Shown: positions 1-64,000 of the stretch, in pieces
Layout of the letters: the number at the start of each line of letters is the position of its first letter
How positions within the stretch are numbered: position 1 is the first letter of the stretch
Assembly (NCBI RefSeq): GCF_000143415.4
Contig: NW_003314271.1
Location: 2,278,499-2,342,498 of the forward strand
Direction: 5' to 3'
Length of the DNA stretch: 64,000 bases
From: Selaginella moellendorffii
Lineage: Eukaryota; Plantae; Lycopodiophyta
Made by a program: the position numbers and the translations under genes
The notes under the pieces: model-generated
Databases searched by the model: none
What the model saw: the letters and a program-made list of their open reading frames with translations, nothing else
Told to the model about the DNA's origin: nothing

Positions 1-1282
1 ACCGTTTCCGACGTCAATAGCGCCGGAAGAGCTCAAGGGTACGGTTACAGCTCAAGTTCCTCTTCAAGATCCTTCCGCTGTGGCGAGCCCTAACATCCAA
101 ATGAATTCCAAGTTGCCCGCTGTCGACCAGGAGAAGGAACTTGCTGAGTTGCGAAGCGAACTCCAGGTATTGTCTTCTGCTAGTTTTTTTGGCTTCTTCT
201 GAAGAAAAATGAATTACAGGAAATGCACGATAAGAACGAACAACTGAAAGCAATCATGAAAGAACTGGAAGACCAGAAACGAGTGTTTTCACTGACGTCG
301 GAGTCGTGCAAGATGGAGCACTTCAAACGTCGAATGATTCACAAAATACAGGTTAGATCTACTGTATAAAGAGCTTTTTTTTTCTTAGTGCTTCATAACA
401 GGGCTGGCACATTACCCGACTCGTCAGCGAGCGAGACAGTTATAAGCTTGATATAAGCCACGGCTACAGGGTGAACCAAAGGTATTATTTCGTAGCGTTT
501 TTTTCCTGTTCATGCTAAAGACTGCAACAGCATAACCATTGAAGGAAAGGGATCAGCTTCCTCTGCGTGGATCCAATTAACACCTGATTTGAACTTCATT
601 GAAAAGGTTATTTGGACTTGCGGTTCAACGTTCTTTACTCACATGGATGAAAGTTTTACAGGGATTTCCTCGTATGAATTCGGCGCTTCTGTTTCAGTCG
701 TTGCTACCTGCTGAGAAGCACCGAGTTAAGCAGCTTAAAAGCCTTCCAGCAGCCATGCAGGTATGGGTTGTTTTGATTCACTCTGTATGTTTTTCTCATT
801 GTCTTTTTAATTGTTATAGCAAAGCAGCGATCTGGTTACGAACTTGATCCAAGTCGCCACGGAGGCTAGAGATTGTCGAGCACATCATCGGTGCTTGGAT
901 TCGGTTCTTTTCACGCTCAATAAAGGTTCGTTTGCTGATTCTATTAAACTCATTTTATGAATCCTCCATTTTTCAGACCACGGGATATGTTTGCAATACG
1001 ACTTCATGAACTATAGATTGCGCCTGAAGATAACACTTGTTTTCTCGTTGCAATCACTCTGCACGTAAGCTCTTCTTAGCATGTTTTTTAAATTGATGTT
1101 CTGTGTCTCTCAGTGGGCAATATCCAAAAGCCATCATGCCTTGTGAGGTACTTGTGGACTCGACAAGGAGAACACAGAGTGTTATTACAGAGGAGGACTT
1201 AAACACCGCAATTTACTCTCTTCCTGCCGGATATCAAAGGTTTCACCGTATATGTGCGTGCGTAGCTACATTCCTTCCGTGA
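1..1282 (+). CDS. KNL1: 3' part of a multi-exon gene, kinetochore protein KNL1/Spc105-like (coiled coil plus C-terminal RWD region); 5' end lies outside the window
   Basis: Hand-spliced exons give EMHDKNEQLKAIMKELEDQK (coiled coil) ... SSDLVTNLIQVATE ... LQYDFMNYRLRLKITLVFSLQSLCT-GQYPKAIMPCEV ... AIYSLPAGYQRFHRICACVATFLP*, with TGA at 1280-1282. This resembles the plant KNL1 C-terminus as I recall it (G.YP..vlP, GY.R..R.C.C). Confidence 0.65.
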
Positions 1283-1344
1283 CTGGTTCTGACACTTGTA
1301 TCCGGCGCTGTAATTAACGACTCTCGCTTTCTCGATTCTCGACT

Positions 1345-2125
1345 TCATTCCTGGGATCTCTTGCGTTTAAGAATGTTCTGCAGGAGGTCATCCAGTACAT
1401 GGAGCAGCTGCGCATTTGCCTCTGGATTTTTGAGCACCAATACCATGTGTGGAAGAGCCGCAATCCGGCCTTCCATCGCTGCAAGGTACTTGTTATAGAG
1501 TTTGAGTTTGAGAGTGCACTGATATCTTACCAGATGCCTTACCAGATGCTTTGGAATTGTTCACCCCCGTATCAACGCCGATTATCGGACACACGGACGC
1601 TGGCAGATGGTTTGCAGCAGCGAAATCGTGGTACCTGTTACATGAAAGTTTTCAGTTGCATAATTCGTTTGACGTGTAAACTACCATTTCTCCAGTTCTA
1701 GCTTCTGCTTTGGTTGGAACAAGGTGTAAACAAGGATAACCCCTTCTGCGTTGCTGGCTACTGCTGGATGGTAAGCTTCATATCTACACAAAAAAAAGTA
1801 ATCAGACTGAAAGTACGTTTGCAGGGTGACGAGGATTACCTTGCGTCTCCAGAACAGTCCCAGAGCTCCAAAGTTGTGTTTTTATTGATCGAGAGTTCCT
1901 GGATTCTAAGGAACAACGAAACAAGTCACGGTAAGCTCTCTCGATCAGCACGGTTTTTCTTTACCTGACTCCCACGGTGGGTGTGTATCGTCGCCCAGAT
2001 TCCCATGGCGCTCCAGCCAGGGCTCTCGCCAACGCCGTCTTGCCGCTGCATTTTGGACCAACGATGCAAACCTTGAGCACCTTGGAAGTTGGGTAGTTTC
2101 TCCTCGCTTCTTCCGCTCCTCTCAT
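1345..2125 (-). CDS. IFT22: Intraflagellar transport protein 22 (RABL5, Rab-like GTPase), 5 exons
   Basis: Not in the ORF track; spliced by hand at GT-AG introns: MRGAEEARRNYPTSKVLKVCIVGPKCSGKTALARALAG...YTPTVGVR|IQELSINKNTTLELWDCSGDAR|YEAYHPAVASNAEGVILVY...ELEKW|YHDFAAANHLPASVCPIIGV...|AMEGRIAAL...LDDLLQNILKRKRSQE*. It has the P-loop GPxxSGKT, PTxGVRI and ELWDCSGD, and lacks NKxD, as is typical of IFT22. Confidence 0.85.
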
Positions 2126-2191
2126 TTTTTTTCTCTTTTATGTTTTACTTTAGGGTTCTTCAGCAATGCATTGGTGAGGAAGGGACAAAAA

Positions 2192-2994
2192 ATGGGCAAC
2201 ACATCGTCCATGCTCACGCAGTACGATATTGAGGAGGTCCAGAGCCACTGCAAAGGAATCTGTAAGTGTTCTTCGATCAATTAGCTGGGCTCCAGAAACA
2301 ATGTCTTTTTTCTCTCCAGTCTCGCAGAGAGAAATCATCTCTTTGTACGAAAGGTTTTGCATTTTGGATCGCTCTGGCAAAGGCTTCATCCTCGAGGACG
2401 AGTTCATGGCAGTTCCCGAGTTTGCATTGAATCCTCTAGCTCAGGTGAATGGCTCTTTCTAGCTTTTTCGTGATCTCCTCCATGCCTTTGATTTTTCCAG
2501 AGACTCCTCAGGATACTCGAGGGCGTGAATTTCAAGGAATTTGTTCTGCTGCTGTCGGCATTCAGTCCCCGAGCCAGCTTCAAGGAGAAGATGGAGTGTA
2601 AGGAACTCCTTCCGCTTTTCCCATCGCCTTATGGTGTTTCTTTTTCAGTCATTTTTAAGGTGTATGATTCCGATGGCGATGGGAAAGTGACAACAAGTGA
2701 CATATTGGGAGTCCTTCGTGATCTTTCTGGTTCTTTCCTCACCGAGAAGCAGCGAGAGGTAAAAGCAAGCGCTTCCTTCTCTGTCGTTTCACAGCTTTCT
2801 CCTGTTTGCCTAGCAAGTCGTGATCCAAGCGCTGGATCAAGCAGGGTTCTCATCTGGCTGCATGCTCACTTACGAAGACTTCGTGAAGGTAAGTACCCAA
2901 GCTTCTTAAGTTCACATAGCTTTGCCGCCTTTGTGTCCCCTAGGTGCTTGTCAAGGCAAATCTTAAAATGGAGGTGGAAGTTCCTGTGGATTGA
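2192..2994 (+). CDS. Calcineurin B subunit-like EF-hand protein, N-myristoylation-type start
   Basis: MGNTSSMLTQYDIEEVQSHC...; SQREIISLYERFCILDRSGKGFI; EF-hand DSDGDGKVTTSD; ends VLVKANLKMEVEVPVD* (TGA 2992-2994); short GT-AG introns. Confidence 0.85.
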
Positions 2995-3802
2995 GCACGA
3001 AGAAACAATGCACGATCCCACTAGTCCAAGCATCTCCATGAGAGAGGATCGTTGCGTGAGTTTAGATAATGTCTCAGTAAAAGCAGTGTGTAATCTTATG
3101 TCTTGAGTGAGTTCCAAAATGGCAGGGTCGTGAGGAGTCCGGTTCATCAAAGAAACTCTGGAAATAATTCAGCGTTTTCAAAAAAGCGGTGCTTGCAAGC
3201 TGATTTATTTTTACTTTTCTAAATCACAAATTCTAAACTCAGAAAAATAACCTTAACGAAGTATTAGAACATTACTTTCAACACCCCAATAGGAAAATGC
3301 CCAGATTTTAGCACTGTTACCCAAACTGAAGCCGCCACCTGGTGTTTTGCTTTTTACTACACGTTAAGGATATTGACAACGTTTGCTGACAAATTCCAAA
3401 TTTACGATTTCATTTATAGTTGACACGTAATCTAGACTTCTTGCGTGGCTTTCTTGCAAATTTTAGGATGCGATGCCACACGGCACCTGTAAAGAACAAG
3501 CACCACAAGAACTTACTTAGGAACTTACCAATACTTTAATTAAAGTCCACTGATACAGGAATGCACTTCGGTCCAAATATTTTTGAAGGACCAGATACAG
3601 CATATGCCGATCCGATGGCCTCAAAAATATATAACAGCCTTCCCTCTCTCCCACAATGTGGTGTGAGCTTTGATTTTGGGTGAGAGGAGGAAAGAAGACG
3701 TGCTAGGGTTTCATCCATCGGAGCAGTGGATCGATCGGCGCCGTGACCGCCGCGAGAGAGATTCTTGCTTCGTCCTGCATTGTATCGTCGGGGCGATCGA
3801 TC

Positions 3803-6800
3803 ATGCATCAGGTACACCTCCTTTCCGCGCTCTGCGATTTCATCCCCGTGCACAGGAGGAGCACCAGGAGCACAAGGAGCACAAGGAGGGCGATCATCTC
3901 CTCATCCTCGAGGGCGACGCCATCACGTATGTGGCAGTCCCGGACAAGGGAAGGATCTGCTTTGTGGATCACCACACGGGGACCTGGGCGCCTCTCCCCG
4001 AGTCCGAGCGCTGCTGCCTCAAGGAGAGCCAACACGTCCACGCTCATGTCCATCACGGGGACACCACCGAGGATGTTCTGCTCGAGCAGGTATGGAATTG
4101 GCGTGGCTGGACGATTGACAGGCTTGCTCTTGGGTGGCAGTGCGTGGAGGAGGCATGCTGGGCTCTCCCCATGTCTTGGAACGAGCTCACTTCATCGCAC
4201 AGGGACGAGCACAAGCACGACGACGACTGTGGCCACAACCAGATCCCTCACGGTGATCACTACGACTTCCTGGTGCCCAAGCAGGATGGATCCTACGCGC
4301 TCGTCCGAGATGCCGGGGATTCCCAGTACGAGCACGGCCGCCTAGTCAAGGTGGGAGAGTCGCTGGGAAAGCTCAAGCGGCGGCCGAAGCAGCAGCTGAT
4401 GGATATCTTCAGCTACCAGACCACCGACGGCAGAGGTTACGAGATTCTGGCTGAGGAGGACGATGCGGTGGTACACTCGCCCAGGCTTGCCGAGAACATC
4501 CTAAGCATTCCAGAGAACTTCCAGCAAGTTACGCGGACTGTGTTGAGCGTGATGGGTCTTTGCTGCCCCTCGGAGGTTCCTCTTGTCAGGAAAATCTTGG
4601 AGCCTTTACCCGGTGTCAAGGAGGTCTCGGTGAACTACACGTCGCGCAGTGTGACAGTTGTTCACGACAAGCTCTTGACACCTGAAGGACGTCTAGGTAG
4701 ACAGCTTTATCTTCCGTGCTTACTCTGTTTTCTTCTCATCCTTCATTCTTGTCTTTCTCCAGTCAAAGCACTCAACGAAGCCAGGCTAGACGCAAGTTTA
4801 CATCGTCGTGGAGAGCTGAAGAAGGCCAACAAGTGGCCCAGTCCGTGGACCATTTGCTGCGGTATTCTACTGCTTGTATCCTTTTTCAAACACTTCTGGA
4901 ACCCTTTGAAATGGATGGCTATCGGAGCCGTGGCTGTTGGTATACCGCCGATTCTTATGCGGAGCATAGCATCTCTAAGACGCTGGATTCTAGACATTAA
5001 CATTCTTATGCTCATAGCAGGTACGATGAGTTGACAGGAAAGCAGGCTTTCCAGTGTCTGATGATGAAACGTTAGATCAGTCGGCGGCGCTATTGCTCTA
5101 GCTGACTACATTGAAGCTGGATCGATCGTATTTCTGTTTACTCTAGCTGAGTGGCTGGAAGGACGATCGAGCGAGCAGGTAAGCTGTTCTTGTTTTTCGT
5201 TTTGTTTGTCCTTGCTCTTTATGACACTCGTCGTGGTGTCTCAGGCGCGTTCCGCACTGGCGTCCGGTCTGGATGTCCCTCGGAACGCCATCCTTGCCGA
5301 AACCGGGGCGATGGTCTCCGTTGACGAAGTGAAACTTGGATCATCAATTGCTGTCAAAGCTGGGGAGATGATTCCCGTAGACGGGACTATCCTGTCGGGA
5401 GGGTGCTCTTTGGATGAAAGCAGCTTGACTGGTGAATCAAAACCTGTCGAGAAGACTTGCGGAAGCGAGGTTTGGGCTGGAACAGTGAATTTGGCTGGTA
5501 CGAGGATTTATTCTTACGGTTCACTTTCGAAACTAACGTCATCCATGTCTGCAGGCTACATCACCGTGCAAACCACTGCACTTGCTGAAGACTCGGCTGT
5601 CTCAAGAATGATCAAACTCGTGGAGGAAGCTCAAGCAAAACGATCTCACTTCGAGCAGCTTGTGGAGAAGTTTGCAAAATTCTACACTCCTGGTAACTCG
5701 ACAAAATCTCTGTGCCATTGCTAATACAGCGTTGCTCCGCGACAGTTTTGGTGGCGACAGCTCTTGGTCTGGCACTCATTCCGTTGATAGCGCACGTTCG
5801 CAATGAGAAGCACTGGCTGTACTTAGCTCTCGTTCTGCTCGTTGTGGCTTGCCCGTGTGCTTTAGTCCTTTCGACGCCCGTCGCAGTCGCCTGCGGAATA
5901 CAACACGCAGCAAGACTTGGAGTCGTGATCAAGGGTGGAAGCTACCTTGAAATCCTGGCCAAGATCAAATGCTTAGCTATGGACAAGACGGGAACACTGA
6001 CAGAGGGACACTTCCGCGTTTCCGAAGTTGTGGCTGTTGGTGAAACCGAAGATCTGCAACAAATCTTGTATTGGTACGTTTGATTTTCCTGCTGTGTGTT
6101 GCTGATATAGTGTTTCTTGTTGCGCAGGTTGGCGAGTGTTGAAAGTAGATCGAGCCATCCAATGGCCGCTGCACTCGTCACGTACGCTAGCTTACAAGAT
6201 GTTGTTCCATCGAAGTCCGTTACAGACTTTCAGATCATTGAAGGCGAAGGTGTGTCCGCCGTTGTGGATGGGCACTTGATAGAGATTGGTAACGCGCGAT
6301 TAGCATCTCGCCTTGGCTGGAGCAATACAGGTTCTATCGGCTCCTCTTTCCGTGGACTTGTAATCTAACTGTTAGTTTTTCTCCAGCCATTACGAAGCTA
6401 GCGACTCAAACAGCAACCATCGGCTGGGTTGGAAAGGATCACCAGCTCCTGGCAGTTTTCAGCCTCGAGGATCATGTACGGGAGGAAGCAGCAGAAGCAG
6501 TGCGGAGTCTAAAGGTTTACCTTTGAGCTTTTTTTCCGTGTTTGCTCACAAGCTGTCTTTTGTTTATGGCAGCGTCTGAACGTCCAGATTCATATGTTGA
6601 CTGGGGATAACAATGAGACGGCCCAGGACGTCCAGAGCAAAGTAAGCTTCGATTTCGTCTTGTATCTTCGAGGGGTCACTTGAACTATCTCCACTACAGT
6701 TGGGAGGAGTCACTGTGCACGCCGGTCTTCTCCCTCAGGACAAAGTCAGAATCATCCAAGAGCTGAAAGAAAACGCCGGTGTGACGGGAATGATAGGGGA

Positions 6801-7380
6801 TGGGATAAACGATGCCCCGGCTTTAGCAGCAGCGGACGTAGGATTCGCCATGGGTCTAGCCGGATCAGCAGTGGCAATGGAGACATCGGACGTTTTCCTG
6901 ATGACCGACGATCTCCGGAAGCTGGGCTTGGTGGTGAGCCTGGGAAGGAGAGTCCGCACCAAAGTTATACAGAACGTTGTCATCTCGGTAGGCCTCAAAG
7001 CCGCAATGCTGGCACTCTCGTTCGCTGGCTATGGCTACCTGTGGATGGCTGTCCTGGTAGACGTCGGGGCGTGCTTGCTGGTGATCTCAAACAGCACGCT
7101 CTTGCTCCGTGGAACAGGGAAGACGAGATCGTCGGGCAACCACCATCGCCATGGAAAGAATTGCAAGGATCACGACCACGATCAGCACAGTAGTAAACAG
7201 TCCTCCAAGGACGACGATCACGCTGAAAGAACACAGTGCTCAGATCACGAGCATGCCGCTGAAAAGCACCAGCTCCATCGCCACCATAGCCATGACCATA
7301 CCCAGCAGGATCAAACACACTCGCACTGCAAGAACGCTTGTGGCAAAGGCCAATCGTGCTGCAGCGTGCCAAAGATATAA
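3803..7380 (+). CDS. P1B-2 type heavy-metal (Zn/Cd) transporting ATPase, HMA2/3/4-like, with a long His-rich N-terminal extension and a His/Cys-rich C-terminal tail
   Basis: GLCCPSEVP HMA domain, TGES, ACPCAL, DKTGT, SSHP, TGD and GDGINDAP motifs; C-terminal His-rich tail ending ACGKGQSCCSVPKI*. Proposed start ATG CAT CAG|gt at 3803, spliced to GAG at 3856. Confidence 0.93.
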
Positions 7381-7896
7381 ACAAAGTCTCCATTTCGTTC
7401 ACTCTTGCTTACTCAGGACTTTTTTCTCCAGGCTTCATACATAAACGGCCACGACCATTGTCTGTTGATTCTCTTTTTGATTGCATTGCATTATTGCTAG
7501 CATTGTTGAAATCATTCGTGTCATTTTTTTATTTGATTTGAGTAGGCATTTACAAATCCTAAGTGTTGATAACTTTTTTAGTTTTGACTTAGTCAGTTTT
7601 CATTTTGCGTTCAGTTATGGGTTTATGCTGATGCAAGAGAGTACAAGCATCCTTAATAAATATCATCCCATTGCAATGGTACTTTATACAACTAATTGAA
7701 ATAAACTACTTCACCATAATAATGTTTAGGGTTTTGAGACATATTTCTTAAATGCTATTAAAGGGTGATTATGTTACCACCACTTTGTTGTTAAAGCAAA
7801 ATAATTTAGTTATCCATATTATTTACTAAGCCTTCAAGTTTCAAATTTACAATTTTGAAGTTGTTCATCACTTTAAGAGTTCAATATGATGTTGGT

Positions 7897-8008
<112 letters not shown>

Positions 8009-8449
8009 ATATTGTTTTAACATTTGTGGATTTTTTAAACAAGGGTTTATACTATTAATAATTGTTATGTTTGATATTCAGTATCCACAAGATGCAAAGC
8101 TAAATTTGCATTCTTTAGATAATGTTGGGGAGGATTAAAAAAAGTGTTAAGATGTGAATCCAAGGGATTTGTGATGGCTTTAAGAATCTTGTATCATTTG
8201 TCAATAACTTACATTTATATGCTTAATATCACTTTAAAAATAACCTTCTTTATTTTGTAGGGATTGATATAAATGATTATTTATTCTTAATAGTGATTTT
8301 GGTTTTCATTTCAGACTTCCTCAACTCTCCTATTTTAAGATATCCTTATATAATTAAAAAGTTGCAGAAGTCTTGTTATTACCTGAAGATACAATAATAT
8401 GTCATCAAAGTATATATATATATAAGATCATAATACTCCCCTTCATATT

Positions 8450-8800
8450 ATAGAAGGACGGTTGGAATTAATTGTAATTTTTTATTCATTTGAGTTGGTG
8501 GCATTCTATTATATAAGGCCTTTTCCTTGACTGCTAGAAATAAATATGTAATTATTGCTTTCGATTATTTAACTTATTTAGTTACTCTTGCTAATGCATC
8601 TATAATTATTATTAGATACTTCCTCTTCAATCAAGTGGTATTCCAACATTCTTGTCTAGAGAGGGTGTTTTTGGACAACGATCTTACATTTATACTTGAG
8701 GTATGTCATATTTTGATATCTCAATTGGTATAACATATGTTGTTTTCACCCTTTACCCTATAATGATTTACCATAAAATAAGAAACTTAACCTTAAACAT
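8450..8800 (+). mobile_element. Degraded Ty3/gypsy integrase fragment
   Basis: PFPLTARNKYVIIAFDYLT ... FLDNDLTF resembles the rve integrase core; stops are present. Confidence 0.6.
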
Positions 8801-8869
8801 GTATATCAAGGGCAATGGAGTGGGACTTGGGTTTTAAAACCTTAAGCCACTAAATAAAGGGATGGACCT

Positions 8870-9957
8870 AAACTGTAGTATATGTGGTTTTTATCTTTTA
8901 TTCTATGGTGATTTATTATAGATAACCATGAAATGGAATCTAAACCCTCCATGTGCTATGTATTATATGCCACGTGCCACATGCCATATGTCCAAAGGAC
9001 AATAGAGTGAAACTTGAATTTCAGGGCTTTAAGCCATTGAATGAAGCCAAACTTCTAAGTATAGAGCCAAGGAGTGATGAGCACATAATAACTCTTGAGC
9101 ATACATTCTAAGGAGTTTAGGCTCACGAAGCAACTTAGAACAATTCAGCATCCCAATGCTAAAACCAATAGGCAAAATAGAGTCAAATAGAGTCTAGTGC
9201 TATTTCAAAGGATATAAATACTCCACTAGCTAGTATGGTGTGGAACTTGAGCTTAAACCCAAGCTAAACATAGAACAAAAACAAAAACGCAAGCAGAAGC
9301 AAAACTATGCCTTAGGTTGATTAGCCATGCCTAACCTACCCACTATCTCTACTATACATTTGGAACTACCCCCCCTTACCCCTTGAGGAACACATGCTTT
9401 GGGTTTTCACCCAAAGCCTCCCTTAGTACCAAGAATTAGTATCTGGGACAAGTTTGAAACTTATTAGAAATGGAATGCCCCAAGATTGTGAATTTGGATA
9501 TGGGATAAACACCATTGTGTTCAGGGCAATCTCTACATTTTGTAAATATGCCAAATAAGCAAATCTAGACACTTTCCATAAATAGTATTTAGAACTAAAA
9601 TGAGACTAACACAAAGGACTTGATAGCGAGGGTGTTTGGCAGACATAATAAGTTATCATCTAGTGATATTGAGGGACTAGTTTCAATATGTGAGGGTTTT
9701 TATCAAGCTAGTGCAAAACAGAGCAAAAGAGAACAAATTAGGCCAAATATGTTTGGCTAAATAGACATTTAGGAATTTTATCCTTATGCTCATCCAGCCA
9801 AGTACAAATGCAAAATCAAGTTTATTAACACTTGAATAAGAGGGATTCATAAAATATCTAATAATACCGACCTCCTGCTATCGTGGCAATAAGGAAAGAA
9901 TATCCAAAAAGACTAACCAATAGGTAATTTTCAATACCCAAAGTCATATTCGCGACA
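8870..9957 (-). mobile_element. Decayed LTR copy, inverted homologue of 61542-62700
   Basis: Long-range reverse-complement match (e.g. cctacccactat, ccttgaggaacaca, gattgtgaatttggatatggga). Homology stops at cgcgaca (9957), the reverse complement of the LTR start TGTCGCG at 61542. Confidence 0.8.
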
Positions 9958-10399
9958 TTAAGGAAGTGCTAAAAAATAACTCCCACTCCTGGAAGAGAAA
10001 CTAATTGTAATGCTCCCAACCTAGGTAGAATGGTGCCCCACTTAAGTACCATATAGCTCATTGATCCTCGCCTCGTCATAAAAGCTTGGGCTTTCCCTTT
10101 AAAACAGAGGTGGGGAGTTAGAATATTGCTATTATGTCATAGTGTTTCCCTCAAAAATGCATTTAAGGCTTAGAATTTTCTTTTTTCCAATTTATCAATT
10201 TACCTCATCTATCTAACCACTTTTGCATTGGCCTTAGTTAAATTCTTTTGCTAAGGTTCACACCTCTTACTTAATCCCACTTAAATTTAGCTACTCACTA
10301 TATAAGCAACAAGGTGTTAACTATCCATCCATAAATTCCCAAACTCTCTCCCAATCCCTTTCTTTAGATTAAATTAGATTTAAAGCTTAGCTATACTCT

Positions 10400-12350
10400 T
10401 CGCATTATACCAAGGGATATTAGAAATCTGAAGACTTGGTGTGCTTGGTTGCTTATAGTGAAGGATAGAGGCAGATCACTAGAAGATGGCTAAGGCAAAT
10501 TAGAAAGGAACAAAAGTAAAGATTAAACTATCTGTGCAGATGTAACCTTTAGTCAAACAAGAAGTAGTGAATGAAAAATCCTTATATGAGAAGGACTCCA
10601 ATAGTTGTTCAAGGCTTGATTAGACGCTCTAAAAGGACAATCTAAAGACCCTCATATACAAGTTAATGCATTACAAGAAATAAAAGAAAAAATAAAAGAT
10701 TGTAGATATAAGTAATGTAGAAGGCATGGACTTTTTGATGAGTACTAAGGTATAACTAAATAGGGTTGAGTAAAGTGAGGTGAAGTCTATCCTATAAGCA
10801 ATTCTTAAGTACAAACCAAAGCCTCTATTGGTTTTTAAGGGAGTGAATGACTATAATGTGGTGGAAATATTTATTCTATGATATAGAGGATTAGTTTTAA
10901 GTGTTATGATTATTAAACTCACAAAAAATCTCATATGCAAAACTATACTTAAAGGATAATGTTAAATTTTCGTGAACAATGACAAAGGCTAATGAAAAAC
11001 CAATAACTACCTGGGAAGTGATGAAGACAAAAATTCAAATAATCTATATTCCCCCAAATGTTATTTTGCATTTGAAGGATGAGTTGAGCAGAGTAAAGCA
11101 AACAGAAACCATTTATATATGAATGTGATTATGGCTAAAAGGATCTTTTTCATAAATATAGGTGATATAAATAAAGGAAGCATTAGATGTGGTTACCAAG
11201 ATGCATTTTAATAACAATCAGCAAAAACAAACTCAACTAGGTCTAGGTCTATATTTAACAAGGGATTCAGACCAAAAGAAATATATAAAAAAGGGAAATT
11301 CAAAAACAATTTCTTTAAAAATGAGTTTGTGAAGTTTTGGAAAGGCCAAAAAATATATAGGTGAAGTCCAAACAAAGGTATGTAATCCAATCTTTATCTT
11401 AAAGTTATTCATTACATAAGCAACTTTGGTAGAGAGTTACTTATGACATTTACTAGCCCTCCAAAGGAAGCTTAGAGGTAGCTCTATTAAGATCTTTATT
11501 GATATAAATGCTTTAAAAAATTTTATGGTTGCACACAATCTAACAAGCTAAATTAACAATGCAATAACTAGGATAATTAAGGACTATAGAGTTTGTTTAA
11601 AGTAGCCAAAGCACCAATGAAGTACTTTGATAAGAGCTGAAGTAAGGATATAGAAAGTGGACATGAATTTTACTATTTTAAACATAGTGTGATTTGATAT
11701 AATCTTTGAGATGGATTAGTTCAATTATTTATAATAGCATTGCATGAATAAAGTAGAAACCTAATGGTATTGATGAATACACTTGGAGAATGATCTATGG
11801 TGAAGGCCTAAGATCTATAAAGAGGGTGAAGTAAGTCTAAAGATTCCTACTTGAACTTAGTGCCTACTAAAAAATAGTTTACTAAGAGAACTAAGGTAGC
11901 ATTTTTGTGCTTACTCTTTATGAAACGATAAAAAGATGGGAATAAAAAAAATACCCTTAATGATCCAACAAGTATTAGATCAATTTTGAGATACAATACT
12001 AAAGAAATTGTTGGCGGGGTTACCCCCTACTTAATTAATAGAATATAAGATTGAGTTAGTTGAGTGATTCATCCCCCTTATCAATTGAATGAAAAGGAAC
12101 TCAAAGAGTTTAAATACTAACTTAAGGAGTTGATTGATGAACAATTTGCCATATGAAACTTTAGTGTTATTTATTTTAAAAAAACAATGGCTTTATGTGT
12201 ATATGCATAGATGACTAGTTGTTCAACAAGTATACAAAGAAGAATAAATACCCTTTATCAATGATTAAAGACTTGTTTGATAGGTTGGAAAAAGTAAAAT
12301 ACTTCTTACAAATCCCTTTATCAATTGAATAAAAAGGAAGTCAAGGAGCT
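10400..12350 (+). mobile_element. Highly degraded Ty3/gypsy gag-pol remnant
   Basis: RT-start peptides EYKIELVE..PYQLNEKELKE and NKYTKKNKYPLSMIKDLFDRLEKVKYF; many stops; AT-rich. Confidence 0.75.
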
Positions 12351-12354
12351 TAAA

Positions 12355-13065
12355 TGCATCCATAACCCATGAGATAAAGGTGATTAGACATAACTTTAGT
12401 ATAATAAGTTAATATATCAGTGGTACCTTTGAGTGTTTGTCATAGGATTGAACATGTGACACTTATGCTCCACGTGTTTAATCCTATAACAAACACCCAA
12501 AAGTACCATTGATATATTAGCCTGTTATATTAAGGATATATTTAATCACCTTTGTCTCGTAAGTCATGAATGACCCAATAGATGCATTTCATTCATAACC
12601 TTCATAAGTCTTATTCCCGACTTGAGGGATATATTAGTATTGTGAATGGCATTTATGCCATTTGGCCTTTGCACTTGGTTTAAGTGTTCCACATATTCGA
12701 TCATATAACAAACACCCAAAGGTACCACTAATATATTAACCTATTATGCTAAAGCTATATTTAATCACCTTTATCTTGTGGGTTATGGATGACCCAATAG
12801 ATGCTATTCACTCACAACCTCCATAAGTCTCATTCCCGACTTAGAGGACATATTAATATCATGAATGGCATCTATGCCACTCAGCATTTGCACTTGGTCT
12901 GAGTGCTCCAAGTGTTCAATCTTATGATAGACACCTAAAGGTACTACTAATATATCAGCCTATTATATTAAGGTTATGTTTAATCACCATTGTGTTATAA
13001 GTAGTCTAAAACCACCCATACTATAGTTTCATCTCCCAAAGATTAAGTCATCCATCCATGAGTGG
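12355..13065. repeat. About 220-bp tandem repeats (2-3 copies) plus an adjacent inverted copy forming a foldback; homologous in reverse to 62700-62950
   Basis: Recurring blocks aaacacccaaa(a/g)gtacca and gacccaatagatgc; 12355-12460 is the reverse complement of 12470-12572. Confidence 0.8.
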
Positions 13066-13735
13066 TCATTTCATGACCACACTTTAGCATCTATAGAATG
13101 TCCAAAGACATGGGGACACTCTTCCTTAATATCCCTTCTTCAATCCCCACTAAATCCCTTTCTGTTCACGGTTGCGCTTGCTAACATTGCCACTGGGTTA
13201 AGGTCCGAAGGCTTGACCACAAAATTCCATTGACTTTTAGGACTTCTTTGCCACGTGACCATATCCTTGGTCACTACATAAGAGGATTGCTCCTCTTCTT
13301 TTCCACAATCTAGGACTTTGGGATGACATTTCGAAATACTATGGTCTAACACAAACTTTGTAGGTACTCTCCCCACCTTTTGCCTCTAAGTGCCTTAGCT
13401 ATGTGGGTAAAGTGATGTTCTAATGAGCCACACCAGATATCCAAGTAAGTAGTGCCACCCACACTTGAAATGAGAGTATCGGCCATTCGATCTCCCGAGG
13501 GAATTAGAGCTAGTTTTTAAACACTTTACCAAATTACCCTACTTATCCATCTATGTTCACTTTATCCTTAAACTTCTTAATAGTTATATTATCACCCACC
13601 ATATGGGTATAACATTCCTTGGTGATATTGACCTTTCTTGGCCAAATTAATTCCACTAGAATCCTCCCTTTACTATCCTTTTGAAGCTCACTAAACCCCT
13701 AGGGTCTAAGAGACAATTGCTTTGGGCTTTTACCT

Positions 13736-14120
13736 TTGGACTCAAATTCGGACTCGGACTTAGACTCACTCTCGATCTCAGTCTCGGTCTCAGTCTCGAT
13801 CCTAGTCTTGATTTTGGTTTTGGACACAATCTCAATCTCTATCTTGGACTCAACCTTAGGCTCCATCTTGGACTCCATTTTAGACTCTTTCTCAGACTCC
13901 ATCTTGTATTCCATTTCAAACTCTTTTTCAAACTCCTTCTTGGACTTCATCTTGAACTTTATTTTGGACTCTTTTTTGGACTCTATCTTAGATTCCATCT
14001 CAGACTCCATTTTAGATTCCATCTTAGACTCTATTTTAAATTCCATCTTAGACTCCATCTCTGACTCCTTCTCGAACTCCATCTTAGATTCATTTTCAAA
14101 CTCCTTCTCAGATTCAGTCT
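13736..14120. repeat. 12-bp minisatellite (consensus about GACTCCATCTYA), retroelement-associated
   Basis: Periodic repeat giving the ESKM/DSIL pseudo-ORFs; the same repeat and right flank recur at about 56944-57350. Confidence 0.85.
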
Positions 14121-14349
14121 CAACACTTCTATATATCATAACATTTGCCATGTGTCAGTCTTTCTTGTGTCCCTTTCTAAATATTCGTTCATCAATTGTT
14201 TCATACTTATTCCTTGAGCACTTCGTTCAGAGTTTCACTCCCACTCCTAACTTTCTAAATCGAAGCTTTTGGTCCCAACATGTTACACTCATTTGACTTC
14301 ATTGCCATATGGCACATTTTTCAGCTCTACTTTAGGGCTTAGGGAACAA

Positions 14350-15455
14350 ATTCTTATTAGGCTAAATATGCTTATTATCCTTATTATAATTGATTATATG
14401 GATAGATTTTTTTATCTATATAGATTTCAATAAATAGTTCACTCTAATTTTGGTCAATATTTACTTGGGTATACATGATTATCCTTAGTAGGAGCATTGT
14501 CAATACAAGACAAGCACCTAATAGTCTTTTTACAATGACATATATGGATGATGACATAAGTTTACCTCATAGGCTTATGGTCTCTAAATGCAATATTTAT
14601 TAGAAATTTTAAATGCTTTAAAATATTTATTTTTTAAAATTTTCTATTTTCTACAGAAAATATATAATAGATAATGATTCTTTATTTTGGATAATGTATA
14701 TAAAACTGTTAAATAATACATTTATTGGTGTTGGGATTCTGGATGCTCTTACCTATGGCCTTATAGGAGGATGTAAGTACTCAACTAATTAATATGGTAA
14801 AACCTAAGTTGGACACAAAATGGAGATGATATTAAAAAATATATTAATTATAGAATGGTATTAATTTTTGAATGTGGACAAGAGATTCTCTACTTTCTAA
14901 AGATATATTTAATTTATAAAACACTTTCCATAAATAAATAATAGGACTAACATCTAAGATATTATAGCAAGTGTCTAATAGATACAGTAAGTTCTTTACT
15001 ATATAGCAATATTAAATTCTTTATTATATAGCAATGTTGTGGGACTACTGCTGAATATGCAAGGGTTCGTATCATTAACCAATGCAAGACACAACAGAAC
15101 AGAAACTCTTTACTAGGCTAAGTATGCTTACCATCTTTATTCATGTCTGGTCTTATAATTTATTATATGGGTAGTTTTCTTTAAATAGTTCACCCTAGTT
15201 TTGTTTAATATTTGCATGATTATTGCATTGCCAATGCAAGACATACCAGAACCTAATAATCTTTTAGCAATGGCATCTATGGATTACAACTTAAGTTTGT
15301 GTCATAGGCTTTATGGTCTCTAAATGGAATATTTATTGGAAATTTTAAATGTTCCAACACATTTATTTTAAAACTTTTCTATTTTCCACAGAAAATATAT
15401 AGTAGATAATGATTCCTTATTTTGGATAATATTCAAAAAACTGTTAAATAATGCA
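14350..15455. repeat. About 370-bp diverged direct duplication (about 14350-14720 and 15110-15455) upstream of the terpene synthase
   Basis: Shared blocks such as cataggct(t)tatggtctctaaatg and cagaaaatatata(a/g)tagataatgattc. Confidence 0.8.
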
Positions 15456-15841
15456 CCACGAGAGCAGACAGTTGATTTCTTCTTTGATGCTATAAACTGG
15501 CATGAAAATGATTGGAGCTTATAATTACATGCATGCAGTTCATCCTTATACACTACAGCAAGTCTAGACTAGCTGATTTACAAGGATGATGCTATCCTGA
15601 TAGGAACAAGAAATTGAAAACTTAGTGAAGCCTGTAAATTCCTTTTCTTCAAGTTTGAATTCAATCAGGTTACCAAAGAAAGATATCCCTTCCGAGTCAC
15701 AAAAGATTTGGTACTTCTGACTTTCTGTACAACTTATAGACATAGTTGGTCTTTAAAAGTGTGACAGCAGGATGGATTCAACTTTACGTCTGGATGCCCC
15801 AGTAAAAATTGCGAGCAGCCTCCAATCCTAGCAAGTTGCAG

Positions 15842-15848
15842 TATAAAA
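15842..15848 (+). promoter_or_regulatory. Candidate TATA box of the terpene synthase
   Basis: TATAAAA about 140 bp upstream of ATG 15983. Confidence 0.4.
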
Positions 15849-15982
15849 AGCAACCTCGACTCCCTAACAATTGAAAAGTACAAAGTTCCGTGTGACAAAG
15901 TTCTTGGAAAGCTATCCTTGTAAAGTTCCTCCTTTAGAATTTGTATATTTGTCGGTGTATGTGTGATCCAAAGTTGGTGATC

Positions 15983-17254
15983 ATGGCTGCCAGCGTCAAT
16001 GGCGTGCTCCCGGAGCTCTCCACTCTCTCAAAATTTGAACTCCGTCCATTGCCCTGCGCGTTTCCTTTCGAGTGCCACCCAAATCACGCGTCGCTCACCC
16101 GAGAGGTTGACGAGTGGGCGATCCGATCGCTGCAAGCCCGGGGCTCCATGCCCAAGCGCCAGATGATCATCGAGTCCAAGATCTCGGCGGCGGCATGCAT
16201 GACTATCCCGCGTGGCCGGGACGATCGTAAGATGGTGCTGGCGGGCAAGCATTTGTGGGCGCTCTTCTTGCTGGACGACGCGCTGGAATCGTGCCGGAGC
16301 CAGGAGGCCGCGAGAGTCCTCGCCCGGCGAGCGATGGAAGTCGCGAGAGGGGACCAATTGGAAGGGATGATCCAGGAGGAAAGAGAACTAGAAGAAGCCA
16401 AAGGGGTCGCGAGGAAATTCGCGATCCAGGAAGAAGAAGGAGATCGATATAATGATCAGTCGAGAGGAATCCTTGCAAACATAGCGATCCAAGAGGACCC
16501 TGGTCTCATCGATCTGGCTACCAGAGGAATGGCGACGAAAATCGCAATCACGGAAGAAGATCAAGGTCGCGATTCTCGATGGGCGCTGGGATTGTTCCGG
16601 GAAGTAGTGGCGGAGCTCCGGCGATCAATGCCGCTCCCGATGTTCGATCGCTACCTGCGGTACCTGGATCGCTACCTGGAGGCCGTGATCCAGGAGGTGG
16701 GATACCAGATCGCGGGCCACATCCCGCGGGAGGACGAGTATCGCGAGCTCCGGCGGGGAACGTCCTTCACAGAGGGCACCAGCGCGATCTTTGGCGAGCT
16801 GTGCATGGGGCTGGAGCTCCACGAATCTGTGACATCGTCTCGCGATTTCATCGAATTCGTGGCGCTCGTCGCGGACCACATCGCGCTCACCAACGATGTC
16901 CTCTCCTTCCGCAAGGATTTCTACGCCGGGGTCGCCCACAACTGGCTCGTCGTGCTCCTCCGCCACAGCCACCGCGGGACCGGCTTCCAATCCGCGCTGG
17001 ACAGCGTCTATGGCATGATCCGCGACAGCGAGTGCCGGATCCTGGGGCTCCAGTCGCGAATCGAGGCGCAAGCACTGAAGAGTGGCGATGGTCACCTCCT
17101 CAGCTTCGCGCAGGCGTTTCCCCTGTGCCTGGCCGGGAATCGGAGGTGGTCATCGATCACCGCGCGATACCATGGCATTGGGAATCCTCTCATCACTGGC
17201 GTGGAGTTCCACGGGACATGGCTCTTACATCCGGATGTCACCATAGTTATTTGA
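15983..17254 (+). CDS. Microbial-type terpene synthase-like protein (MTPSL), class I, intronless, 423 aa
   Basis: Single alpha-domain size; FLLDDALE Asp-rich motif, YRELRR, NDVLSFRKD (NSE/DTE) and WSSITARY (WxxxxxRY); no plant-type N-terminal domain. Confidence 0.92.
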   Translation: MAASVNGVLPELSTLSKFELRPLPCAFPFECHPNHASLTREVDEWAIRSLQARGSMPKRQMIIESKISAAACMTIPRGRDDRKMVLAGKHLWALFLLDDALESCRSQEAARVLARRAMEVARGDQLEGMIQEERELEEAKGVARKFAIQEEEGDRYNDQSRGILANIAIQEDPGLIDLATRGMATKIAITEEDQGRDSRWALGLFREVVAELRRSMPLPMFDRYLRYLDRYLEAVIQEVGYQIAGHIPREDEYRELRRGTSFTEGTSAIFGELCMGLELHESVTSSRDFIEFVALVADHIALTNDVLSFRKDFYAGVAHNWLVVLLRHSHRGTGFQSALDSVYGMIRDSECRILGLQSRIEAQALKSGDGHLLSFAQAFPLCLAGNRRWSSITARYHGIGNPLITGVEFHGTWLLHPDVTIVI

Positions 17255-17551
17255 TGTACATTTGACTTAAGCCCTGATGTTTAATAGCAAACGATCTTCC
17301 TAACAACCGTTAACATCCGTTAACAAGTATGGATTATATTATCATCGATTAGAGAACTAATTAAACTTCAGATTCCTGTCCGTTGTATGATTATTTTAAA
17401 GTTGATAGACTAATTCCTTGATTTGTCTCTCTTGCCTAGTCTCCAATGTCACTTTCTAGAATTGTTAATCCAGCCAGGACACCTTCCTTGAGCAACTGGA
17501 GGAACTCAACTGGCAGACCAACTACCTCAACCAACCCACCCTAGATGTAAG

Positions 17552-17622
17552 GCACTGCTGGTCTAGTGGTAGAATAGTACCCTGCCACGGTACAGACCCG
17601 GGTTCGATTCCCGGGCAGTGCA
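17552..17622 (+). tRNA. tRNA-Gly (GCC)
   Basis: GCACTGC...GCAGTGC-A acceptor stem, anticodon loop CT-GCC-AC, GGTTCGATTCC T-arm; TTTT terminator just downstream. Confidence 0.97.
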
Positions 17623-18651
17623 CTTATACTTTTATCACAAGAAAATAATGCCTTTCTTAAAGAATTTTATTTTGTCTTTGCACGCTTAATTCCGAAATTT
17701 CTCTTCTTATTTGCTGATGGCTCAGATGAATCCTCTATGCGATCCAAGTTGTCCTCCACAATTGCTACGGGCTGCTTTTTTTTCAAACGAGCTAGCTCAG
17801 ATCTCTGTGTTGATCGCTTAGCATTCTCGCTAGCTCCTGTTCTTGCACGTCTCTTTCTTGTGTTCCACACCAGCTTGTCGAGCCCGCTCCACACGAGCCT
17901 TGCCTCATCGTCCAGATTGACAGGCATCTTCTCGAGCAAGATTGTGAAGCAGTGTTGAAAATCATCATGGGACCCGTCCCGAAGAGGCTTGGGCCAAGCA
18001 GCATCAATGAGCATGGTAAAATCTCTTTTAAACCACTCCCAGGCATTCAAGCATCTTGAGGTTGCTGGTCCTCTGCAGCGTTGACCAGCTTGATAATCAC
18101 TTGCTCCACAACCTTTGCACTACCATTCTGCACTAAAGTCTTTAAAACATACATTCATTAGTCTTCATATGGCCACCTTTTCTCCTTCATGGGTTGTCTA
18201 AATAAGAACGAGCATACGAGCATATTATCTGACTTCTTTATCTACGAATACGAACGAGCATACGATCTGGGAATTTTTTCTACGAACATATTCTAAGCAG
18301 CAAACAGAAATGATCAATTCTTATTCGCACATATTTTGCAAACATCGTAGCTATTCATACTCTCCGAAGTTTATTGTATAAGACATTCCATGTACATACA
18401 CAGTAGGGAAGGAAGGAAAAGAGGCTAGAGAGAGTGAAAACCCAAGGCAAAACAAAACAAAGAAGGAAAGAGTGAGGAGAGCAAGTAATCGAAAAAGAAA
18501 AACGAAGTAAAGAAAGAAATAAAAAGGGAGAGAAGAGAGAGCCAACTTACACGCACTAGGAGAGGGTGATGGTGGTATAGTGTGTGTCGATCGTCGCTTC
18601 TCTAGGGAGATCTCTTTCTCGATCTTTCGCCTCGCCACCCATCGCGGATCA

Positions 18652-19986
18652 TCACGCAGCGGCCTTAACTTGACGCTTGATCGGCCTCTCGATCGGTCCC
18701 GCCGGTGACGGACCGCGGAACCCCGCTGTGATCCTGTCGTTGATGCAGCAGTGGAACGGCGGAGGCCGGATGTTCCTCTCCTTGTAGGACTGGCAGTCCT
18801 GGCAGAACTGCTCGCTCGATCTTCCATAGCCACTGTCCATCACGCTTCCTCCTCCTCCGGGAGCAATCGAGGAAGAGCTCCCTGGCGATGGCCTCGCGAT
18901 CCTTTGCTGCTGGAAGTTGAAATGCCTGGCTTGCTGCTGCTGCTGCTGCTGCTGCTCTTGGAGCAGCGCTAACTGGTTATGGAAATTCGGGAGCACCTGT
19001 TGGAAGCTTAGATTTCCTGCTCCTCCTCCTCCATTGACGCCGGTTCTTCCAGTGAGTAATCTCATGTTGACACCGTCGGGAAAAACCGGGACGCCGCGCT
19101 GCATGCTCATTCCCGGCCTTCCAACTGGCTGCTGCTGGATCGGATCCTTGAACCGTGCCGCTTGGCTCATCGTGAGAGCCGCGTCCGAGAACGTTGCTGC
19201 TCCAACGCCACCACCACCACCGCCGCCGCCGCTTGCAATGTGCTGATCGCCAATAACACCCACGAACTTGGCAAGTTGCTCCACCGAGTTCGCGTTCCTG
19301 GCCAGCGGCTGCCCGCCAATTCTCGTCACCGGAGGACTCAGCGAGTTCTCCTTGGTTGTTGTTGTTACCACGGATGGCGTCGCGTCCCTTTCCACCACCA
19401 CCGGGGACAGAGCTTCCTCCTCCTTGACAGGTTCCGGGAGCACCGCCGCCGCCACTACTTCCAAATTGTTCTTCGATGCTGCCGCCGCCACCACCGACGG
19501 CTCAAACGCCGGGTCTAGCACCGAGTTTGGCGACGATGCCTCGTACGCAAACGCCTCGTCGCCCTCCTTGCCGGGCCGCTGGCTGGAGGGGGACGTGTCG
19601 CCGCGCGACGACGTAGAGTCGTCGTCGTCCACATTCTCCGCCTCGGCGTTCCTCCGCCGCGCGCCCTTCCTCTCCTTCTTGGACTTCTTGAGCGACACCA
19701 GGAAGTAGCAGTCCTTCTCCTTGCTCGGGTTGTGCTGGTTGAGGATGATGTTGAAGTTGGTGTTCTCGTTGATGGGCAGCTTCTGCCGCTTGTCCGCGTC
19801 CCGGGACGTGGTCCTCCGGCAAACGAACACCGCCGAGAGTTGGTTAGCGGGTATCCCAACTTGGCGGCTCAGCTGGCCCTGGAACCGTTTGAAGGAGAGA
19901 ACCGAATGTATGCCGATCTGTCCCTTGTCCACCTCCTGGTCGCCATCGAAGAAGAAGAGCGGGTACGGGGTCGCAAAGCTCTCCAT
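18652..19986 (-). CDS. Conserved plant protein of unknown function (N-terminal FFDG domain, disordered middle with polyQ, C-terminal Cys motif); intronless
   Basis: 444-aa ORF; N-terminus YPLFFFDGDQEVDKGQI...FKRFQGQLSRQVGI and C-terminus CQDC...PPFHCCINDRITAGFRGPSPAGPI match an uncharacterised plant family as I recall it. Confidence 0.8.
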   Translation of the reverse strand: MESFATPYPLFFFDGDQEVDKGQIGIHSVLSFKRFQGQLSRQVGIPANQLSAVFVCRRTTSRDADKRQKLPINENTNFNIILNQHNPSKEKDCYFLVSLKKSKKERKGARRRNAEAENVDDDDSTSSRGDTSPSSQRPGKEGDEAFAYEASSPNSVLDPAFEPSVVAAAASKNNLEVVAAAVLPEPVKEEEALSPVVVERDATPSVVTTTTKENSLSPPVTRIGGQPLARNANSVEQLAKFVGVIGDQHIASGGGGGGGGVGAATFSDAALTMSQAARFKDPIQQQPVGRPGMSMQRGVPVFPDGVNMRLLTGRTGVNGGGGAGNLSFQQVLPNFHNQLALLQEQQQQQQQQARHFNFQQQRIARPSPGSSSSIAPGGGGSVMDSGYGRSSEQFCQDCQSYKERNIRPPPFHCCINDRITAGFRGPSPAGPIERPIKRQVKAAA

Positions 19987-20860
19987 GTCCGATGATGATC
20001 TCCGCCACCACTGTCTGCTTGTACACCACCGACACCGCCACCGCCACCACCACTATACCACCCCCACGATCACAGCACCACCACCAAGGAGCCACCCAAT
20101 TCGGAGAGATGGAGGAAGAGAGGGAGAGAGGCCTCTTTGGTACCAAAGACCTGGTTTTTATAATCTCAATCTGTGCCTGGTAATAACAAAGCCCGTGATC
20201 CAGTAAGTTTGGGGTCGACACATCGGATCGAGATGGATGGGGAGTTAACCGTTTGATCAATGCAAGCGCAGGAAGAACACACTCCAATCGCACGCACAGA
20301 GAGAAAGAGAGGGAGAGAGAAGGAATTCTCAGCGAGAATCGGGAGGATCAAGCACTCAAAAAAACCCAGCACTCCGGGGAGGAGGGGCGCCGATCCGCGG
20401 CGCTAGCCAGGAATTGGGACGGATCCCAGCCGGAATGCCGCGGATCGAGCCACAGATCAGGAAATTTCACAACCCTAAGATGAGAGTGCTACCTTTGCTG
20501 TAGCGCGCACGCCCGATCCATCCAGGGAAGCGCGGCCGGGGAAAGGAACCTACGCTGCGCCTCTCGATCTCGCTGCCGCGCGCCTTTGCTTGGATCGATC
20601 CGAAGGAAGGAGACGATGGCCAGCGCCTTGGCAGGGGTCGGATCCAGAGATGTAACCCTATCAAATGGAATGCGCAAAGGGAAGCGATGATATATATTAT
20701 AAAGAATATGGTATAGCCGCCATAGCCAAGAGCATCACACAAAGGCGTTTAGCTCAGCTCCAAGTGTTACACTAACCCGTCGCGTGTTCGATCCCCTTCA
20801 AAACAAATATCTCTAGAATCAAAACGAATATTCCCCCTTCCAGGTTTTAGGGCATCAGCA

Positions 20861-21450
20861 ATGGAAGACTTGACTGGCTTGTCGGATCGCGAGTTTCTTG
20901 AGCTCTGGAAGCGTAAATCCGTCAGGCGGTCGCAGCAGCCATGGATTTGCGCGAGAATAAAGAGCGGCCCCGATATCCGAGGTCTGGAAGGTCACATTTC
21001 CTCAGGAACATCGCAGCTCCAGATTATGGCGTCCTTGGCCGGGGATTCAATGGCGTGCGTCAGCTGCCATCGCCTCCAAGCATTGGCAGCCACCAGGCGA
21101 CCATGGACGTGGACGCCACTGGGAATTTCTACAAGGTCGGTTTCTTTGAAGCACTACCATTTCTTATCTATGATTCCAGACTGGAAGCTTGGGTGACCGA
21201 TGCTAGCCAGGGACAGGGATCTTCGAGGCTCTCTCTAAATGAGCAATCTGGATATGAGCTCGAGATCATGGTCGGAGGTAGAAGGCTGTGGCTTTCCGGA
21301 TAAAAGCCTGGGTATCATGCTCCATGATCAATCACAGGGGCTATTTCAGTATCTCGGCAGCCTCTTTGGTTGATGCTCGCAGAGCCTATGATCATCTACG
21401 AAGTGGAAGTTCTCATCTACGAGCCTGACACTGAGTGGCATTACGTTGGA
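20861..21450 (+). pseudogene. Frameshifted F-box/kelch-like gene remnant
   Basis: Fragments in different frames (QQPWICA; MDVDATGNFYKVGF...LIYDSRLEAW; VLIYEPDTEW) resemble F-box-associated propeller blades. Confidence 0.4.
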
Positions 21451-21479
21451 GGGGAGCTTTATCTTCGTCCAGGCACTAG

Positions 21480-22050
21480 TGTACCTGCGAAGTTCTCACT
21501 CGGTCTGGGAAGAGTGGAGCTCCATTTTTCCTCCAGCAGGTGCTTTCAACGTTTTCATCCCAGAGGCTACTTAAGCTTCTACTGCTTTGGTAATCGCGAG
21601 TTCCGGAAGCACGAGCCCACCACCTGAGAAGAACAGGTATATCTTCTAGTTTTTAATTTGTGGCAGCATGCTGTGCCGTTTCCTGATGATGAATACGTGA
21701 TCATAGGCTCTGCGAGCATCAACCAAAGATCGATGGACGGCTGCCGAGATACTGAAATAGCAATGGGAGCGTTCCAGCCAAACTACACGTGGAAGCAGCA
21801 GCACAAACATCCTAGGCAAGCTCAATTTTTCTTGCTTGTAACATCTTAAAGCTTGCCTTCGTTTCTTCCAGGCCTATGGCTATCTGGCTTGCGTGGAAGA
21901 TTGTTTCGAGATCCAGCAAGCGTGGAAACAGTGCGTTGATCGAGGAGGAGAACTGGAAGCAGGATGGTCGATATGCAATGCCTTAGCCGGTGGAGGTCAC
22001 CCCAGAAGGAAATCTGCCACTCCGCGAATTGTCTGTACAAAAGAAGGGTG
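21480..22050 (+). pseudogene. Phospholipase D C-terminal fragment
   Basis: HPRGYLSFYCFGNRE and [32 protein letters not shown] are characteristic PLD segments; the second HKD motif and the N-terminus are missing; stops present. Confidence 0.8.
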
Positions 22051-23556
22051 ACTCAAAAGCGGGGCGTGATCTTGTTTGGGACAAAAACTCCCAGTCAGGC
22101 AGTGGATGAGGCATTAGAATCAATCGACAGGTGGGTAGATCAGGGTGATGACGAGAAGATCATGGCGTGGACGATGTATATCAGTGACGGCCATGGTAGG
22201 CCACAGGACTACACCGCTGAGAAGCCACCGAAAAAGCTGTTGCTATCTGCAGACAAATGGTGGAAGAACAAACAGGAGGAGAGGAGGGCAGCATTGAAGA
22301 AGTGGGACTTGGCTTTGAAGCTGCAGGATAGCAAGAGGAGAGGAGGAAAGGGCTCGGGAGTTCAAGCAGAAGAGGAGATGGAAGCCCATGAAACCATGGC
22401 TAATGCTGGAAGAAGGAGGTGGTCTCCTAGAGTGAAGCTCGTAGATTTTGCAGACTTGTGTTGGATCGAACGAAGCCGTTGCATGCAGTTTTGATTGTGT
22501 GGGATCCCAAGTGGAGGTGTGAACATTTTCTTCTGGACAAAATTGGTATGTCAAATTTTATTTTCTTTATTTTATTAACTGTGTAAAATTTACTGGAAGC
22601 CAGGAGGTAGTTGGGACTCATGGAAACGCACCAAGGAACGGATTTGTAAAATAACAACTGTCGAAACATTAAAGTTTATATGTGGCAATGAAGCACAAGT
22701 ACACAATGAAACAACTGACAGTCGTTTTAAGTATTATTTTATTCTAATTTCTTCTCTTTTTCTTCACTTTTTAATCTTTATCTTATGAATACAGGAAATG
22801 CATGTACGCCTGCGATGAGGGTCAGCAAAACTATCCAATCGGTCTTTAATGCACTTTAGAGTGCAATTGTGCCGCAAATTGTGGTGAAGGTTGTTTGTGG
22901 CACTGGTTGATGCTAAGAACGGAAAGAGGATTCTCGATACTCAAGTTGAAGTTAGAACCTTAACTTTAGTATCCAGCGTTGAAATTAATTGAGATGAAAT
23001 CCTTGCCAAGGGGGGCAAATGGAAACTCTTTGTCTGGTGACCAGCAGCTAAATGGACAGTGTAAGCAAAGACAACAGCTAATCATTCTCAATGATGATGT
23101 AGAGGAACTTCTATCACCTCCTTTACATAAGGAGAACAGGTTCACGTTGGAAACCAGTCTGGAGAACTCCATGCAATCGTCATGAGAACAGATTTGATAA
23201 GCAACGATCACTTCAAAGCAACTTGAACAATGAAAATTATGGAAAGTGGCGATGTTAAGATTGGCGATATCACCAAAGCTTGACTCACGAGCTTTTGATC
23301 AAGTGTTACGAAATCGGGATTAAAACTCAGAGAATATAGAGAGATTAGTGAATAGTAATTATAATTGTGAAGATTGAGGACAACAACACTTGCATATCTT
23401 TTCTGAATTTATAAAGGGCAATGAATGAATGAAATATCAAAGACAATGGCAGCAACGGTTCGATTCCTTCCATCGGCAAAAAATAAAAAACGTGTTTAGC
23501 GCTAAACAAAATCCACTAGGGTTCTTCCTAATGCGGGATTCCTGTGCGGTGTCGCG

Positions 23557-25184
23557 ATGGCGTCGTCCAGCTCGAAGAAGGAAGCGGCGGGGGCGAGGAT
23601 CGGCCGGCTGAGCTATTGGATCCAGAGCCTAGCCTACGCGGCTCTCGGCGCCGCGTTTGCGACCTCCTTCTTCGTCTTCCTCTCGCCCGGGGGTAGGGAA
23701 TCGTCGCAATTTTCCACGATCCGCCACGGCATTGTGGATTCCTCGTTCCATGAGGATCATCAGCAGCTGGATCTGTGGAGCAAGCCAGCGGCCGCGGCTA
23801 CCAGGATCCCGCTGGGGCTCAAGAGCAAATCCCTGCGGATTGTGGTGACTGGGGGCGCGGGCTTCGTCGGCAGCCATCTGGTGGACAAGCTCATCGGCCG
23901 GGGCGACAGTGTGATTGTGGTGGACAATTTCTTCACGGGCAGGAAGGAGAATGTGATGCATCACTTTGGGAATCCCCGGTTTGAGCTCATCCGGCACGAT
24001 GTTGTGGAGCCGCTGCTGCTGGAGGTGGATCAGATCTATCACTTGGCCTGCCCTGCGTCGCCCGTCCACTACAAATTCAACCCGGTCAAGACGATCATAT
24101 CCTTTTCTTCTTTGCTTGTTCTTCGTTTGTTTCGAGCATCTAACGCGTGTTTTTTTTTTTTTTTTGTTGCTTCCTTAACTCTTGGAGCTTTCACAAGACC
24201 AACGTGGTTGGAACACTCAACATGCTCGGATTGGCCAAGCGAATTGGTGCTCGGTTTTTGCTGACCAGCACAAGCGAGGTTTATGGAGATCCGCTGGAGC
24301 ATCCTCAGAAGGAAGATTACTGGGGAAACGTGAATCCAATCGGTATGGCTTTTGCTCTTCCAACTCCATTTCTATATCGCAATGCTGTTTTAGGTGTGAG
24401 AAGTTGCTATGACGAGGGTAAGAGGACCGCAGAGACACTCACAATGGATTATCACCGAGGTGCAAATGTGTCGGTAAGTGAACTTTCCTTGAAAGCCTAA
24501 CAAAGGTTGACAGCGATAGCAAATGTTCCATTGTTTACAGGTGAGGATCGCTCGTATTTTCAACACATATGGTCCTAGAATGTGCCTGGACGATGGCCGA
24601 GTTGTCAGCAACTTCGTGGCCCAGGTACAAAAGCATCCGTTGAAAAGCTTCTTCCCGTTTTCATTCTTTTACTTTCTCGCAGGCCCTCCGTAAAGAGCCT
24701 TTGACAGTCTATGGCGATGGAAAACAAACTCGGAGCTTTCAGTTCGTCTCAGACCTGGTAAACGAAAGAGTTTTCTAGCCTTGATGTGTGTGTTTTTTCC
24801 ATGAAAAGGTGGAAGGCCTGGTAAAACTTATGGAAAGCGATCACATCGGGCCATTCAACCTTGGGAATCCCGGTGAATTCACCATGCTGGAACTTGCTCA
24901 AGTATGACATCAAAAAAGTGATCTGTGGAAGTAACTCTCTTCCTTCTTCCGCTTGTGATCAGGTTGTCAAGGAGACAATCGATCCGGAGGCTAAAATCGA
25001 GTTCCGGGACAACACAGCGGACGATCCACACATGCGCAAGCCCGATATCTCAAAAGCAATCTCGATGCTTGGCTGGGAGCCGAAAATTCCTCTGAGGGAA
25101 GGACTGCCGCGAATGGTTGACGACTTCAAGCAACGAATCTTTGGCAAAGATGGGACAAGCTCAAGCAGCGACGAGCAACAGTAG
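23557..25184 (+). CDS. UXS: UDP-glucuronate decarboxylase (UDP-xylose synthase), membrane-anchored type
   Basis: N-terminal TM segment; [49 protein letters not shown] and [11 protein letters not shown] motifs; multi-exon. Confidence 0.96.
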
Positions 25185-25449
25185 ACTCCCTCTTTTAACT
25201 ATAGACGAGTAGGCGTTCCTCAAGAACATAGCAAAGTAAGTTCGTTTTTGCCGGTGAAATTCCAGCGTTCTTCCTTGATCCGTGTCGATCTTTCGCGAAT
25301 TCCAGCGAAAAGTTTCAAACGCCGGAAGCATATTCTTGGAATCGAGTTCTAGGGTTTGTTTAGGGTTTTGGGTAAACCCAATCCGACGGTCATGGATATG
25401 GACTATCGTTTGAAATCTTTGGGGAGAGGAGGAATGGGCGCAAAGCGCG

Positions 25450-25818
25450 ATGGTGGCGCCGAAAATGCCCAGCTTCGAGGACGGGGAGATCGGGGAGAAC
25501 GGCGAGGATCCCAGGGACGCGCGCGTCAAGAAGGTCTTGATCTTCAAGACCACGGGCGAGATCATCTCCTCGTACGATCGGCTCGAGAGCAAGCTGTTCG
25601 CGCTGGGGTGGCACCGATACACCGGCGAGCTCGAGCCCATGCTCGCGTTCGATCGCGAGAGGAAGCAGTACTTCCATCCAAAGCCCGGCTCCTGTTTCAT
25701 CAGCCTGCCCCTGGATTTCGACAAGCTGCGCATCATCCACCTGTACGGGATCGTCGTCCAGACGCGCACGGCGTTTGCGATCCGCGAGATCCCCCAGCCG
25801 CGGAGGAGAGGGGGATAG
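25450..25818 (+). CDS. Flowering-promoting factor 1 (FPF1)-like small protein
   Basis: KVLIFKTTGEIISSYDRLESKLFALGWHRY ... ISLPLDFDKLRIIHLYGIVV follows the FPF1 pattern (TGEvvSSY..LE..L..LGWERY ... ISLP.DF ... mYDIVV). Confidence 0.8.
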   Translation: MVAPKMPSFEDGEIGENGEDPRDARVKKVLIFKTTGEIISSYDRLESKLFALGWHRYTGELEPMLAFDRERKQYFHPKPGSCFISLPLDFDKLRIIHLYGIVVQTRTAFAIREIPQPRRRGG

Positions 25819-25855
25819 AGCTAGATTCCAGAGCTCCTAGATCATCGCTCTTCCA

Positions 25856-25955
25856 NNNNNNNNNNNNNNNNNNNNNNNNNNNNNNNNNNNNNNNNNNNNN
25901 NNNNNNNNNNNNNNNNNNNNNNNNNNNNNNNNNNNNNNNNNNNNNNNNNNNNNNN
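25856..25955. other. Assembly gap (100 N)
   Basis: Run of N. Confidence 1.
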
Positions 25956-25994
25956 CTCTCCGGACCAAGAGTAAGAGAATACACAGATTTTCTA

Positions 25995-27420
25995 CTACGT
26001 TCTCTTCCAGAGTCTTTGGAGCACTCGCATCTGCGACCTCTGGCTGGAGATTTGCTGCGAGAGATCCTCGATGGGGCGGACGTGGGCGATCTGGAACTCG
26101 CTCTCCAGGACCCGCTTGTCCAGGCGCTGGAACTCGCCGCTCACGATCCGGTCCTCCAGACCGTAAGAGGTGATGACGATGAGAGAGCCGCCGGGCGCCA
26201 GGCACGAGGCCGCCTGGGGTATGGCGATCTTGAGCGTGTTGATCTCGTCGTTCACGGCGATTCTCAGGGCCTGGAACGTTGGCAGCGCGGGATGCTCGTC
26301 CTCGAATCTCGGTGGCTTGGATCCAAGGTTTTGTTTCCTGCGATCTATAGAGAAGAAGAAATGGAAGAGCTTCGCAAAGTGAAGAAGAAGAAATGGAGGA
26401 GCTTGATCTTACCGATGAAGTTGACGAGCTGGAGCGTGGTTTTGAAGGGCCCTTTCTTGAGGCGGGTCTCGGCGATGGAGTGAGAGAGCTCTTGCCAGTG
26501 TTGCTCCTCGCCGTAGTCCCGGAGTAGTCGTCCCAGCTCGCGCTCGTTCCACGAGTTGAGAATGATCTCGGCTGTCATCCGGGAGCGTCGATCGAATCGC
26601 ATGTCCAGAGGGCCGTCCATGGTGTGGCTAAAGCCTCTCTCGGGAGTGTTAAGCTGGAAAAAAGAAAGCTTGCAAAGATGGTGGCATGGTTTTCTTTATT
26701 CTTTCCACTAGCAAGAAGAGATTATGATGCAAAAGCGAAAACCAAGAATTCAAGAGCAAAATCACTTCAAATTCATCAGGAAGAAAAACGCAAGAACTCG
26801 GAAAAAGAGTCTAAGAACCAGAACAACGTAGAAGAAAAACAAACAAATCAGCCAAGAAGAAAGTGGAGACAATGGCGCATTTTAGAGCAAGAAAGGAGGA
26901 GCAAACCAGATTCATCACAAAATCCAACCATGAAACTCAAGAAGAAGAACGGTTTCCATGCTATGCATGCCATACCTGCATTGCGGAGAGACCCAACACC
27001 ATCAAGATCCCGTCCACCCCTCGCTGGAGCAAGCCCGGATCGATCTGGTTGAGCTGGAGCTTGAGACACTTAAAGTTGACACTGGCAAAGTGGAGGCGGA
27101 GGTGGGCATTCCCCGCGGCGGCGGCTTCCAACTTGGGTCTGGCCAGCAACACCGCGTCGGGGTCTAGATCCAATCCCACAGCTTGCCGGAGCTCGGGATG
27201 GGTCCGTATGATCTGTGGAGAAAGAAAGAGAGCGATGTTTCTTTCGATCAAAAGAGAATGGAGCCATTACCTCGAACGCGTGAGCTCCGTTTCCCAGCGT
27301 GCAATCCACAAACGTTTCCAGGCGATTCGGCTTTAAGTGTTGGAGCACCGGATTGATCATCACTGGCGAGTAAATCGCTGCGAGGTTCCTGTACCATCGC
27401 TTGATCATTGTCAAGGGCAT
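25995..27420 (-). CDS. RsmH/MraW-family small-subunit rRNA m4C methyltransferase paralogue with divergent motifs
   Basis: Spliced: YSPV...FVDCTLGNGAHA|...GILMVLGLSAMQ|...ERGFS..DGPLDMRFD...YGEE...|HPALPTFQALRIAVNDE...ITSYGLEDRIV; the frame appears intact. Confidence 0.88.
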
Positions 27421-27661
27421 TAGAGATTATCTCAGCACCCTCACCAGTTTATTCGATCGATTCATCGAAACATCACCTTCTTTTCTTGGATCCAGAGAGA
27501 GAGAAGTTACAATTCGATTGCTTTCTGTCTTCTTTCTAAATCACTCGACTACCTGAGAAGAAACAAGTAACGAAGTATCTCGAAAGAGAAGCTCTAAACA
27601 CTATGATCTATGTAGAGAACTAGCTTTTACCTCGACGATTCTCATCCTCGGATGGCTCGCT

Positions 27662-29190
27662 TCACCAATCCTCGCCGAAGTATTTCTTCCTCATGTCGTC
27701 GATGATGGTGCGTGGCCGTCCTTCGCCATAAGTTCCACCCGCGTACTTGGTCGCTCCAGGCAGCGGCTTGGGAGGATTGTTTGGATCCATGTTGGGATAG
27801 TTTCCATTAGCGTCGCGGTACCAAGGATTCGGAACAGTCGGATGTGGATTCCCCCTGGGCAAGTAAACCAAGAGCGATGAGTGAAAGAAAGAAAAAGAAA
27901 AGAGAAAAAGCTGCACCTGCGTCCTCCTCCAGAGTAAGATGGTGGCGGAGGAGATGAAGCGTTTGGATTCGGCCAAGTCTTTCCAGCTCGGGGATTCGTG
28001 TTGAAGTTACCACCGCTACCGCCGAATGGAGGGCTCGACGAGTTGTTGCTTGCACCGGCTTGATTCCCATACGGTGGCATGTTTGTGTTCACGGCCCCGC
28101 CAGCATAAGGATTGCCTCCACTGTTGTTGAGAGAACCATACGGAGGAATGCCGCTGCTATTGCTGCTGTTGTTGGTGTTGCTGGAAGAACCAAAGGGAGG
28201 GATGGAGCTGCTATTGTTGTTGTTGATGTTGCTGGAAGAACCATTGGGAGGGATGGAGCTGCTACTGTTGTTGTTGTTCATGCTGTTGGAAGAACCGAAG
28301 GGAGGGATTGAGCTGCTACTGTTGTTAAAGTTGCTGGAAGATCCACCAAAGGATCCACTGTTGTTGCTCGGAGGAGATCCATACGGAGGAACCGAGGTGG
28401 TGGAGTTGCTTGATCCACCGTATGGAGGCATTGATCCGCTGTTGTTGCTCGGAGAAGATCCATAGGGAGGGGTGGAGTTGCCTGATCCACCATAGGGAGG
28501 GATTGATCCGCTACTGTTGCTTGGAAAAGGAACCGAGGTGGTGGAGTTGCTTGATCGAGGAACATTCCCGGCTCCACCGCCATAAGGACCTCCGTATGAA
28601 GGAGGAGTCGAGCTAGAGCCCCCGTTACCGTATGGAGGAATCGAGCTTGATCCTCCTCCCATGCCGTAGCCACTAGAAGGAGATCCGCCGCCACTGTATG
28701 GAGGAGCCGAGCTAGAACCTCCGCCACCGTATGGAGGAGCTGAGCTAACGCCGTAGCCACCGCCACCGCCACCTCCACCAGAAGGAGGAGATCCTCCGCC
28801 ACCATATGGTGGAGCCGCGCTAGAGCCTCCGCCAACGCCGTAGCTACCGCCACCTCCACCAGAAGGAGGAGAGCCTCCGCCACCGTATGGTGGCGCCGCG
28901 CTTCCTCCACCAGGAGTCGAGCCACCACCGCCGCCAACGCCATATCCTCCAGCACTGTAGCCACCGTTACCTCCACCGCCGCCCTGTGGGGGAGGGCTCA
29001 CGCCATAGCCGCCCCCAACCCCATAGCCACCGCCGCCTCCGCCAGGCACAGAACCATTACCTCCATCGCTGTTGAAAGTGGAATTGTGATGAACGAGCAC
29101 CAATGCCGATGGATTGGCGATCTTGGAAGCCGCCGCGCTACCGCCACAGAGCTTCCCAGCGCCCAAGACGATCAGCCGCCTCGCCGCCAT
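27662..29190 (-). CDS. Gly/Ser/Pro/Tyr/Asn-rich low-complexity protein (GRP-A), about 488 aa, mitochondrial-like presequence, 2 exons
   Basis: ATG 29190 (MAARRLIVLGAGKL...); long open (S/I)PPYGG repeat exon; intron 27916-27855 with a strong pyrimidine tract; last exon ends RTIIDDMRKKYFGEDW*. Confidence 0.8.
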
Positions 29191-29270
29191 CGCTCGCTCG
29201 CTGCTGGCCAAAAACCCTACACCCTATACCCTAAACCTCAAACTCTTGCAAGCTTGGACGAGGCTTTCTT

Positions 29271-30605
29271 TCATCGGCATAGCCGCTGGATCACTCGCAT
29301 TTTGGCGCTCCTACACCGGGAGTTTTTCTCGATCTCCGCGGCGTCGGCCGTGATCGGGCTCGTGGTGAGCAGCATGAACGCCAAGTCCACCTTGTCGAAC
29401 ACCAGCGACAGCTCCTTGAACTGGTACTTGACGATGCGATCCTCGAGGCTGTGGAAAGAAATCACCGCCAGGCGACCACCGGGAGCCAGGCAGCTGCTCG
29501 CTTGTCCGATCGCGGACCTCAGTGACTTGAGCTCGTCGTTCACGGCGATTCTTAGCGCTTGGAACGTCCGAGCTGCCGGGTGCCTGGCTCTCTTGAATCT
29601 CCCTGCCGGTAGGAGAGAAGTAAGATATGAGTTCCACGAGTGGTGTGTGTAAAGCCTTACCTGAAGTGAATCTTCCTCCAACAACGCTGGCGAGATCTTT
29701 CGTTGTTTTGATCCCGCCGTTGAGCCGCGCGTCCACGATCCGGCTCGCCAGGAACTTCCACCGCATCTCCTCGCCATACTCTCGCAAGATGCGGCCAATC
29801 TCAGCGGCGGACCAGTTGTTGCAAATGGCTTCCGCGGTGAGCCCAAGAACATCCTGCAAGCAAGTTCCCGTGAGATCTCTATCACGATGAAGAAATAGAC
29901 TTACACTCGAATCCATTCTCATGTCCAGAGGTCCATCCAAGTAGTAGCTAAAGCCTCGCTCGGGAGCGTCAACCTGGAAAAGGAAGTGAAAACTAGAAAG
30001 ATTGGCATTCACGGCTTACCTGCATTGACGAAAGTCCCAGGTCCAAAAGAATCCCATCGAAGCCCCGCTCCAAGAGCTCAGGATTTCGTTCTTTGAGATC
30101 CTTCTTCATGTTCTTAAAATTGGCATGGAAAAGATCCACCTTCGCCATGCTACCTGAGAGATCGCTTAATCTTTGTCTCGCCAGCTTGAGCGCGCAGGGA
30201 TCAACGTCCATTCCCACGAACGTCTCCAGCTCTGGATGCGCTTGGATAATCTTTGCAAGGATGGAGTGTAATTCACTACCATTTCTCTATTGACAATCGA
30301 GTTGTTACCTCGAAAGCATGGCCTCCAGCTCCCACAGTGCAATCCAAGAAGGTTTTGACGCTTCTTCCTTCGAAATGCTCCAGGAATTGCCTCACCAGGA
30401 CGGGCGTGTGCGGCAATCTCTTCTTCTCCCCAGATTGAGGAGTGAAATCCTCCTCGACCTCGGACTCCAAGCTCGCAGCAGCGGCGGCAAGGCTCCTGAA
30501 TCCCCTCCGCTGCAAAATCGAGGCGCTCGCGACCGCTAGCAATCCAATCCGGCAAACCCTAGCGCTTCCAACCGTTGGAGACACGAAGGGAGAACAATGC
30601 AGCAT
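29271..30605 (-). CDS. rsmH: RsmH/MraW small-subunit rRNA m4C methyltransferase, canonical, with organellar transit peptide
   Basis: HTPV, DCTVGAGGHA, DLGLSSMQ, DGPLDMRMD, HPAARTFQALRIAVNDEL, ISFHSLEDRIVK and RSAKMR motifs are all present. Confidence 0.93.
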
Positions 30606-30801
30606 CTCCCAAGAACCCTAGCGAGGTAAAACTCCTCGTATGAATGGTAAAGGAAAAACTAAAAAAGATTCTTACAAGCGGATGCCGACGAGATGCCTCT
30701 TTATTTGACTGGTTCTATGATATTTGAGGGCATCGATTCCTCACATTGAAGCGCCCACATTCTTCTCGTGCTGTCGATCCATCCATCCTCGGCTTTTTCC
30801 A

Positions 30802-31559
30802 ATGTGGACTCTAATGTGGGGGCTTTCGATCGTCGCATCGGCGCTGGCGCTGGCGATAGCGCTCTCCAATCCCGCGGCAGCATTCGCGGGATCTAGAGCG
30901 CAAAACTCCGAATCGGTAAGCGTTTTTTCTTGAAGTAGCAATCCCTTTCCTCTCGATCTCTTGTTCTAAGCCCTGGCCGATATTTCGCTCTGGATCTTCC
31001 TCTCTTTCTCGATCTCTTCTCTCTCGGTTGTCTGTCTGGATATCTTTCGATCGATATTTCGGTCTCTCTTCTCCACTTCTTGGACAATCCTTTCGAAATT
31101 CCTCATCGTCTCGGTGTGTTCCAGCTCGGGAACTGTGTCTACACGATCTACGTGCGCACCGGCAGCATCTTCAAGGGCGGATCCGACGCCAACATGAGCG
31201 TGGAGCTCATCGACACCTACAACAACAGCCTGACCATCGACAACATCGAGACATGGGGCGGATTGATGCCGAGCGGCTGGAACTACTTCGAGCGCGGCAA
31301 TCTAGACGTGTTTAGCGGCCGCGGCTCCTGCCTGAGCACCACCCCTTGCAAGCTCGTCCTCACCTCGGATGGATCCGGCAGCCACCACGGCTGGTACGTC
31401 AACTACGCCGAGGTGAGCATCACGGGCCCGCATCTCGGCTGCTCCCAGCGCCTCTTCACCATCGAGCAGTGGCTCGCCACGGACACCTCTCCGTACGAGC
31501 TCTCCGCCACCGTCGATAAGTGCCAGGGCAACGGCGATCCAAGCATCCAGCAAGCCTAG
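30802..31559 (+). CDS. Secreted PLAT/LH2-domain protein (PLAT1-like), 2 exons
   Basis: Signal-peptide exon 30802-30915; exon 2 from 31125: CVYTIYVRTGSIFKGGSD...YFERGNLDVFSGRG...GWYVNY...QWLATDTSPYEL. Confidence 0.9.
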
Positions 31560-31805
31560 TACGGAACTCTCCGTGGATAAGGTATATCCCTGCGAATGTG
31601 CCAGTTTTTTAAATAACGACAAACGCGGGAATCGAAAAGCCCAGGTTTAGGTCAACGTGGCGCAAGAGTATATGCGCCGGATCCTGGGGATATTTTGAGA
31701 ATATCCCCGTGGGAAAAGGTCACGGGAAAAGTGCTATAAAGAAGCGAGGGTTCTTATCCTAAAGAAGCGCGCATCAGAAAAACCCTACCTAGCTAGAGAA
31801 AAGGA

Positions 31806-32180
31806 ATGGCGGCGATCGCGAGCTTCGTCCCAGTTGCGTCGATCCGCGCTCGTGGTAGTGAGCAGAGAATTAGATCTTCCTCTCCATCTTTGTCTGTGGC
31901 TTCTTCGTCCTCACAAAAGGATGCAGTGATGGATCTGATTAGCAGCAGCACCGCAAAGGGCAAGGCGTGGTGGAGTCCTCTCTTCAATTTCTCCTCCTCG
32001 TCGCAGCAGCAGGACTGGGCTGCGCAAGACGATGCCAAAGAACTCGCTCCAAATGTAGATCTAGCAGCCAAGAACACCTCGGACAAATTCAGGATTCTTC
32101 GCCAGCGGCTTAAGGGCTTGGATGCCCACCACGACACGATGTACCACTCCTCGATCGCCTCGCGCCTGGCCACGCAATAG
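31806..32180 (+). CDS. Small conserved plant protein of unknown function
   Basis: WWSPLF and C-terminal HDTMYHSSIASRLA motifs; TATAAA at about 31735 and an ACGTGG box at about 31655 upstream. Confidence 0.8.
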   Translation: MAAIASFVPVASIRARGSEQRIRSSSPSLSVASSSSQKDAVMDLISSSTAKGKAWWSPLFNFSSSSQQQDWAAQDDAKELAPNVDLAAKNTSDKFRILRQRLKGLDAHHDTMYHSSIASRLATQ

Positions 32181-32394
32181 AAATCGTGGCGAATGGAATT
32201 CCATTGTGAATACCTTGTCTTTGTTGTTCTTCCCTCTTCTCCAAACGGAGAAATGTAACATACTGGAAACCCTGTTCTTGGAATTATGGAGTGGAATTTG
32301 TGTGATTTTTTAGTGAATCTGCTTGCACGGAAGTCCATCGAGATGAAAAAGGTAGTGAATAGTGGCCTCGATCGAGCGAGCACGAGCGTGCGAT

Positions 32395-32991
32395 ATGGGT
32401 CGATCTCTATCCCTTGTTCTTGGCCTTGTTCTTGGGTTTTTGGTGCGATTCGCAGCGAGCGCGGCACTCTACAAGGTGGGCGACAATCTGGGCTGGAATC
32501 TCAACGTGAATTACACGCAATGGGCGGCCAAGTACCCGTTCGCATTGGGCGATAGCGTCGGTAAGAGCTCTTCGCGAATGATAAGAGGAATCCGAGCGAT
32601 TCCCATTCCATGGGCAGTCTTTGATTGATCTTGGGTTTCGGGAACAGTGTTTGTTTTCAGCGGATCTCACTCGGTGCTGATGGTGAACGAGATCGATTAC
32701 GTGCTGTGCAACATTCACAATCCAGTCCAGAGCTTGTTGAGCGGGCGGGCGATCACCCTGGCAGCGCGCAAGAACTTTTTCATCTGCGGGATCCCGGGGC
32801 ATTGCATCACGGGCATGAAAGTGGCGATCTATGCGTCAGTGGCCTCCAGTTCGCAATCGGTAGCATCAGATTTCTCGTCGCCCTCGTCGTCCGCCCGGTC
32901 TTCTTTCCCAGATTTTGGGCCGCGTCACGGGCCCGCTCTTCCCACGAGTTTGGGGCTTTTGGCTCTAATCTTCTTGCTGCTTGTGATCTAG
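32395..32991 (+). CDS. Phytocyanin (plastocyanin-like blue copper protein), probably GPI-anchored, 2 exons
   Basis: Signal peptide, YKVGDNLGW, HSV, FICGIPGHCITGMKV (H, C, H, M ligands), Ser-rich linker and hydrophobic C-terminus. Confidence 0.9.
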
Positions 32992-33300
32992 ATCGAAAAA
33001 AAAGGCGAGATCATCGAGAGAATGGCCGAGAATGCGTGAGGATTCACGCTTGCCAACGGCACAGCATCTGGGAGTCACACTAAACGATAAACAAAAAGGG
33101 AGAGAGCTTTCTTCCTTTAGTCAACTCTAGGCAACCTTTTAGGGCTAGTCAACAACAGTTTGACTATAGAATCAACTCTGGATATTCCCAATCCAGATAT
33201 TTGTAAAACCCTTGATGTGGAGCACTCGTGTGCCTTGAATGAAAGATCTCGCCCAGACGGGCTTTGGATGAGCGACGGAGGATTGGATTAGGGCAAAGGA

Positions 33301-36300
33301 ATGGCGAGCGTCCTTGGCAGCATTGCCTCCGCGTCGCCAGCGCCATCGTCGGCGGCAGCGTCCAAGCTCGGGAGCGCCGGCGTCTTCAGCAAGACTGTGA
33401 GTTTCCCGCTGCTAGGGCCGCCAATCGTAATCCTCCGGCATTCTTCCTCCGCGGCCCCTGCCAAGATCGTTTGCCTGGGCAATGGCGCCGGTAGCAAGCC
33501 CCTCTTGGCTAGCTTGTCCGGGTTTACTGTCACCAGCGACAGTCCATCATTCTCGGCAGGGAATGCGAGCGCGAGCGAGGAGCTCGCTATTGCGAGCTTG
33601 GGCATCGACAGCAGGATTGTGGACGCCCTTGCCAAGAGGGGCATTGTGAATTTGTTTCCTATCCAGGTATGTGAGATCTAATTCTCTACGTCGTTAAGTT
33701 TCATTGTTTCGTTCCAGAGAGCTGTCTTTCAACCGGCAATGCAAGGACTCGATCTCATCGCTCGTGCCAAGACAGGAACTGGCAAGACGCTGGCCTTTGG
33801 GATTCCAATCCTGGATAACATATCGAGGGAAAAGAGTAGTATGCAATTCAGGTGAGCCTGACATCGTACTACACAATGCTTGATTTTGTTTTTCTTTGAA
33901 TCCAGACCAGCGGGAACTCCACGAGCAATCATTCTGGCACCAACTAGGGAGCTCGCGAAACAAGTTGAGAACGAGCTTGTGCTCGCAGCTCCACACTTAT
34001 CTGTGGTTTGCATCTATGGTGGTGTTAGTATCGAAGGCCAACGAAGGCAACTAGCATCCAGTGTTGAAGTGGTGGTGGGAACTCCCGGCCGAGTCATCGA
34101 CATGCTTGAGAGGGGCGACTTGAGACTGAACGAAGTAAAGTTTGCGATCCTGGATGAAGCGGATCAGATGCTTGCTGTTGGTTTTGCCGAGGAGGTCGAG
34201 AGAATCATGCAAAAGTTGCCGCTTCAGCGTCACACCATGCTTTTCTCCGCGACAATGCCGAGCTGGATAAGGAACTTAACAAGCAAGTATCTTAAGAATC
34301 CAACAATGATAGACCTGGTAAGTGTATCATTTGACTTGTTCGTTTTCTGACACCGAAGAACAGGTCGGTGAAAATGAGGATAAAGTTGCTGAAGGAATCA
34401 AGCTCTATGCAGTTTCTACAAATGACCTCGCCAAAAACAAACTTCTGGCCGATCTTCTCACGGTTTGTCGACTTTAATGACTGGGACTTGTATAAATAAT
34501 ATTTACTTACAGGTCTATGCGAAAGGAGGCAAAGCCATAGTATTCACGAAGACGAAGAGAGATACGGACGATGTTGCTGCTGTGATGAGCCGTTCCATTG
34601 GTTGTGAAGCCTTGCATGGGGATATTTCTCAGTACCAAAGAGAGAAGACCCTGAGTGGGTTCCGTGACGGGAGATTCAACGTTCTAGTCGCAACGGATGT
34701 TGCAGCTCGGGGGCTTGACATTCCAAATGTGGATCTCGTAAGTGAACTTTGTCTCTGCGAGGCCTTGTTTTAACAAGTTATTACTTTAGATTGTGCATTA
34801 CGAGGTTCCCGGAGATTCGGAAACTTTCGTTCATCGATCCGGAAGAACAGGCCGAGCGGGCAAGAAGGGGACCTGTATACTTATGTATACTCTTAATCAA
34901 AAGAGGGTCCTACGCACGATTGAAAGCGAAGTTGGCTGCAAATTTGAAGCTATAGGCCCGCCTGCGGCTGAGGATGTACTTGCCAGTTCTTCTGATCATG
35001 CGTCGGAGTCGATCAAAAGCGTGCACCCGGATCTCGCAAAGCTCTTTCTGCCTGCTGCGCAAAAACTACTGGAAGAGCAGGGCGTTACCGCTCTTGCAGC
35101 AGCTATGGCCCATGTTAGCGGTGTTACTCAACTCCCTCCGAAACGATCGCTCTTGACATACGAGGAGGTAATTAATCTTGTTCTTCTCATCGTGGAACTA
35201 ACGGTGTTCGCTGCAGGGATACATGACTTTGCAGCTGACCGGTGGAAATTTGATTGACTCAAGTGCGGTCTCGTCAGCTGTAATGCAACTTAGCTCCAAA
35301 GCAGGAATGAGCATGGGGAGAGTTACAATGCTTTCGAGTTCGACGGTATGTTTCTACCTTTCTGCATGTTTTTTCTGACCGCGTGAACAGGCCACCGGAG
35401 GGGTGTTCGATCTTCCAGAAGATCTTGCCAAGGAGATTCTTGCACTTCAAAATGTTGGAAGCAATGTTCTCACTGCCGTAAAAGTTGTAAGTACATATTT
35501 ATGTTTCTTGCTGTTTGTTCCTGACAAGAGGTTTGGCAGCTTCCCGATTTACAAGAAGACTACTTCCAGTCATCATTCAGTCGAGGAAGGAGCTTCGGTG
35601 GAGGATTTAGGAGTGGCGGATCCTCGTACGGCGGCGGTTCATCTTATGGCAACAGGGGTGGCTCGTCCTTTGGAGGCTCTTCATATGGAGGAAGTCGCAC
35701 TGGTTCCGGTTATGGTTCCTCCTCATACAACAGTGGAGGTGGTTATGGTAGAAGCGAAGGCTCGAGCTATGGGGGGTCATCCTATAACAGTGGATCCTCG
35801 TATGGCAACAGGTCAGGAAGCTATAGCTCTCCAAGCTATGGTGGAAACAACGGTTCCACTTTTGGTAACTCTTCAAACTACGGTGGATCTGGATCGTGGT
35901 CCAACTCCAACAGCAGGGACGCTGGCTACGGTTCCAACAGCAGGGATGCTGGCTACGCCACTGGCTCTTCCACTGGCTTTGGTGGAAATGCTGGTTCCTC
36001 CACAGGCCACGGCGGGACTGGCTACGGTGGAACCTCCGGTTCATCCACTGGATACAATGGAGCTGGCTTTGGTGCAAGTTCTGGTTCCTCCACTGGCTAT
36101 GGTGGAACGTCTTCATCTACTGGATATGGTGGAACGTCTCCATCCACTGGATACGGTGGAACGTCTTCTAGTGGTTTCGGAGGGAACTCGTCGACAGGAT
36201 TTGGAGGAAATTCGTCGAGTGGCTTTGGAGAAACATCATTTGGTGGAGCTCGAGGCTACAATGCCAACCCGACGACTCCCAACGCAGGGACTGACTATGG

Positions 36301-36856
36301 CTGGAGGAAAGGTGCCGGGAGCTCGGGAGGATCAACCGGTGCCACAACTCCTTCATACGGAGGAGGATATCCTCCTCCTTTTTCAACCGGAGGAGGATAT
36401 CCTCCTCCATCTCAACCTGGCTATGGTGCGTCGGCTGGGAACACTGGCTATGGAACTTCCGGCAACTACGGTTATGGCAATTCTCCTTCGGCTACTGGGA
36501 CTACCTACGGCTATGGCAACTCTGCCTCCACCAACAATGCTAGTGGCGGCTACGGTGGAAATCCCGGCAATGGGTATGGTTCAAGCACATCGAACACAGG
36601 AACAGGATTTTCGTCTGGGGGTGGTGGCTATGGAGGCTCTCAAAGCTCGTATGGATCCAGTCAAGCCCCTTCCTCGTATGGCTATGGTGGCAACCCGTCC
36701 CAAGGTGGCGGCTATGGCTCCAGCGGCTATGGAGCGGCTTCTCAAAACTCTCCCGGGTATGGCCGCGATTATAACGCGCGTGACCAGAATTCTTCTCGTG
36801 GCTATGAAGCTGGAAACTCGACTCCAAACGATCAAGGTGATCGTCAAACGAGCTGA
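33301..36856 (+). CDS. DEAD-box RNA helicase, RH3-like (plastid type, GUCT-like region), with a 438-aa Gly/Ser/Tyr-rich last exon
   Basis: Transit peptide; [29 protein letters not shown] and [10 protein letters not shown] motifs; GYMTLQL and VFDLPE; last exon 35540-36856 ([22 protein letters not shown]...DRQTS*). Confidence 0.92.
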
Positions 36857-38246
36857 AAAAATGAAGACTATTTGTGTTAATTAATAAGTAAGATTAATTA
36901 ACATGAGATTATCGTGGCAGGCGTCTGAGGCGACGAATTCGGCGGCCTCTCGTACACTTTTGCTGCTTCATCCAGGGAATGAGCTGAGTTGTCTTATAGA
37001 GAGGATGCTGTGGAATGCTCGTTTCCGAGACGCATTGCGCACTCCACGTGAGACAAAGCACCAAGAGCTCGCTTCCCCAGAGTTCACAACCTAACTTATT
37101 GCTGTTGCTAGTTGTTCCAACACTCGGTCTCACCTTTGTTATCAGATCGCTATTCCCTTTGTGAAACCAGTAACTGGCAGATTTCAAAAGTAAGCAGAAA
37201 TGTACTTCAGCTTCACCTCCTCTCTTCAATCTGCTCTCTGATGAAATAGTGGAACATTTCGAAGCGTTTATTCCTTTCATGGTGTACTTGATTCATAATC
37301 AACTGTAGGCATGCTGTGTTGTTGTAAACGTTCAGCAATTTTCCACATTGAAGCTACTCATCAGGATGGTCTATAGTTATGACGCTCAAGATTCATTTTC
37401 CTCTACATATAGCATAACATTTTTTATTTAGTAGCAAATTGAGATTTCCAATATCTAGTTGGGCTTTGTGTACAGAGGCATCTAGGCATGTTTTATGAAG
37501 TGGCTTCAATCTCATTCCACCTCTCTCAGCAAGCATCAGCTTTTGGCATGAATAATCTGTTAACATCAATAATCTGCCACCTTTTCTTCTATATATATCG
37601 CTAACTGATTATGGGAGTTAAAGATACTTTACTGCAATGGTTCTCAAGATAGAACCAGTTTGACACTCTCTAGCTTCCTTCATTTTTTAAGCTCTTGTCA
37701 TTTATTCATTTTTCCATTTTCTCGTAGTCAGATTCTAGTTTGACCCTATAGTTTTTTCCTGGTTTTTCTATGTGTTTTCAAATTTCACACCTTATTCCCA
37801 TTGTTTCTCTATTATCTCCATTTTCATCATCCATCATTTATTTTTTGTATGTGCTAGACTTGGATTCTTTTCCAGCTATTAGTTGCTTGTTGGAGCATCA
37901 GTATAATTCTGGGCATATTCCTGGATATGTTATTGGGCATTTCCAGTTGATAAGCCAAGGCCAGTGCCACTGGCCAAGATTTTGGGCCGTATGTCATAGC
38001 TTGAGGCATTCCACTCAAAGTCTATATGCAATGGATGGAGTGCCTTGAGTCTGCTGCTTAGAGGAAGGAGGGTTGATCCGACAAGGGAACTGTGTTGACG
38101 AGCAGGGATGTTGTGAAACAAGTCCCTACACCCACGATTAGAACAACAAACGTTAGTAAACCAACTAATCACTGATTTGTAGAATGGATATGCAGCTGGC
38201 ATGAAGAACACAATTATTGTACATGTGATCAAAATTTGAATATTCT

Positions 38247-40900
38247 GTCGGGGGAGGATAGCCCCTGCAATTAGTTAGCTTAGTGTAGAAAGAACTGCTT
38301 GCTCAACCTCGCAGGACGTGGATAGCATCCAGCTGCCAACTGTGCCTAGGGATCAAGATCAAAGAGCCGAGCTTTGTGTGTATAGAAAAGTGGATTTCAG
38401 TCTAGGGGTGTGTGATGTAGCCAATAGGGAGGTGTAAGAGACCAATAACATATAGAAGGGATGTGAGGTGGCAGAGGTAGGTTATTTTACTTCTTAAGAA
38501 CCGAGAGGACTGGAGTTGCAAAAGAACACAAGCTCAATTCCTTCAAGTGTATGAGGAAAGGGTGATCTTTTCTTTTCTATAGGGGATCCTGATCATGGTT
38601 CTCAGGTAGATACAGCCATGGCATTTTTGGTTCTCTCTCGCAAGAGTAAGAAGCCAGTGTCAAACCGACAGATCTTCAGATGAAGAAGCGGTGGAGATTC
38701 TGGTCATGTCCTTTGAAGATCGATTCAATAAGTTGATGGATATGAAAGTCCTAGGAGCTTTGGAGACAGCACATGTGGAACCTCTTGGAGGTCCAACTCA
38801 AGTAAGAGGAGATGGAAATGCATTGAGAGGGAGGTCAGGAAGATTTGGCAACACACATCAGATCCAAATTTGGGGGTGTTTTCCAATGGGCAAGGGCAAG
38901 AGTCCAGGATGCTGCAGAGGATTGGTAGTTGCTACAAAGGGCCAGCCTTTGTTTGTGTCTGTGGACCCAGCTGCCAACGTCCCAACATTCCCATTTCCCC
39001 TGTCAGCTTTCACCTCTACTTCGGGGGTGAATTCTAGTTCACCACCTTACGTGACTGCTGTGCCAGTGTACAGTGTGGCAACGTTTATTCCCTGGCATTT
39101 CAGCACTGGGGGGATGCTGTCGCCAACTTTCTTGTGGCCTCCATCATGGCCCTAGGGAAGCACTCCGTGCTTCTTCAGGACTTGCGGTGGATTGCTGCGG
39201 GGGAGCCCAGAGCTGGATCATTGGCTCCACAAGGACAGGTTCCTATTAACTCATTATGCGGGGGAGTATGATCGGATGGTGTTACAAGAGTGGACTTGTG
39301 GTTTTGACGGCTAATTCACCATCATGGAAGTTCCAAAGCGAAAGAGAGTTCCTTTTGCATCGATATACTTAAAGGGGTTAGCATCCAACTGGTACTACGC
39401 TCTTGAACAGTACAAGGTGGCTCCCTCATGGGAAGAATTCAAAAGGCTGCTCGTTTGTGTTAATAGCAGTGGCGTATTTACCCTTCAACGATACATCTTG
39501 CGGTCCAATCGTTACAAGAGTTCAATGAAACATGGTTGAAAACAAGATTCGGCGATCATGGAGTTCCGGAGGTTGCGCCCGCCCGCATGAGCTCTGATGG
39601 AGGCTTGGTTGACATTGTGGAATGATCCTCTATGCCAAGGACGGAACCAGTGGACCAACAAGCCGTTGTTGGTGTCATCATCATGGACTTCATCAACGTT
39701 TATTTCTTGTCCACTAGTGCATTCTACAGTTGAAGAAGTGTGTACAAAACGTCCAGTTAAAGAGAAGGTGGTGCTAATACATTTATGAAGACGGCACCTT
39801 GGCTCCTTGCTCCGCAGAGCAACTGGACACCCAGAGAGATTTCTTTATCCTGGAGGCCAAATCACCATAGTATGAGTGCCGAAGATCAAGTAAAAGATGG
39901 CTTCGATCATATCCATTGCCTTGAATGTGTTTGTTGGAAAAGCTCATCCACAGTACCTCATGTTCATGTTGGTCAATTTTGGAGCATCATATATGTTTAT
40001 CAACAACGTTGGCTCCAGAAGCTGAAGCTCACTACATCTTTGCTGCCAAGGCCACTAGTTGTGGAGGTTACTGTTCGTGGGACTTTATTGTCAGAGGCAG
40101 AAGTCCGATGCAACATACAGGTAGGAGGATATCAGATGGAGGGGACGTTCCATGTCCTTGAGATGGGGGCCGTCAATATGGTGTTTGGAGTTGACATTCT
40201 CCAGACTCTAGGAAACATCGTTGTTAACTTTGGAATAAAGTGGATGGAATTTTCTGTCCAAGGGAAAGACATATACCGGGCTGGATGTGCAACCTTTTCA
40301 TCAGTTTCAGCAAGTTTCGGCAGCTCAATGCTCGCGGTTAGTTGCTCAAGGTGGTGACCCTAGGAGTTCTTGAGGAGCAGCGACTAATTCAGCTTGCAAA
40401 GACAGCTTTGCCAAAGGAGCGAAGCCCTGGGAAGAAAGCCAGGGAGAAGAAATCAGTGAAGAAAGCAGACCCTGGAGGACTGGAGGAGAAAAATGACAGC
40501 AAAGGCAGGAGGAAAGCAATGAAGCAAGCTGCCGCTTCGTCCATAGACTCAGATGATGCTGAAGTTTCTGGTGAGGAGGGCAGAATATCCACAGAAGTGG
40601 AAGATGCTTTGGCCGAAATTCCACTTCCAAACGACGTAAAGGTACTTGCAAGTTTTTATCCTCATGTATTTCGCAAGCAGATTACTGCTTGAGAGGCTAG
40701 TGAGAAAACTGGGGTGTATCACCATATTTGTTTGGAATCAGGAGCTCCTCCTACCACCCGAGCTTTTATTCGTCCAGATCAGGAGGAACGCCAGCGTGTC
40801 GACGAGATGGTGGGCGAGCTATTAGCGGATGGAATGGTGGAATTGAGCACGAGTTCTGGTTCTCAAGAAGTAAACAAAACCTACACATTCCTGCTATATA
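38247..40900 (+). mobile_element. Degenerate Ty3/gypsy element (gag, protease, start of RT)
   Basis: YLKGLASNWY...PSWEEFK (gag); MLVNFGASYMFI (decayed DSGA protease site); VFGVDILQTLG; YHHICLESGAPP...ELLADGMVELSTS (RT start); frameshifts. Confidence 0.75.
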
Positions 40901-41292
40901 ATCGATCCCTCTAGGAGGAGTTTGTGCTGTCTCTTACTTCACCAAGGACATCCCAGAGGAGTTAGGGACCGAAGTACAGTATGATCTGTTCGAGCTCCAG
41001 GAGTTTATTCTCAAGGTAATGTATTTTTCTATTTCATGCCTTCACACTAAGCTTCACAAGCGTTTATGTAGGCTGACAGTGCCATGGAATGAAGTTGCAA
41101 CTTAATGGCATCACTTGAAATATTGTACATCCAGTTTCGGCATTTGACTTCTAATCATGGGATTGTCCCCTCATGAAAATAAAAGATATAACAGCCATTC
41201 AGCAAGTATAATTAGCGCTTTCTTTTAAATGGTTTTGCGCACTCACTGCTATTGACAAAAGGTTAACAAGTTAATAACAGTCCTTAATTAAA

Positions 41293-41365
41293 CGACTCCA
41301 CTGGGGATCGAACCCAGAATCTCTGGTTCCGTAGACCAGCGCCTTATCCGTTGGGCCATGGAGTC
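41293..41365 (-). tRNA. tRNA-Arg (ACG)
   Basis: Reverse complement GACTCCATGGCCCAACGGATAAGGCGCTGGTCT-ACG-GAACCAGAGATTCTGGGTTCGATCCCCAGTGGAGTCG folds as a cloverleaf. Confidence 0.96.
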
Positions 41366-41463
41366 ACATGTTGGTAACCTCCTAGAGTTTTTCCTACTAG
41401 GAGGTTTAAATTTTTACCATAAGGGTTTTTGGTGGAAGATATTTTTTTCTAAAACCCTAGGCT

Positions 41464-44400
41464 ATGGCGAGCCAGGTCCTGTTGGGAGCGCCAAGCTTGG
41501 CGCCGTCGGCCGCATTCCCTGCCTCCCGGCCGGGGAAGAGCCCTGCGGCATTGCGCAAGAGCGTGCTAGGGTCTCCAGCTCCGGCGCCATCGCCAGCACC
41601 AGTTCGTCTCTTCGCGAATCCGAGGTATGGAACCAGATGCTGCTCCTACAGCGCCGATAGCAGCGCCTCGAGCGGTGGTGGGGGCTTTGGAGCTGGTTCT
41701 AGCCCCGGCTATGGCGGCGGCGTGAGCAACAACAACAACATCTGGATTAATCCCAATGCCACCGAGGAGGACAAGAAGAACTTCGTCTACAGCACGGGGA
41801 GCTCTTCGATCGACAAAAGGATTGGGAAGACATGGGCGAATCCAAGCGCTGGTGGCGTAGATAGCCCCGGTGGGGGCTATGGTAGCTCTGTGGCTCCTCC
41901 TGGCGGTGGCGCTGATTATTCTGGCCAGAAAGGGGCTGCTTCTAGTGGAGAAGCTGATGCGAATGCTCTATCCGGTGGAGGATCTACTGGAAGCGGTGCT
42001 GCTTCTGGTGGACTTGGTGGTGCTCCTGCTACTACTTTCGATGCGGCTGCTTCTCCGGCTACTCCATCGACCACTGGTTATACTGGAGGCGCTGGTGCTC
42101 CTGCGGGTGGCTATGGTGTGAGCTCGTCGACGGGCTATGGCGGTGGCTATGGCGCGAGTGGAGCTTCTTCTACTGGCTATGGAGCTGGAACGTCCTCGAC
42201 TGGTTATGGTGCTGGAACGACGCCCTCGACTGGATATGGTGCTGGAACGACGCCCTCGACGGGGTATGGTGCTGGAACGTCCTCGACTGGCTATGGTGCG
42301 GGAACGACGCCCTCGACGGGGTATGGTGCTGGAACGTCCTCGACTGGCTATGGTGCTGGAACGTCCTCGACTGGTTATGGTGCTGGAACGACGCCCTCGA
42401 CTGGATATGGTACTGGAACGTCCTCGACTACCGGAGGCTATAGTGGAAACCCATCAACAGGCTATAGCTCGCCTGGGTCGACCGGATACGGAACTTCTTC
42501 CGCGTCCACCGGCTATGGAAGCTTTGGCGGAACGTCCCCGGCATCGACTGGCTATGGGACTGGCACAACCCCGAGCTCCACGACCGGTTATGGATCGTCG
42601 ACTGGTTTTGGAGACGCGTCCACTGGCTACGGTGGAGGAAACTCATCCACCTCGACTGGCTATGGTCAAAACTCTTCGACGGGCTTTGGTGATGGTCAAA
42701 ACTCTTCGGGAAGTTCTACCAGTTCTGGCACGGGTTACGGTGGAGCTGGTTCCTCGACTGGATATGGAAGCTCGGGAAATTCTTGGGCTGGAAATGCTTC
42801 AACCGGATATGGTGGAAGCTCGTCAGCAGGGAGTACCTTCGGTGGGGGCTACGGTGGGAACTCCTCGACTGGAAGCGGATTTGGCGGCTCCACAAATTTT
42901 GGAGAAAGTTCTTCGACTGGAAGCGGCTTTGGTGGCTCCACTGGTTTCGGTGGGACTTCTTCGGGTGGCTTTGGTGACAATTCTTCAACTGGAAGTGGCT
43001 TTGGCGGTGGTTTCGGTGGAAACTCTTCGACGGGCTTTGGTGGGAGCTCAACCGGCTATGGTAGCTCCAACGGCTTTGGCGGGAGCTCCTTTGGTGGCGG
43101 AAGCTCATTCGGCAGGAGCTCGCCTGGCTTCACGCCCAGATACCACAGCAACCCGACGACGCCCAACGCAAGCACTGACTTTGGGTGGAGGAAGGGGATG
43201 AGCACCGCTCCAACGCCGCCACCCCCGCCGCCATCCACAGAGCCGGACAGCTCCACAACGCCATTCTCGGCTACAAGTTTCCTCGGGGGAAATCCTGGAG
43301 CTTCCTCGCCCGGATACGGGACCACGCCTAGCTCTTCGTATCCGGGAGGCTCCACAGGAGGCTCGTTTGGCTCCACAGCGACGGGAGGCTACCAAGGAAA
43401 CTCTACGGGCTTTGGGTCCTCGACGAGTGGCGGCTACCAAACGAGCAGCTCTCCAGACTTTGGATCCTCGACAACGCCGTCGTGGAACAGCGCACCATCT
43501 TCGAGTCCGAGCACGGGGTGGAACAGTGCACCGTCTTCGAACCCAAGCACGGCGTGGAACAGTGCACCATCTTCAAGTCCGAGCACGGGGTGGAACAGTG
43601 CACCTTCTTCGAGCCCAAGCACGGCGTGGAACAGTGCACCATCTTCCAGCCCGAGCACGGAGTGGAACAGCGCACCATCTTCGAGCCCGAGCACGGGATA
43701 TGGGAGTGAGAGCGCTGCTTCAACTAGCTCGCAGGCGGCAGCCCCTGGAGCGGCTCCAAGTTTTGATTCAGGTATATAGTCTTTGAGTATGGTTTGGTTT
43801 CTAAGATTGAATACAATGTTGTTGACGCTGGTAATCGCAGCAGAGAGTTCTGGATCTAGTGCGGGACTGTCAGTTTCCGCGAGTGGCTCTGGTGTTGAAG
43901 CGGCAGCTTCAGTAGGATCTAGTAGTTCGTCAGCTGGCGAGCCGACGCTGGTAGCATCATCGTCAACTTCGCCAGCTTTAACGGGATCATCACCATCAAC
44001 ACCGGCTTCTGGAGAATCCACACTAGCGTCGTCGTTGTCTGGATCGTCTACTCCAATTGCTTCGACTGGATCAAGCACGCCAGGCCAAACTTCGAGCTTG
44101 TCCCCTCAGACTGTATCAAGCTCGGCTCTACCTGGCACTGGAACTGGATATGGCACGAGCTACTTGGGTGGAGACGTCGGCACGCCTGCGAGTTCTTATG
44201 GCTTTGGCGCTCCACCACCACCACCAAGCTCTCAGACGCCACCAAATCCTTCTCCATCGCCATCGCCATCGCCAGCAAATCCTTACGCGTCTTCCTCTTC
44301 TCCTCCCCCGTCGTCGCAATCTCCAGCAACCAGGAGCTCTTTTGCTGGTTCATCCAGAGGAGGAGGAGCTGCTGCTGGAAACAGGATCAACAAGGGACCA

Positions 44401-44793
44401 ATGCCCGAGTTCAAGCTTCCAGACGGCACGAACAAGTGGACGTCGGTGGATGAGATGAGGCGGCACTACTTCCCAAACTGCGATAACGAGCCGCCGCCAC
44501 GCAGGACATACAAGACCCCCGACCCCAGCGCGGGTGGATTCGTCATCCCCGACGGCTCCAGGAAGTGGAACTCGATCGACGAGATGCGGCGGCACTACTT
44601 CCCAAACGAGGATTTCTCCACGCCGCCAAAGAGAACGTACAAGGCCCCGGATCCAAAGGCTGGCGGCTTTGTTCTTCCCGACGGCTCTCGCAAGTGGAAC
44701 TCGATTGACGAGATGAGGAGGCACTACTTCCCGGACGAGGACTTCTCCAAGCCTCCCAAGCCCTTTGGTTCCACGGGAAAGAGTGACAAGTGA
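41464..44793 (+). CDS. Large Gly/Ser/Thr/Tyr-rich low-complexity protein (GRP-B), about 1086 aa, plastid-like transit peptide, three C-terminal 40-aa repeats, 2 exons
   Basis: Exon 1 41464-43771, intron 43772-43840 (NAGNAG acceptor), exon 2 in frame to TGA 44793; N-terminus Ser/Ala/Pro/Arg-rich without acidic residues. Confidence 0.82.
43483..43698 (+). repeat. Coding 36-bp tandem repeat, 6 copies (WNSAPSSxPSTx)
   Basis: tggaacag(c/t)gcacc... recurring every 36 bp. Confidence 0.95.
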
Positions 44794-45130
44794 TCGACAA
44801 AGCTTGCCATTGCCACCTTTTCGTCTGAAAACTATTCTATTTATCCAAACCTTTATGGAGGTAAAGCCCTATTTGATACATTGGATTAGATTATATTCAA
44901 ACAAATATTTTAATATGAATATCTATGGCGCAAGCGTGAACCTCATGGCAGCCATTCAATGCACGATCCAAGTGGTAAGTCTCGGCCTTCGAAGAATTCG
45001 ACTCCGTTAGGTTTCTTGTGATTGATCATCGCTTGCGCGGATGATCCGTCACATTCTTCCACAAGTTAGAATGTGAGCCTTGTGCTCGTCGGGGGGCCCA
45101 ATTCACCATCTCCAATTCCGAGTTTACGCT

Positions 45131-46180
45131 GTGGTCGTGGGTGCTACCAGTCGGGCAGCTCATCCAGAAGCTCCAGCTGCGAGGATATAAAGTGAAGGTA
45201 AAGTCTCTTCTCCTCTCAGCATTTGCCTGTAATGGGCAAATGTTTGAGGCATTCTGTTTTAACTTAAACTTCTGTGAACACCTTTTTTATGATGGCTTTC
45301 GTACGGAAATATGATTCTGAGACTTTAGAGATGCTGCCTCGGTCGGTGAAAATCGTTGTGGGAGGAGACGTTGAAAGCAGCGGTCCAAGGTCGCAACAAG
45401 ATTATCTGCTGGATCATATTTCCTGCTGATCCATACGAGTTTACAACAAGGGAAATCTATCAACAGCATTCCAGGTTCGCATACACTTGCTTTACCAGAA
45501 GTACTCTTGTGTTCTTTCTTCTTTTTGTTTTTGTGCGTGCAGGCTAGCACAAACTCGTGCTGGGCGGAGCAGCAAGCAAGCTGGTTGTGGCGAAATTCAT
45601 CTGAGCAAAAGAGGTGGATTCCTGGAAGATGAGGAGAGGTGAAGCTTCCAGTGACTGGTACTTTTTTCTTGTGAGTAGCAAAGACTTGTTTTTCGGGGTT
45701 TGTACCCAGCAGAGGTGGCTATGTAGAAATGGTGAAAAACTTATCGGTTCCTTCGGGTTTTACTCGTTTCTATTCTTCATTGTGTGGATTCGAAGGTCTA
45801 GTTTTACGTGTTTGTGGCGATGGTAAACGTTACAGCCTCATTCTCGAGACCAGCTCTGGAGAATACGACGCTCCGAGAAGACTTTACTACGCAAGATTCA
45901 TGGCACGGCTTGGCTATACCAGGGTAAGAGTCATGGTTTTCACTTGTCTACTTGTGCAGATTAGAATACCGTTCACAATCCTATGAACGAGGATCTATTC
46001 TTCTTAGTAGATCTTTGTTTCTAGCAAGAGAAGAAGCTGCTAGTGGACTCTCCCTGTAAGCATTTTGCATTCTATCTTTGGTCTTTTCTTATCACATATT
46101 TCAGACGAGAGAAGAGACTGATTTCATTCTAGTCTCTTGGCTGGAGTTTGGGCTGAGGCTGAAACTTCTTAGAGCGAAAC
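45131..46180 (+). pseudogene. HCF173-like (NAD(P)-binding/CIA30) pseudogene
   Basis: VVVGATSR..QKLQLRGYKVK; AFVRKYDSETLEMLPRSVKIVVG; LKAAVQGRNKII; SGFVPSRGGYVEM; FEGLVLRVCGDGKRYSLILE...YYARF; frameshifts and deletions. Confidence 0.75.
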
Positions 46181-46297
46181 AGGTATTGCATGCTTCACAG
46201 TTGCTTTCACTTTCACTTTCTTCAGAATTTGTTACAAGCAGGTTTGTTACGCGTACACTCCTGAGGCTGCATAACGCTCGTATGAACTGGTAAAAGC

Positions 46298-46700
46298 GTC
46301 TTTGAGTCTTTTGAGTATGGCACTTGCCAGAGTTGATGGTGATGATCCTGGTAAAGCTGGACGCTACTAGCGTCTGCTCGCCAGCTGACAAACTATTGGA
46401 TCCTACTGAAGCTGCCGCTTCAACACCGGATCAAACCACACTAGCGTCATTGTTGTCTGGATCGTCTGCTCTAACGCCAGTGCAAACTCGATCAAGCACG
46501 CCAGGGGAAACGTCATGCGCTAGATATGGCACGAGCTACTTGGGTGGAGACGTCGGCTCTCCTGCGAGTTCTTATGCGCTCCATCACCTCCCAGTGCAAG
46601 GTCTCAAACTCCACCAGCAAATCCTCCATCGTTGTCGCCAGCAAGTCTTCTTCTTCTTTCCTGTTGCCCTTTTTGTGGAAGGTAGCAGTTGTTGATCTGC
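46298..46700. pseudogene. Rearranged partial copy of GRP-B exon 2
   Basis: 46330-46428 is the reverse complement of about 43890-44000, followed by a forward copy including gatatggcacgagctacttgggtggagacgtcgg. Confidence 0.85.
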
Positions 46701-46859
46701 TCGGGTCTCCAGGAACCACACACCAATCAGTCAGGAATAGCTTGTATATAGAGCCTGATTGACTCGTGAATAGTAACTCATTTTCTCTTCATTGTATCAG
46801 AGCTCAGGCTTGTGGCTCATTACTTTTCTTTTCTTTCTTGTTCCTATTTCTTGCTCTCA

Positions 46860-47400
46860 TTGTTGATGGAGCAATTGGCTGTTACCATTCTTCCAGCCAT
46901 TTGATGGCTCAAGGCGTTTTAGTATTAGAGGGATCAAATGACTCAGCTGGGGGTGTGGGACGTGGTTACATCTCCTGAAGGCACTGATTCTTCAGCCACT
47001 GAGTCCACTCGCAGTAGCAATCAGGAGTAGACTGCTCAAGCCATCATCAGATCAAAGCTAGCAGAGCATCTAGCATATGCAACAAGAGTTGAGTCTGCTG
47101 CAGAAATTTAGGAGCGCCTCCTTGTGTGCTACGGGACAAGGAATACCACAAAGATTGCAGTGATTGACACAGAAATCATGTCAAAGTGCTACACTGGCAA
47201 GGAGGATAGAGTTCTCTTTCAAGATTTCTGTCATCGTTTTCAGGAATTGGAGGAAAAGGGGTGTGGCTACAGTGAAGCAAGAAAATCCTGGCACTTAGTA
47301 AAGCTTTTGAGAAACTGAATCATTGCTGTCAATGTCCACAGCACTGCCACTACATGATCAAGGCAGATATTGATGCTAGGTTGATCCAATAGTATGCTTA
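46860..47400 (+). mobile_element. Probable Ty1/copia gag remnant
   Basis: AQAIIRSKL...VESAAEI*ERLLVCYG...FCHRFQEL resembles a UBN2-type gag; stop codons. Confidence 0.4.
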
Positions 47401-47874
47401 GTTGCTAGAAACTTCTAATAGTCTGGTGCTGGATTCAAAAGTTGAGAGGCATGTTGTGAAGGATAGGAGTTGGTTCAAAGAGGTCAAGTTAAGCAAAACA
47501 AAATTTGTTCAAATATAGTGATTACAATTAGTGACCCTTCTTATTGCCATATAACCTTTATAATTCAAGTTCCAAGCAGCAAAGGAGCAAGTAATAATCA
47601 TTTGGAAGGATGAAGTGCACAAGATCTGGAGTCGAGACAATCTCATGTTCACCACAAATCACACTGGTTCTGGAAGTGCCTAAACTCATGTGTGCTAATC
47701 GATCAGCAAAAATGGACAATAAATGAAGAACAAACATTAGTCCCACATCTCTGTAAAAGAAGCTTCTAAAGAGAAAAAAAACAAAACATCGTTCTAGTAA
47801 AGCATATTTTCACCATAATGGATAAGGTAGAAAATGTGTGGACCCTGCATTACTTTAGAAATATTGAAGAGTTT

Positions 47875-48042
47875 TACCTCCATAAAGGTTAGACAATCGA
47901 TTAAGCCAGACGAAAAGAGACACGCTAAGCCGCAAGCTTGTCACTCTTTCCCGTGGAACCAAAGGGCTTGGGAGGCTTGGAGAAGTCCTCGTCCGGGAAG
48001 TAGCGCCTCCTCATCTTGCAGATTGAGTTCCACTTGCAAGAG
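47875..48042 (-). pseudogene. Inverted copy of the 3' end and 3' UTR of GRP-B
   Basis: tcactctttcccgtggaaccaaagggcttgggaggcttggagaagtcctcgtccgggaagtag is the reverse complement of 44723-44785. Confidence 0.9.
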
Positions 48043-48493
48043 CACCAGCCTCAAGATCCGGAGTCGTTTTGGTGGTGCCCAAGCTCTTGTATGCCACCAA
48101 AGAGTGACTTGTATGGAGCGGTCGAGGACGAGAATGGAGGAAGCCAACTTGGTGAGAGAATACAGCAAGCACGCCGGCCAGCTATTGCCAGCGGGGAGGA
48201 ATGCCCCACAGGCAATAGGTTTCACGGCCATACTTGTGCAGCCCCATCCCAAATACGATCGATCAGCAAAAATAGACGATAAATCATCTTTGTAAAAAGA
48301 AGCCCCTAAAGAGAAACAAATGAAAAAAAACATCAATATTTTCACCATAATATAAAAATGAAATTAAGGTAGAAGTCGAGAAATAAAAATGCACTCCATA
48401 ACTCCATAAAGGTTTGAAAGATTAGTTTTGGTTTAAGCCAGACTAAAAGTACAAACCCTGGAAAAACGGGAGATTATAAGTTCACATACCATC

Positions 48494-49000
48494 AATCCAC
48501 CTCTTTTGCCCAGCTGAATTTCGCCACCGCCCAGCACGAGTTGTGCTAGCCTGCACGCACGAAAAGAAAACGAAAAATGAACACGAGTACTTTTGGTAGA
48601 GCAAGTTCACACGAACCTGAAATGCTGTTGACAGATTTTGCCCTTGTAAACTCTGTATGGATCAGTAGGAAATATGATCCAGCAGATAATCTTGTTCTTG
48701 TTGTGACCTTCGACCGCCGCGTTCAACATCTCAAATCACCCACAACAATTTGCACCGACCTGGCTGGTGACATTCTTTTAGAGACTTCAACTACGTGGTT
48801 CCAAGACATGATGGCGTCTTATGTAGTTGAGTGTCAGTGGTCTAAAGTCTGAATCATCATTCCGTACTAAAGCCTTCACAAAAAAGTTTTTCACAGAAGT
48901 TCAAGTTAAAACAGAATACCTCAAACATTTGCCCATTAGAGGAAATACTGAGAGGAGAAGAGACTTTACCTTAAATTTGGCGTTGAAGGAGAGGAGAGGA
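48494..49000 (-). pseudogene. Inverted second copy of the HCF173-like fragment
   Basis: Reverse-complement match to about 45190-45620 (aatccacctcttttgc; tgctagcctgcacgcac; ggatcag(t/c)aggaaa(a)tatgatccagcagataatcttgtt). Confidence 0.85.
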
Positions 49001-49139
49001 CAGGACAGGAAAAGGACGTGATGAGCGACGCAGTTCAGAGCCACGATCAGTCCAAAACAACACCCCCGGTCCTTCCTCTCCCCTTTCAGCCCCCCCGAGG
49101 GAGAGACGGATCTTGTCCAAGGTCCTGGAGATGGAAGGT

Positions 49140-49315
49140 GTTGTTTTGGAACAATTGTCATGGAACTGTGTGGCCTTATGGAGCGATGAAAGGGCCACTG
49201 AGCAAGAAGGAAGTGCTGAGATTGTCAAGAAGCTGGCCGAAACACTGAAAGTGACTGAAAGCCGTTCACTCGACTCGAGTGGTGTTGTTCATCGTGATCT
49301 CAAGCTGGAGAAGGC
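49140..49315 (+). pseudogene. CDPK/CAMK-type protein kinase fragment
   Basis: IVMELCG and AEIVKKLAETLK...GVVHRDLKLE in different frames. Confidence 0.6.
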
Positions 49316-50174
49316 TCGATTCAAGCGCCGTCAAGAGAGACGAGCCAGTGATGGGTGGCGATCCAAGAGAGATACAGGGAGATGTCACAGTACTGTGGGT
49401 GCGATGTGTGACAAAATTATACTTAGTGGGGATCTTAGCTCTTACGGAGACGGGATCATCTCTGTCGGTGGATGTTGGGGCTTCTTTGCTGCGCGAGGGG
49501 AGTCCCAGCGGCCAATGGATCTGTCGCAAAAAGTGAAAAATATGAATGCAGATTGAAACATTCTATTGTTAACTTACTGCTAGAATGCGACTATAAAATC
49601 AATATTAGCAAGGTTTAATCACACTAACAAGTTTGCCCAATCAAGGTGTTTAAAAACTATTTTGTTTCTTTTATTTTTATTTTTCATGTGTTTCAGTTCA
49701 TTGGACTGAATGGAGAAAGTCATCTTCCTACAAAGTTCTTTTAGATTGTTTGTCTTGTTTTTCTTTCGATACTGTGCTGGATCTTCAATACAAAAGGTCC
49801 TCTACTGGAAGAGAAGATGAAGGTAGGATCAGTTTTGTTGTTCTTATTTCTAAGGTCTTGGTGTCGAAAATATGAACGAAAGGACTGGAAATTCTATCGA
49901 ATTACTATCAAATTTCTCTTCTCGAGAGCACATTCTACGCAGGCTTAGCTGCCAGTTGCGCCTTTGATCAAATGATCAACGTTCATAGCAATTGTATGGA
50001 CATTCAGCTACGAAACAAACTCCAGCAGCACGAAAAAATTTCGCCGGACCTTCGTCTTTTACACCCGTCCAGGCTGATCATCCATTCCTGGATCTCCGCA
50101 ACTAGAAAAGGTTTTAAAGCCTAGCATTGCAATGCATTAAATGACGAGCGAAAAGAAGGAAGAGCACACGAACC

Positions 50175-52518
50175 TTAAGCATTTACATCCAATGCTTGAA
50201 ACCTTTTATCGGCTGCCTCGAACCATGCCTTTCTTGCAGACCCATCGAACAGGACGAAATGTATCTATGCAAAACAAGACGTCTCCACATATGGCTCAAA
50301 GATAAAACACAAGCAAACGTACTTCTTCAAAGTCGGCAGCGTTTGCATGCACGGCATCCAAGGCAATCGCGGCACCCTCGTCCACAGGGCACCTAAGCAG
50401 AGAAAATACGAGCAGTTTCCAAAGGAAAGAAAAACGAAAGGCCAGAGACTAACAAACTTACCCGTAGATTCCACACGAGATGGCAGGAAATGCGATGAAC
50501 TTGACGCCTTTCTCCCTCGCAAGCTCGAGTGAGTTGCTGCGAGGAGGAAGATTAGAAACAAGGAAACAAACCAGAAACTAGAGACATGTACTGGTATGCA
50601 TCTCGTAGCAGAGCAGCTGCCTTTACTCTGGATGATTTGAAATACATTGGCCCAACCGTGTGGATGATCCGCGCAACCGGCAGCTCAAAGCCTCTGCGAC
50701 CAAAGAACAAAAGATTTGTCTAAGAAAAAGAATCTACACACGAACACTTACGGTGTTTCCACGGCATGTCCGACTGGGCAGCGCACTCCCGGCTCCACTA
50801 GTGGCAATTCCCGGCAGGCTTCGCGAAGTTCCTGCCCAGCCGCGTCATGAATAGCTGCAAAAACGCAATGCACGTAAGTGAGATCTCGCGAAAGCTCCGG
50901 AACAAGTTATTCAAATCTAGCCAAATCCGAGTCTATGAGTTTTGATCACACCAACAAACACAAAGTTCCAAGGTTGGGAGAAATTCGCAATGCAAGAAGA
51001 CCACACAAAGGAGAAGAGAAAAAAGTTCTCAAGAAAACAATGTAATAGCCATCCAGGAAAAAGAAAGAAAAAAAAAAAACCACGATATCGATCCAATCGG
51101 GGCCTGCATTTCTCAAAGGAAAAAATGTAACAGCCATCCAAGGGAAAAAAAAAAAAAAAAAAAAACCATTCCCGCGATATCAATCCAACCAGCATGCATC
51201 CAAGAAGAAAACGAGGCAAACGATGCGATCGATCCAAAATGCCCTGGAAAAATCCCAAAGCCAACCAAGCAAGAATGCTCCCAGAAAACCCCCAATCACG
51301 CGAGAAGAAGAACAAGAACCTAGATGATCAAGGATCGCGTTGCTTACCTCCATCCACGCCGCCGCCGCCGAGCATCCGCTCGTTAGCCGCATTGACGATC
51401 GCATCGCTGTGCCCATCCTTGCACCAGATCGTGATATCGCCGCCCTGAAGAACCAGCTTGCAAGATTCCGTGAGCTTGTACGCCGCCGCCGCCGCCGCCT
51501 CATCTCTGGGACGAGGGATCTTCTTGCACGAAATAAACCGATCGAACAGCGCGAACGCCTTCTTCTTCCTGCCCGCCATAGCTTCTTCTTCCTCCTCCTC
51601 CTCTCTCCTCCTTTTCGAGAAAAAAGAAGAGGGTTTTGCCTCCAGCCAAGATTGGCTCTCTCTCGAATCGGGGAGAGAGATCGCCCGCGATCGCACATTC
51701 CATGTCAGGTAGGGAGAAGATCCCGGATAACCGCTGCTGGCATCTCCTCCTTGCGAGGCCTCCAATCTCGCCACGAAATTTCTAGCTCCAGAGCCACCGC
51801 TGAAAGGATTCATGATGTTCGATCGCAAGGACGCGTCACGACTCCACGATCTTGGCTTCGCCGGGCCCGATTCCAGCTGCTCTTCCACTCGGATTTCCTT
51901 CTTCTTCCCTGGATTTCCATCGGCGACGGCATCTGGCCGCGCCTCCCGATCGCTGGCGCTGCTCTTTGTCGGCCGCCAATCTTTGTCTAGAATCTCCCAG
52001 CGCTGGCGCCAGTGCTGCTCGTCCCTGTCGATCTTGCCATTCCCGCCCGAGAACCCTCGATCGCGCGGCAACTTGCCGGAGAAGACCCTATCCCTCGTCG
52101 CGGCATTTGCGTGCCCCGACAGCGGCATTTCTCTCTCTCGCGGCATCGCCTCGATTTCGTCCTCCGACGACGATGGATCAGGGAGGAGATCGAGAATGAC
52201 GGGATCCATCCGGAGCTCCTCGTCTTCTTCGTCGCTCGATTGACCATCGCTAGTACCTGGATTACCTTCTTCCTCTTCGTCTCCTTCTTTTTCCTCTTCC
52301 TCCTCTTCTTCTTCTTCGCTTCCTTGTTCTTCGCCTTCTTCTCCCTCCTCCTCTTCTTCGTCTTCTTCCTCTTCTTCGCTGCCTTGTTCTTGCGCTTCTT
52401 TCTCTTCCTCCCTAGCGATTTCTACCCCGCGATCATGGCCGCCAGCCTCATCGCGCAGAAAGTAGGCCGCGGCGACTAGAAAAGCGTGCTCCTTTCGTCC
52501 GATCACCTCGTCCGCCAT
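50175..52518 (-). CDS. Macro-domain (Appr-1''-p/ADP-ribose hydrolase, MacroD-type) protein; start at 51579, or 52518 if the acidic extension is coding
   Basis: GDIT...DAIVNAANERMLGGGGVDG|AIHDAAGQEL...|IIHTVGP...|IAFPAISCGIYG|...IHFVLF...ALDVNA* (TAA 50175-50177). Confidence 0.88.
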
Positions 52519-53490
52519 GGAATGACCACCTAGGGCATTTCTTAACAATGGACAGCCTACGTTATAATTTGTAAGGCTTCTTAGGGTAAACCCATTATAA
52601 AGTAATCTACGTATCTTTAGATTTTTGTGACTAATCACTTCCATTTCGCAGGCTTGGACAAACGTCCCCCTGGCTGGGGCTGGTGTTTTAAGAGTCTTCA
52701 AAGAGATGGAATCAGAGTTATCCATATTGAAAACTGCAGTGTGACAAGCTTTTTGTTCTTAGAAGAACTTCTCAGTAGACGTCAATGGAATAAAAATAAG
52801 TCAATGAAAAGTCAATAAAAATCAAAGAAAGCCTATACCCCATAAACTCATGAAGGATCAAACTCATAATCAAATAGAGCAAAGGATTCTGAGATCCCGA
52901 GAATTTCACTGTTGGAAAATAAAAGTGGGAAGCAAGGGAGTGAGGATTAAGCTAGGCCTCATGCCACTCTTTGGGGATTCAATATTTAACAATGTTTTTT
53001 GGAGTGCGCTTTAGAGTAGAGAGTATTTTGTTGCTTACAAGCATCTTGAGTGTTGGCTTAATTGAAGTGCATTTATGGATGTAGGTTCTTTTATTTGAAT
53101 AATAAGTGTGTTTCTATTGATGTTCCAAGTACTTTGGAGTGTGATCTGGAGGCATTTGCAATGTGCTGTGAGGCTGAGTGACATGTGCACACTTGTTTTG
53201 CAGGCTGCCACTAGCAAGAAGAGAGCAACCAAGTTGTATTAGTGAGAGATCAAGAAAACATTGCCAAGCTAATGTGTTGGATATTGCATGCTATATGGCT
53301 TGAGTGACAAGTTTGTTCATCACACCTTCTTCACATGCAAATGATTTCTCTAACACCAAGGGAGAATTAGCTTCTGGAGTGCAAGTTTCTTTTGTTGATC
53401 TCTAAACTAATACTATTATGACATCTTCTTGAAGAGTTGAATGTAGGGAGATGGCCAAAGGTGGATCTTGTTTAGGACCAAGTGAACCCT

Positions 53491-56340
53491 CTACAAAGCA
53501 TGAGAAGCAATGTGAGCAAGAATATTGGCCGGACCAGCCTTCTCTGCATCAATCTCTGGAACCTGGATGATGGACTGATCCACGATATCACCAGAGTGCA
53601 AACACGCTTTAAGCTTGCTCACATGGAACGTTGGATGAATCTTCGAACTAACTAGCAAGTCCAAAGTGTATGCAAGATCCCCTACACGCTGTAAAATTGT
53701 CCAAGGTCCACAATACCGTGGAGACAACTTAGCACTGCCACCTCCTTTTAGAGACCGTTGTGCATCCGACAGCTTAAGGAAAACCTTGTCACCAACTTTG
53801 TACTCTTGATGACGACGATGCTCATCAGCCAATCTTTTGTCTCGTTCTTGAGCTTGCCTCATGTTCAATTTTGCCAACTCAAGCTTGTCTTGCATATCCT
53901 CCAGGAAATCACAAGCATGAGGAACCCGAACCAAAGCCAAATTCAAACTCACAGGAGACCTAGGCTCATAACCATACATCGCCATAAAAGGAGACATGCC
54001 AATAGCCGATTGATGAGCGCTATTGTGAGCAAACTGAAGCAAAGGCAAGTATTTTTCCCATACTCCCTGTCGAGTCAAGTTTCCCACAAAAGACCGTAGC
54101 ATATCTTCTAATAGCTGATTCATGCGCTCTGTCTGCCCATCAGATTGTGGATGCTCACCACTACTCATGCTCAGTTTAGTCTCTAGTTTTTCAAAGACCG
54201 TTTGCCAAAACTTGGACGTGAACTTAGGATCCCGATCACTCACAATGTCACCCGGCAAACCATAGAGACTGAATAACCGGTCTACAAACAACTGAGCAAG
54301 TTCAGAAGCTTTTATCGTTGTCTTCACAGGGAAGAAGTGAGCCATCTTCATCAAACGATCCACAACAACCCAAATAGCATCATTTCCTCGAAAGGTTTTG
54401 GGCAAACCAGTGATAAAGTCCATCGAGATGCTATCCCACTTATTCTCGGGTACACGTAAAGGATGATAGAGGCCAGCGAGCTTCTGATGATCAACTTTGA
54501 CCGCCTGGCAGGTCAAACAACCACGTACGTGCTTCTCAACATCTGACTTCATCCCAGGCCAAAAGAAATGCCTCTTCACCAACATATACGTTCTCAATAC
54601 CCCCGGATGCCCAGCACTTGGAACATCATGACACTCAACCAAAATCCGTTTGATGAGTTTGTCAACACAAGGAACCACAACACGTCCCTTCTTCACCAGG
54701 ATTCCATCTCGTATTTCGAATGACGCAAACTTGTCACCCTTTAAATCTGTAGAGGCGTCCCTCAACAAAACCTTCGCGCGAATACCAGTGATAAAGGAGT
54801 CGAAGTCAGCAAACTCCTTAAGCTCATCCAAGAGATCGTTGGATAGCTTCACGAACGAGATAGAATTTACCATCCTGAATAACACATCAGCCACCTTATT
54901 GTCACCTCCATGCTTGTACCGGATCTTAATAGACATTTCCTGCAGGAATTCTTGCCAACGAGCAAGGCGGCCTCGAAGATCCACATCTGGAGAGACTGAT
55001 GATCTGAAACTACATGGAAGTCCGATCCATATAGATAATGTCGCCATTCTTGAGTAGGTCAATTCTGCTGTGTGATATCAAACTTGTGGCTCATGAAGGC
55101 GAGAGACTGCCTAACTTGAAGCAATACGGCCTCAAAAGCACTATCACTCACATCATTGCCTATAATTTCCACCACAGTCACCTTATTATTCATTGACCCC
55201 TTCAGAACAATCCTTGCTCTGATGTCCAGCTCTATGGCAACGAAAACAATTGCCCTCCGCCTTGTCTTTCTCTCGCTGGTCCAAACGAAGTTTCTTAGCT
55301 TCACTGCCATCTTCATGCTTCGAGCCACAACGGATTAACGACCGTTTCTTCCCCAAATATGAAGAATTAGCAAGCTGGTCATCACGTTGACTACTTCGTG
55401 GACTATCTCGTTGACCAGAGTTGACCGAGTTGACTGACGTTTCGGGCGAAAAGATCTGAGCCTTAGTGATAGCATCAGTCAACGTTGCTGGAAAATCCTT
55501 TTTGACCTTTTGCTGCACATCCACCGAGCTCAATCCTTTGATAAAACATTGCACCTTTAGCAGCTCATTATAGGTGCCCGTGAGACTAAGGCAAAGATCA
55601 CGGAACTTGCGGGCATACGCATCCAAAGACAAAGTCCCCTGCCGGATCTCTAACAACTGATTCACGAGATCAACCTCTTCAAACTTCTTGACAAACGAAG
55701 CGCGGAAAACCTTTGTCAAATCAGTCCAAGACGTCGGCGTCGGATTAGCTTTGATGTAGTTCTTCCACCACGAAGAAGCATGGCCCGTAAGCTTCGTCAC
55801 AAAGAAATCTATCTTCACCTTATCCTCACAAGGATTGTGAGACCAACAACTTTCCCACAATTCCAACCAAGAATCAACCTCTTGACTATCACAAACATCC
55901 GGTGATGATTTCCATTCCACGATACCATAATCCTTGGCATGCTTGACGTACCAATGGTAATCACGGACATGAGATTGATTCAACCCTTGAGGGTTCATGC
56001 GAAGCAAGAAATCCTTGATGAGATTGACGGAATCCTTAACCTCCTTTATGTCGCTTTGAACTGCAGAAATCTGGCGTCCTTGCTGCACAACAACATCATC
56101 AAGAGTCTCTTCTGCATCGTTATGGCTATCCTCACTAATGCCATACTCCTCATCAGGATCAATATCTTGCTCTCCCGCCATCCCCAAAAGAACGTGCTGC
56201 TCCGATACCAATGAAACGAACAAGAGAGCGAACCCTAGGCCCACCTCCCAACCCTTAAGGCGTTACGGCCTTAAATCCCACAGGCCATAGAATATTCTTG
56301 GAATATTCCCGTGGTTCGTGTCAGTTAGGTTGACCTTTCT
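53491..56340 (-). mobile_element. Ty3/gypsy LTR retrotransposon, internally deleted: PBS, gag, RNase H remnant, integrase
   Basis: LTR end ...TTTCA then PBS TGGTATCGGAGC (56210-56199, tRNA-iMet type); gag from 56181 with CFRCHRAGHQSKDC; integrase HHCC, SMDFITGLP, IVSDRD, GQTER, and GPW in place of GPY. Confidence 0.93.
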
Positions 56341-56943
56341 GAGGAGTGTGCCTAATAAAAACCATGCTTGGAGTTTGAGAGCAAGCAGAACAAACCTAAG
56401 ATTAAGAAAAGGGGATGGAGCAAGCTTTCCCTAAGCAGGAGATTCTGTAGGAGGATCACAACTAGCACAGGCCTAAGCCTGGATGGTAAGGTAGCAGTGA
56501 CCAATCTTTTAGAGGTGATTTCATGTCTTTATACCAAAGAAGACCTTTTGGATGTGGACATGGAGGATTTTCATTATTCTTTAGAAGAGCTTGAGGTTGC
56601 CATGGCACTTTCAGCACACATAAGGTTCCTTTTAGCTGTGCCACTAAATCTCGATAGAATGGTGCCTCTCATACAAAATCTATGAGTGTCAGTGGATTCC
56701 CACAATTTGGCCGAGAATCTTTGCAATCCTTGCCACAGAGTAATCCAACAAGTTGAGGAAGTGAGGAAGAGCAAGGTGGCTATTGTCCAATATTAACACA
56801 TGGTGGTTTTGGAGTTGCTAGAAGTACCACACAAACCAATGTTGATATGGAAGAAGAGAAGATGCTTTTGGGGTATCCCGAGGCAATAATAGAAGAACCA
56901 ATGCCATGGTCAAGTCAACAGAAGACTATATAGATATCTATTT

Positions 56944-57350
56944 TAGACTCTATCATGGGTCCATTTCGGACTCCATCTCAAGTCCATCTTAGACTTCATC
57001 TTGGGTCCATCTCAGACTCCATCTTAGGTCCATCGCAAACTCCATCTCAAACTCTATCTCAGGTTTATCTCGGACTCCACTTCGAGTCCATCTCGGACTC
57101 CATCTCAAACTCCATCTCGGGTTCATCTCAAATTCCTCCACATATTATGTATTAGTCCTCTTATGTCTCTTTTCTAGAGACTCACTTATTGCTTGCTTTG
57201 TGTTTATTCTTCGAGCACTTCGTTGAAAGTTCCACTCCCACTCTCGACTTTCCGAATTGGAGCTTTTAATCCAAACGTGTTACTCTTGTTTGACTTCCAC
57301 TTTGGCCACTACCACATGGCACCCTTTCGACTCCACTTTTGGGGCTCTAG
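56944..57350. repeat. 12-bp minisatellite and flank, homologous to 13736-14340
   Basis: gactccatct repeats followed by gagcacttcgtt...cactcccactc. Confidence 0.85.
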
Positions 57351-57989
57351 GATTTATATCTCATATATTGCAATTGTGCTCAAAACTTTTGTTGATCCTA
57401 CCTTGCTCCTAATAAGCATTTGCAAAGGATACAAAGTCGGACTAAGGGTGTAGAAGTTGTGATTGATTTCTTGGTGGTTGAGTTGTCAGGGCACCTTAGG
57501 AGAATGACTACCTCATCCTTAGTTGCACTTGGTATGAGGTAGTGGATTGTGAAACATGTTAACACTTACAATTTCATACGGCAAGACATGAGCACTCTCC
57601 TCAAAAACAAAGGCATACTCTTTCTAGACAGCCCAAAGTTGTGAAAATGGTGTAGACTCAAGTTGGAAATGATTTCCTAGTCATTAATCTAGAGCTGCTT
57701 CATAATGAGAATTTACTTGAGTTAGAGGTTTTGGAGGTGGCTAGTGTCTACCTTTTGAGGCCCAACAATTTCTAGAGTAGTGCCTAGCATCAATTTAGGA
57801 AGATCAAGAGTGTTAACATACTAGAAGATCTTCCCTTAATGGTTGTATGCTTTTGCAATAAAGATTGAGCCCAAGAGTCAATACCAAACTCTCCTAGCAC
57901 AACTTTCAATGCAAAGGGCTAGGAGCTCTAGCTAAGCTTGGTAGAGGACAATATTGTGGATCCTTTCCCTTTATTTGGAGAAGTTTCCA

Positions 57990-58370
57990 TTCCTCCATTT
58001 GTGGCTTATATTGATGGAGTTTGGTGCTTGTAATATTGATAAGGTGGTGTTAGTGTATGGATCATTGATGATCAGGATAAGTAGGTTGCCAAGCTCTCCA
58101 TGCATTTGCCAGCTTTATCTGTAAATGAGGTTGAGTACGTGGCTGTGATCAATGCCATGGAATTAGTAAAAGAACTAAAGCTCCACCATGTCTAATTCAC
58201 AAGAGATTTGCAACTAATGACTTGCCAACTCAATAGTGAATACCAAGTTTGTCAAGGGCGCCTCAAAGACTTGTGGTAGTAAGCAATGTCAATGCCACAA
58301 AATTTTAGAGATGCCATTTTCATTAGCATTCCTTGTAAAGATAATTTTTGGGCTAATTGTCTGTCACATG
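57990..58370 (+). mobile_element. Decayed RNase HI-type domain, probably the additional RNase H of a Tat-like gypsy element
   Basis: FVAYIDG...SVNEVEYVAVINAMEL...RDLQLMTCQLNSEYQV...IPCKDNFWAN, with stops. Confidence 0.65.
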
Positions 58371-58620
58371 ATGCAATCACAGCCATGGGGAAGCCAAGAG
58401 CTTGGAATCCCAATGTGTGGCCTCCCTATAGAAGACTTTAGTTGAGATCCCAGCCAAGATGGAGACCGAGGTAGAGCTATATCTTTGTTGCTAGTAGGTT
58501 TTTTTATCCAGAGAAAAAGAATTAGTCTTTACTCTCAATGAGGAACATGTGACACAACTTATTAGCTTGCTTTAGAGTTTCATTGATGTGTTTGCATAGG
58601 ATTACATCCAACTTCTAGGG

Positions 58621-58720
58621 NNNNNNNNNNNNNNNNNNNNNNNNNNNNNNNNNNNNNNNNNNNNNNNNNNNNNNNNNNNNNNNNNNNNNNNNNNNNNNNN
58701 NNNNNNNNNNNNNNNNNNNN
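58621..58720. other. Assembly gap (100 N)
   Basis: Run of N. Confidence 1.
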
Positions 58721-61528
58721 TGGGGAGGGCGCTGACCGACTCACTTGCTCGAGGTTGAGATGGCGGTACCCAGTACTACCGCCTTTGTCTACCACGAGCG
58801 ACGTGTTCGGACATGAGTCCCTCTCGTGGACGTGCCGTGCGTTTTGACCGAGTGCTGGACATGCGTAAGCAGCCTCCTCTCAGCATGCCTAAAGCTATTG
58901 CACTAGTGCGTGCTGGCGAGCCTATCCCGTCCACCAACCATTTGAGTGATCATTTAGTTTGTGCTTGTCTATGAACTTTTATCTCATACCTAGGGTATCA
59001 CGTTCATATTGGACAAGTATATAACTTGATGACAAGAGTTGGTATTTGGGTCTTGTGAAAGCAAGTTGAGGAGTGATTATTAGTTGCTTTGCAACTAGTG
59101 ATTACTTGTAGACTTTGTCTAAAGACTGTTGATACTTGCTTCGCTCGATGATGATTTAGCAGTGATGGGCTTGCTTTACTGGATGGTGTTGCGGAGGATC
59201 GTGTCGTTAGACTTACATAGGTTTTCCATGTTGGCATGTCGAGTCTATCTTTGTTAATATCATTTGGTTGCGTTTAGTTCGTGGTGTTGGATTTCATTGA
59301 GTCTTGGACGTGGTGATTCACTCCTTGAGAAAGTGTTATCCGTGACTGAGTATTGTTGAGAAATTGGTCTTGGATACTGAGTAAAGTATCTCCGACTTTG
59401 GTTAGCTTGGTTGCTAGAGAGTTTTGAGTGGTGATTCACTCTTGCTTTCTGCTAGTTTTGTTCTGTTGTTGATAGCATTGAAGTGATGCCTTGTTGTTGA
59501 CATTATTGAGGTTGAGATTCAAAGTGAAATAAGATGTCTCTCCTTAGGATTGATATTGAGTTTCATTAGTCTTGATGAAAAGTGTTGATGATTTGGTTAT
59601 GGCTTGTGTTATTAGCATTGGTGCATTTGCTAGTTAGCAACTGTATTGACGTTCAAATGCACTGAGTGGCAAGTTGAGTTAGTTGTGTTCTAGACGAGAT
59701 TGTTTAGTAGGGGTTGAGCTTTAGCTTTTCCTTGAAAAGTGATTTAGTCGTGAACTATGCTAACTTCATGAGAGGACGAATTAGTGTTCGATATTAAACT
59801 ATTTGAGTCCTTATTGGATTTTAGTTGGGATATATCAATCATTGATGATTCTTCTTATGCTTGCTATGAAGTGAGTTACGTCTTGCTATAGATGGATTCA
59901 TGGAGGATCGTTTGATAATCACTTGTTGAGCATAGCTTCGTTATGCTTAACTTTTGGATTGATGCAGAAATGCTCTTCATTAGCTTTGCATTATAAAGTT
60001 TGGCTTATGGATATGTTGAGGAGGATATTGTGGGTTGCACCATGATTTCTTCTTTAACATTGAAGTTGGTTCATGCAAGACTTGTGATCATTGTTAGACA
60101 AGATATGGCTATAGGCTTCTTCGAGCTTTTGGTTCTTTGAGGTTTATGCTCATTGTTCCATTTGTTAGAAATTGTTGGGGAAGGCATTTTTTCTCATTAG
60201 CTTCGATGTTGAAGTTGGCTTTACATCTGGCAATCATTGGTGATGATTGACTATCATTTAGGGTAGTTGATTGTCCTTATCACAAGTTTTGCTTGATTAT
60301 TGTTGGTTTGGAATTATTTGCTATTCTTCGGGATGGTAGATTCTTTCTTCAATGATGATTATACATCACTACATTGATGGGTTGATTGACGATCTTTCAT
60401 GATAGTTGGTTGTTCTCTTTGATGGCTTTTGGCTTTTCGCAATACCACATGTTCTTTGTGGTTTGCTCTAGATTGGTTTCTTGGGTTTGAGACGTCAGTA
60501 GGATGTTGTTGACACTTGCTTAGGCAACTTGAGTTCCTTGGTATTGTTGGCTGGGATCTATTCAGATTGGCTTTTGTGATAGTTGTCAAGAATGAGTGTT
60601 TTACCACATTCATTCTCTTCTGTTGATTGTTGCTCGAGTTAGTTTTAATAGATTTGGATGTTATTTCCTTTGGGTGATACATTCGTGAGCATTGTGCTTG
60701 TTAGTCAATGATACTTTGTGTTCTTTGAGTTCTCTTTAGTAAGTTGTTGGCTTACTATCTACAATCTTCAGTAGTTAAGTTTTCTTATTGAGTTTACTTG
60801 ATGATATACTTGCTATTGAATTTTGTTGGATGGTGAATTCTATGTTTTCCAAAGATAGTGATCTTGGTGGTTCCTATACTATAATACTAGTTTATCGGAT
60901 GATAACTTACTTGGAATACATTTGTGTTCTAATCTAAGCTTTATTCACTGATAATTAAATCTCTAATATATCATTGTTTATGACTTTGATATAGTCCCTA
61001 TATCTTGATCTTTGAGTTTGGGCCAGTATAGGCAGACTGGCTCCGGCACTTCGTGTGCATATTGAAATCTCTAGTCATGGGGTAGCTACTGTCGACTGGT
61101 CACATCACCCACCTCTCTGTTGATGTTCCTTATTTTGTTGAAAGGGCGTGGCTGTGTAAACAACTCTCACTGCCTGTTTACAGTAGTCTATCTAAACCTT
61201 ACCGACGGGTTTGGTTTCTTTGCTCAGGAGGGTTGGGGCCTCTGGCTTCTCTCTCTATGTCCCTGCGGGCAGGGTGTATCACACTTTTGTAGCTGGGTAA
61301 CACCCAGAGCAGCAAGGGTGGCTAACTTCGTTGGTCATTTCCTTGTCGGCGACGGCCGGAAGGTGTCTTAGTTGGTAGCACATCCGTGTTAGACAAAGAG
61401 GTTGCCCCCTAACTCATTTAAGTTGGTGCATTTCTCACATAGTGTGAGTACCGTGAACTTTTTCTAGAGTTGTTTCCTTGGCGGTATTCTAGACTTGAGT
61501 ATGCATCGACGAGGACGTCGATCTTCCC

Positions 61529-62955
61529 AAGGGGGGGAGAGTGTCGCGAATGTGATTTCAGGTATCGAAAGTTACTTGTCAGCCAGTCTTTACGGACACT
61601 CTTACCTTACTGCCACGATGGCAGGAGGTCGGTATTGCTGGACCCGTTATTAGTCTCCGCCTAAGCTAGTTGAGAAACTGGTCATCACATGTGCACTTAG
61701 ACCGGAAGGGCACTAAGGAAGGAAATCCTAAGTTGTCATTTAGTCAAGCAGACTTGACACGGTGATGAGAAACTCATGATGTTGGCTTGCACTTGCTAGT
61801 GTTAGGAACCCCCACGATATTGAGCTTGGTCCCTCAATATTGCTAGATGATAGTTTACCGTGTCTGCCAAACACCCTCGCTATCATGCCCTTTGTGTTGG
61901 TCTCATTTCAGTCCCAAATGCTATTTATGGAAAGTGTCCAGATTTGCTCATTTGGCATATCTACGGAATGTAGAGATCGGCCTGAACACAATGGTGTTCG
62001 TCCCATATCCAAATTCACAATCTAAGGACATTCCATAATTAGTAAATTTCGAGTTTGTCCCAGAGACTAACTCCTAATACTAAGGGAGGCTTGGGGTGAA
62101 AGCCCAAAGCGTGTGTTCCTCAAGGGGGGGGGGGGGGGCTGTGGGGGGTTCCAAATGTATAGTAGGGATAGTGGGTAGGTCGGGCATGGTCGACCAACCT
62201 GAGGCATAGTCTAGCTCCCGCTTGCGTGCCTGTCCTTGTTCTGCGTCCAGCTTGGGTCTAAGCCCAAGTTCCATTCCATGCTAGCTGGTGGAGTACCCAT
62301 ATCCTCACGTTAGGCCACCGGTATGCCGAAATAGCGCTAGACTCTGTTTGGCTCCGTTTTGCGTGCTGGTCCTAGCATTGGGATGCTGGTTGCTCCAGGA
62401 CTGTTCCAAGTCGCTCCGGGCTCTTGTCCCTTCTCTCCTTGGGCTATATGCTCGGGAGTTGCTCCGTGGTCTGGTTCCATCACTCCTTGGCTCCACGCTT
62501 GGGAGTTTGGCACCGTTCCTTCGTTCAGTGGCCCAAGGCCCTGAACCTCGGGTTCCTATGGACATGTGGCATGGACATGTGGTATGTGACACATGGCATC
62601 TGTCACGTGGCACATAGAGGGTTTAGGTTCCGCTTCGTGGTGTTATCCTATGGTAAATCACCATAGGATAAAGGGTCAAAACCACATGCGCTATAGATAA
62701 CCATTCATGGATGGATGGTTCAGTCTTTGAGAGATAGGACTATGATGTAGGTAGTATTGGACCACTAGTGTGGCAAAAATGAATGGGTATAGCCTTAGCA
62801 TAACGAGCTGATATGTTGGTGGTACCTTTGGGTGTCGGTCATGGGATCAGACACATGGAGCACTTGGACCAAGTGTAAAGGTTGAGTGGCATGGATGCTA
62901 TTCTCGAGGCTAGCAAGCCCCAAGTCTGGAATAGGACTTATGGAGGTTGTGATGA
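61529..62955 (+). mobile_element. Polypurine tract followed by a 3' LTR of an LTR retrotransposon (right boundary uncertain)
   Basis: AAGGGGGGGAGAG immediately followed by TGTCGCG at 61542; the downstream sequence is repeated in reverse at 8870-9957 and 12470-13065. Confidence 0.75.
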
Positions 62956-63774
62956 GACTCCTCCAAGTGGTCGAAGGTATGGTTAAGTGACTAAAGTAGA
63001 ATGGAAAATTTAGTCACTTATAATTTGGTATTGAAACTATTCCTTAGTCTGATTTTTATTGGTGGCCAAGTATGTCACCACTTGTATTGGAATTGGAAGG
63101 TCCTAGGTATGAACCTATCCTTGAGGAGTAGCATGTCGAGAGGACATTGCTCTCCACTCTAGTTCATGCATGAACTTGTGCACAATATGGTGGATAGAAA
63201 GAGGCTAATAAAGGAATGACTTTGGGATTTTGGAAATAATATAAAGTTTTCCTCAGAGAGTTGAGGATGATGATCTAGATGAGCATTTGACTTAGCAAAC
63301 TGGCTAATGTGGTTGTGGTAAACAACTATAGTTGAGATCACGGAAAAGATAAAGACTCCAAAACAATAAAGGAGTCATAAGATTATCCTCATATAGTTGA
63401 GGTTGGTGCTTATGAATTTGAGACCAGAATTAATGACTATGGGAGGTTAAATACAGATGAGGATACAAGTCCTTGAAATAGTAGCTGGGGATATGTTTTA
63501 TAAATGTTGGAATAAACCCAAGGAGTTGGGGGTGTACTTAAAGGATGAGTTAGTATTCTCATCATATGGACAGATAGTTCTAAAGGGCAAAAGTAGCCTA
63601 TAGAGAATAGAAAATAATCAAGTGTTGGAATAATACTTATAAAGGTAGTCTTTGTGAGTAGGACTTGAATACAATAAAATGTATTCTTGTGAATTGGCAC
63701 CTCAAAATTGTAAGGAACCAACTCCTTGAAGTGTCATAGGCTAAAGGATCCCCGAAAGCACAATGGATCAAGAC

Positions 63775-64000
63775 TGGGACTGAGTTTGAGATCGAGTTCA
63801 AGACCGACTCAAAGACCGATTCGAGATAGAGTCCAGGATCGAGACCAAGGCCGACTCCGAGACCGAGTTCGAGACCAAGTTTAAGACAGAGTCCAAGATC
63901 TAAGATCGGGTCTGAGACCGAGTCCGAGGTCGAGTTGAGGTCGAGTCCGAGATCGAGTCTGAGGTCGAGTCCGAGACCGAGTCCGAAGTTGGGTCCGAGA
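63775..64000. repeat. 12-bp minisatellite (gagtccgagatc-like), opposite orientation to the 13.7 kb and 57 kb copies; runs off the window
   Basis: Periodic gagtccgag/gagaccgag units. Confidence 0.85.

Follow-up and report, generated by a model that had tools for sequence, protein, structure and literature searches.

A 16-residue motif common to the predicted disordered tail of a DEAD-box helicase and a neighbouring orphan protein in Selaginella moellendorffii: probable local duplication and a candidate docking element

Prion-like domains of the FUS/hnRNP type are built from [G/S]Y[G/S] elements, and DEAD-box helicases bearing disordered tails tune RNA-protein condensates. The W-motifs of GW182 and the AGO-hook are short linear motifs centred upon Trp, which lie within Gly/Ser-rich disorder. 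Among the DEAD-box proteins, RH3 takes part in group II intron splicing and in 50S ribosome biogenesis, and CLPC1 traps show an enrichment of this protein (PMC8648619, PMC8889267). The RH3 proteins from land plants have been described as containing a GUCT domain plus a Zf_CCHC (PMC8648619). We describe here a locus within a stretch of 64 kb of S. moellendorffii DNA (referred to below as the window), where a helicase gene that resembles RH3 and an orphan gene, GRP-B, share a motif of 16 residues. The features of this locus, numbered from the start of the window, are as follows.

27662..29211, minus strand: GRP-A, a Gly-rich orphan protein, described by sequence comparison with GRP-B
33301..36856, plus strand: DEAD-box helicase gene, 9 exons, product of 1051 aa
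33301-33666, 33718-33851 and 33906-34317, plus strand: helicase exons 1-3
34364-34462, 34513-34737 and 34790-35167, plus strand: helicase exons 4-6
35217-35345, 35391-35486 and 35540-36856, plus strand: helicase exons 7-9; the terminal exon 9 contains the stop and encodes a 438-aa Gly/Ser/Tyr-rich tail, predicted to be disordered
35987..36265, plus strand: helicase block of STG[YF]GG and 10-residue repeats upstream of the motif, sharing a 12-mer with GRP-B
36173-36208, plus strand: helicase copy of the shared 12-mer, 19 aa upstream of the motif
36266..36313, plus strand: motif copy 1, helicase aa 856-871
36857..41463, no strand assigned: spacer between helicase and GRP-B, with the helicase 3' UTR, a gag relic and a tRNA gene, and free of any helicase relic
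39324-39539, within the spacer: decayed retrotransposon gag relic
41293-41365, minus strand, within the spacer: tRNA gene
41464..43771, plus strand: GRP-B exon 1, from its ORF and translation
43009..43044, plus strand: shared 12-mer as found in GRP-B, with 35 aa between it and the motif downstream
43150..43197, plus strand: motif copy 2, NPTTPNASTDFGWRKG, GRP-B aa 563-578
43772..43840, plus strand: putative GRP-B intron from sequence reading, 69 nt, GT..AG, in frame
43841..44793, plus strand: putative GRP-B exon 2, Ser/Pro-rich, with three PDG..KW.S.DEMRRHYFP repeats

Two genes for RsmH-type rRNA methyltransferases adjoin this locus.

The helicase gene contains eight introns of 45-54 nt, and GT..AG boundaries are present in 8/8 of them. 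A sequence-only reading of this DNA had assumed that the exon at 35540-36856 is spliced onto the helicase in the frame that encodes the motif, and spliced transcript contigs from four runs, belonging to four studies, join this exon in frame to the helicase. The spliced reading frame is a continuous ORF of 1051 aa, as indicated by frame arithmetic and by a translation free of stops. The domain searches were carried out exon by exon, with the joined translation serving solely for the frame check, and for single exons the Pfam database yielded DEAD (2e-30) and Helicase_C (5e-20). In the spliced frame, GKT, DEAD and SAT are located at aa 144, 250 and 281, respectively, and a motif VI of the HRxGRxGR type is present in exon 6. 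With both domains and motifs I, II, III, and VI in place, the predicted product is, by its sequence, a DEAD-box RNA helicase (SF2).

In the PDB, exon 6 is most closely related to Hera, and the match covers the dimerisation region of the latter (7e-18). Exon 8 alone showed a weak match to GUCT (positions 60-88 of 96, E=0.023), the score of which (15.3 bits) falls under the 27-bit cut-off. The PDB matches of exons 7 and 8, searched singly, were all spurious. The first ~90 aa of the protein are Ser/Ala-rich and almost devoid of acidic residues, as in a presequence. An RH3-like identity of this helicase is plausible from its architecture. It is also a point for annotation that this protein of 1051 aa with its 438-aa tail is missing from the public protein libraries that were searched.

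The tail encoded by exon 9 is composed of 30% Gly, 23% Ser, and 10% Tyr and it contains no Cys. The sole Lys residue of the tail lies within the motif, as does one of the two Trp residues, and a Pfam search of the tail detected no family. Single-sequence AlphaFold2 models of 156 aa around each copy of the motif had mean pLDDT values of 40.6 and 46.7 and no secondary structure, and in neither of them was the pLDDT at the motif above that of its flanks. Both the helicase tail and the motif region of GRP-B are thus predicted to be disordered, and by its composition and this predicted disorder the tail falls into the prion-like [G/S]Y[G/S] low-complexity class. Assignment of the motif to the WRKY domain, which requires WRKYGQK and a C2H2/C2HC zinc finger, was rejected, as the resemblance is limited to ...GWRKG, the downstream sequence lacks Cys or His, and Pfam gave no match.

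The predicted first exon of GRP-B commences with an N-terminus that is rich in Ser/Ala/Pro and resembles a presequence. There follow a GKTWANP island, an STGYG array, repeats of 10-residue units, the motif, poly-Pro and an array of seven WNSAPSSSPST units. The putative intron excises a TAG at 43777-43779, and it is consistent with the ORFs 41464-43779 and 43783-44793 being in the same frame. In the resulting two-exon model the full GRP-B would consist of 1087 aa. Two islands, GKTW.NP in the N-terminal part and D[DE]MR[RK].YF in the C-terminal part, are common to GRP-A and GRP-B; GRP-A has no copy of the 16-residue motif. The sole database relative of the C-terminal repeats of GRP-B is SELMODRAFT_419806 from S. 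moellendorffii, which was set aside as a mis-modelled gene at GL377609.1 that took in a rearranged fragment (~88%) of the 3' part of GRP-B and is without the motif.

The two copies of the motif, with the consensus NPTTPNA.TD[YF]GWRKG, translate exactly as had been claimed. They are alike at 14/16 aa and 41/48 nt, and blastn, in an alignment shifted by one base, matches 42/48. A six-frame search for this pattern over the 64 kb recovered these two copies only. The best 16-residue window has a BLOSUM62 score of 87, compared with 52.4±3.4 and a maximum of 62 in 100 shuffles, and it contains 14 identities, where none of 300 shuffles gave more than 12. The copies differ at seven nucleotides, in ACT/ACG, GGG/AGC (two differences), TAT/TTT, GGC/GGG, AAA/AAG, and GGT/GGG. 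Four of these are plainly synonymous, in accordance with the initial reading, and the two replacements, G/S and Y/F, are both conservative.

A nucleic-acid element in place of a peptide, such as a site in the two mRNAs that is targeted by a small RNA, could be suggested as the shared unit by the start of the motif, where a single base out of 21 differs between the copies. However, synonymous third positions and conservative replacements fit with constraint on a peptide, the copies are less similar in other reading frames (e.g., 10/16 in one of them), and Rfam showed no match at the motif. We regard this explanation as extremely improbable.

Similarity between the two genes extends upstream of the motif. 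STGYG and 10-residue repeats precede it in both of them, as had been noted, and an exact 12-mer is common to both, the two copies of which are identical in protein sequence and match at 29/36 nt, with every difference synonymous. The order STGYG, shared 12-mer and motif is colinear in the two genes. In blastn comparisons the upstream repeats scored 64.4 bits, as against 40.2±6.0 for synonymous-codon permutations, none of which (0/200) reached this value, and the motif, with 60.8 bits, scored above 200/200 such permutations. Further, of the 13 motif codons capable of synonymous change, 9 are identical, where 4.55 are expected (P=0.0097). Because this codon identity and DNA similarity exceed what synonymous codon choice would produce, we conclude that the motif copies are related by descent and not by convergence. 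The Pro-rich sequence that was reported to follow both copies is indeed present after each of them, but it aligns no better than shuffled sequences (z=1.2) and its homology is not upheld.

These DNA-level results support a local DNA duplication as the origin of the shared segment. The suggestion of local exon shuffling holds to this extent, but the shuffling of a whole exon is not supported, since only a sub-block of exon 9 (approximately tail aa 150-260) resembles GRP-B. It had been proposed alternatively that GRP-B is a duplicate of the entire helicase which lost its catalytic core, and the adjacency of the two genes, their common strand, tail vocabulary and motif would be in keeping with this. 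However, when the remainder of the window was searched by tblastn with the eight exons of the core, no helicase relic was revealed near GRP-B (best E >=0.1, in unrelated places), the N-termini of the helicase and GRP-B show no similarity, and the islands at the two ends of GRP-B are instead held in common with GRP-A. Together with the restriction of the similarity to a part of the tail, these observations make such an origin highly improbable.

Protein-level selection upon the motif had also been put forward. By the Nei-Gojobori method, the motif exhibits 4.5 changes over 11 synonymous sites (dS 0.59) and 2.5 over 37 nonsynonymous ones (dN 0.07), corresponding to a dN/dS ratio of 0.12; the binomial probability for the synonymous excess is ~0.009-0.05, varying with the mutational path and based upon seven changes only. 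The proposed comparison of this ratio with that of the flanks yields a value for the motif alone, as the flanks are unalignable. Nonetheless, the motif is conserved well above its surroundings, with 41/48 identical nucleotides compared to 10-22/48 in the in-register flanking blocks of 48 nt. These results are suggestive of purifying selection on the motif at the protein level, but the case is thin: the flanks may have been scrambled through repeat slippage, instead of the motif having been protected.

A neutral explanation of the island takes up this point. It holds that the 16 residues survive as the sole non-repetitive stretch, which escapes slippage and unequal exchange and, subject to slow point substitution, has no function. 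Several observations agree with it. The flanks are tandem-like repeats that have lost their register, and the upstream block of the helicase aligns about equally well to many windows of GRP-B. Polymorphic indels of 3, 6, and 18 nt in transcript contigs of the tail are all in frame, and one of them is located 48 nt downstream of the helicase motif copy. The tail appears weakly constrained overall, with 9 synonymous and 11 nonsynonymous SNPs, versus 5 and 1 in the helicase core. The helicase motif copy is free of variants in the transcript contigs of four runs, where no more than ~0.7 variant is expected. The synonymous sites of the motif are unsaturated, and hence the copy need not be old.

Searches for relatives elsewhere, which were unsuccessful, are also in line with a neutral island. 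A protein library search with GRP-B residues 549-588 gave 14 candidates, none of them at E<=10 and not even the self-match, and a search with residues 440-640 gave 8000 candidates, none at E<=1, which is a weak negative as the self-match was likewise absent. A profile of the two motif copies, compared with 1.84 billion representative proteins, produced three matches at E<1e-3, which were all rejected as unrelated repeat proteins (one with chitin-binding-like repeats, one with TDKGWRRG repeats and a bacterial protein with ADYGWPKG repeats). A degenerate DNA pattern for PNA.TD[YF]GWRKG had no match in JGI metagenome contigs, and no paper containing the string GWRKG was found in the literature. 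Against neutrality, the dN/dS ratio of the motif is lower than expected if no constraint operated, and both replacements are conservative. On balance we consider a neutral origin of the pattern rather unlikely. If the island is a mere relic, it provides a small case of non-repetitive islands outlasting the turnover of repeats.

A short patch of gene conversion between the two neighbours could likewise maintain the island, or could have reset it recently, whatever the age of the tails. The repeat vocabulary common to these genes, which are separated by 7 kb and share one orientation, could seed such exchange, and the synonymous divergence of the island seems to be below the divergence of the in-register flanks. 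However, seven differences in 48 nt (dS ~0.6) indicate that any such event was not recent, and the nucleotide identity of the separate 12-mer is similar, which fits with a single older event. Gene conversion is thus a very unlikely explanation.

The explanation that we favour builds upon the established motif match, the splicing and frame of the tail, the shared descent at the DNA level and the predicted disorder. One piece of DNA would be the source of both motif copies and of the repeats immediately upstream, having been copied or exchanged locally between low-complexity coding regions of an organelle-type (RH3-like) DEAD-box helicase and of GRP-B, an orphan of the GRP-A/B family. Slippage and indels would later have scrambled the repeats around the island, while the non-repetitive island itself changed only synonymously or conservatively. 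The likeliest reason would be a docking role for the island, with its Trp, Arg/Lys, Asp, and aromatic residue within a G/S/Y tail: as a short linear element, or 'sticker', it would link the two disordered proteins to a common partner or a common RNA-protein assembly, which presumably resides in the plastid. A plastid location of the two proteins is suggested by their presequence-like N-termini only, and the docking role is likewise putative. We assign a probability of about 50% to this explanation as a whole, i.e., a local DNA copy whose island was kept as a docking element.

If functional, the island would constitute a compact handle of 16 residues with one Trp for the choice of partners by the tails of organellar DEAD-box helicases, and an enzyme tail and a stand-alone low-complexity protein would have come to share a docking element via local duplication. 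A bolder proposal, that it is a lineage-specific 'address tag' bringing the plastid helicase and a scaffold-like GRP-B into one condensate, e.g., for the assembly of ribosomes or intron-RNPs, is speculative and clearly unlikely; if true, it would represent a rare instance of a client and a scaffold sharing a motif through local DNA exchange. Overall, the finding is a modest, lineage-restricted curiosity.

In comparison with the described systems, the motif resembles the W-motifs of GW182 and the AGO-hook in having a Gly-flanked Trp within disorder rich in G/S/T/N, and GRP-B carries in addition its sevenfold WNSAPSSSPST array. Membership in the AGO-hook or GW-repeat group was rejected in view of the two Trp in the helicase tail and the presequence-like N-termini of both proteins; unlike in those systems, both proteins appear to be targeted to organelles, in which an Argonaute is not to be expected, and there is no sequence relationship. 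The likeness to the FUS/hnRNP-type domains lies in the composition and predicted disorder of the tail and in the DEAD-box ATPase attached to it. In contrast to those systems, the setting of this helicase is probably organellar, and a segment of its tail is duplicated in a stand-alone neighbour. With the chloroplast RH3 proteins (AtRH3/ZmRH3; organellar GUCT sub-clade II) the helicase shares a core composed of DEAD and Helicase_C, followed by an extension that resembles Hera and a GUCT signal, which is weak here. An N-terminus that is Ser/Ala-rich and presequence-like, and a C-terminal tail rich in Gly, are further common features. The helicase differs from these proteins in that its tail is devoid of Cys or a zinc knuckle, and hence of the Zf_CCHC, and consists instead of 438 aa of G/S/Y repeats enclosing the NPTTPNA.TD[YF]GWRKG island.

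A 16-residue motif is shared by the tail of a DEAD-box RNA helicase gene (33301-36856, + strand), encoded by its terminal exon 9, and by GRP-B, a Gly/Ser/Tyr-rich orphan protein encoded about 7 kb away. The identity of 14/16 residues claimed for the two copies in the sequence-only reading was reproduced by both translations, and 41/48 of their nucleotides are also identical. A six-frame regex search of the 64-kb window detected these two copies and no third, and the motif was not found in GRP-A, a related Gly-rich orphan protein. The best 16-residue window has a BLOSUM62 score of 87, compared with 52.4±3.4 (maximum 62) in 100 shuffles of both tails, and 14 identities, compared with at most 12 in 300 shuffles. 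As both values exceed those of all shuffles, low-complexity composition does not explain the match. The motif is compositionally foreign to its surroundings, and the sole Lys and one of the two Trp of the helicase tail are present inside it. The features concerned are as follows:

33301-33666, 33718-33851, 33906-34317, 34364-34462, 34513-34737, + strand: helicase exons (transcript contigs)
34790-35167, 35217-35345, 35391-35486, 35540-36856, + strand: helicase exons, continued (transcript contigs)
35717, 35791, 36361-36379, + strand: tail indel polymorphisms of 3, 6 and 18 nt (transcript data sets)
36266-36313, + strand: motif copy 1, helicase residues 856-871 in the spliced frame (translation)
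43150-43197, + strand: motif copy 2, NPTTPNASTDFGWRKG, in GRP-B (translation)

The eight GT..AG joints of the helicase gene, 35486|35540 among them, are present in transcript contigs (4 runs from 4 different studies), which confirm that all eight introns (within 33667-35539) are tiny (45-54 nt). Exon 9 is entered in phase 0, and no stop interrupts the spliced frame across 1051 codons; the contigs from the four studies agree with the earlier claim that exon 35540-36856 is spliced onto the helicase in this frame. The three polymorphic indels in the tail are all in frame, and the 18-nt indel, located 48 nt downstream of the motif, takes out one GGYPPP-type unit. Because of these in-frame indels, and because the tail contains 9 synonymous and 11 nonsynonymous SNPs over 1317 nt versus 5 and 1 over 1839 nt in the core (exons 1-8), the tail is translated but weakly constrained. 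The transcript data sets contain no variants inside the motif, where only about 0.7 were expected, and this carries no weight.

In homology searches with single exons (the joined translation served for the frame check alone), Pfam matches were obtained to DEAD (2e-30) and Helicase_C (5e-20), exon 8 matched GUCT weakly and under the cut-off (E=0.023), and exon 6 matched Thermus Hera (7e-18) across the Hera dimerisation region. The N-terminus is rich in Ser/Ala and almost devoid of acidic residues. The phylogeny of GUCT helicases comprises one nuclear and one organellar sub-clade, the latter including RH3 and in land plants typically combining GUCT with Zf_CCHC (PMC8648619). The helicase resembles this organellar type in architecture, but its 438-aa tail contains no Cys and therefore no zinc knuckle; hence the label "RH3-like" appears reasonable but unproven. 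In Arabidopsis, RH3 takes part in the splicing of group II introns and in ribosome biogenesis, and it is prominent among the proteins caught by CLPC1 traps (PMC8648619; PMC8889267). Upstream of the helicase lie a PLAT/ATS3-domain ORF (31080-31559, + strand) and, on either side of GRP-A, two pieces of RsmH/MraW-type (Methyltransf_5) rRNA methyltransferase genes (27070-27420 and 29311-30605, both - strand). An assembly gap (N run) is present at ~25900-26000, visible as X runs in ORF translations of both strands.

Several observations point to descent, and not convergence, of the two motif copies. Identical codons encode 9 of the 13 degenerate amino acids that the copies have in common, compared with 4.55 expected from the codon usage of each gene (Poisson-binomial P=0.0097). 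Shuffling of synonymous codons within the helicase tail (n=200; protein and codon usage kept) lowered the blastn score of the motif from 60.8 to 27.7±15.9 bits and that of the best non-motif match, in STGYG repeats, from 64.4 to 40.2±6.0 bits; neither observed score was reached in any permutation (0/200 each). Further, STGYG repeats, an exact shared 12-mer (36173-36208 and 43009-43044; 29/36 nt identical, every difference synonymous) and the motif occur colinearly in both genes. Based upon these results, the two copies very probably share descent through a local DNA event. The repeats before and Pro-rich sequence after both copies, noted earlier, are present, but the Pro-rich parts align no better than shuffles (z=1.2), and since repeats make up both sides, many GRP-B windows serve about equally well as alignment partners of the helicase upstream block.

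The GRP-B ORF (41464-43779) has 771 codons and ends in TAG, which is enclosed by a candidate in-frame 69-nt GT..AG intron (43772-43840); the frame continues in the following ORF, which ends at 44793. The predicted protein of 1087 aa, with this plausible intron, would contain a presequence-like N-terminus, a GKTWANP island, an STGYG array, 10-residue repeats, the motif, poly-Pro, seven WNSAPSSSPST units and three PDG..KW.S.DEMRRHYFP repeats. The seven tandem WNSAPSSSPST units (43483-43698, + strand) form a Trp-repeat array in Ser/Pro-rich disorder. GKTW.NP and D[DE]MR[RK].YF islands are common to GRP-B (41824-41844, 44449-44730, + strand) and GRP-A (27662-29211, - strand), which suggests that the two belong to an orphan family whose ends are conserved and whose low-complexity middles vary; the sole Pfam match of these proteins, DUF6890, was sub-threshold and probably due to chance. 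A rearranged, partly inverted copy (~88%) of the GRP-B 3' part (43701-44865), not including the motif, is present at an unrelated locus (L001 11390-12531; GL377609.1, GCA_000143415.2), where the gene model of the hypothetical protein SELMODRAFT_419806 has incorporated it. This protein was the only relative that the database searches retrieved, and it points to Selaginella moellendorffii as the genome. Only ~100 nt separate the GRP-B start codon from an upstream tRNA gene on the opposite strand (41293-41365, - strand), and a second tRNA gene lies at 17552-17622 (+ strand); their Rfam scores are 58.7 and 58.8 bits.

That GRP-B arose from a duplicated helicase by loss of the core, as proposed, is highly improbable: when all eight core exons were compared by tblastn with the remainder of the window, no helicase relic turned up beside GRP-B, the 4.6-kb spacer contains only a decayed retrotransposon gag fragment (39324-39539, + strand) and the tRNA gene, and the end motifs of GRP-B are common to GRP-A. 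Exon shuffling, also proposed, is not borne out for the whole exon, since only residues ~150-260 of 438 resemble GRP-B. The data fit duplication or transfer, in either direction, of a low-complexity segment between neighbouring genes.

By the Nei-Gojobori method, the motif has 4.5 synonymous changes in 11 sites and 2.5 nonsynonymous changes in 37 sites (dS 0.59, dN 0.07, ratio 0.12), and both replacements (G/S and Y/F) are conservative. This is suggestive of purifying selection, as had been claimed, although with seven changes in total a simple binomial test gives P ~0.009-0.05, depending upon the GGG/AGC path. The motif is better conserved than its flanks, whose in-register 48-nt blocks are 10-22/48 identical. 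However, the flanks consist of repeats in which indels, the 18-nt one among them, are polymorphic, so flank decay may reflect slippage instead of neutral point change, and the motif might simply be the one stretch out of its reach. A neutral relic of this kind is possible but doubtful, given the low ratio and the conservative replacements. The likeness could also stem from a gene-conversion patch between the two genes, which is improbable, or from an element acting as RNA and not as peptide, which is even less so.

Two word-indexed protein searches centred on the motif retrieved no relatives, and these proteins themselves were likewise missed; a profile run against 1.84 billion representatives gave three matches, all spurious repeat proteins; a degenerate DNA pattern had no match in metagenome contigs, and a literature search for GWRKG no paper. 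As the searches would probably have picked up a motif that is widely conserved in the annotated RH3 tails of plants, restriction to lycophytes or Selaginella is weakly indicated as likely. AlphaFold2 predicts disorder for 156 residues around each copy (mean pLDDT 40.6 and 46.7) with no rise at either motif, the sole rise in GRP-B being its poly-Pro run.

The shared motif is thus confirmed, and its interpretation is supported in part. We favor, with a probability of roughly 0.5, the reading that protein-level constraint holds the motif as a docking or "sticker" element, which would link the helicase and GRP-B, both disordered, to one partner or one RNA-protein assembly shared by the two, presumably in the plastid. 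The WNSAPSSSPST array of GRP-B is reminiscent of GW/WG repeat proteins; GRP-B, however, looks organelle-targeted. The significance of the finding is modest until orthologues or a partner appear, and it adds a variant, restricted to one lineage, to a known theme, the DEAD-box helicase with a prion-like tail.
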